This document shows, in pieces, positions 1-41,534 of a stretch of DNA of 41,534 nucleotides. Source of the DNA: Candidatus Rokuibacteriota bacterium (lineage in GTDB: Bacteria; Methylomirabilota; Methylomirabilia; Rokubacteriales; CSP1-6); assembly GCA_003221435.1 (NCBI GenBank), contig QHRS01000091.1:1-41534 (forward strand), read 5' to 3'. The position numbers were made by a program, and so were the translations under genes. The notes under the pieces are model-generated. The model searched no databases. It saw nothing but the letters and a program-made list of their open reading frames with translations, and was not told the DNA's origin. The number at the start of each line of letters is the position of its first letter. Within the stretch, counting starts at the first letter, position 1.

Positions 1-117
1 AGGCAACTTCAGGGCGATGTCGAGATGGCGATGATTGACCGACCGGGCCTCGACGGACACGAGCGCTTTGTCTCCGGCCACCTGCGCCCGGCCGAATCCG
101 GTCATGCTACGGATCAT
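1..117 (-). CDS. yicC: YicC family stress-induced protein, N-terminal fragment (gene continues beyond the window start)
   Basis: Minus-strand translation from the ATG at 117..115 reads MIRSMTGFGRAQVAGDKALVSVEARSVNHRHLDIALKLP. This matches the hallmark YicC N-terminus (SMTGFG ... SVNHRxLD). Confidence 0.75.
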   Translation of the reverse strand, partial: MIRSMTGFGRAQVAGDKALVSVEARSVNHRHLDIALKLP

Positions 118-170
118 CGAGGCGCGCCCATTAACGAATGATAGGCCCAAATGTGCCGGAGTGTCGAGTC

Positions 171-200
171 TTGCGCGTTGGCAGCCGTTCTGGGTAGAGT
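171..200 (+). promoter_or_regulatory. Candidate sigma70-type promoter (TTGCGC-18 nt-TAGAGT) for the 210..578 gene
   Basis: TTGCGC at 171..176 and TAGAGT at 195..200. The -10 ends 9 nt before the GTG at 210, so any leader would be very short. The same TAGAnT -10 form recurs at 9446..9451 and 29410..29415. Confidence 0.4.
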
Positions 201-209
201 GCCCCCGGC

Positions 210-578
210 GTGAAGCGGGTTCTGGTTGCCCTCCTCCTCGTCCCCCTGGCGGCCGGCGCGATCTTCGCGCTGCTGAACTGGTTTTTTCGCCGACGTGGCT
301 CGAGCTTCCCCCTGGTCGCCTCCGTCCTCTCGCAGTGGCTCGTCGCCTATCTGGTCTGGACGCTCCTGGGGGCCCTCGTCGAGGCCTCCGGAGTCCTCGG
401 GGAGGCCGGGCGCGCCCCGTACACGCGCTACGGCTTCGGCCTCTTCGCGATTATCTTCGGCCTCTGGCAGTACCGGCTCGCCCGCGCGGGCGCCGCGCGC
501 CAAGCCTCCCGCGTATTCGTCTGGAGCCAGATCGGCTGGCTCCTCCTGCTGCTGGCCGAACGCGGGGCCCTGGGATGA
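210..578 (+). CDS. Hypothetical small integral membrane protein (about 4 hydrophobic segments)
   Basis: 122-aa ORF, MKRVLVALLLVPLAAGAIFALLNWFF..., with several hydrophobic stretches and GC3-rich codons. I recognise no family. Confidence 0.55.
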   Translation: MKRVLVALLLVPLAAGAIFALLNWFFRRRGSSFPLVASVLSQWLVAYLVWTLLGALVEASGVLGEAGRAPYTRYGFGLFAIIFGLWQYRLARAGAARQASRVFVWSQIGWLLLLLAERGALG

Positions 579-693
579 GCGTCCCAAGCGCGAGAGCCTT
601 CTACCGCGTCCGCAGGTGATCCTGAAAGGGCCCGGCGGGCGAGAGTCAACCCGGCTGGCCGGCTCGGGGGCCGGCGCGGGTTTCATCCCGGTG

Positions 694-1263
694 TCAGGCG
701 CGGCTGCCGGGCTTGATCGCGCGGCTGCCGGCCTTGCAGAGCGGGCACTCCTCCGGCTTGAAGGTCGGCACCGAGATGGTGGCGAGGGCCGCCCGCTTCA
801 CCGCGAAGGCGGCCGCGCCTCCGCTGCGATCGATCAGCGCCCCGACGCCGACGACGAGCCCGCCCGAGTCCGCTACGGCCCGCATGACCTCGCGCGTCGA
901 CCCCCCCGTGGTGACCACGTCCTCGACGACGAGGCACCGCTCGTCCTTCGCGATCGAAAATCCGCGGCGCAGGCGCATGACGCCGTTCTCGCGCTCGGTG
1001 AAGAGCGCACGGGCGCCGAGGGCGCGCGCGACCTCGTGCGCCACGAGGACGCCACCGAGCGCGGGGGCGATGACGATCTGGACCTGGTCCTCTTTGAAGC
1101 GCCCCGCCAGCTCGGCGCAGAGCGCTGCCGCGTGGTCCGGATACTGCAGCACGAGCGCCGACTGCAGGTAGGTGTCGGAGTGGAGCCCCGAGCTGAGCAG
1201 GAAATGACCGCGCAGCAGCGCGCCCGTCTTCTCGTAGAGGGCGAGCGTGTCGGCGGGAGTCAG
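694..1263 (-). CDS. pyrE: Orotate phosphoribosyltransferase
   Basis: C-terminal part of ORF 694..2040: LYEKTGALLRGHFLLSSGLHSDTYLQ...CLVVEDVVTTGGSTRE (PRPP-binding motif). There is no in-frame ATG/GTG/TTG near the conserved N-terminus. The only plausible start is the CTG at 1263..1261, which overlaps the pyrF stop (CTGA). Confidence 0.85.
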   Translation of the reverse strand: MTPADTLALYEKTGALLRGHFLLSSGLHSDTYLQSALVLQYPDHAAALCAELAGRFKEDQVQIVIAPALGGVLVAHEVARALGARALFTERENGVMRLRRGFSIAKDERCLVVEDVVTTGGSTREVMRAVADSGGLVVGVGALIDRSGGAAAFAVKRAALATISVPTFKPEECPLCKAGSRAIKPGSRA

Positions 1264-1951
1264 GCCATTTGCTCCAGGATCCCGCGGGCAGCCGCGGCCG
1301 GGTCCGGCGCGGCCGTGATCGGCCGGCCGACCACGAGGTAATCGGCGCCGGCGCGAATGGCGGCGGCCGGCGTCGCCGTGCGAACCTGATCGTCGGCGCC
1401 GCCGCCCGCGGGGCGGACACCGGGCGTCACGATCACCCACGTCCGCGGCATCAGGGAGCGCAGCCGGCGGATCTCGTGTGGCGAGGCGACGCAGCCGTCG
1501 AGGCCGGCCTCGCGGGCCCGCTCCGCCAGGTGCACGACGTGGCCCTCGACCGAGCTGGCGAGACCGAGGTCGTGCTGGAGAGCGGCGCGGCCGAGGCTCG
1601 TCAGCACCGTCACGCCGAGGCAGATCGGCCTCGGAATGCCGAATTCCTTCGCCGCCTCTGCCGCCGCCTCTGCCGCCGCCCGCATCATGGCCGTGCCGCC
1701 GGATCAGCATGAAGACCGCGAGCCGGGTCGCCTCACGCACGGCGCCCGCGACGGTGTTCGGGATGTCGTGGAACTTGAGGTCGAGGAAGACCTTGAAGCC
1801 GCGCTTCCGCGCGTGCTCGACCGCGGCGGGGCCGGCGGCGGTGAAGAGCTGCGGGCCGATCTTGCACCCGGTGGCGACGCCGCTGAGCCGGTCGAGCAGG
1901 CGGTCGGCGTCGCCGAGCGTCTCGACGTCGAGCGCGACGAGCAGCCGGTCC

Positions 1952-1962
<11 letters not shown>
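1260..1962 (-). pseudogene. pyrF: Orotidine-5'-phosphate decarboxylase, reading frame broken near 1700-1705
   Basis: The N-terminal part ([13 protein letters not shown]...FLDLKFHDIPNTVAGAVREATRLAVFML) is in the frame of ORF 694..2040. The C-terminal part (SGGTAMMRAAAE...DYLVVGRPIT...ILEQMA) is ORF 1260..1688. The span is 703 nt, which is not a multiple of 3. The conserved TVHA residues expected between FML and SGG are missing, consistent with loss of about 11 nt. Confidence 0.8.
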
Positions 1963-5114
<3,152 letters not shown>

Positions 5115-5381
5115 TCATTCCTCGATGACCCCGTACACGATCGAGGTCTCCGGCGCGGCTTCTTCGCGCTTGTAGAGCACCTCGTCGATGCGCCCCCCGC
5201 CGATCCAGACCACCTCGCCGTTGCCCCAGAGCTTCTCGCCGAGCACGCTCATGCGCTTGTCGACTCGCTCTCTGATCGCCTGGGGCTCGAGCCGGGCGTC
5301 GTCCTGGGTGGTGAACGACGTCCATTCGGGCTTCTGCCCCGCCTCCTCGGTCTTCCGATAGGACACGAGATACTTCGGCAT
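5115..5381 (-). CDS. Hypothetical 88-aa protein wedged between carA and carB
   Basis: MPKYLVSYRKTEEAGQKPEWTSFTTQDDARLEPQAIRERVDKRMSVLGEKLWGNGEVVWIGGGRIDEVLYKREEAAPETSIVYGVIEE. Codons are GC3-rich. It starts 8 nt after the carA stop, and its TGA abuts the carB GTG. No family recognised. Confidence 0.55.
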   Translation of the reverse strand: MPKYLVSYRKTEEAGQKPEWTSFTTQDDARLEPQAIRERVDKRMSVLGEKLWGNGEVVWIGGGRIDEVLYKREEAAPETSIVYGVIEE

Positions 5382-5389
5382 ACGTTGGA

Positions 5390-6535
5390 TCAGCCTCCCT
5401 CCCCGCGTATCAGCGCCGTGAAACGGCTGAACAGGTAGCTCGCGTCGTGCGGCCCCGGCGAGGCTTCGGGGTGGTACTGCACGGAAAACATCGGCAGCGC
5501 CCGGTGGCGCATCCCCTCGCACGTCCGGTCGTTCAGGTTGACATGGGTCATCTCCCACCCGTGGGGCTCGACCGACGCGGGATCGACCGCGAAGCCGTGA
5601 TTCTGCGCCGTGATCTCGACGCGGCCCGTCGCGAGGTTCTTCACCGGATGGTTTCCGCCGTGGTGCCCGAACGGCAGCTTGAACGTGGCGCCGCCCGCCG
5701 CGAGGGCCAGGATCTGGTGCCCCAGACAGATGCCGAAGATCGGGACCTGGCCGAAGAGCTGCCTGACCGAGTCCACCAGGTATGGGACGGCTTCGGGGTC
5801 TCCCGGGCCGTTGGACAGGAACACGCCGTCCGGCTTCATTTCCAGCACCTGCTCGCCGGACGTGCGCGCGGGCACGACGGTGACCTCGCACCCGGCGGAG
5901 GCGAGCTGGCGGAGGATGTTGAGCTTGATGCCGGAGTCGTACGCGACGACACGGAGCGGCGCTGTGCGCGGGCGCTGCGCGACGTGTCCGCGCGAGAGAT
6001 CCCAGAGGCCTTCGCGCCAGGTGAACGGCGCGTCGGCGGTGACTTCCCGGACGAGGTCGCGGCCCACGAGCCCCGGGAGCGCCTGAGCACGCTCGACGAG
6101 GCGGTGCTCGTCCAGGTCTCCGGTCGAGATGATGCCCTCCTGGGCGCCGTGGTCCCTCACGTGCCGCGTCAACGCCCGCGTGTCGATGCCCTGGATCCCG
6201 ACGACGCCGTGGCGCTTCATGTAGTCGTCGAGCGACACCCGGCCGCGCCAGCTCGACACGACGGCGCTCGCCTCCCTGACGATGAAGCCGTTGGCCCAGG
6301 GCCGGCGGGACTCCGCGTCTTCCTCGTTCAGGCCGTAGTTGCCGATGAGGGGATAGGTCATCAGGACGATCTGCCCCCGGTACGACGGGTCGGTGAGGAT
6401 CTCCTGGTAGCCGGTCATGGACGTGTTGAACACGACCTCGCCCGACGCCTCACCCGCTGCGCCGAGCGATTCGCCGCGGAAGACGCGGCCGTCCCTGAGC
6501 GCCAGCACCGCCCGCCGACTCGTCATGCTCGCCAC
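5390..6535 (-). CDS. carA: Carbamoyl-phosphate synthase small (glutaminase) subunit
   Basis: 381-aa ORF with MTYPLIGNYG and the GATase triad region PIFGICLGHQIL...HGFAV. Confidence 0.95.
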   Translation of the reverse strand: MASMTSRRAVLALRDGRVFRGESLGAAGEASGEVVFNTSMTGYQEILTDPSYRGQIVLMTYPLIGNYGLNEEDAESRRPWANGFIVREASAVVSSWRGRVSLDDYMKRHGVVGIQGIDTRALTRHVRDHGAQEGIISTGDLDEHRLVERAQALPGLVGRDLVREVTADAPFTWREGLWDLSRGHVAQRPRTAPLRVVAYDSGIKLNILRQLASAGCEVTVVPARTSGEQVLEMKPDGVFLSNGPGDPEAVPYLVDSVRQLFGQVPIFGICLGHQILALAAGGATFKLPFGHHGGNHPVKNLATGRVEITAQNHGFAVDPASVEPHGWEMTHVNLNDRTCEGMRHRALPMFSVQYHPEASPGPHDASYLFSRFTALIRGEGG

Positions 6536-7806
6536 ATGATTCTACCGCCGACGATCGTGGCGACCGGGGCGCCGACGGCCTCGAAGCCGCCGAACGGCGT
6601 GTTCCGGCTCCGGGATCTGAACGCGGACGGGTCGATCGTGAGCTCCCGATCCGGGTCGACGATCGTGATGTCCGCCGGCGCGCCGGCCGCGAGCGTGCCG
6701 CCGGGCAGGTTGAGGAGCCGCGCGGGCGCGCTGCTCATCCGCGCGATCAGCGTCGGCAGATCGATCACGCCCGGGCGCACGAGCCGGTCGAGCAGGACCG
6801 AGACCGCCGTCTCGAGGCCGATGACGCCAAAGGCCGCGCGATCGTACTCGCCCTCCTTCTCGCTCGACGCGTGGGGCGCGTGGTCGGTCGCCACGCAGTC
6901 GATGGTGCCGTCGGCCAGCGCCCCCACCAGCGCGTCGACGTCCTGCCGCGTCCGGAGCGGCGGGTTCATCTTCGTATTCGGATCGTACCCGCGGACCGCC
7001 TCGTCGGTCAGCACGAGGTGGTGCGGCGTCGCCTCGGCCGTCACTCGCACCCCGCGTGACTTTGCGTCCCGCACGAGGCGCACCGCCCCCGCGCTGGAGA
7101 GGTGGGCGATGTGGACGTGCGCGCCGGTCAGCTCCGCGAGCTGGATGTCGCGCGCCACCATCGTGTCCTCGGCGGCGGCGGGCGCTCCCTTGAGGCCCAG
7201 CGCGGTGGACACGACTCCCTCGTTCATGCACGCCCCGTGGCTCAGGGTGGTGTCCTCGGCGTGGCTGATGACGGGACAGCCGAACGGCAGCGTGTACTCC
7301 ATCGCACGGCGATACAGCTCGGCATTCATCACGGGCTTGCCGTCGTCGGAAAACGCGACGCATCCGGCTTCGGCCAGCTCGGCCAGCTCCGCCAGCTCCT
7401 TGCCGCCGAGCCCGCGCGTCACCGCGCCGATCGGGTAGACCCGCACGGCGCCCTCCGCCCGGGCCTTGGCCAGGATGTAGTCGGTGACGGCGCGGGTGTC
7501 GTTGACGGGCTCCGTGTTCGCCATGCAGCAGACGGCGGTGAAGCCGCCGGCCGCCGCGGCGCGGGTGCCGGTCTGCACGGTCTCCTTGTACTCGTAGCCG
7601 GGCTCGCGGAGGTGGACGTGAATGTCGATCAGGCCGGGACACACGACCTTGCCGGTCGCGTCGAGGACCTCGGCGCCCTCCCGGGCGGCCCGCTCGATGT
7701 GCCGGCCGGTCTGCGCGATCAGCCCGTCCTGCACCAGCACGTCCTGGACGGCGTCGACGCCGTTCGCCGGATCGATCACGCGACCGTTCCGGATGAGGAG
7801 CTTCAT
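6523..7806 (-). CDS. pyrC: Dihydroorotase
   Basis: Internal ATG of ORF 6523..8799: [13 protein letters not shown]...[14 protein letters not shown]...[10 protein letters not shown]. It overlaps carA by 13 nt. Confidence 0.92.
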
Positions 7807-8765
7807 AGCCCGTGTCCCCGCTCCGCCTGACCGTCCTGGGAGGCCATGGCGCCGGCGAGCAGGAACAGCACCGCCATCCGGACGGCGACGCCGTTCGCCG
7901 CCTGCTCGAGGATCACCGAGTAGGGCCCGTCCGCGACCTCGGGCGAGAGCTCGATCCCGCGATTCACGGGCCCGGGGTGCATGATCAGGACGTCGCTCCG
8001 CGCGCTCGCGTGGAGCTTGTCGAGCGTGAGCCCCCAGTACCGCGCGTACTCGCGGAGCGACGGGATCAGCCCCGCGCTCATCCGCTCCTGCTGCAGGCGC
8101 AGCATCATGATCACGTCGACGTCGCGGATGGCGTCCTCGAGCCGGTGGCTCACCTTGACGCCGAGCTCCTGCGCGTGGGGCGGGATGAGCGTCGGCGGGC
8201 CGGCGACGGTGACGGTCATGCCGAGCTTGCGCATGCCGTAAATGTTGGAGCGCGCGACGCGGCTGTGCGCGATGTCGCCCACGATCGCCACGTGGAGCCC
8301 TTCGAGATGTCCCTTGCGCTCGCGGATCGTGAGCAGGTCGAGGAGGGCCTGGGTGGGATGCTCGTGGGCGCCGTCGCCGGCGTTGACGACCCCGCACTTG
8401 AGCGAGCGCGCGAGCAGCTCCGCCGCGCCGGACGACGAGTGGCGCACGACGACGACGTCCGGGCTCATCGCCTCGATATTCCGAGCGGTGTCGAGCAGGG
8501 TCTCGCCCTTGCCGATGCTCGAGGTCGACGCCGAGAAGTTGACCACGTCGGCGGAGAGCCACTTGCCGGCGATCTCGAATGAAGTCCGCGTGCGGGTCGA
8601 GGGCTCGTAGAAGAGGTTGACGATCGTCTTGCCGCGCAGGGTCGGCACCTTCTTGATCTCGCGGGTCCCGATTTCCCGGAGCGAGGCCGCGGTGTCGATG
8701 AGCAGCGTGATCTCGGCCGGATCCAGCTCCCGGATCGTCAGCAGGTCCTTTCGCTTCCAGGCCAT
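7803..8765 (-). CDS. pyrB: Aspartate carbamoyltransferase catalytic subunit
   Basis: [15 protein letters not shown]...[13 protein letters not shown]...HPTQALLD...HPGPVNRG within ORF 7803..9332. It overlaps pyrC by 4 nt. Confidence 0.95.
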
Positions 8766-8767
8766 CG

Positions 8768-9474
<707 letters not shown>

Positions 9475-9487
9475 CGCGCCGGTGCTG

Positions 9488-9581
9488 GACTGTCGAAGGG
9501 GGCCTCGGCGGCCCCCTCCGAGCCTCCCCCAGAATCGCACTGCGCCGGCAAAGCCGGCGCTCGATGGCGGACACTGCGACG
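9488..9581 (-). repeat. GC-rich palindromic intergenic repeat, copy A (long form)
   Basis: The reverse complement aligns over about 90 nt with 15061..15149. Both carry the core TGGGGGAGGCTCGGAGGGGGCCGCCGAGGCCCCC, with hairpin GGGGGCC-N5-GGCCCCC, and a second hairpin GCGCCGGC-ttt-GCCGGCGC. Confidence 0.85.
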
Positions 9582-9656
9582 GGCCTCGTGTGGCTCGCAA
9601 CTTGGAACGGCACCACGAGCCCGACTCCAATTAACCGCAGGTCGTTGGTACGGGCG

Positions 9657-10694
9657 CTAGGAGGCGCCGTCCGGGTCCGCTCGGTCCAGAGCGGCCAGCG
9701 CCCGTTCCGCCCGCTCGCGCTTGGCCGGGTCGGGATCACGGTGGGCAATGCGTAACAACGCCGGGCGCGCCACGGGGTCGCCGCGCTCCGCCAGCTCGAA
9801 GGCCTCGCGGTCGCGATTCTGGAAGTACGTCGTGTCGAAGCGGCTGACCGCCAGGTCGGTCCGCTTCCAGTAGAACTGGAGCTCCTCGGACCGCCAGTCG
9901 CGGTAGACCTCTTCCCAGGTCGCCTGACCGGTATGTGGCTCTAGGTTGGACTCGGCGATCGGCTGGGAGCGGGCCTGGTAGCGGTAGTCGACCGAGAGGC
10001 GCATGCGATCGGGCGTGAGGTTGGGAAGCGCCCGATGCACCATGTGGCTGTGGAAGAGCAGCACGTCTCCCGCCCGGTAGTCGGAGGTGTGCCACCGGTC
10101 GGGCAGCGCGCTCGGGTCGATGCCCATGCCGCCGGCGCCGAGGCTCAGGTGATACTCGTAGAGGCCAGCCGTGTGGGTTCCCGCATTGACCATGAGCCCG
10201 CCGAGCTGCCGCGGCACATCGCCGAGGGGGATCCAGGCGGTGAACGTCTCGGCCGTGCCCTGGATGAACGGGAAATCCTGGTGCGCGGGCGTGGTGTGCC
10301 GAACGTTCTGCGGGAAGCTGAGCCGCGCGATCTTGTTCGGATGCGGCAAGGCCGGCTCACCGAGCACCGCTTCGGCCAGGGCGAGGAGCGCCCCGTGATG
10401 GGCGAGAGCGTGGAAGGCCTCGAGCTTCTGCACTTCCCGGTACACCGCGATGAAGGCCGGCTCCGGCTCGACGCAGGCCTTCGCCGGATCCGCGCGGTCG
10501 TCGGGCGAATCCGGGCCGTCGAGCAGCCAGCCCGCGGCGCGGCAGCGCCCGAGGATCCCGCGGCGCACCCGTTGGATTTCCTCGCGCGGCAGCAGGCCCC
10601 GGAAGAAGAGGAAGCCGTCCCGGTCGAGCAGCGCGCGTTGCTCGCCGGGCTCGTCCAGGAGGTGATTCGCCGGGCTCAGCTCGTAGAGCGTCAT
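9657..10694 (-). CDS. Phytanoyl-CoA dioxygenase (PhyH) family Fe(II)/2-oxoglutarate oxygenase
   Basis: MTLYELSPANHLLDEP... with ...TTPAHQDFPFIQG... and ...GDVLLFHSHMVHRALPN (His-x-Asp...His facial triad context). It is the C-terminal part of ORF 9657..11669. Confidence 0.8.
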   Translation of the reverse strand: MTLYELSPANHLLDEPGEQRALLDRDGFLFFRGLLPREEIQRVRRGILGRCRAAGWLLDGPDSPDDRADPAKACVEPEPAFIAVYREVQKLEAFHALAHHGALLALAEAVLGEPALPHPNKIARLSFPQNVRHTTPAHQDFPFIQGTAETFTAWIPLGDVPRQLGGLMVNAGTHTAGLYEYHLSLGAGGMGIDPSALPDRWHTSDYRAGDVLLFHSHMVHRALPNLTPDRMRLSVDYRYQARSQPIAESNLEPHTGQATWEEVYRDWRSEELQFYWKRTDLAVSRFDTTYFQNRDREAFELAERGDPVARPALLRIAHRDPDPAKRERAERALAALDRADPDGAS

Positions 10695-10717
10695 GGATCC
10701 GTCCGTGCCCGCCCAGT

Positions 10718-12016
<1,299 letters not shown>

Positions 12017-12023
12017 GGCGCTG

Positions 12024-14224
12024 TCAGGTCGCCACCGGCGTCGGCTGGCTCGCCGCGGCCGGCAGCTCGATCGCGAAGCGGCTGCCCCTGGGGTGATTGT
12101 CGTCGACCCAGATCGTGCCGCCGTGATCCGACACGATCTGGTGGACGATGGGCAGGCCGAGCCCCATCCCGGTCGCCTTCGTCGAAAAATACGGGATGAA
12201 GAGCTTCTCCTTGTCCTCGGGCGCGATGCCCGTCCCGTCATCGGTCACGGTGAGCCGCACGCGCCCGGTGTCGGGCGAGTAGCCGAGCTCGAGCGCGACC
12301 GTTCCCACGCCGCTGACCGCCTCGACCGCGTTGTCCACGAGGTTCAGGATCGCGCGCTTGATCTGATCCGGATCCACCTGGAGCAGCGGCAGGTCGTCGG
12401 CGAAGTGCGTGATCAACGAGAGGCCGGGATGCGATTCGCGATAGAGCGCGAGGACCCCGTCGACCAGCGACCGGAGGTCGGTCGGCTTGGGCGTCAGCGC
12501 GGGCATCCGCGCGAACCGGGAGAACTCGTCCACGAGCCGCTTGAGGCCCTCCACTTCCTGGATGATGGTCCCCGTGCACTCGTCGAGGAGGCGCTTGTCG
12601 TCGCCCCCGCGGTCCGCGAGCCGGCGCCGCAGGCGCTGCGCCGAGAGCTGGATCGGGGTCAGCGGGTTCTTGATCTCGTGCGCGATGCGCTGCGCGACCT
12701 CGCGCCATGCCGCCAGGCGTCGAAGACGAACACGACGCCGGCGTACTCGCCCCCTGGCCCGCGCAGCGCCGTCGCGGCCGCCAGCAGCGTGGTCGCGGCA
12801 CCGTCGCGCCGCAGGTGCAGCTCGCGCTCGGCCGTTTCGCCCTTGGCGCGACTCACCCGGTGCGCCAGGGCGATGACGTCGTCGAAGTCGCGGCTCGCGA
12901 AGACCTCGCGCAGCGTCTGTCCGGGGCTCGCCACGGCGGGCAGGCCGAGCATGCGGGCCGCCGTGCGGTTCATCGTCGTCAGGCGTCCGGAGACGTCGAA
13001 CGAGACGACCCCGGTCGCGATGGCCTCGAGGACGGTCTCCGTGTACCGGCGGCGTCCCTCCAGTTCCGCGTGCTTGGCCTGGAGGTCGAGGTACGCGGCT
13101 TCGAGCCGCGTCTTGGACTGGTCGAGGTCCCCGGTCATCTGGTTGAACGAGTCGACGAGCACGCCGATCTCATCGTCGGCCCGGGCCTGCACGCGATAGC
13201 TCAGGTTGCCGGCCGCGACCTCGCGCGTGCCCTCGGCGAGCTGCTCGATCGGCACGGTGATGCCGCGCGCCAGATAGAGCCCGAACCACGCGAAGGAGAA
13301 GACGATGATCAGGGTCATCAGAAGGAACAGCAGCATGTAGATGCCCTTGATCGGGTTCTTCAGAAGCTTCAGCTGCTTGTAGTCGGTGAACGCCTGCGAG
13401 ATTCCGCGGACCTTTCGCTCGAGCCGCTCGGCGACGTGGGTGGCGACCACGATGGCGCCGATGATCTGCCGAGCGGGCTCGGGCGACCACACGGGCGTGA
13501 CGGCCTGGATGAGGTCCCCGGCCTTGATCTCGCGCACCGTGGTGACTTCCTGGCCGTCGAGCCCCTGGCGCACCTGACGCGCGCTGATCTCGCTCGTCGG
13601 CAGATCGCCGAGGACCGGATCCTTGACGTGCACGAGCTCGTGGCCCGCGGTGTTGAAGACGGTGACGGCGCTCAGCCCGAGCTGGTCCTGCTGGTCGACG
13701 AGGTACGCCGCGAGCACTTCCCGGCGGTCCTCACCGAGGAGCCCATCGCGCGCGATCGTCCGGGCGAGGTGCTGGCCGTGGCGCAGGGCCGTCGCCTCGA
13801 GGTTCTGGTAATACGTCTGGGCGACCGACAGCGCCTGGTCGAGCGGCTGCTCGACCTGCGGCTTGAACCAGCCCTCGATCGAGGTGTTGATGAAGTTCGA
13901 CGCGATGATGAAAATCAAGATCGCGGGCGCGAGAGACAACGAGAGGAACGCGAGGACGAGCTTGGCCTTGAACTTGGACCCGATGACCTTCTGGCGGCGC
14001 TCGAAGGAGAGTTTGACCAGGTTCCGGAAGAGCAACACCAGCAGGAGCAGGAAGACGATCAGGTTCAGGTTGAAGAGGGCGAAGACCACGATGGTCGAGG
14101 CCACGGGGATGTTCGGGGTGCGGATGCCGAACTCGAACGCGGTGGCGACGACCAGCAGGACGAGGAACCCGCAGATGATGATCAGGTTGCGCTTGCGGCG
14201 GCCCTGGTCGCTCACGAGCGGCAT
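12024..14224 (-). pseudogene. NtrY-like sensor histidine kinase (TM-HAMP-PAS-HisKA-HATPase), frame broken near 12716-12721
   Basis: ORF 12659..14224 (TM segments, HAMP, PAS) ends in junk after ...GVVFVFD. The H-box and ATPase (LAAWREVAQRIAHEIKNPLTPIQLSAQRL...DDGTGI...GMGLGLPIV) continue in another frame into ORF 12024..12554. The linker expected between FD and AAW (about 10 aa) is missing. Confidence 0.85.
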
Positions 14225-14225
14225 C

Positions 14226-14765
14226 TTACTGGACCCGGCTGATCGTGAGGAGCGAGGAGTCCATCCAGGGTGTTTCCTCGGCCGCGCCCGACAGGCGCGT
14301 GAGGAACGTGTTCTGGCCGCTGAGTGCGGCCTCCGCCCGCACGCGCACGTAGAAGAGTTCGCTCTGGTCGAGCTGCGCGGCCGGCATCAGCTTGAGCCCG
14401 CGCAGCTCGGAGAGCACGCGCTGCGCGTCGCGCAGCTCCCGGGAGACGTACGGCTCCCGGGTTTCGCCGGCCAGGGAGGCGTAGAGGAGCTGGCGTTCGA
14501 CCATCCGCCTCTGCAAGAGGCGGTCGAGCCACATTGGCCGGTGCTGCCACAGCTCCACCGTGAAGCGCACATGGCTCGGAATCCCGCTCCGGATGCTCTC
14601 GGTGAAGCTCGCGGGGATCGCGCCGAGCACCGTCGTCTGGACGGTCACGTCCTGGTCGTTGAGGTAGACGGAGAGGCTGCTGATGCGTAGCTCGGCGCTC
14701 GCCGGGACCGCGATTGCTACGATCAGAATCGTGAAGCAGACGCCCAGAATGGGACGCGCGCGCAT
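14226..14765 (-). CDS. DUF4390-like secreted protein, commonly found upstream of NtrY/NtrX-type pairs
   Basis: 179-aa ORF with a signal peptide (MRARPILGVCFTILIVAIAVPASA). Its stop is 1 nt from the kinase start. The family assignment is from memory of this gene context. Confidence 0.6.
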   Translation of the reverse strand: MRARPILGVCFTILIVAIAVPASAELRISSLSVYLNDQDVTVQTTVLGAIPASFTESIRSGIPSHVRFTVELWQHRPMWLDRLLQRRMVERQLLYASLAGETREPYVSRELRDAQRVLSELRGLKLMPAAQLDQSELFYVRVRAEAALSGQNTFLTRLSGAAEETPWMDSSLLTISRVQ

Positions 14766-14779
14766 ATCGGCCGGACCGC

Positions 14780-14785
14780 ATTATA
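14780..14785 (-). promoter_or_regulatory. Perfect TATAAT -10 box 14 nt upstream of the DUF4390 gene ATG
   Basis: The minus strand reads gcgcTATAATgcggtccggccgatATG. I found no good -35. Confidence 0.3.
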
Positions 14786-14890
14786 GCGCGGGCGGGCACT
14801 CCGCTCTCCCGAGTCCGTCCGGCGCCCCCGGCCCTGCTCGAGAAGGTCGGAGCCGCGGGGCGGCGACAGCGCGAACGACCGAGTCAACGT

Positions 14891-14917
14891 CGGGGGGAGC
14901 GAGCGCCGCTCCCCCCG
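14891..14917. other. Perfect 11-bp GC-rich hairpin (CGGGGGGAGCG-agcgc-CGCTCCCCCCG)
   Basis: Read directly from the 383-bp spacer between lpxC and the DUF4390 gene. There is no U-tract. Confidence 0.6.
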
Positions 14918-15060
14918 ACACCCCCCACGGGGCCACCGGTCGCGACGATTCTTTCACGAGCTCCGAGACGTACACGGGCGTACGTCGCAGTGAGGAGCGA
15001 CCGAGCCAACGACACGGACGGGCTTTTGGCGGCGGCCCGCGAGACCAGACGAGCGGGGCC

Positions 15061-15149
15061 CGTCGGAGTGTCTGCCTTCGAGCGCCGGCCGGCGCAATGC
15101 GATTGTGGGGGAGGCTCGGAGGGGGCCGTCGAGGTCCCCTCCGATGGTC
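15061..15149 (+). repeat. GC-rich palindromic intergenic repeat, copy B (long form)
   Basis: Aligns with the reverse complement of 9488..9581. It abuts the lpxC stop codon (15149..15151). Confidence 0.85.
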
Positions 15150-16054
15150 TAGAGGGCGGCGAAACCCGGGGCGGGCGTCAGGTCGGCGGCCCGCGGGATC
15201 AGCTCCCGCGCGGGGCTCGCGGCACGCCGCGGGGCACCGTACGCTTGCTCGAGGGCCGTGACGAGCTGGAAATTCAGCGCGTGGCCGGCGTTGCGCGCGA
15301 TGACGTGGCCCTGAACCGGGCGGCCGAGCAACGCGAGGTCGCCGATCAGGTCGAGGATCTTGTGCCGGACGAACTCGTCGCGATAGCGGAGCTGGTTCAG
15401 CACGCTGCGCTTGCCGACGACGACCGCGTTGTCGAGCGAGCCGCCCTGCGCCAGGCCGTTCCGGCGCAGCTCATCGACGTCCTTCAGGAAGCCGTAGGTC
15501 CGGGCCGGCGCGAGCTCCCCGACGAACGTTTCTTCTGTCGGCTCGCACGAAATCACCTGGGTTCCGACGGCCGGATGGGTGCTGTCAAGCGTGTAGCTGA
15601 TGCGGAACGTGTCGCAGGGGAGGACCTGGAGCCAGCGGGACTCGGTGCCGACGCGGATCGGCCGGCTGATGACGAGCGGCTGGCGCCGGGCGCCAAGCGT
15701 CATGCGGCCGGCAGAGCGCAGCAGCGAGACGAAGGGCTGGGCGCTGCCGTCGGCTGCCGGAACTTCGGCTCCATCCACCTTGATGTCGAGGTTGTCGATG
15801 CCGAGTCCCGCGGCCGCGGCCATGAGATGCTCGACCGTCTGGACGCGCGTGCCGTTCGCGCCGAGCGTGGTCGCGTAATGGGAGTCGACGACGCTCGACG
15901 ACAGCGCAGGGATCGCGATCGTATGGCCGACGACGTGGAACAGAACCCCCGCGTTCGGGCCGGCCGGCGAGATGACGATCTTCGTGGGCCGCCCCGAGTG
16001 AAGTCCGATCCCTTCGAAGGCGACCTGTTTCTTGATCGTCTGTTGGAAGGTCAT
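15149..16054 (-). CDS. lpxC: UDP-3-O-acyl-N-acetylglucosamine deacetylase
   Basis: From the internal ATG at 16054: MTFQQTIKKQVAFEGIGLHSGRPTKIVISPA...TVEHLMAA...FVRHKILDLIGDL. 301 aa. Confidence 0.93.
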   Translation of the reverse strand: MTFQQTIKKQVAFEGIGLHSGRPTKIVISPAGPNAGVLFHVVGHTIAIPALSSSVVDSHYATTLGANGTRVQTVEHLMAAAAGLGIDNLDIKVDGAEVPAADGSAQPFVSLLRSAGRMTLGARRQPLVISRPIRVGTESRWLQVLPCDTFRISYTLDSTHPAVGTQVISCEPTEETFVGELAPARTYGFLKDVDELRRNGLAQGGSLDNAVVVGKRSVLNQLRYRDEFVRHKILDLIGDLALLGRPVQGHVIARNAGHALNFQLVTALEQAYGAPRRAASPARELIPRAADLTPAPGFAAL

Positions 16055-16070
16055 CTTCACGTGGGAGTTT

Positions 16071-16086
16071 AGCAAGCCAGATGCCA
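16071..16086 (-). promoter_or_regulatory. Sigma-54 (-24/-12)-like motif upstream of lpxC
   Basis: The minus strand reads TGGCATCTGGCTTGCT (consensus TGGCAC-N5-TTGCW; GG-N10-GC is satisfied). It is only about 16 nt from the lpxC ATG, so it may be a chance match. Confidence 0.25.
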
Positions 16087-16224
16087 TAGTGGCGAAATTT
16101 CCGTATCGGCCTGATCTTGAAGATGTTTCACGCGTTCCCGCCCGAACGCGGGGTAGGCCTCCGCGTTCCGAGAATGACACATTAAGTTCTCTGCGGCGTC
16201 TCGTTTACGAGACGTTCGCGGCGT

Positions 16225-16974
16225 TCATCTGCCGAGATCGCCAAGCCGGGATTGGAGGACTGCGATGATCGCCGGGCCCGCGGTCTCCGTCCTCAGGATC
16301 CGCGGGCCGAGACTCGCGGGAATGAACCCCCGCGCGTTCGCCGATTCGACTTCAGCAGCGGAGAAGCCGCCCTCGGGGCCGATCAGGACCGTCGCGCTGC
16401 GCAGCGGGCCCGCGAGGCCCGAGAGCACGGCGTCGAGACTTCGCGCGTCACCTTCCCAGAGGCACAGACGGAGGGCTCCGTGCGAATCGGCGCCGAGAAA
16501 CTCCGAGAGGCGGCGGGGCGGCTCGACGGTGGGAATCACGGCGCGCCCGCACTGCTTGGCCGCCTCCTTCGCGATCCGCTGCCAGCGCCGCGCCCGGTCG
16601 CGCCCGCGGGCCGCATCGAGCCGCACGATCGTCCGCTCGGTGATGATCGGGACGATCCGGGCGACGCCTAGCTCGGTCGACGCCTGGATGATCGCCTCGA
16701 GTTTGTCGCCCTTGGGCACGCCCTGGGCCAGCGTGATCGCGAGCGACGATTCAGAGGGCCGCCGGTCCGAGGCAAGGATGGTTCCGACCGCGGCGTGCGC
16801 CGTCACCCGCTCGAGTCGCACCGTGTACCGGCCGCCGCTTCCGTCGACCGCGCTGATCAGATCGCCCGGGACGAGGCGGAGCGTCCGGAACATGTGCCCC
16901 GCTTCCTCGGCGTCGAACGTGAGCCGCTCGCCCTCGACGGCCTCGGGTTTGACGTGGAATCGGTGGAGGCTCAT
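16225..16974 (-). CDS. rsmE: 16S rRNA (uracil1498-N3)-methyltransferase
   Basis: MSLHRFHVKPEAVEGERLTFDAEEAGHMFRTLRL...LIGPEGGFSAAEVE...LGPRILRTETAG. 249 aa from the internal ATG of ORF 16225..17205. Confidence 0.9.
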   Translation of the reverse strand: MSLHRFHVKPEAVEGERLTFDAEEAGHMFRTLRLVPGDLISAVDGSGGRYTVRLERVTAHAAVGTILASDRRPSESSLAITLAQGVPKGDKLEAIIQASTELGVARIVPIITERTIVRLDAARGRDRARRWQRIAKEAAKQCGRAVIPTVEPPRRLSEFLGADSHGALRLCLWEGDARSLDAVLSGLAGPLRSATVLIGPEGGFSAAEVESANARGFIPASLGPRILRTETAGPAIIAVLQSRLGDLGR

Positions 16975-17017
16975 GAGTGCGCCGGCGGAGCCGGCGCTCG
17001 AAGGGCTGCCCGAAGGC

Positions 17018-17932
17018 TCATGCAGAGCGCCGGAGCAGGAGGCTCGCCCAGCCGTCGATGACTTCGGAATCGGTCGCCCTGAATCCGAGCGGATCAAGGG
17101 CGCCCAGGACCTCGTCGGCCTCGCCCTCGAGCATCCCGCCGAGGATGAGCGCGCCTGTCGGAGCGACGAGATGACGGTAGCGTGCGCCCAGGCGCAGGTG
17201 CGCATTCACGAGCAGGTTCGCGATCACGAGCTGGAAGGCGGTCGCGGCGCGCGCGCTATGCGTGAAGTGCCCCACCGGCCAATCGGACGGCTGTGACTCG
17301 CCCGGCGCCTCGGCGTCCGCCATCGCGCAGCGCACGCGATCGGGCACGCCGTTTCGCGCCGCGTTCGCCGTCGCGGCGGCGATGGCGTCTGGGTCGTTGT
17401 CGACGGCGAGCACGTCCGGAATCCCGAGGTGGGCCGCCGCGATCGCGAGGATGCCGGAGCCCGTGCCGAGATCGAGGGCGCGCTCGATGGTCCCTCCCGA
17501 GCACGCGCGCTCCAGCAGCACGAGGCATCCAGCGGTGCTTCCGTGGTGCCCCGTTCCGAAGGCGCGTCCCGGCTCGATCACGATCGCGAGCCGCGGCGTC
17601 GCCGGAACGTTCCACGGGGGCGCGACGAGCAGCCGAGCGCCCACCTCGATCGGCCGGAAATGCTCCTGCCACGACTCGGCCCAGGCGAGGTCGGCGACCG
17701 CCCGCACGGCCGGCGCCGGGTCCGTGACGGCGTATCCGAGCGCGCGCAGTCCGGCCAGGTATTCGCGAACGCGGGCGTCGAGCGTCTGCGGGGCCACGTC
17801 GGGCGGGAAGAACGCGCGCAGGACCTCGTCCTCGACGACGCCCAGCGCGCCCAGCTCCCAGACGAAGTTGGTGAGCGCTTCGGAGATCTGCTCGGAGACC
17901 GGGACGGTCAGTTCCCAGTAGGGCGGCGACAT
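17018..17932 (-). CDS. prmA: Ribosomal protein L11 methyltransferase
   Basis: [12 protein letters not shown]...WQEHFRPIEVG...IEPGRAFGTGHHGST...LDLGTGSGILAIAA. Its start overlaps the dnaJ stop. Confidence 0.9.
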   Translation of the reverse strand: MSPPYWELTVPVSEQISEALTNFVWELGALGVVEDEVLRAFFPPDVAPQTLDARVREYLAGLRALGYAVTDPAPAVRAVADLAWAESWQEHFRPIEVGARLLVAPPWNVPATPRLAIVIEPGRAFGTGHHGSTAGCLVLLERACSGGTIERALDLGTGSGILAIAAAHLGIPDVLAVDNDPDAIAAATANAARNGVPDRVRCAMADAEAPGESQPSDWPVGHFTHSARAATAFQLVIANLLVNAHLRLGARYRHLVAPTGALILGGMLEGEADEVLGALDPLGFRATDSEVIDGWASLLLRRSA

Positions 17933-19005
17933 CACCCGCCGAGGATCTTCTTGACCCAGCCGCCCTCGTCCTTCATCGCCGCCTCGAACGCCTCGAGCGC
18001 CTCGCGTTGCTTCGCGGTGAGCTTCTGTGGCACTTCGAGTACAACCTGGTAGCAGGCATCGCCGTGCCCGCGGCCGCGCAGGTGCTGCATCCCTTTGCCG
18101 CGCAGCCGGAGCACCTGGTTCGGCTGGGTCCCCGGAGGCACCTTGAGCTTCGCGGTTCCGCCGAGGACCGGCACCTCGACCTCCGTGCCGAGGGCGAGCT
18201 GGGCGAACGTCAGCGGCAGCTCCGTGTAGAGGTCGGAGTCGCGGCGAACGAACCGCTCGTGCTCCTGCACGCGGACTACGACGTAGAGGTCTCCCGGCGG
18301 CCCGCCGCGCGCGCCCCCGGCGCCCTCGCCCGAGAGCCGCATCTGCATGCCGTCCTCGATGCCGGCCGGGATCTTGACCTGTAGCAGCCGCTCGCGGCGG
18401 ACCCGTCCGTCGCCGCGGCAGGTGGCGCACGGGTTCGCGACGATCTCGCCCTGGCCGCCGCAGCGCGGGCACGTCCGGCCGACCGTGAGGAAGCCCTGGG
18501 TGTAGCGAACCTCGCCGCGCCCGTGACACGCCTGGCAGACTTCGCGCTTGCTGCCGGATTCCACGCCGCTGCCGCTGCATGTCTCGCACGTCTCGAGGCG
18601 CGGGACCTGGATCTTCGTCTCGACCCCGCTCGCCGCCTCCTCGAGCGTGATCTTCAGCTCGTATTGCAGGTCTTCGCCGCGAACGGCGCGGCTCCGCTGC
18701 CGGCCGCCGCCGCCCGAGAAGAAGCCCTCGAAGAGGTCCTCGAACAGCGTCCCGAAGCCGACGTCGCCGAACCCGCCCGCCCCGGGCGAGACCGTGCCGA
18801 AGCGGTCGTACTGCGCCCGCTTGTCCGCGTCGGACAGGATGGCGTACGCCTCGTTCAGCTCCTTGAACCGGTTTTCTGCTTCGGCGTCGCCCGGATTCTT
18901 GTCGGGGTGATTGCGCATCGCGAGCTGCCGGTAGGCCTTCTTCAGCTCGGCGTCAGTCGCGTTGCGCGAGACGCCGAGCACTTCATAGTAGTCGCGCGGC
19001 ACCAC
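17932..19005 (-). CDS. dnaJ: Molecular chaperone DnaJ
   Basis: J domain ([34 protein letters not shown]), a G/F region and four CxxCxGxG zinc motifs. The start is uncertain: GTG at 19005 or 19002, or ATG at about 19098. The ORF-track extension to 19197 runs through repeat copy C and is rejected. Confidence 0.9.
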
Positions 19006-19111
19006 TCGGTGCCGGTCCAAATGACGAGCCAGACGAGGCCCAAGGGAGGGGGCGCCCGGAGTGTACGCGGTCTCGCGCGTCGTCTCGCCCACGGTCACCA
19101 TGCCATGCGGA

Positions 19112-19184
19112 CCGGTCCCCTGGGGGAGGCTCGGAGGGGGCCGCCGAGGCCCCCGTCGATGGGCAACGAAGTATGGCGAAGTAA
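19112..19184 (+). repeat. GC-rich palindromic intergenic repeat, copy C (short form with GATGGGCAACGAAGTATGGCGAA arm)
   Basis: CGGTCCCCTGGGGGAGGCTCGGAGGGGGCCGCCGAGGCCCCCGTCGATGGGCAACGAAGTATGGCGAAGTAA. The reverse complement of 41427..41499 matches with a few mismatches. Confidence 0.85.
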
Positions 19185-19196
19185 GGTGGCCCGGCA

Positions 19197-19712
19197 CTAG
19201 GCGTCCCCGTCGGGCGCGGTGGAGACCGTGACCAGCGCCGGGCGCAGGACCCGCCCGTTGAGCGCGTACCCGCGGAGCGTTTCGCCGACGACCGTGTTCT
19301 CGGGATGCTCCGGGCTGACCACGCGCGACACCGCTTCGTGGCGCGCGGGGTCGAAGCTGGCGCCGAGCGCGGAATACCGCTCGACCCCGAATCGCTCGAG
19401 CACCTTCAGGAGCTCGCGCTGGATCAGCTCGATGCCCTCAACCATCGGCGCCGCCTCGACGCGGGTGCGCGCGGCCTCGAGGGCGCGGTCGAAGTTGTCG
19501 AGCGCGGGCAGCAGCTCGCGGATCAGCGATTCGTTCGCGTACCGGATGTACTCCTCGCGCTCGCGTTGGGCCCGCCGCTTCGTGTTCTCCATCTCCGCGA
19601 GCGCGCGGAGGTAGCGGTCGCTCTTCTCTTCCAGCTCGCGCCGGAGCTGCTCGACCTCGCTCGCGGGCACGTCCCGGGGGGCGGTTGCCGATACTGACGG
19701 CCGTTCGTCCAT
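19197..19712 (-). CDS. grpE: Nucleotide exchange factor GrpE
   Basis: 171-aa ORF: ...[20 protein letters not shown]...[12 protein letters not shown]...FDPARHEAV. Confidence 0.93.
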
Positions 19713-19752
19713 GCCACCAGAAAGTATAGCAGGCCGGATCAGGCGACCGGAG

Positions 19753-20778
19753 TCAGGACGGGAAGTAGAGGTCGCGCCGGACGCGGGAGAGGCGCTCGCT
19801 CACCTGATGGGCGGCGTCTCCCACGATCGAGATGACCTGCGGGTACGGCATCCGCCGTGGGCCGACGATCCCGAGAATGCCCAGGACCTGGTCCCGGTAG
19901 GTGTACGTCGACGTGATCAGCGTGCAGTCCTGCAGGTCCGGGACGGGGTTCTCCTCGCCGATCGTGACGCGCACGCCGCCCAACTGGGACAGGCCCGACA
20001 GCAGCTCGATCAGGCGGTCTTTCTGCTCGAACGTCCGGAGCATCTGGCGCATGGCCGCGACGTCGAGAAACTCCGGGTGGTCCAGCATGTTGATCGCGCC
20101 CCTGACGTAGAGCGTGCGGTCCCGCAGGAGATCGAGGATCTGCTCGACGAGCGCGCCGACGCGCGTCCTGAGGCGGTCGAGCGGATCCGCCGGCGCGGCA
20201 TAGTCGTCGAGCACCTGCTGGACGGTTCGGCCGCGCACGCGCCGTGTGATCTCCCGGCCGATCTCGCGCAGGTCGTCCGGCGCGATGTGCGGAGGAAGGT
20301 TGAGCCCGCGGGCGGTCACCCACCCGGCCTCGGTGACGATCACGGCCAGCACCCGGTCGTTCTCCAGCGGGATCAGCTCGAGCTGCGCGAGCCGCGTGTG
20401 CTTGAGCGGCGGCGTGAGGAGCAGGCCTGTGAAGTGGGTCGTCTCGGAGAGCTGCGAGGCGGTCTGCTCCATCAGCCGGTCGACGCCGTCCTGGCGCTCC
20501 CGTGCCGACGGCTCGACGAGCGCGACCGTCGCGGGCGACGGCGGGGGGAAGGAGTCGACGTAGAAGCGGTACGCTTCGTCGGTCGGCACGCGGCCAGCCG
20601 ACGCGTGCGGCTGTGACAGGTATCCCATCTCCTCGAGGTCGGCCATCGCGTTGCGGATGGTGGCGGGCGAGACCGTCGGCATGTGGCGCTTGGCGAGCGC
20701 TCGCGAGCCGACCGGCTCGGCCGAGTCGATGTACTCGCGGATGACCGCGATCAGGACTTCCCGGTGGCGCGCATCCAT
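19753..20778 (-). CDS. hrcA: Heat-inducible transcription repressor HrcA
   Basis: MDARHREVLIAVIREYIDSAEPVGSRALAKR...SPATIRNAMADLEEMGYL...GILGIVGPRRMPY. 341 aa from the internal ATG of ORF 19753..20904. Confidence 0.93.
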   Translation of the reverse strand: MDARHREVLIAVIREYIDSAEPVGSRALAKRHMPTVSPATIRNAMADLEEMGYLSQPHASAGRVPTDEAYRFYVDSFPPPSPATVALVEPSARERQDGVDRLMEQTASQLSETTHFTGLLLTPPLKHTRLAQLELIPLENDRVLAVIVTEAGWVTARGLNLPPHIAPDDLREIGREITRRVRGRTVQQVLDDYAAPADPLDRLRTRVGALVEQILDLLRDRTLYVRGAINMLDHPEFLDVAAMRQMLRTFEQKDRLIELLSGLSQLGGVRVTIGEENPVPDLQDCTLITSTYTYRDQVLGILGIVGPRRMPYPQVISIVGDAAHQVSERLSRVRRDLYFPS

Positions 20779-20791
20779 GGCACCTAGATTG

Positions 20792-20818
20792 TTAGCACAC
20801 TTAGAGAAGCTCGACAAA
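20792..20818 (-). promoter_or_regulatory. Degenerate CIRCE-like element (one good half-site)
   Basis: The minus strand reads TTTGTCGAG-CTTCTCTAA-GTGTGCTAA against the consensus TTAGCACTC-N9-GAGTGCTAA. The right half matches 8/9 and the left half 3/9. The left half lies in the last codons of hemW. Confidence 0.3.
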
Positions 20819-22000
20819 CAGCGCGTCCGAGAGCAGGAAACCGCGCTCGGTAAGCCGCGCCCGGCCGCGGGCGATCGACAGCAGGCCCGCTTCCTGCCAG
20901 GCATCGAGCCGTGCCGTGAGCGAGGGGTCGAGCGCCGCGCGCTCGGTCAGCCACGGGGCGGCTACGCCGTCGAGGGTGCGGAGGCCGAGGATCAGCCGTT
21001 CGCCCGCTTCCTGGCGGTCGCTCAGCACCTCGTGCCCGGCGACGGGGAGCAGTTCGCGCTCGAGGAGGTCGCAGTAGCGGTCCGTCGATCGCGCGTTGCT
21101 GTAGCGTATCCGGCCGAGGAAGCCGCAGGCGCCGGGTCCGAGCCCGAGATACTCGCGGCGCTGCCAGTAGATCTGATTGTGGCGGGAGCGGCAGCCCGGG
21201 AGCGCGTAGTTGGAGATCTCGTAATGCTCGTAGCCGGCCGCGGCGGCGCTCCGGGCAAGCGCCCAGTACTGCTCGACGACCGTGTCCTCCGGGGGAAGGC
21301 CCGACACGCCCGCCGAGCCCCAGAGGCTGCCGTCGTCGAGCGTCAGCCCGTACGCGGAGAGGTGATCCGGTCGCCAGTCGAGCACGGCGCTGACGGTGCG
21401 CTGCCAGCCGTCCGCGTCCAGCGCGGGCAGCCCGTACATGAGGTCGACCGAGACCTGCGGCACGCCGGCGGCCCGGGCCGCGTCGAACGCCGCGCGGGCG
21501 CCGGACGCCGCGTGGAGGCGGCCGAGAAGGGGCAGGATCGTGTCGTCGAGCGATTGCACGCCGAGGCTCACGCGCGTGACGCCCGCCGCGCGGTACGCCC
21601 CGAGCTTCGCACGATTCACGCTCTCCGGGTTGCACTCGACGGTGACCTCCGCGTCGTCGCGCACCGTGAACCTGCGGCGCACGCGCTCGAGGATGTCCGC
21701 CAGCTCGCCGGACTCGAGCAGCGACGGTGTGCCGCCGCCGAAGAAGATCGTCTCGACGCCGATCCCCGCCGCCCAGCCGGCGCCGGCGACGAGGTCGATT
21801 TCCCCGCCGAGCGCGCGCACGTAGCGATCCTTCGCCTCGTCGCGAAAGGGGGCGGTGTTGAAGGAACAGTAGTAGCAGCGCTTGAGGCAGAACGGGACAT
21901 GAATGTACAGCCCGAGCGATGTCGCCCGCGGCGCCGCCCCGGCAAGGACGCCGAGCTGATCCGCGCGCGTACGGCTGGTCGGGCGGGTCGCCACGCTCAT
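20801..22000 (-). CDS. hemW: Radical SAM family heme chaperone HemW (HemN-like)
   Basis: 399-aa ORF: LYIHVPFCLKRCYYCSFN (CxxxCxxC), GGGTPS, ...HYEISNYA. The start may be later than 22000. Confidence 0.88.
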   Translation of the reverse strand: MSVATRPTSRTRADQLGVLAGAAPRATSLGLYIHVPFCLKRCYYCSFNTAPFRDEAKDRYVRALGGEIDLVAGAGWAAGIGVETIFFGGGTPSLLESGELADILERVRRRFTVRDDAEVTVECNPESVNRAKLGAYRAAGVTRVSLGVQSLDDTILPLLGRLHAASGARAAFDAARAAGVPQVSVDLMYGLPALDADGWQRTVSAVLDWRPDHLSAYGLTLDDGSLWGSAGVSGLPPEDTVVEQYWALARSAAAAGYEHYEISNYALPGCRSRHNQIYWQRREYLGLGPGACGFLGRIRYSNARSTDRYCDLLERELLPVAGHEVLSDRQEAGERLILGLRTLDGVAAPWLTERAALDPSLTARLDAWQEAGLLSIARGRARLTERGFLLSDALFVELL

Positions 22001-22022
22001 TGATTGTCACCGCCCCAGGCTG

Positions 22023-22063
22023 CGGCGGGGCCTGGGCGTGTCGAAGTGGAGGCGCCCTGGTGA
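22023..22063. repeat. Local direct repeat, copy 1 (CGGCGGGGCCTGGGCGTGTCGAAG...)
   Basis: The 24-mer at 22023..22046 matches 22122..22145 at 22/24 positions, 99 nt apart, in the lepB-hemW spacer. Confidence 0.6.
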
Positions 22064-22121
22064 GAGATTGGGTCCGCCGCGCGGACCACAGCGCTCATTC
22101 GCTTCGCGTCGAGCACGGCCA

Positions 22122-22165
22122 CGGCGGGGCATGGGCGTGGCGAAGCCCGGGTGCCCATGCCCTGG
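22122..22165. repeat. Local direct repeat, copy 2, containing a 10-bp perfect hairpin
   Basis: CGGCGGGGCATGGGCGTGGCGAAG. GGGCATGGGC (22127..22136) pairs with GCCCATGCCC (22153..22162). It lies directly downstream of the lepB stop. Confidence 0.6.
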
Positions 22166-22837
22166 TCAAGGAATGTAGTTCAGGAGCCGCTTCCAGCGTA
22201 GCCAGTGGCGGTCGCTGTCCCATGACCAGTAGATGAGAAAGGCCTTGCCCTTGATCTTCTCGCGCCTGACGAAGCCCCAGTATCGGCTGTCTTGGGAGTT
22301 GTCGCGGTTGTCACCCATGACGAAGTAGGAGTCGAGCGGGACGGTCGTCGCCTCGCAGCCGTACGCGTAGCCGCAGTAGCCGGGTGGATCGGCGCGGGCA
22401 ACGGACGCCTGCGTCTCCTTCATGTACGGCTCGACGAGCGGTTCGCCGTTCACGATGACGGTGTGGCCGCGGATCAGGACGCGGTCGCCGGGCGTGCCGA
22501 TGATGCGCTTGATGAAGTCGCGCTTCTCGTCCTGTGGGTACTTGAAGACGATGATGTCGCCGCGGCGCGGATCGCGAATCCCCGGCAGGTGCGAGTCGCT
22601 GAGCGGGATCACCGGACCGTACAGAAACTTGTTCACGAGAATGTAGTCGCCGACGAGGAGTGTGTCCATCATCGAGCCCGACGGGATCGTGAAGGCCTGG
22701 ACGACGAGCGTACGGATCACCAGCGCCAGGAGAACCGCGAAAGCGATCGCCTCGGCGTACTCGCGGACGAGGGACTTGCGCCGCTTGGCCGCTTCGACCG
22801 GCTGCGGGATCTCCTCGGTCTCCTCTTGCACGCCCAT
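22166..22837 (-). CDS. lepB: Signal peptidase I
   Basis: MGVQEETEE...FTIPSGSMMDTLLVGDYILVNK...GDIIVFKYP...FIKRIIGTPGD...YFVMGDNRDNSQDSRYWGFV. 223 aa at the end of ORF 22166..24283. Confidence 0.93.
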   Translation of the reverse strand: MGVQEETEEIPQPVEAAKRRKSLVREYAEAIAFAVLLALVIRTLVVQAFTIPSGSMMDTLLVGDYILVNKFLYGPVIPLSDSHLPGIRDPRRGDIIVFKYPQDEKRDFIKRIIGTPGDRVLIRGHTVIVNGEPLVEPYMKETQASVARADPPGYCGYAYGCEATTVPLDSYFVMGDNRDNSQDSRYWGFVRREKIKGKAFLIYWSWDSDRHWLRWKRLLNYIP

Positions 22838-23528
22838 CGTCAGCTCTTCAGAACCGACAGGAACGCCTCCTGCGGCACCTCGACCTTGCCGACCTGTTTC
22901 ATCCGTTTCTTGCCTTCCTTCTGCTTCTCGAGCAGCTTGCGCTTGCGTGTGATGTCGCCGCCGTAACACTTGGCCGTGACGTTCTTCCCCATCGCCTTGA
23001 CGGTCTCCCGCGCGATGACGCGGCTGCCGATGGCGGCCTGAATGGCGACCTCGAACATCTGGCGCGGGATCACGCCGCGCAGCTTTTCGACGAGCGACTT
23101 GCCCTTCTCGTACGCCTTGTCGCGGTGGACGATCGTCGAGAGCGCGTCGACCGGATCGCCGTTCAGCAGCACGTCGAGCTTGACCAAGTCCGATTCGCGG
23201 AGATCCGCGAACTCGTAGTCGAACGACGCGTACCCCTTGGAGATCGACTTCAGCTTGTCGTAGAAGTCGATGACGATCTCCGAGAGCGGGAAATCGAACT
23301 GGATGCGGACCCGCTTGCCGAGGTACTCGAGCGACCGGTGCTCCCCGCGCTTCTCCTGCGCCAGCTTGTAGATCGCCGTCATGAACTCGGTCGGTACGAA
23401 GACGGAGCCGCGCACGTACGGCTCCTCGATGTGGTCGATCCGGTCCGGCGCGGGGAGCCTGGCGGGGTTGTCGACCTCGAGGCTCTCGCCCGCGCTGGTG
23501 ACGACCTTGAACCGCACGCTCGGCGCGG

Positions 23529-23728
23529 TCACGATCAAGGCGCACACGGTGCGTCTGCTCTACAAGGCCGGCGACGGACAGGAGTACACGCTGAACCTGA
23601 TCGACACGCCGGGCCACGTGGACTTCTGGTACGAGGTGTCGCGCTCGCTCGCCGCGTGCGAGGGCGCGCTGCTGATCGTCGACGCCGCGCAGGGCGTCGA
23701 GGCCCAGACGCTCGCGAACTTCTACCTG
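23529..23728 (+). repeat. Inverted duplicate of lepA codons for ITIKAHTV...ANFYL (ectopic arm)
   Basis: Exact reverse complement of 24211..24410, verified base by base. The plus-strand ORF 23381..23959 therefore encodes the same 66 residues as the minus-strand lepA. Confidence 0.95.
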
Positions 23729-24210
23729 CGGAGTTGCTCGGTGATCGTCTCGCCGACCTTGGCGTCGGCGATCCGCTTCATCGACGCCGTGATGAACCCG
23801 ACCTGGCCCGCCGACAGCTCCTCGACCGGCCGCATGTCCGGCGAGAAGACGCCGACCTGCTGCACCTCGTACGACTTGCCGTTGGACATGAGCAGGATGC
23901 GCATGCCGGGCCGCACCCGGCCGTCGAACAGCCGCACGTACACGACGACGCCCTGGTAGGAGTCGTAGAACGAATCGAACACGAGCGCCTTCAACGGCGC
24001 CGCCGGATCGCCGGCCGGCGGCGGAATCCGGTGGATGATCGCCTCGAGGACCTCGGGGACGCCGGTGCCGTGCTTGGCCGACATCGCGAGCGCCCCGTCG
24101 CCGTCGAGGCCGAGCACGTCCGCGATCTGCCGGCGCGTGCCCTCGACGTCGGCGGAGGGCAGGTCGATCTTGTTGATGACCGGCACGATCGTGAGGTTTG
24201 CATCCGCCGC

Positions 24211-24426
<216 letters not shown>

Positions 24427-24588
24427 AAGATCCATCGAGTCGAGCACCTGGTCGACGGCCTTCTTGGCGTCCATCGTGCCCGTCAGCGAGAGCAGCCGAT
24501 CGGCCAGCGTCGACTTGCCGTGATCGATGTGGGCGATGATGGAGAAATTCCGGATGCGAGCGAGCGTCATCCGGCTCAGGATAACACG

Positions 24589-25659
24589 TCAGCGACCGAG
24601 CCGCGTGTGGTCGGGGACGACCGCGCCGGCCTCGAGCACGACGCCGGGCGCCGCATCGACATGCGCGCCGATGACCGCGTGCGCGCCGACGATGCAGTCG
24701 CGGAGCACGGCGCCCTCGCCGACCTCGACGCGCTCCCAGAGGATCGCGCCCTCGATGCGCGCACCGCGGGCGATGCGGGCGCCGTCGCCGATCACCGTCA
24801 GCGGGCCCAGGCGCGCGCCGGCTTGTACGCGCACGTCGGTGCCGATCACCGCCGGCCCGCGGAGCACGGCGCCGGCGTCGATCCGCGCGCCCGCGCCGAT
24901 CCAGCACCCGTCGCGGAGCGTGCCGGCGGGCGTGACCTGGGTGGCGACGCGCCCGCGGAGCAGGTCGAGCTGCGCCTCGCGGTACGCGCTCGGGCTGCCG
25001 ATGTCACGCCAGTAGCCGCCCAGCGGAACACCGAAGCACGGCACGCCATCCGCCAGGAGCGCGGGGAAGAACTCCCGCTCGATCGACACCGGCCGGTCGG
25101 CCGGAATGCGGCGGAGCAGCTCGGCTTCGATGACGTAGACCCCGGCGTTGACCATGTTCGTGGTGATCTCGTGCGGTTTCGGTTTCTCGAGGAAGCGGCG
25201 GATCGCGCCGCGCGCGTCGGCCTCGACGAGGCCGTACTGGGTGGGATCGTCGACCGGCGTGAGGCCGATCGTCGTGCGGGATCCCCGCGTCTCGTGGAAG
25301 CGCAACACGGCCCCGACATCGGCGTCGGTCAGGACGTCACCGTTGAGGACGACCAGGCGGCCGCTCGCGAGGTCGGCGGCGTTGCGGACGCCGCCCGCCG
25401 TGCCGAGCGGCTCGGACTCGGCGACGTAGCGCAGCCTCACGCCGGCATCGGCGCCGCTTCCGAGCGCGGCGCGGATGTCGTCCACCCGATGGGAACAGGA
25501 CAGGATGATGTCCGTGACGCCGTGCTGCCGCAACAGCGCGAGCTGGTAGTGCAGGAACGGCCGGTTCAGCAGCGGGACGATGGGCTTGGGACGCGCGTGG
25601 GTCAGCGGGCGCAAGCGCGTCCCCTGGCCGCCCACCAGGATTACGGCTTGGGCATCCAC
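24589..25659 (-). CDS. NDP-sugar pyrophosphorylase (mannose-1-phosphate guanylyltransferase-like) with a C-terminal left-handed beta-helix
   Basis: MDAQAVILVGGQGTRLRPLTHARPKPIVPL...EPLGTAGG...EKP. Hexapeptide repeats occur in the last 120 aa or so. Confidence 0.85.
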   Translation of the reverse strand: MDAQAVILVGGQGTRLRPLTHARPKPIVPLLNRPFLHYQLALLRQHGVTDIILSCSHRVDDIRAALGSGADAGVRLRYVAESEPLGTAGGVRNAADLASGRLVVLNGDVLTDADVGAVLRFHETRGSRTTIGLTPVDDPTQYGLVEADARGAIRRFLEKPKPHEITTNMVNAGVYVIEAELLRRIPADRPVSIEREFFPALLADGVPCFGVPLGGYWRDIGSPSAYREAQLDLLRGRVATQVTPAGTLRDGCWIGAGARIDAGAVLRGPAVIGTDVRVQAGARLGPLTVIGDGARIARGARIEGAILWERVEVGEGAVLRDCIVGAHAVIGAHVDAAPGVVLEAGAVVPDHTRLGR

Positions 25660-25811
25660 GGGTCCGCTTCGTTGATCAGCATGACGGGGATCCCATCACG
25701 AATCGGATACGCCTTCTTGCACGCCGGGCAGATGATGCGGGTCTCCTCGAATACGAGAGAGCCTTTGCAGGCCGGGCACGCGAGAATGGCCTTCAGCTCC
25801 TCGTCGATCAT
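25641..25811 (-). CDS. Trm112/YcaR (UPF0434) family small zinc-ribbon protein
   Basis: MIDEELKAILACPACKGSLVFEETRIICPACKKAYPIRDGIPVMLINEADPWMPKP. AAGGAGG lies upstream. Confidence 0.8.
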   Translation of the reverse strand: MIDEELKAILACPACKGSLVFEETRIICPACKKAYPIRDGIPVMLINEADPWMPKP

Positions 25812-25857
25812 TGCGCCACCCCTCCTTTCATGCCGGTCTTCCACGCGGGCCGGCGGA

Positions 25858-26760
25858 TCAGGATTCAGCAATTCGGCTCGGGCTCCGAGTCGTCGCTGGC
25901 GTCCATGCCAGGAGCCGCTTCGCGCGCGACGCGTCGAGCACGCTCCGGCGCTGCTCCCCCCGCTTTGCCGCGCCGTGCCGCGCGGGAGCATCGACGCCTG
26001 AGGCGGCGGTCAGGCGGTGGTAGAGATCGTTGACCGAAGTCTCGACGCCCGTACCGATGTTGACCGCGCCCGTGGCCCGGGATCTGTTCACCGCCTGCAC
26101 GGTCGCGTGCGCGACGTCCTCGACGTAGACGTAGTCGCGCGTCTGCTCGCCGTCCCCGTTGACGATGCACGGCTGTCCCGAGAGCAGCCGCGCCGAGAAA
26201 ATCGCGACCACCCCCGCCTCGCCGAGGGGGTTCTGCCGGGGCCCGTACACGTTGGCGTATCGAAGCGCGACCGCGGCGGCCCCGGTCAGCTCCGTCCACG
26301 CCGCGATGTAGCGTTCGGCCGCGAGTTTCGCGACACCGTAGGGCGAGGCGGGGCGTTCCGGCTGCGTCTCGGGCGTCGGAATCGTGTCGCAGTCGCCATA
26401 GATCGCGCCGCCGCTCGAGGCGAAGATGAGCCGTTCGACGCCCGCTCGGCGGCAACACTCGAGCAGGTTGAGCGTCCCCAGGACGTTGACGCTCGCGTCG
26501 AAGATCGGGTCGGCGACCGACCGGCGGACGTCCATCTGCGCGGCCAGGTGGACGACCACCTCCGGCCGGGCCTCGCCGAAGACCGCCGCCAGGCGCGCGC
26601 TCCGGATGTCCGTCACGTGGAGCCGTGCCGCCGGATTGGCGTGCGCCGGCCGGCCGGTGCTGAGGTTGTCGACGATGTCGACCTCGTGCGCGCCGGCGAG
26701 CAGGCGATCGACGACGTGAGAGCCGATGAACCCGGCGCCGCCCGTGACGAGCGCCTTCAC
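25858..26760 (-). CDS. NAD-dependent epimerase/dehydratase (UDP-glucose 4-epimerase-like SDR)
   Basis: MKALVTGGAGFIGSH...ASPYGVAKLAAE (YxxxK). 300 aa. Confidence 0.85.
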   Translation of the reverse strand: MKALVTGGAGFIGSHVVDRLLAGAHEVDIVDNLSTGRPAHANPAARLHVTDIRSARLAAVFGEARPEVVVHLAAQMDVRRSVADPIFDASVNVLGTLNLLECCRRAGVERLIFASSGGAIYGDCDTIPTPETQPERPASPYGVAKLAAERYIAAWTELTGAAAVALRYANVYGPRQNPLGEAGVVAIFSARLLSGQPCIVNGDGEQTRDYVYVEDVAHATVQAVNRSRATGAVNIGTGVETSVNDLYHRLTAASGVDAPARHGAAKRGEQRRSVLDASRAKRLLAWTPATTRSPSRIAES

Positions 26761-26797
26761 GAGTCCTCGGAGGGGGGCTCCGCCCGCGCGGAGTGCC

Positions 26798-27736
26798 TCA
26801 TGCGCGGGCGAGACGGGCGCGGAACCAGGCGAGTGTCCGCCGCAGCCCTTCGTCGACGTCGATCCGTGGCTCCCAGCCGAGCAGCGTCCGCGCCCGCGTG
26901 ATGTCGGGCTGCCGGACCTTGGGGTCGTCCTCGGGAAGCGGCTCGAACACGATCTCGCTCGACGAGGCGCTCAACCTCAAGATCTTCTTCGCCAGCTCGA
27001 GGAGCGTCATCTCCTGCGGGTTGCCGATGTTCACCGGCTCGGTGACCCGGGACTGCATGAGCCGCCAGATCCCCTCCACCAGGTCCGAGATGTACTGGAA
27101 CGACCGCGTCTGCGAACCGTCTCCGTACACCGTGAGCGGCCTGCCGGTCAGCGCCTGGGTGATGAATGCGGGAATCGCGCGGCCGTCCTGGAGCCGCATG
27201 CGTTCGCCGTACGTGTTGAAGATCCGCGCGATGCGGGTCTCGACACGGTGAAACCGGTGATACGCCATCGTCATCGCCTCGCCGAAGCGCTTGGCCTCGT
27301 CGTAGACGCCCCGGGGGCCGATCGGATTGACGTTTCCCCAGTACTCCTCGCGCTGCGGATGGACCTCCGGGTCGCCGTACACCTCGGAGGTCGACGCGAG
27401 CAGGAAGGTCGCGCCCTTCGCCTTGGCGAGCCCGAGAGCCTTGTGCGTGCCGAGCGCCCCGACCTTGAGCGTCTGGATCGGCATCTCGAGGTAGTCGCGC
27501 GGCGACGCGGGGCTGGCGAAGTGCAGGACGTACTCGAGCGGCCCCTCGACCCTGATGTATTCGGTCACGTCGTGCCGCACGAACGAGAACCCCGGCGCGG
27601 CCGAGAATCCGGCAATGTTGTCCATCGCGCCGGTCAGAAGGTTGTCCATGCACACGACCTCGTGCCCCCGCGCGAGCAGGAACTCACACAGGTGCGAGCC
27701 GATGAAGCCGGTTCCGCCGGTGACGAGGCTGCGCAT
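26798..27736 (-). CDS. UDP-glucuronate decarboxylase (UDP-xylose synthase)
   Basis: [18 protein letters not shown]...[36 protein letters not shown]...[17 protein letters not shown]. 312 aa. Confidence 0.88.
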
Positions 27737-27745
27737 CCGGGGGTG

Positions 27746-29056
27746 CTACTGAGAGATCACGGGCTTGCGGCCGATCGAGTGGTACTCGAACCCGAGACGC
27801 CGCATGCGCTCCGGCTCCCAGAGATTGCGTCCGTCGAAGACGACGGGCCGGCGCATCACGGAGCGCAGGCGCTCCAGGTTGATGAACTTGAACTCGTTCC
27901 ATTCGGTGACGAGCGCGACCGCGTCCGCGCCTTCGGCCGCCTCGTACGTGGAAGCGCAGTACCGGACCGACGGCGGCAGGACGGCGCGGGCGTTGTCGGT
28001 CGCGACCGGGTCGTAGGCGCGCACGCTGGCGCCCGCCGCGAGCAGCAGCCCGACCACTTCCACGCTCCGGGCGTCGCGCATGTCGTCGGTGTTCGGCTTG
28101 AAGGCGAGCCCGAGGACGCCGATCACCTTGTCGTCGAGGGGTGCGAGCACTTTCCGGATGTTGTCGACGAAGTGCGTCGTCCGCTCGCGATTCACCTCGA
28201 CCATCGCCCGCAGGAACTTGAAGTCGCAGCCGAGGCTCGCCGCGGTGTGGATCAACGACTCCGCGTCCTTCGGGAAGCACGACCCTCCGTAGCCCAGGCC
28301 CGGCTGCAGGAACGCCGGGCCGATCCGGGCGTCGAGGCCCATGCCCTTCATCACCTGCGTCACGTCGGCGCCCGCGAGCTCGCAGATGTTCGCGATCGCG
28401 TTGATGAAGGAGATCTTGGACGCGAGGAACGCGTTCGAGGCGTACTTGATCATCTCGGCCGAGGGGACGTCGGTGATGATCATCGGCCGCTCGAGCGGCG
28501 CGTACAGCTCGAGCAGCGTCATCGCGACCTGCTGGGTCCGCGCGCCGATGACGATGCGGTCCGGGCGCAGCGTGTCCTCGATCGCCGAGCCCTCTCGGAG
28601 GAATTCCGGGTTCGACACGACGTCGAACGGCACGGGCTTCGACTGATGCCGCGAGATCACGTCACGCACGAACTCGCCAGTGCCGACGGGCACCGTCGAC
28701 TTGTTGACGATTACCGTGTACCGCTCCATCGCTCGCCCGATGCCTCGGGCAACGGCCTCGACCGCGCTGAGGTCGGTCTCGCCGTCCAGCTTGGACGGGG
28801 TGCCAACCGCGATGAAGACGATTTCGGACCGCCGAACGGCGTCCGCGATGTCCATCGTGAACGACAGCCGGCCGTCGGCGGTGTTGCGAGCGACCATCTC
28901 CTCGAGCCCGGGCTCGTAGATGGGCATGCGGCCGGCCTGGAGGGCGGCGATCTTCTCGGTGTCCGTGTCAACGCAGATCACGTCGTTGCCGAGGTCGGCA
29001 AACACCGCGCCGGTGACCAGGCCGACGTATCCGGTTCCGACGACGCAGATGTTCAT
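27746..29056 (-). CDS. ugd: UDP-glucose 6-dehydrogenase
   Basis: [26 protein letters not shown]...GGSCFPKD...[11 protein letters not shown]. 436 aa. Confidence 0.93.
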
Positions 29057-29103
29057 GCGGGCAGTTGCTCAAAACTATAACAAAGTTGGTCCCCGCGCGG
29101 GAT

Positions 29104-29117
29104 GCGCAAATTTGCGC
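29104..29117. promoter_or_regulatory. Perfect 14-bp palindrome GCGCAAATTTGCGC in the ugd/acyl-CoA dehydrogenase divergent spacer
   Basis: Read directly. It lies about 50 nt upstream of the ugd ATG, next to an extended -10-like TGtTATAGT (minus strand, 29082..29074). Function unknown. Confidence 0.35.
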
Positions 29118-29385
29118 GCGCCGGCGATCGTCCTCGCATCATTCATCCCCGGCGGCAGCCCAGCGGAGGAAGACCCCCGTGTGCGAAATCAGACCTCGCC
29201 ACCGCGGTGCTCATGGGCTTGTCCCACATGGCTCCGGAGGATATTCAACAACCAGCCGAGCCGCAAGCGTGAACGGCCGGCGACGTCCCCGCCGACGCCG
29301 CCACGGCGATCGCCTCCGCGCGCAGGGTGGCCGAAGGCGAGCCCGTGACGACGCTCGAGCCGACGATCGATGTTCTGACCCCGCC

Positions 29386-29415
29386 TTGACTTCCCCTGAA
29401 AGCGGCCCATAGAAT
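29386..29415 (+). promoter_or_regulatory. Sigma70-type promoter (TTGACT-18 nt-TAGAAT) for the acyl-CoA dehydrogenase cluster
   Basis: TTGACT at 29386..29391 and TAGAAT at 29410..29415, about 50 nt upstream of the ATG at 29466. AGGAGG SD at 29456..29461. Confidence 0.5.
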
Positions 29416-29418
29416 GGC

Positions 29419-29436
29419 GCTGAACCGTCGTTCAGC
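29419..29436 (+). promoter_or_regulatory. Operator-like inverted repeat GCTGAAC-cgtc-GTTCAGC immediately downstream of the -10
   Basis: Perfect 7-bp arms with a 4-nt centre. The position (about +1 to +20) is typical of a repressor operator. No regulator gene is adjacent. Confidence 0.35.
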
Positions 29437-29465
29437 CCTCGAGCGTCGTCCGATCAGGAGGGACC

Positions 29466-30662
29466 ATGGATCTCACGCTGACTCCGGAACAGCAGTCATT
29501 CCGGGACGAAGTTCGAGCGTGGCTCGAGGCGAACATGCCCCGCGACTTCGCGGCACGCGTGATGGCCTCGTCGGACATCCCGCGCCCCGAAGCGTACGAC
29601 CTGCTGCGCGAGTGGCAGAAGCAGCTCCACCGGGCCGGGTTCATCGGTCTCACGTGGCCTAAGGAGTACGGCGGGCGGGGGCTGACGTTCGTGGAGGAGA
29701 TGATTCTCCACGCGGAGATGGCGCTCGCGAAGGCGCCGCCCGTCCTGAACATCCTCGGCGTCGGCATGGCCGGACCGACGATCATCGCCTACGGCACCGA
29801 GGAGCAGAAACGCCGCTACCCGCCGAAGATCCTCTCCTGCGAGGAGATCTGGTGCCAGGGCTACTCCGAGCCGAACGCAGGCTCCGATCTGGCCGCGCTG
29901 CAGACCCGCGCCGTCCGGGACGGCGAGTCCTACGTCATCAACGGACAGAAGGTCTGGACTTCGCTCGCCCACGTCGCGGACTGGATGATGCTGCTCGCGC
30001 GTACCGACCCCGACGCGCCCAAGCACAAGGGCATCACGTACTTCCTGCTCGACATGCATCTGCCCGGCGTCACGGTCAAGCCACTCAGGCAGATTACCGG
30101 CGACGAGGAGTTCAACGAGGTGTTCTTCGACAACGTCCGCGTCCACGAGTCGCACGTGCTCGGGGGCGTCAACAATGGCTGGGCGGTCGGCATGACGACG
30201 CTCATGTACGAGCGGCTGGCGCTCGGCTTCGGGCTGCAGGTCAGGCTGCGGATCGCGCTCGACGGCCTGATCGAGATGGCGCGGCGGGTCGAGAAGGGCG
30301 GCGCCCGGATCACGAAGGATCCGGTCATGCGCCAGAGGATCGCGCAGCTCTGGATCGATACGGAGTGCCTGAAGTACACCGGCGCCCGCGCGATCACGAG
30401 GCTCCTCAAGGGCGAGATGCCGGGGCCCGAAGCGTCGACCGGCAAGATGGGCTGGGTCGATACGCACCAGCGACTGCAGGAGCTGGCGACGGAGATCCAG
30501 GGGCCGTACTCGCAGCTCATGAAGGGCACCCAGTGGGCCGTCGAGGGCGGCCTCTGGCAGTACACCTTCCTCCGCTCGCGAGCCAACTCGATCGAGGGCG
30601 GCACCACGGAGATCCAGAAGAACATCATCGGCGAGCGCGTGCTCGGCCTCCCCAAAGGTTAA
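29466..30662 (+). CDS. Acyl-CoA dehydrogenase (catalytic-type subunit)
   Basis: 398-aa ORF: ...WCQGYSEPNAGSDLAAL...; the C-terminal ...SIEGGTTEIQKNIIGE retains the catalytic Glu context. Confidence 0.9.
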   Translation: MDLTLTPEQQSFRDEVRAWLEANMPRDFAARVMASSDIPRPEAYDLLREWQKQLHRAGFIGLTWPKEYGGRGLTFVEEMILHAEMALAKAPPVLNILGVGMAGPTIIAYGTEEQKRRYPPKILSCEEIWCQGYSEPNAGSDLAALQTRAVRDGESYVINGQKVWTSLAHVADWMMLLARTDPDAPKHKGITYFLLDMHLPGVTVKPLRQITGDEEFNEVFFDNVRVHESHVLGGVNNGWAVGMTTLMYERLALGFGLQVRLRIALDGLIEMARRVEKGGARITKDPVMRQRIAQLWIDTECLKYTGARAITRLLKGEMPGPEASTGKMGWVDTHQRLQELATEIQGPYSQLMKGTQWAVEGGLWQYTFLRSRANSIEGGTTEIQKNIIGERVLGLPKG

Positions 30663-30676
30663 GGCGCGAGGTTCAC

Positions 30677-31816
30677 ATGGACTTTGGATTCAGCGAAGAG
30701 CAGGAGCTGCTGCGCTCGACGGCGCGCAAGTTCTTCGAGAAGGAGTGCACGTCCGAGTTCGTCCGCAAGATGATGGCGACCCCGGAAGGCACGACGCCCG
30801 AGTTCTGGGCCAAGCTCGCCGAGCAGGGCTGGCTCGGGCTGATCTTCCCCGAGGTGTACGGCGGCGCCGGCCTCGGCTTCGTCGACCTCGTCGTGCTCAT
30901 GGAGGAGATGGGGCGGGCGGTGATGCCCGGCCCCTACTTCTCGACCGTGCACCTCGGCGGGCTGACCATTCTCGAGGCGGGCAGCGACGCGCAGAAGAAA
31001 CGGTGGCTCCCGAAGCTCTCGGCGGGCGAGGCCCGCGTGACCCTGGCCTGGACCGAGCCCAACGCACGCTGGGACGCGCAGGGCGTGACGGTGGCCGCGA
31101 CCGAAGCGGGCGGCGGCTTCACGCTGTCCGGCACGAAGCTCTTCGTTCCCGACGCGCACATCGCCGACGCGCTCGTCGTCGTGGCCCGGACCGCGGCGGG
31201 CGGGAACCCCCAAGAGGGCGTGAGCCTCTTCCTCGTGCCGAAGACCGCGCCGGGGCTCGAGGTGACGCTGCTCCCCACGATGGACCAGACCCGCAAGCTT
31301 TGCGAGGTGAAGCTTGGCCGCGTCGCGGTTCCGGCGGACGCGCTGCTCGGCGAGAAGGGCAAGGGCTGGCAGCCGCTCACGCGCGTGGTGGAGCGCGCGA
31401 CCGTCGCGTTGTGCGCGGAGATGTGTGGCGGCGCGCAGCGGGTCCTCGACATGACGACCGAGTACGCGAAGATCCGCGTGGCGTTCGGCAAGCCCATCGG
31501 CGCTTACCAGGGGGTCAAGCACAAGGCCGCGGACATGCTCGTCGAGGTCGAGAACGCGAAGTCGATCACCTACTACGCGGCCTGGGCCGTGGACGAGAGC
31601 GCGCCGGAGGCCGCGCGGGCCGCCTCGATGGCCAAGGCGTACGTCAGCGACGCGTCCCGGCGGGTGTCAGCGGCGGGGATCCAGCTCCACGGCGGGATCG
31701 GGTTCACCTGGGAGCACGACCTGCACCTGTACTTCAAGCGCGCAAAAGGCTCGGAGTTCACGTTCGGCGACGCCACGTACCATCGCGAGCGCGTCGCCCA
31801 ATTGATTAATCTGTAA
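30677..31816 (+). CDS. Acyl-CoA dehydrogenase family protein (apparently lacks the catalytic Glu)
   Basis: MDFGFSEEQELLRSTARKFFEKE... 379 aa from the internal ATG of ORF 29852..31816. The equivalent C-terminal position reads ...EFTFGDATYHRERVA, with no Glu. Confidence 0.88.
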   Translation: MDFGFSEEQELLRSTARKFFEKECTSEFVRKMMATPEGTTPEFWAKLAEQGWLGLIFPEVYGGAGLGFVDLVVLMEEMGRAVMPGPYFSTVHLGGLTILEAGSDAQKKRWLPKLSAGEARVTLAWTEPNARWDAQGVTVAATEAGGGFTLSGTKLFVPDAHIADALVVVARTAAGGNPQEGVSLFLVPKTAPGLEVTLLPTMDQTRKLCEVKLGRVAVPADALLGEKGKGWQPLTRVVERATVALCAEMCGGAQRVLDMTTEYAKIRVAFGKPIGAYQGVKHKAADMLVEVENAKSITYYAAWAVDESAPEAARAASMAKAYVSDASRRVSAAGIQLHGGIGFTWEHDLHLYFKRAKGSEFTFGDATYHRERVAQLINL

Positions 31817-31837
31817 GCGCGTCCTATCATTTGCGGC

Positions 31838-33097
31838 ATGAAGCGACTCCTCCGTCGCCTCGCGAGCCGCGCCTCCGAGTCCGCCGGCCTGCCTCCGCTG
31901 ATGCTGAGCGGACACGAAGAGATCCCCCTGATCGTCAATCGGCTCACCGCCCTCAAGGCGGAGATGGACCGCTCCTTCTACGAGCTGCGCGGCTGGTCGC
32001 GGGCGCTCGGGCAGCGCCTCGGCCCACTCCGGGACGAGCTGGCGCGGAGTCGCAACCTCTTCACGCTCGGCGACACGATCGGCGGCCTCGCGCACAACTT
32101 CAACAACTCGCTCGCGGCGATCCTCGGCTATACCGAGCTGCTGCTGCAAGAAACCGGCGACGAGACGGCGCGCCGCCGCCTGGCGGTGATCCGGCAGGTC
32201 GCGCTCGAGGCGGGCGCCACGGTCCGCCAGCTCCAGGAATTCATCGCGCAACAGCCGCAGGTTGCCTTCGGCCCCGTCGCGCTCCAGCCGCTCATCGCTG
32301 ACGCGCTCGCGCTGACCGAGCCGCGGTGGCGCGACGACGCGGAGCGCCGGGGCATCACGATCGCCGTCATCCGCGACGTCGAGTCAGCGCCCCCGGTGGA
32401 GGGCAACTCCGTCGAGCTGCGCGACGTGTTCGTCCAGCTCATCATGAGCGCGGTGACCGCGATGCCGCGCGGCGGCGCGCTCACGATCCGCGCGTGGGGC
32501 GAAGAGTCGGGTTGGGTCTTCGCCGAAGTCAGCGACACCGGAGGCGGGGCGCGCGAGCTCCTGCATCTCTCGCCGATCATCGAGCGGCACGGCGGGTCGA
32601 TCACCGTCACGCGGGATGGCGCGACCCGCACGACCGTGCACCTGCGCCTGCTCGGCAGCCGCTACCAGATCATTCCGGCGGCCAGCGAGCCCCCGCCGCT
32701 TCAGGCCGGCCAGGCGCGGCGCGTCCTTCTCGTCGAGGACGATCCGAGACTGCTGCGCGCCCTCGCCGACCTGCTCCAGCGGCACGGCCACGTGGTGGTG
32801 AGCGCGGCGTCCGGCACCGAGGCGCTTGCCGTGTTCGACCCGGCGCGAGTCGACCTCGTCGTGACTGATCTCGGCATGCCCGGCATGACCGGCTGGGAGG
32901 TCGCCGCCGAGGTCAAGACGCGCGCGCCGCAGATGCCGGTGTTCCTGCTGACGGGGTGGGGAGAGACGGTCGCCGCCGACGAGCGGAGCCGGTTCGTCGA
33001 CCGCGTCATCGCCAAGCCCGTGAGCGCCGACGCGCTGCTCGGCTCGCTCGCGCAGGTCGCCCGCTCGGCGCCCGTTGCCCTGCGTGCTCAAACATAG
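31838..33097 (+). CDS. Cytoplasmic hybrid histidine kinase / response regulator with a shortened ATP-lid region
   Basis: H-box GGLAHNFNNSLAAILGYTELL, N-box VQLIMSAVTAM, G1 SDTGGG, then directly ARELLHLSPIIERHGG. Receiver domain: VLLVEDDP...LVVTDLGMPGMTG...IAKP. Confidence 0.85.
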   Translation: MKRLLRRLASRASESAGLPPLMLSGHEEIPLIVNRLTALKAEMDRSFYELRGWSRALGQRLGPLRDELARSRNLFTLGDTIGGLAHNFNNSLAAILGYTELLLQETGDETARRRLAVIRQVALEAGATVRQLQEFIAQQPQVAFGPVALQPLIADALALTEPRWRDDAERRGITIAVIRDVESAPPVEGNSVELRDVFVQLIMSAVTAMPRGGALTIRAWGEESGWVFAEVSDTGGGARELLHLSPIIERHGGSITVTRDGATRTTVHLRLLGSRYQIIPAASEPPPLQAGQARRVLLVEDDPRLLRALADLLQRHGHVVVSAASGTEALAVFDPARVDLVVTDLGMPGMTGWEVAAEVKTRAPQMPVFLLTGWGETVAADERSRFVDRVIAKPVSADALLGSLAQVARSAPVALRAQT

Positions 33098-33500
33098 TCT
33101 GACCCTCGCCGTCCGCTGGAGCGAGTCGGACCCCGCCGGGATCGCATTCTACCCGCGCTTCTTCGAATGGTTCGACGTCGCGACCGCCGCGCTCTTCGCG
33201 CTGATCGGCGAGCCGTGGGACCGGACGTTCCGCGACCACGACATCCTCGGCGTCCCGGCCGTCGAGGCGAGCGCGACCTTCCTCGCGCCGGTTCGCTTCG
33301 GCGACACGATCACGATCGAGAGCGAGGTGACCGACGTCACCGACAAGACCTTCCGGGTCGACCACCGGATCTCGGTCGGGCCGACGCTCTGCGCGACCGG
33401 GTTCGAGCGGCGGGCCTGGGTGGGGCAGCCCCTTGCGCCGGGCGGACGCATCCGGGCGAAGTCCATCCCGGACACCATCAGACGAAAGCTTGGCGGCTGA
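33075..33500 (+). CDS. Hotdog-fold acyl-CoA thioesterase (4HBT/YbgC-like)
   Basis: ...LTLAVRWSESDPAGIAFYPRFFEWFD...VEASATFLAPVRFGD. The start may be TTG at 33075 or GTG at 33084. It overlaps the kinase end. Confidence 0.8.
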   Translation: MPCVLKHSLTLAVRWSESDPAGIAFYPRFFEWFDVATAALFALIGEPWDRTFRDHDILGVPAVEASATFLAPVRFGDTITIESEVTDVTDKTFRVDHRISVGPTLCATGFERRAWVGQPLAPGGRIRAKSIPDTIRRKLGG

Positions 33501-33519
33501 GGCCGCCTCGAGGGGCGCG

Positions 33520-34734
33520 ATGGAACGGTTGACACGGCGGAGATTTCTCGGCGGCGCTGGAGCGGCCGCGGCGACCGCCGCCCTGGGCCCACCGGCGCGA
33601 CGCGCCTCGGCGCAGGCGAAGCCGCTCAAGATCGGCCTGGTGCTGCCGTACTCCAACGTCTACGCCGTGCTCGGCGAGAGCATCACCGAGGGTATGCGGC
33701 TCGTCTTCGAGCGCGAGAGCTGGACGGTCGCCGGCCGCAAGGTCGAGCTGCTCCGGGAAGACGACGAGGTCAGCCCGCAGGTCGGGCTCCGGAAGACCAA
33801 GAAGCTGATCGAGAGTGACGCGGTCGACTTTCTCGTCGGGCCGGTTTCGAGCGGCGTGCTCGCCGCGATTCGCGACACCGTGCATCAGGCGCGGCAGATC
33901 CTGATCGTCGCCAACGCGGGCAACGACGAGATCAGCCGCGAGCGCTGCTCGAAGTACATCTTCCGAGCGTCGTTCTCCAACTGGCAGCCGAACTGGCCGA
34001 TGGGCGCCTGGGTCGCCGCGCACGTGGGGAAAGAGGCGCACCTGATCGCGCCGAAATACTCGGCGGGCTTCGACATGATGAAGGCGTTCAAGGAGACGTT
34101 CGTGCCGGCCGGCGGCAGGGTCGTCGGCGAGGACTACACGCCGTTTCCGGTCAACGAGGATTTCGCCCCGTTCCTGACCAAGATCAACCAGGCCGCGCCC
34201 CGGGTGGTCTACGCCTTCTTCTCCGGCTCGCAGGCGGTGAGGTTCGTCAGGCAGTACGACGAGTTCGGGCTGCGCGCGCGCTCGAAGCTCTGCGGCGCGG
34301 GCTTCCTCACGGAGACCGACGTGCTGCCCGCCGAGGGCAAGTCGGCGCTCGGCATCATCACCGGCCATTTCTACTCGACGCTGCTCGACAACCCGACGAA
34401 CAGGCAATTCGTGCGCGAGTTCAGGGAGACGTTCAAGAAGACGCCCGACGGCTTCGCCGTGCAGGGGTACGACACCGCACAGACCATCGTCCACGCCCTC
34501 AAGGCGACCGGCGGCGACACCCAGAACAAGGACCGGCTGATCGAGGCCGTGCGCCGGGTCGAGTTCGACAGCCCGCGCGGCCGCTTCCGCTTCGATCCGA
34601 AGACGCAGAACGTGATCCAGCCGTTCATCTACATCCGCGAGGTGCGCGAGGTCGGCGGCGAGCTGGCCAACGTCGTCATCGACCAGGTCGCGAACGTGAA
34701 GGATCCGGGCACCGGCTGCACCCTTCCCGGGTGA
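33520..34734 (+). CDS. ABC transporter substrate-binding protein (LivK/branched-chain amino acid type) with a Tat signal
   Basis: MERLTRRRFLGGAGAAAATAALGPPARRASAQAKPLKIGLVLPYS... (internal ATG of ORF 33433..34734). Confidence 0.88.
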   Translation: MERLTRRRFLGGAGAAAATAALGPPARRASAQAKPLKIGLVLPYSNVYAVLGESITEGMRLVFERESWTVAGRKVELLREDDEVSPQVGLRKTKKLIESDAVDFLVGPVSSGVLAAIRDTVHQARQILIVANAGNDEISRERCSKYIFRASFSNWQPNWPMGAWVAAHVGKEAHLIAPKYSAGFDMMKAFKETFVPAGGRVVGEDYTPFPVNEDFAPFLTKINQAAPRVVYAFFSGSQAVRFVRQYDEFGLRARSKLCGAGFLTETDVLPAEGKSALGIITGHFYSTLLDNPTNRQFVREFRETFKKTPDGFAVQGYDTAQTIVHALKATGGDTQNKDRLIEAVRRVEFDSPRGRFRFDPKTQNVIQPFIYIREVREVGGELANVVIDQVANVKDPGTGCTLPG

Positions 34735-34738
34735 GCTC

Positions 34739-35611
34739 CTGACGCTGCTCCCGGACCTCTTCGCCCAGGCGCTCAACGGCCTGGAGTACGGCATGCTGCT
34801 GTTTCTCCTGTCGGTCGGCCTCACGCTCATCTTCGGCATGCTCGACGTCATCAATCTCGCGCACGGGTCGTTCTACACGCTCGGCGCGTACGCGGGCCTC
34901 GCCATTGCCGCCGTGACGGGCGATTTCTGGATCGCGCTCGCGCTCGCGCCCGTCGTGGTCGCCGCCGTCGGCGCGCTGATCGAGCGAGGCTGCCTCCGCG
35001 CGCTCTACGCCCGCGGCCCCAACGCCCAGGTGCTGCTGACGTTCGGCTTCATCTACCTGTTCGACGACCTCGTGAAGTGGATCTGGGGGGCGCACGTCCG
35101 CTCGATGCCGCCGCCGGCCATGCTCGCCGGGTCGGTGGCGCTCGGCGCCCTGCGGTTCCCGTCCTACCGGCTGTTCGTCATCGTGTTCGGCCTGGCGGTG
35201 GCGGGGCTCCTCTGGCTCCTGCTCGAACGCACCCGGCTCGGCGCGATTCTGCGCGCGGGCGTCTATGACAGGGAGATGACCGCCGGGCTCGGGGTCAACG
35301 TGCACCGCGTGTTCACCGGGGTGTTCGCCGTCGGGGCGGCGCTCGCCGCGGTGGCCGGCGTCATCGCGGTGCCGATCCAGGCGGCCTACCCGGGGATGGG
35401 CGTCGAGATTCTGGTGCGCACGCTCATCGTTGTCGTGATCGGCGGACTCGGGAGCCTCAAGGGGTCGCTGGCCGGAAGCCTCATCCTCGGTCAGGCGGAG
35501 ACCTTCGGGAAGGCGTGGTTTCCCGATACGTCGATGTTCATCATCTACGGCGTGATGGTGCTCGTCCTCCTCGCGCGCCCGACGGGCCTCTTCGGTCGTG
35601 AGCTCCGGTAG
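34739..35611 (+). CDS. Branched-chain amino acid ABC transporter permease (LivH-like)
   Basis: The conserved N-terminus ...LLPDLFAQALNGLEYGMLLFLLSVGLTLIFGMLDVINLAHG begins upstream of the first ATG (34793). The only in-frame candidate is the CTG at 34739 (CTGACG), 5 nt after the SBP stop. Confidence 0.8.
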   Translation: MTLLPDLFAQALNGLEYGMLLFLLSVGLTLIFGMLDVINLAHGSFYTLGAYAGLAIAAVTGDFWIALALAPVVVAAVGALIERGCLRALYARGPNAQVLLTFGFIYLFDDLVKWIWGAHVRSMPPPAMLAGSVALGALRFPSYRLFVIVFGLAVAGLLWLLLERTRLGAILRAGVYDREMTAGLGVNVHRVFTGVFAVGAALAAVAGVIAVPIQAAYPGMGVEILVRTLIVVVIGGLGSLKGSLAGSLILGQAETFGKAWFPDTSMFIIYGVMVLVLLARPTGLFGRELR

Positions 35612-36551
35612 CCGCCGAGGCCCCCTTCGATGGTCTCGGCTCCTCGTCGGACTGGTGCTCGGCGCGGTGGCGGCAATGCCGTGGGTCGCGGGCACCTACC
35701 CGGTCAAGCTCGCGCAGGAGATCCTGATCTGGGGCATCTTCGCCATGAGCCTCGATCTGCTCGTGGGCTACGCCGGGATGATCTCGTTCGGGCACTCGGC
35801 GTTCTTCGGCCTCGGCGGCTATGTCGCCGCGCTCTGCCTCAAGCACTGGTCGCCGTCACTCGCGTCGGCGGTGCTCCTGCCCGCCGTCGCCGCGGGGGTC
35901 GCGGGGCTCGTCATCGGCTACCTGTCGATCCGGGTGAGCGGCGTGTACTTCATCATGCTGACGCTCGCGTTCTCCCAGATGCTGTACGCCGCGGCCTTCA
36001 GCACCGAGTGGCTCGGGTCGTCCGACGGGCTGCCCGGCGTCCCGCGGCCGAGCCTGCCGGGAGTCGACCTGAACCTGACGCCGGCGTTCCACCTCTACGT
36101 CATGGTCTTCTTCGCTCTGGCCGGCGTCGCGCTCGACCGGATCGTCCGCTCGCCGTTCGGACGCGTCCTGCGAGGGATCGATGACAACGCGCACAGGATG
36201 GCGGCGGTCGGCTACGCGGTGAACCGGTTCAAGCTGGTGGCCTTCGTCGTCGCGGCCGTGATCGCGGGGCTCGCGGGCTCGCTCTACGCGCAGTTCAACG
36301 GCTACGTCTCGCCCGAGATGTTGTTCTGGACGACGTCGGGGGAGGCGCTCCTGATGGTCATCATCGGGGGCACCCGAACACTCGCCGGACCCGTCCTCGG
36401 GGCGGCGGCGTTCATCGGCTTGCAGAGCCTCGTCAGCTCCTATACCGAGCGCTGGATGCTGATCCTCGGCGCGGTCTTCATCGGGTTCGTCCTCTGGGCG
36501 CCCGCCGGTCTGCTCGGGCTCGTGCAGGAGGGCGCGGAGCCGCGCGCCTGA
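35598..36551 (+). CDS. Branched-chain amino acid ABC transporter permease (LivM-like)
   Basis: 317-aa ORF: ...LDLLVGYAGMISFGHSAFFGLGGYVAA...GYVSPE... The start is uncertain: GTG at 35598, or later, for example the Met in AAMPWVAG. Confidence 0.85.
   Translation: MSSGSRRGPLRWSRLLVGLVLGAVAAMPWVAGTYPVKLAQEILIWGIFAMSLDLLVGYAGMISFGHSAFFGLGGYVAALCLKHWSPSLASAVLLPAVAAGVAGLVIGYLSIRVSGVYFIMLTLAFSQMLYAAAFSTEWLGSSDGLPGVPRPSLPGVDLNLTPAFHLYVMVFFALAGVALDRIVRSPFGRVLRGIDDNAHRMAAVGYAVNRFKLVAFVVAAVIAGLAGSLYAQFNGYVSPEMLFWTTSGEALLMVIIGGTRTLAGPVLGAAAFIGLQSLVSSYTERWMLILGAVFIGFVLWAPAGLLGLVQEGAEPRA
35611..35635 (+). repeat. Partial copy E (right arm only) of the GC-rich palindromic repeat
   Basis: GCCGCCGAGGCCCCCTTCGATGGTC matches the right arm of copies A and B. 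It sits at the livH-stop / livM-start junction and is translated as SRRGPLRWS in the livM ORF. Confidence 0.55.
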
Positions 36552-37303
36552 CCCGCCCGCTCCTGCGCTGCGACGCGCTCTCCCGGAGCTTCGGCGCCCT
36601 CGCCGCGCTGAATGGCGTCACGCTCGAGGTAGAGCCCCGCGAGCGCCGGGCGGTCATCGGGCCGAACGGCGCGGGCAAGACCACGCTCTTCAACCTGATT
36701 GCGGGCGAGCTCGCGCCCTCCGGCGGCCGGATCGAGTTCGAGGGCCGGCCGATCGACAGGCTCCCGCCCTACGCCATCGCGCGCCGGGGGATCTCGCGCT
36801 CCTTCCAGCGCACGAACGTGTTCCCCCGGCTCTCCGTCGGCGAAAATCTCCGGCTCGCCGCCGCGGTCCGCTTCCGCGGGAGTTTCCGGCTGTTCGCGCC
36901 ACCGCCGAGTCTGGCGCCGGTGCTGGCGGTCGTCCGCGACGTCGCGGACGCGGTCGGGCTCGCCGACCGGTTGGACGCGCACGCCGGTCGCCTGTCATAC
37001 GGCGAGCAGCGACAGCTCGAGATCGGCGTCGCGCTCGCCACCCGACCGCGCCTGCTGCTGTTGGACGAACCGACCGCGGGGATGTCGCCGGACGAGACGC
37101 AGCGGATGATCCGGCTCCTCGGCGCGCTGCCCCGCGAGGTCACGCTCCTGATCATCGAGCACGACATGGATGTCGTCTTCTCGCTCGCGGACCGCGTGAC
37201 GGTGCTCCACGGGGGCGAGGTGTTGACCGAGGGCCCACCCGATGCCGTGCGGGCCGATCCCAGGGTGTACGAGGTCTACCTGGGCGCGACGGGCGACGCG
37301 TGA
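36548..37303 (+). CDS. ABC transporter ATP-binding protein (LivG-like)
   Basis: The frame of ORF 36818..37303, extended upstream, encodes LTRPLLRCDALSRSFGALAALNGVTLEVEPRERRAVIGPNGAGKTTLFN (Walker A). No ATG/GTG/TTG precedes this. An in-frame CTG at 36548 overlaps the livM stop (CTGA). Downstream motifs: LSYGEQRQLEI and LLLLDEPTAG. Confidence 0.85.
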   Translation: MTRPLLRCDALSRSFGALAALNGVTLEVEPRERRAVIGPNGAGKTTLFNLIAGELAPSGGRIEFEGRPIDRLPPYAIARRGISRSFQRTNVFPRLSVGENLRLAAAVRFRGSFRLFAPPPSLAPVLAVVRDVADAVGLADRLDAHAGRLSYGEQRQLEIGVALATRPRLLLLDEPTAGMSPDETQRMIRLLGALPREVTLLIIEHDMDVVFSLADRVTVLHGGEVLTEGPPDAVRADPRVYEVYLGATGDA

Positions 37304-37992
37304 CGCTCGAGGTCGACGCGATCCACACGTTCTACGGGGAGAGCCACGTCCTGCACGGCGCGAGCCTGCGGGTCCAGCCGGGCGAGGTCGTCGCGCTCCT
37401 CGGGCGGAACGGCGCGGGAAAGACGACGCTGGTCCGGAGCATCGTAGGGTTCGAGCACCCGCGGAGCGGACGCATCGCGTGGGAGGGGTCCCTGATCCAC
37501 CGGCTCCCGCCCCACGCGATCGCCCGGCGCGGCCTCGGTCTCGTCCCGCAGGGGCGCCGGATCTTCGCCCCGCTGTCGGTCGCCGAGAATCTCCGCTTCG
37601 CGGAGCGGCCCGGTCGATGGACGCCGGAGCGCGTGTATGCGATCTTCCCGCGGCTCCGCGAGCGCGCGGCGCAGGGCGGCGGCACGCTCTCCGGCGGCGA
37701 GCAGCAGATGCTCGCGATCGGCCGCGCCCTCTTGACCAACCCCCGACTCCTGGTGCTCGATGAGCCCTCGGAGGGGCTCGCGCCCCTGATCGTCCGCGAG
37801 CTCGGACGCGTGCTGACCGGGCTCAAGGCCGAGGGCCTGAGCATGCTGCTCGTGGAGCAGAATCTGGCGCTCGCGCTCCGCGTCGCCGACCGTGTCTACG
37901 TGATGAACAAAGGGCAGATCGTGTACCATGGCACTCGCGACGAGCTCGGCGCGAACGAAGAGATCAAGCGCCGCTACCTGGGCCTCGCGTGA
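37300..37992 (+). CDS. ABC transporter ATP-binding protein (LivF-like)
   Basis: 230-aa ORF with a GTGA overlap with the preceding gene. Motifs: GRNGAGKTT, LSGGEQQMLAIGRAL, LLVLDEPSEGL. Confidence 0.9.
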   Translation: MTLEVDAIHTFYGESHVLHGASLRVQPGEVVALLGRNGAGKTTLVRSIVGFEHPRSGRIAWEGSLIHRLPPHAIARRGLGLVPQGRRIFAPLSVAENLRFAERPGRWTPERVYAIFPRLRERAAQGGGTLSGGEQQMLAIGRALLTNPRLLVLDEPSEGLAPLIVRELGRVLTGLKAEGLSMLLVEQNLALALRVADRVYVMNKGQIVYHGTRDELGANEEIKRRYLGLA

Positions 37993-37996
37993 ATTC

Positions 37997-38848
37997 ATGA
38001 GCTGGATCGATCCCGATTTCCCGAAGACCGCGACGCCGAGCGACCGCGTGGGACGGGTCCTCGGGCTGAACCCGGGGCTGATGACGGGCCCGGGCACGAA
38101 CACCTACCTCGTGGGCGAGCGCGACCCCATTCTGATCGACACGGGCGGGGGTGTCCCTGGCTACGTCGCCAACCTCGAGGCGTACCTGAGAGCCCGGGGC
38201 TGGACGCGGCCGTCGCGGATCGTGCTCACCCACCGGCACCGCGACCACATGGGCGGCGTCGCCCAGCTCCGGGAGCGCTTTCCCGGCGTCCGCGTCGCCA
38301 AGATGCGCCACCGCGACCCGGCGCTGCCCGAGCCCGTCGACGATCTGCGCGACGGCCAGGCGGTGCAGGGCGACGGGGTCACGCTGATCCCGGTCTATAC
38401 GCCGGGGCACGCCTCCGACCACCTCTGCTACTTCCTGGTCGAGGAACAGGCGCTCTTCACGGGCGATGTCATTCTCGCCGGCTCGACCACGGTGATCCCG
38501 CCGGCCGACGGCGACCTCACCGCCTACATGACCTCGCTCCGACGCCTGCAGCAGCTCGATGTGCGGCGGATCTATCCCGCGCACGGGCCCGTCGTTGAAG
38601 ACGGGCCGGCGAAGATCCGCGAGTACATCGAGCACCGGCTCCTGCGCGAGCGCCAGATCCTCGAGGTGGTCGGCGAGGGGCGCGCGACGATTCCGGGGAT
38701 CGTGGAGAAGATCTACGCAGAGGTCTCGCCCGCGCTCCACGTCGCGGCGGCGATGTCGGTCGAGTCGCACCTCCGCGCGCTCGAGAAGGCCGGCCGAGTG
38801 CGCGAGCGGCTCATCAGCGGAGCGCCCTCTCGCTGGGAGCTGGTGTAG
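37997..38848 (+). CDS. MBL-fold metallo-hydrolase
   Basis: MSWIDPDFPK... with THRHRDHMGG (HxHxDH) and ...TPGHASDH... 283 aa from the internal ATG of ORF 37928..38848. Confidence 0.85.
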   Translation: MSWIDPDFPKTATPSDRVGRVLGLNPGLMTGPGTNTYLVGERDPILIDTGGGVPGYVANLEAYLRARGWTRPSRIVLTHRHRDHMGGVAQLRERFPGVRVAKMRHRDPALPEPVDDLRDGQAVQGDGVTLIPVYTPGHASDHLCYFLVEEQALFTGDVILAGSTTVIPPADGDLTAYMTSLRRLQQLDVRRIYPAHGPVVEDGPAKIREYIEHRLLRERQILEVVGEGRATIPGIVEKIYAEVSPALHVAAAMSVESHLRALEKAGRVRERLISGAPSRWELV

Positions 38849-38856
38849 CCCGCCGG

Positions 38857-39576
38857 TTACGTCGAGGCGACGACCAGGGCCTCGAAGAGGCGTCGCGCGG
38901 TCTCGTGCTGCGGGGCCAGCTCCTCGGGATGCCACTGGACGCCGATGACGAAGCGCGAAGGGTCCTCCAGCTCGGCGCCCTCGATCAGCTCATCGCCTTC
39001 CGCGAACGCGACAGCCTTCAGGTCCCGGCCGAGCGTTTTGATCGCCTGGTGATGGAAGCTGTTCACCTCGAGCTGGTCGACGCCGAGCACCCGCTCGAGT
39101 CGGCTCCCCGAAGCGACCCTGACCTTGTGGGTCGGCTCGTGTCGGGGCGCGGTCTGGCCGTGCTCGACGGAGGTCCCCGACGCGCTCGCGACATCCTGAT
39201 AGAGACTCCCGCCCAGTGCGACGTTCAGCACCTGGAGCCCGCGGCAGATCGCGAGCACCGGCAGCCGCCGCGCCAGCGCGTGCTCGACCAGCGCGATTTC
39301 CAGCGCGTCGCGCGCGTCCGAAACTCCGCTCACGGTTTTGTGGCGCGGCTGCTTGAAGAGGTTCGGGTTCACGTCCCCTCCGCCGGTCAGGAGCACGCCG
39401 TGAAGCCGCTCGAACAGTTCTCTGCGCGCGCGCTCGTCTATCTGTGGCGGCAGCAGGATTGGCACCCCTCCCGCCCCCTGGACGGCCGTGAGGTACGCGG
39501 AGTTGATGGCGGCCCGTTCACCCTCTTTGCCGGCGATGATCGACGTGCTCACCCCGATGAGCGGCGCGCCTGCCAT
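38857..39576 (-). CDS. Class I glutamine amidotransferase, gamma-glutamyl-GABA hydrolase (PuuD / peptidase C26)-like
   Basis: MAGAPLIGVSTSI...VLLTGGGDVNP...PVLAICRGLQVLNVALGG...NSFHHQAI...GVQWHPE. 239 aa from the internal ATG of ORF 38857..39786. Confidence 0.85.
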   Translation of the reverse strand: MAGAPLIGVSTSIIAGKEGERAAINSAYLTAVQGAGGVPILLPPQIDERARRELFERLHGVLLTGGGDVNPNLFKQPRHKTVSGVSDARDALEIALVEHALARRLPVLAICRGLQVLNVALGGSLYQDVASASGTSVEHGQTAPRHEPTHKVRVASGSRLERVLGVDQLEVNSFHHQAIKTLGRDLKAVAFAEGDELIEGAELEDPSRFVIGVQWHPEELAPQHETARRLFEALVVAST

Positions 39577-39620
39577 GCGTGTACGGTAGCACACGCGTGC
39601 GGTTCTTGACGCCCTCGCCC

Positions 39621-39638
39621 GCGCATGGTTCCATGCGC
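39621..39638. promoter_or_regulatory. Inverted repeat GCGCATGG-tt-CCATGCGC immediately upstream of the GGT start
   Basis: Perfect 8-bp arms ending 2 nt before the ATG at 39641. TTGACG at 39606..39611 lies 17 nt upstream of a weak TTCCAT. Function unknown. Confidence 0.3.
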
Positions 39639-39640
39639 GC

Positions 39641-41404
39641 ATGACGCTTGATGCCGCCCCGTCCCAGCCGGGCGCGCCGTACACGCCCACGCACACGGTT
39701 GAGGCGATCGGCGGTCGCTGGGCCGTGGCGGCCGGGCATCCGCTCGCCGCGCAAGCTGGGGCCCGCATCCTCCAGGCCGGGGGCAACGCGATCGACGCGG
39801 GAGTCGCGGCCGGGCTCTGCCTGGGGGTCGTGCACCCCGAGATGGTCAGCGTCGCGGGCGTCGCGCCGATCCTCGTTCACCTCGCGAGCACTCGCGAGAC
39901 CTACCAGGTGTCCGGCGTCGGCCCGTATCCCCGCGCCCTCACGCTCGATTACTTCCGTGTTCGCTTCGGCGGCGAGATTCCGCCCGGCGTCGCCCGGGCC
40001 GTGGTGCCCGCGTCGCCCGCGTCGTGGCTCGAGGCGCTCGCGCGCTGGGGGACGATGTCGTTCGCCGACGTGGTGGCGCCCGCGCTCGAGTGCGCGGAAC
40101 GCGGCTTTCCGCTCTCGCGCTTCTCGGGCTTCCTGATGGCGGGCAACGAGGCCGCGTACCGGCGCTGGCCGACCTCGGCCGCGCTGTTTCTCCGGGACGG
40201 CCGACCCCTCAGGGCCGGCGAGGTCCTCGTGCAATCCGAGCTCGCGCAGACGCTCCGCACGATGGTCCGTGCCGAACAAACGGCCGGCGGCAACCGCGCG
40301 GCTGGCGTGGTCGCCGCGCGCGACGCCTTCTACCGGGGCGAGATCGCTCGCGCGATCGCCGCGTTCCATCAGGACAACGGCGGATTGCTCGCGTACGAGG
40401 ACCTCGCGTCCTTCCAGGTGGAGGTAGGCCACGCGCTCTTGACCGCGTTTCATGAGTACGAGGTGGCGACGTGCGGGTTCTGGTGCCAGGGGCCCGTGCT
40501 GCTCCAGATGCTCAACCTGCTCGAGTCATACGGCCTGCGAGCGCTCGGCCACAACTCGGCCGCGTACCTTCATCTCCTCGTTGAGGTGATCAAGCTGGCG
40601 TTCGCGGACCGCGACGCGTACTACGGCGATCCACTGCACGTCAAGGTCCCCGTCGATGGATTGCTCTCCAAGGCCTACGCCACGGCGCGGCGCACGCTGA
40701 TCCGCGAGCACGAAGCCTGGCCCGACATGCCTCCGGCCGGCGATCCAGACGGGCTCGCGGCGGTGCGGAACGGCGCTGGGCCGAGCGGGCGGCAGCCGGC
40801 GCGCGGGGCGCCGAGTCACTCGCTCGACACGAGCTACGTCGCGGTCGTCGACCAGCACGGCAACGGCTTCTCGGCGACGCCGAGTGACCCCAATGTGGAC
40901 GCGCCGGTCGTGCCGGGCGTCGGGTGCGTTGTCTCGCCGCGGGGCTCGCAGGGGTGGCTCGACCCCGCGCATCCGAGCGTGGTCGCGCCCGGCAAGCGCC
41001 CGCGACTGACTCCCGCGCCGGCGATGGCGTTCCGTGACGGCGCGCTCCTCATGCCCTTCGGCACTCCCGGCGGCGACGTGCAGCAGCAGGCGCTGCTCCA
41101 GGTGTTCCTCAACCTGGCCGTCTTCGGCCTCCCGATCCAGGACGCGATCGAGGCGCCGCGCGTGGCGTCGCGCAGTTTCCCCGATTCGTTCTGGCCCCAC
41201 TCGACCGCTGCCGGTAAGCTCGAGGTCGAGCGGCGCATCCCCGAAGAAACGCGTGGAGCCCTCGCGGCGCTCGGACACCAGGTCACCGCGTGGCCGGAGT
41301 GGGAGTGGCGGGCCGGCGCCGTCTGCGCCGTCCTGATCGGTCGCGGCGGCGCCCGACATGCGGGCGCAGACCCGCGACGCGGTTGTCACGCGATCGCCTG
41401 GTAG
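39641..41404 (+). CDS. ggt: Gamma-glutamyltransferase family protein
   Basis: 587-aa ORF: ...AAGHPLAAQAGARILQAGGNAIDA..., autoprocessing/nucleophile region SHSLDTSYVAVVDQHGN, and ...FGTPGGD... Confidence 0.9.
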   Translation: MTLDAAPSQPGAPYTPTHTVEAIGGRWAVAAGHPLAAQAGARILQAGGNAIDAGVAAGLCLGVVHPEMVSVAGVAPILVHLASTRETYQVSGVGPYPRALTLDYFRVRFGGEIPPGVARAVVPASPASWLEALARWGTMSFADVVAPALECAERGFPLSRFSGFLMAGNEAAYRRWPTSAALFLRDGRPLRAGEVLVQSELAQTLRTMVRAEQTAGGNRAAGVVAARDAFYRGEIARAIAAFHQDNGGLLAYEDLASFQVEVGHALLTAFHEYEVATCGFWCQGPVLLQMLNLLESYGLRALGHNSAAYLHLLVEVIKLAFADRDAYYGDPLHVKVPVDGLLSKAYATARRTLIREHEAWPDMPPAGDPDGLAAVRNGAGPSGRQPARGAPSHSLDTSYVAVVDQHGNGFSATPSDPNVDAPVVPGVGCVVSPRGSQGWLDPAHPSVVAPGKRPRLTPAPAMAFRDGALLMPFGTPGGDVQQQALLQVFLNLAVFGLPIQDAIEAPRVASRSFPDSFWPHSTAAGKLEVERRIPEETRGALAALGHQVTAWPEWEWRAGAVCAVLIGRGGARHAGADPRRGCHAIAW

Positions 41405-41426
41405 AGCCGTCTCGTGCCGTTCGAAG

Positions 41427-41499
41427 TTAGTTCGCCATACTTCGTTGCCCATCGGAGGGGGCCTCGACGGCCCCCTCCGAGCCTTCCCCAAGGGACCGA
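41427..41499 (-). repeat. GC-rich palindromic intergenic repeat, copy D (short form)
   Basis: The reverse complement aligns with 19112..19184, including the GATGGGCAACGAAGTATGGCGAA arm. It lies 23 nt downstream of the GGT stop. Confidence 0.85.
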
Positions 41500-41534
41500 T
41501 GGCGCCGTTTGTTCGGGTGGTCGCCTGCGCGGTG

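Follow-up and report, generated by a model that had tools for sequence, protein, structure and literature searches.

The window analysed here, 41,534 nucleotides that make up the whole of contig C51, comes from the source genome G000, an assembly of 3.43 Mb in 351 contigs with 68.5% GC and 82% completeness, for which a simple custom codon-usage caller gave 3243 genes and a coding share of 87%. Among its genes, Pfam identified PhyH, LpxC, DnaJ, GrpE, gamma-glutamyltranspeptidase (ggt) and two LivH/M-type permeases, bearing out the flanking genes named in a sequence-only reading of the window, which had described five copies of a GC-rich palindromic repeat at gene boundaries. The repeated core is real: the 33-nt sequence GGGGGAGGCTCGGAGGGGGCCGYCGAGGYCCCC was matched four times, at 9498-9530 (minus strand, copy A), 15107-15139 (plus, copy B), 19122-19154 (plus, copy C) and 41457-41489 (minus, copy D, with one mismatch), and none of 100 shuffles gave any match. 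So is the fifth, partial copy, a 25-nt sequence (CCGCCGAGGCCCCCTTCGATGGTCT) at 35612-35636 that directly follows the livH stop TAG at 35609-35611. The hairpin first drawn as GGGGGCC-N5-GGCCCCC is present, its stem really being 12 bp long, TCGGAGGGGGCC / GGCCCCCT(C/T)CGA (H2), and the second hairpin, common to copies A and B, is CGCCGGC-TTT-GCCGGCG (H1), with a 5-nt deletion in copy B. Copies C and D have the module GATGGGCAACGAAGTATGGCGAAGTAA... in common, as had been noticed; the shared segments behind the original description of a modular element exist, but they are better read as nesting, with copies C and D belonging to one family, family B, that carries another, family A.

Copy A is a full-length family A element at 9485..9590 (-), with H1 at 9542-9560; its nhmmer match, of 85 bits, runs from 9486 to 9586 and covers model positions 5-105, the tetranucleotides at its two ends now read CCAG and CACG through decay, and its locus measures 214 nt, against a 29-nt gap in the same-genus genome G001. 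Beside it, at 9591..9660 (-), lies what comparison with family B ends identifies as the remains of a left inverted repeat of family B (9591-9619, TGGCTCGCAACTTGGAACGGCAC...), followed by a further repeat module at 9620-9656 and a CTAG at 9657-9660, the CTA of which is the stop codon of the PhyH gene. Copy B, also of family A, occupies 15056..15152 (+) (nhmmer match 15057-15151, 72 bits), and its right-end CTAG at 15149-15152 contains the lpxC stop (15149-15151, minus strand). Close by, at 14876-14965, is a member of a further repeat family (…GTCGGGGGGAGCGAGCGCCGCTCCCCCCGACACCCCCCAC…) that numbers about 46 copies in the source genome and is very common in G001 and in the same-genus G002, with 50-mers 95-98% identical.

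Copy C, at 19005..19200 (+), is a family B miniature inverted-repeat element (MITE) with ends GTGCCGGTCCAAAT... and ...GGTGGCCCGGCAC as inverted repeats; it is bounded by CTCG at 19005-19008 and by CTAG at 19197-19200, the latter holding the grpE stop, and its interior is an internally deleted family A that retains the H2 core. The neighbouring dnaJ start is ambiguous, with two adjacent in-frame GTG codons at 19000-19005 (CAC CAC on the plus strand), of which 19000-19002 is favoured by alignment with G001 and the same-genus G003. Copy D, at 41411..41534 (-), starts 7 nt past the ggt stop (41402-41404) and is cut by the contig end. Its parts are CTCG (41411-41414), an inverted repeat (41415-41436), the H2 core, a linker and the start of a second insert, Y; its nhmmer match spans 41447-41507, and it was assigned by comparison with full copies of family B carrying family A and Y, such as C271:2430-2751. 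Copies A and B are thus classed as family A proper, copy C as family B with a truncated family A, and copy D as family B with family A and Y. The fifth copy, at 35612..35637 (+), is a family A relic consisting of the H2 right arm, the right tail (CCGCCGAGGCCCCCTTCGATGGT) and a decayed CTCG, placed between the livH stop and the likely livM start (GTG 35655). Internal-deletion derivatives of this kind, retaining just the H2 right arm, occur elsewhere in the source genome. As had been suspected, the repeats create misleading Arg/Gly/Pro-rich extensions of open reading frames, for example one starting at GTG 35598 that reads through this relic. The relic was considered as a source of a ribosome-binding site and ATG for livM and ruled out, the ATG at 35630 being out of frame with livM.

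The core is neither confined to the window nor part of a single coding family: 168 copies with at most four mismatches were found in the source genome. An iterated nhmmer profile of the full element, which also catches a sister family, gave 292 matches, and 245 of them do not overlap any predicted coding sequence, which takes up 87% of the genome (binomial p ~1e-166). In-frame insertion into genes was considered as well, and 14 of the 22 in-gene matches, placed at the very tips of crudely called genes, are artefacts of open reading frame extension.

A consensus built by anchoring and MAFFT alignment puts family A at about 106 nt and gives it the layout CTAG, a 27-nt left module, H1 (8 bp), a variable linker, H2 (12 bp), TTCGATGGT and CTAG. 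The left part reads CTAG-GAGCCTGTCGGAGTAACCGGCTTCGAG (module L1), then H1 and the linker; the right part reads GGGGGAGGC-TCGGAGGGGGCC-GYCGA-GGCCCCCT(C/T)CGA, which is H2, then TGGT-CTAG. The element starts with GGAGCCTGTCGGAG... and finishes with ...CCCTTCGATGGTC, terminating in GAGG-N9-ATG-GTC-TAG. About 96 full-length copies are present in the source genome. Terminal inverted repeats were sought at the family A ends, and these align no better than shuffles do (score 6, p = 0.057, out of register). In the consensus, L1 looks like a hairpin-less copy of H2 and its tail in direct relation.

Both strands of the element fold into the two hairpins, with z = -3.6 and -4.1 relative to shuffled sequence. 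When the 292 copies are aligned, the stem positions are paired in 91-99% of cases, with a single exception at 77%, and the changes include one compensatory switch from C-G to G-C (35 copies) and one G-C/G-T polymorphism. The hairpins are probably what the mobilising machinery or the host constrains. No Rfam family matched the window at its gathering score, nor the region 9440-9700 at E <= 1. Where two or three copies are clustered, they mostly stand in direct tandem and repeat every 75 nt, each unit reaching from CTAG to CTAG without L1; of 44 multi-copy clusters, 32 are purely direct (29 in another tally) and just 9 are inverted pairs. Units within one array have private variants in common, which indicates that arrays grow by local duplication.

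The sister family has H1 in common with family A and differs in H2 (GGGGGAGGTTCGGAAGGGGGGCGGAGCCCCCCTCCGAGG, about 50 copies in the source genome) and in its ends. It is found outside the window, for example at C4:12301, C30:3107, C343:10065 and C218:8626. Both of its ends face outward and carry Shine-Dalgarno-like motifs just before the ATG, GTG, CAT or CAC that opens a flanking reading frame, as in …GAGGAAGCTC-ATG and, on the other strand, GAGAGGAGGGTAGTC-CAGTG. From these features the sister family looks like a mobile element that carries a ribosome-binding site to the downstream gene.

Family B is of a different build, with terminal inverted repeats of about 20 nt (CTAGTGCCGTTCCAAGTTACGAGCC ... 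GGCGAAGTAAATTGGAACGGCACTAG) that have 70 end matches in the source genome. Its copies form a graded series. The simplest, family B alone, measure 84-130 nt, and a further form has 174 nt; copies into which family A is nested reach 228-273 nt, and the largest form, of 321 nt, also has the 66-nt insert Y in the linker of its nested family A. Insert Y (GTTTGGGGAGCCGAGCGGTTCGCGGGGCTGGGGCCCCGCACCGCGCAGGCGACCACTCGAACGAAC) has 20 copies in the source genome, for example at C87:2527 and within the C271 copy, and its start lies at 41508-41534 of the window. In 19 of the 20 it is placed between H1 and the H2-type hairpin of family A or the sister family; the remaining copy is missing the H2 side, and Y was never seen alone.

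Mobility is suggested by comparison with the closest genomes that could be used at orthologous sites, the same-genus G001, G002 and G003, whose genes are some 70-85% identical to those of the source genome. Metagenome contigs screened for nearer relatives gave top LpxC matches of just 60-69% identity. At a family A site on contig C192, the source genome reads GCGCCG-CTAG-(102 nt)-CTAG-TCGCG where G001 has a single CTAG, in which the stop codons of two convergent genes overlap. A second, on C202, reads ...CTAG-(98 nt)-CTAG-TGTACCCTG, where G001 and G003 each have one CTAG-TGTAC, and a third, on C115, reads GGATCCGC-CTAG-(...)-CTAG-ACGGCGG against GGATCCGC-CAGG-ACGGCGG in G001. This last copy (C115:13432-13538) stands where G001 reads as uninterrupted coding sequence (CGC CAG GAC GGC); the gene caller runs a single gene across it in the source genome, and the element may split that gene.

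For family B, the grpE-dnaJ junction is informative. The two genes are 3-4 nt apart in G003 (GCCAC-GCG-CTAG-GCG) and G001 (GGCAC-CGGG-CTAC-GCG), as against a 191-nt insert bounded by CTCG and CTAG in the source genome; in G002 the junction is occupied by an unrelated repeat, of the family found at 14876-14965 of the window. The family B insertion removed the 3-nt grpE-dnaJ coupling of G001 and G003. At lpxC, G002 and G003 are without the element and retain the same CTAG-AG stop, with a spacer of just 84-90 nt. Since empty sites have a single tetranucleotide and occupied sites have CTAG on both sides, insertion appears to duplicate CTAG (4 bp) or its TA (2 bp), and the data fit both. CTAG stands at both ends in just 14 of the 96 full-length family A copies; the other end tetranucleotides, including CCAG, CTGG, CCGG, CGAG, TTAG and CTAT, are mostly one or two transitions away and are read as decayed, and right-end variants CTAT, CTAA and TTAG also occur. 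The reverse comparison, for elements present in G001 and absent from the source genome, yielded eight loci with size differences, the boundaries of which are unclear because stop codons differ between the species. Counting against insertion at CTAG, the sole junction at which family A is nested in family B is flanked by AAC.

The placement of the repeats at gene boundaries follows from the distribution of this target. CTAG is ten-fold depleted in the source genome, with 990 occurrences observed and 9814 expected, and when 988 of them were classed, 290 fell in coding sequence (280 outside any element), 215 on stop codons and 483 between genes, many of the last being element ends. Among other tetranucleotides, TTAA is eight-fold under-represented in this genome (0.13 of expectation, against 0.10 for CTAG), and GATC and TCGA are 3.4-fold over-represented. 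Because CTAG is scarce and survives mainly at stops and in intergenic DNA, insertions land there and the copies appear to mark gene boundaries. Element ends within 5 nt of a gene were found at 92 of 225 stop-facing and 10 of 167 start-facing positions (Fisher p = 2e-16), and elements lie in 43 convergent spacers versus 14 divergent ones, where the genome baseline is 301:304 (p = 9e-5). Several exactly span a stop-to-stop gap, each terminal CTAG serving as a stop. This stop-codon and boundary pattern is predicted by target scarcity alone.

Orientation is another matter. Among 64 full-length single copies, a stop codon directly adjoins the right end in 31 cases and the left end in 7 (p = 1e-4), and between genes read in tandem antisense copies outnumber sense ones by about 2:1. 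A bias of this kind is not expected from a palindromic target and needs either selection or a mechanistic asymmetry of another sort. No association between GC skew and element orientation was detected in the source genome, which rules out replication-linked orientation of the kind seen with IS200/IS605. Selection after insertion may account for the bias. In the favoured orientation the mRNA would read UAG, then H2, then a CCUCC-rich rather than a GGAGG-rich sequence.

The candidate mobilising enzymes were sought through their transposase domains. A DDE_3 search of the relatives led to a 1161-bp insertion sequence in G027 (L156, G027:C377:235-1395) with CTAGTGCTGTTCCAACTTA at both ends, which match family B ends at about 17 of 19 positions. 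This element and copies in G003, G046, G022 and G057 have ends CTAGTGC(T/C)G(T/A)TCCAACTT and HTH and DDE_3 reading frames; in G027 a frame with two HTH domains is followed by a run of eight A residues, a putative frameshift or transcriptional slippage site joining the two, and then by the DDE_3 frame. This second frame crosses the inverted repeat, and its TAG is made by the flanking TA+C of CTAG. Of 151 genomes of the order, 7 have insertion sequences of this type, the same-genus G003 among them; in five full-length copies both ends are visible, and each of the five is flanked by CTAG on either side. Since its ends are common to a full insertion sequence, family B is an IS630-type MITE, and its parent is an IS630-family element. 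A family A copy abuts the G027 L156 element, a single CTAG being common to both.

The same approach gave no parent for family A among the transposase loci examined, in genomes that are themselves incomplete. The source genome, at 82% completeness, yielded no full IS630-, IS4/IS5- or IS1380-type transposase, just a partial IS630-like gene at a contig end (C329:6068-6878; two HTH domains, 245 amino acids before the contig stops); its left end starts at CTAG (CTAGTGTCCTGAGTCTGAAGTCATG), and no MITE with such ends was found in the source genome. Sixteen DDE_3 loci were put through a full fuzzy end search for an IS630-type parent, and several are flanked by CTAG with none like family A; 14 IS4/IS5-type loci (PF01609, DDE_Tnp_1) had neither family A nor family B ends; and the IS427-type search (PF13586) returned just one unrelated low-GC insertion sequence, in G022. 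Twenty DDE_Tnp_1_4 loci had no family A ends by an exact 11-nt pattern that itself misses most known family A copies, and the inverted-repeat check covered five of the 20. IS1380-type transposases are present in 48 of the 151 genomes of the order. One of them belongs to an IS1380-family insertion sequence with CTAG on both sides (L195, G056:C91, locus 1270-2961; PF13701, 422 bits), the end of which (CCTGGATTATTCATGA) does not match family A. Both the IS630 type and the IS1380 type are thus CTAG-flanked; the target alone does not name the enzyme, and at least two transposase families use it. IS630 itself prefers TA within CTAG, according to Tenzen and Ohtsubo 1991 as cited in PMC2170065, and the stop codon of the IS870 reading frame is supplied by its CTAG target, according to Fournier 1993 as cited in PMC13630536.

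We consider it likely that, as non-autonomous miniature mobile elements, the repeats insert at CTAG and duplicate CTAG or its central TA. The sequence-only reading had offered a MITE-like element among its options, and this part of it held up: the repeats are dispersed and non-coding, their presence at orthologous sites varies between sister species, and a duplicated CTAG flanks them. Insertion at a CTAG on a stop codon would, through the duplication, return TAG to each flanking gene. Elements would also insert into one another's CTAG ends and interiors, giving rise to the modular look, with family A coming to sit inside family B and insert Y inside the family A linker. Relics such as the livH/livM fragment would result from internal deletions, and the 75-nt tandem arrays from local duplication. 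Family B is moved by an IS630-family transposase, and family A would be moved in trans by a postulated CTAG-specific DDE transposase, either of the IS630 type with TA duplication or of the IS1380/IS5 type with a 4-bp duplication.

A bolder version, which we regard as unlikely, takes family A not as a passive MITE but as a hairpin element without terminal inverted repeats that a CTAG-specific transposase mobilises by way of its structure and not of its end sequences, and holds that it or the sister family may have been shaped by selection into an "operon-safe" form. If that were so, the element would restore both flanking stop codons, the orientation that is kept would give the upstream mRNA an anti-SD-like, hairpin-capped 3' end, and the sister family would supply a ribosome-binding site and start context downstream, amounting to a lineage-wide, partly domesticated gene-boundary toolkit in Rokubacteriales.

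It is rather improbable that the hairpins are kept mainly for a host function, whether as mRNA stabiliser, as terminator independent of a U-tract or as protein-binding site, with mobility secondary. The polarity at stops and the bias in tandem contexts hint at selection, and the near-complete stem pairing, the folding stability relative to shuffles and the finding that identity to the consensus rises to 95% in copies from other genera, where genes within the genus reach just 70-85%, could all be expected of a maintained structure. However, active transposon families typically show high conservation too, the location on stop codons follows from target availability alone, both orientations occur in every context, and sister species do without the element at lpxC, at grpE-dnaJ and at three further sites. 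Rfam gave no match even at E <= 1. A U-tract was sought behind either hairpin on either strand and is absent: TTCGATGG comes after H2 on one strand and TCCGAGCCTCCCCC on the other, and after H1 stands CCATCC or TCGAAG.

Very improbable is a MIRU-like relay, in which built-in stop and start codons and ribosome-binding sites would pass ribosomes between the genes of an operon. Its attractions are the 75-nt tandem unit, a multiple of three, the GAGG-N9-ATG-GTC-TAG terminus of family A and the GGAGG-like ends of the sister family (L2, tail GAGGAAGCTCATG), 5-8 nt before the ATG or GTG of a flanking reading frame. Yet family A ends seldom abut starts (the 10 of 167 above), most copies follow terminal or convergent genes, the favoured orientation presents CCUCC rather than GGAGG to the mRNA, and the sole assessable case in the window, the relic before livM, fails on frame.

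Hardly credible, finally, is the REP/BIME origin that had also been proposed for these repeats, in which a RAYT transposase (Y1/HUH) would recognise a tetranucleotide beside the hairpin and copy the extragenic palindromes. The repeats do resemble the REP/BIME and REPIN-RAYT systems of proteobacteria in being GC-rich extragenic hairpins in hundreds of clustered copies that mislead the calling of open reading frames and are enriched at the 3' ends of genes and in convergent spacers, and they match the proposed origin in having CTAG directly 5' of H1 in the short tandem units and, in family A, no inverted-repeat ends. But PF01797 (Y1_Tnp) went unmatched in the source genome and eight repeat-rich relatives (G001, G006, G012, G014, G016, G021, G027 and G029), with controls matching, in a set of incomplete genomes derived from metagenomes; a Y1 domain was found in 8 of 31 genomes, of which five have 0 or 1 repeat match, one has 1 and two (G015 and G022) have more than 20, and no RAYT-like link between Y1 genes and repeats was seen in these eight. 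The GTAG/CGTC tag typical of REP palindromes of 20-40 nt is absent, the boundary tetranucleotide being CTAG, and both ends have the same duplicated target, a duplication evident from the empty sites and one that REPs do not make. The clusters are mostly direct tandems rather than inverted doublets, H1 and H2 differ in sequence, and orientation is unlinked to GC skew.

Returning to miniature elements that insert at CTAG, their closest counterparts are the insertion sequences of the IS630/Tc1-mariner group and the MITEs derived from them (IS630, IS870 and the RUP of Streptococcus pneumoniae), in which, as here, a CTAG target is duplicated around a small, non-coding, structured interior. Family B fits this group through terminal inverted repeats common to a full insertion sequence with two HTH domains and DDE_3, and the way in which the transposase frame of the G027 type stops in the flanking TA+C recalls IS870 as that element is described in PMC13630536. 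Family A departs from it: it is without terminal inverted repeats, no parent was found at the loci examined, its left module resembles a degraded direct copy of its own right end, and its orientation is biased with respect to genes. MITEPsy1 of Pseudomonas syringae, a 100-nt element derived from the IS5 family, inserts at CTAG/YTAA and duplicates 4 nt (PMC3189936). It is comparable in its length of about 100 nt, its CTAG or YTAR-like duplicated target and its lack of autonomy; it differs in having 18-nt inverted repeats that match ISPsy2, where family A has none, and in numbering a handful of copies as against hundreds here, and no IS5-type locus examined carries family A ends. As a general matter, the repeats are also reminiscent of other abundant intergenic miniature elements that are nested or mosaic. 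Correia elements of Neisseria, RIME and ERIC are abundant intergenic miniature elements with TA-type duplications and size variants that arise by internal deletion. Elements of their type can affect the expression of neighbouring genes. Correia elements are further known for inverted repeats of 26 nt and for promoter and IHF sites, none of which was seen here.

An 81-nt query from H1 to H2 matched 26 of the 31 nearest relatives and, in a phylum-wide sample, 62 of 72 genomes of the same family, 5 of 9 from other families of the order and 1 of 39 from outside it. Family A thus appears essentially confined to the order Rokubacteriales. Copy number is patchy even within the genus, with many copies in G001 and almost none in G002 and G003. 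No match was found among PLSDB plasmids, and the literature that was searched has no paper on repeats in Rokubacteria. The kind of element is familiar; the family is new.

Elements of this kind account for much of the DNA between genes in this uncultured order of soil bacteria: matches to the family A profile alone, including the sister family, cover about 0.7% of the source genome, and at least four other families stand beside them. They explain assembly breaks in Rokubacteria, 31 of the 292 matches lying within 300 nt of a contig end, a zone that makes up about 6% of the genome, and the false Arg/Gly/Pro-rich extensions that gene callers add to reading frames. They could serve as dated insertion markers for the comparison of Rokubacteria species, and they point to CTAG-specific transposases of the IS630 and IS1380 types. 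The orientation bias and the missing inverted repeats of family A are the parts that deserve specialist attention. For the biology of the order, the repeats offer a clear natural example of how scarcity of a target site steers a transposon onto stop codons, leaving the genes on either side unharmed.
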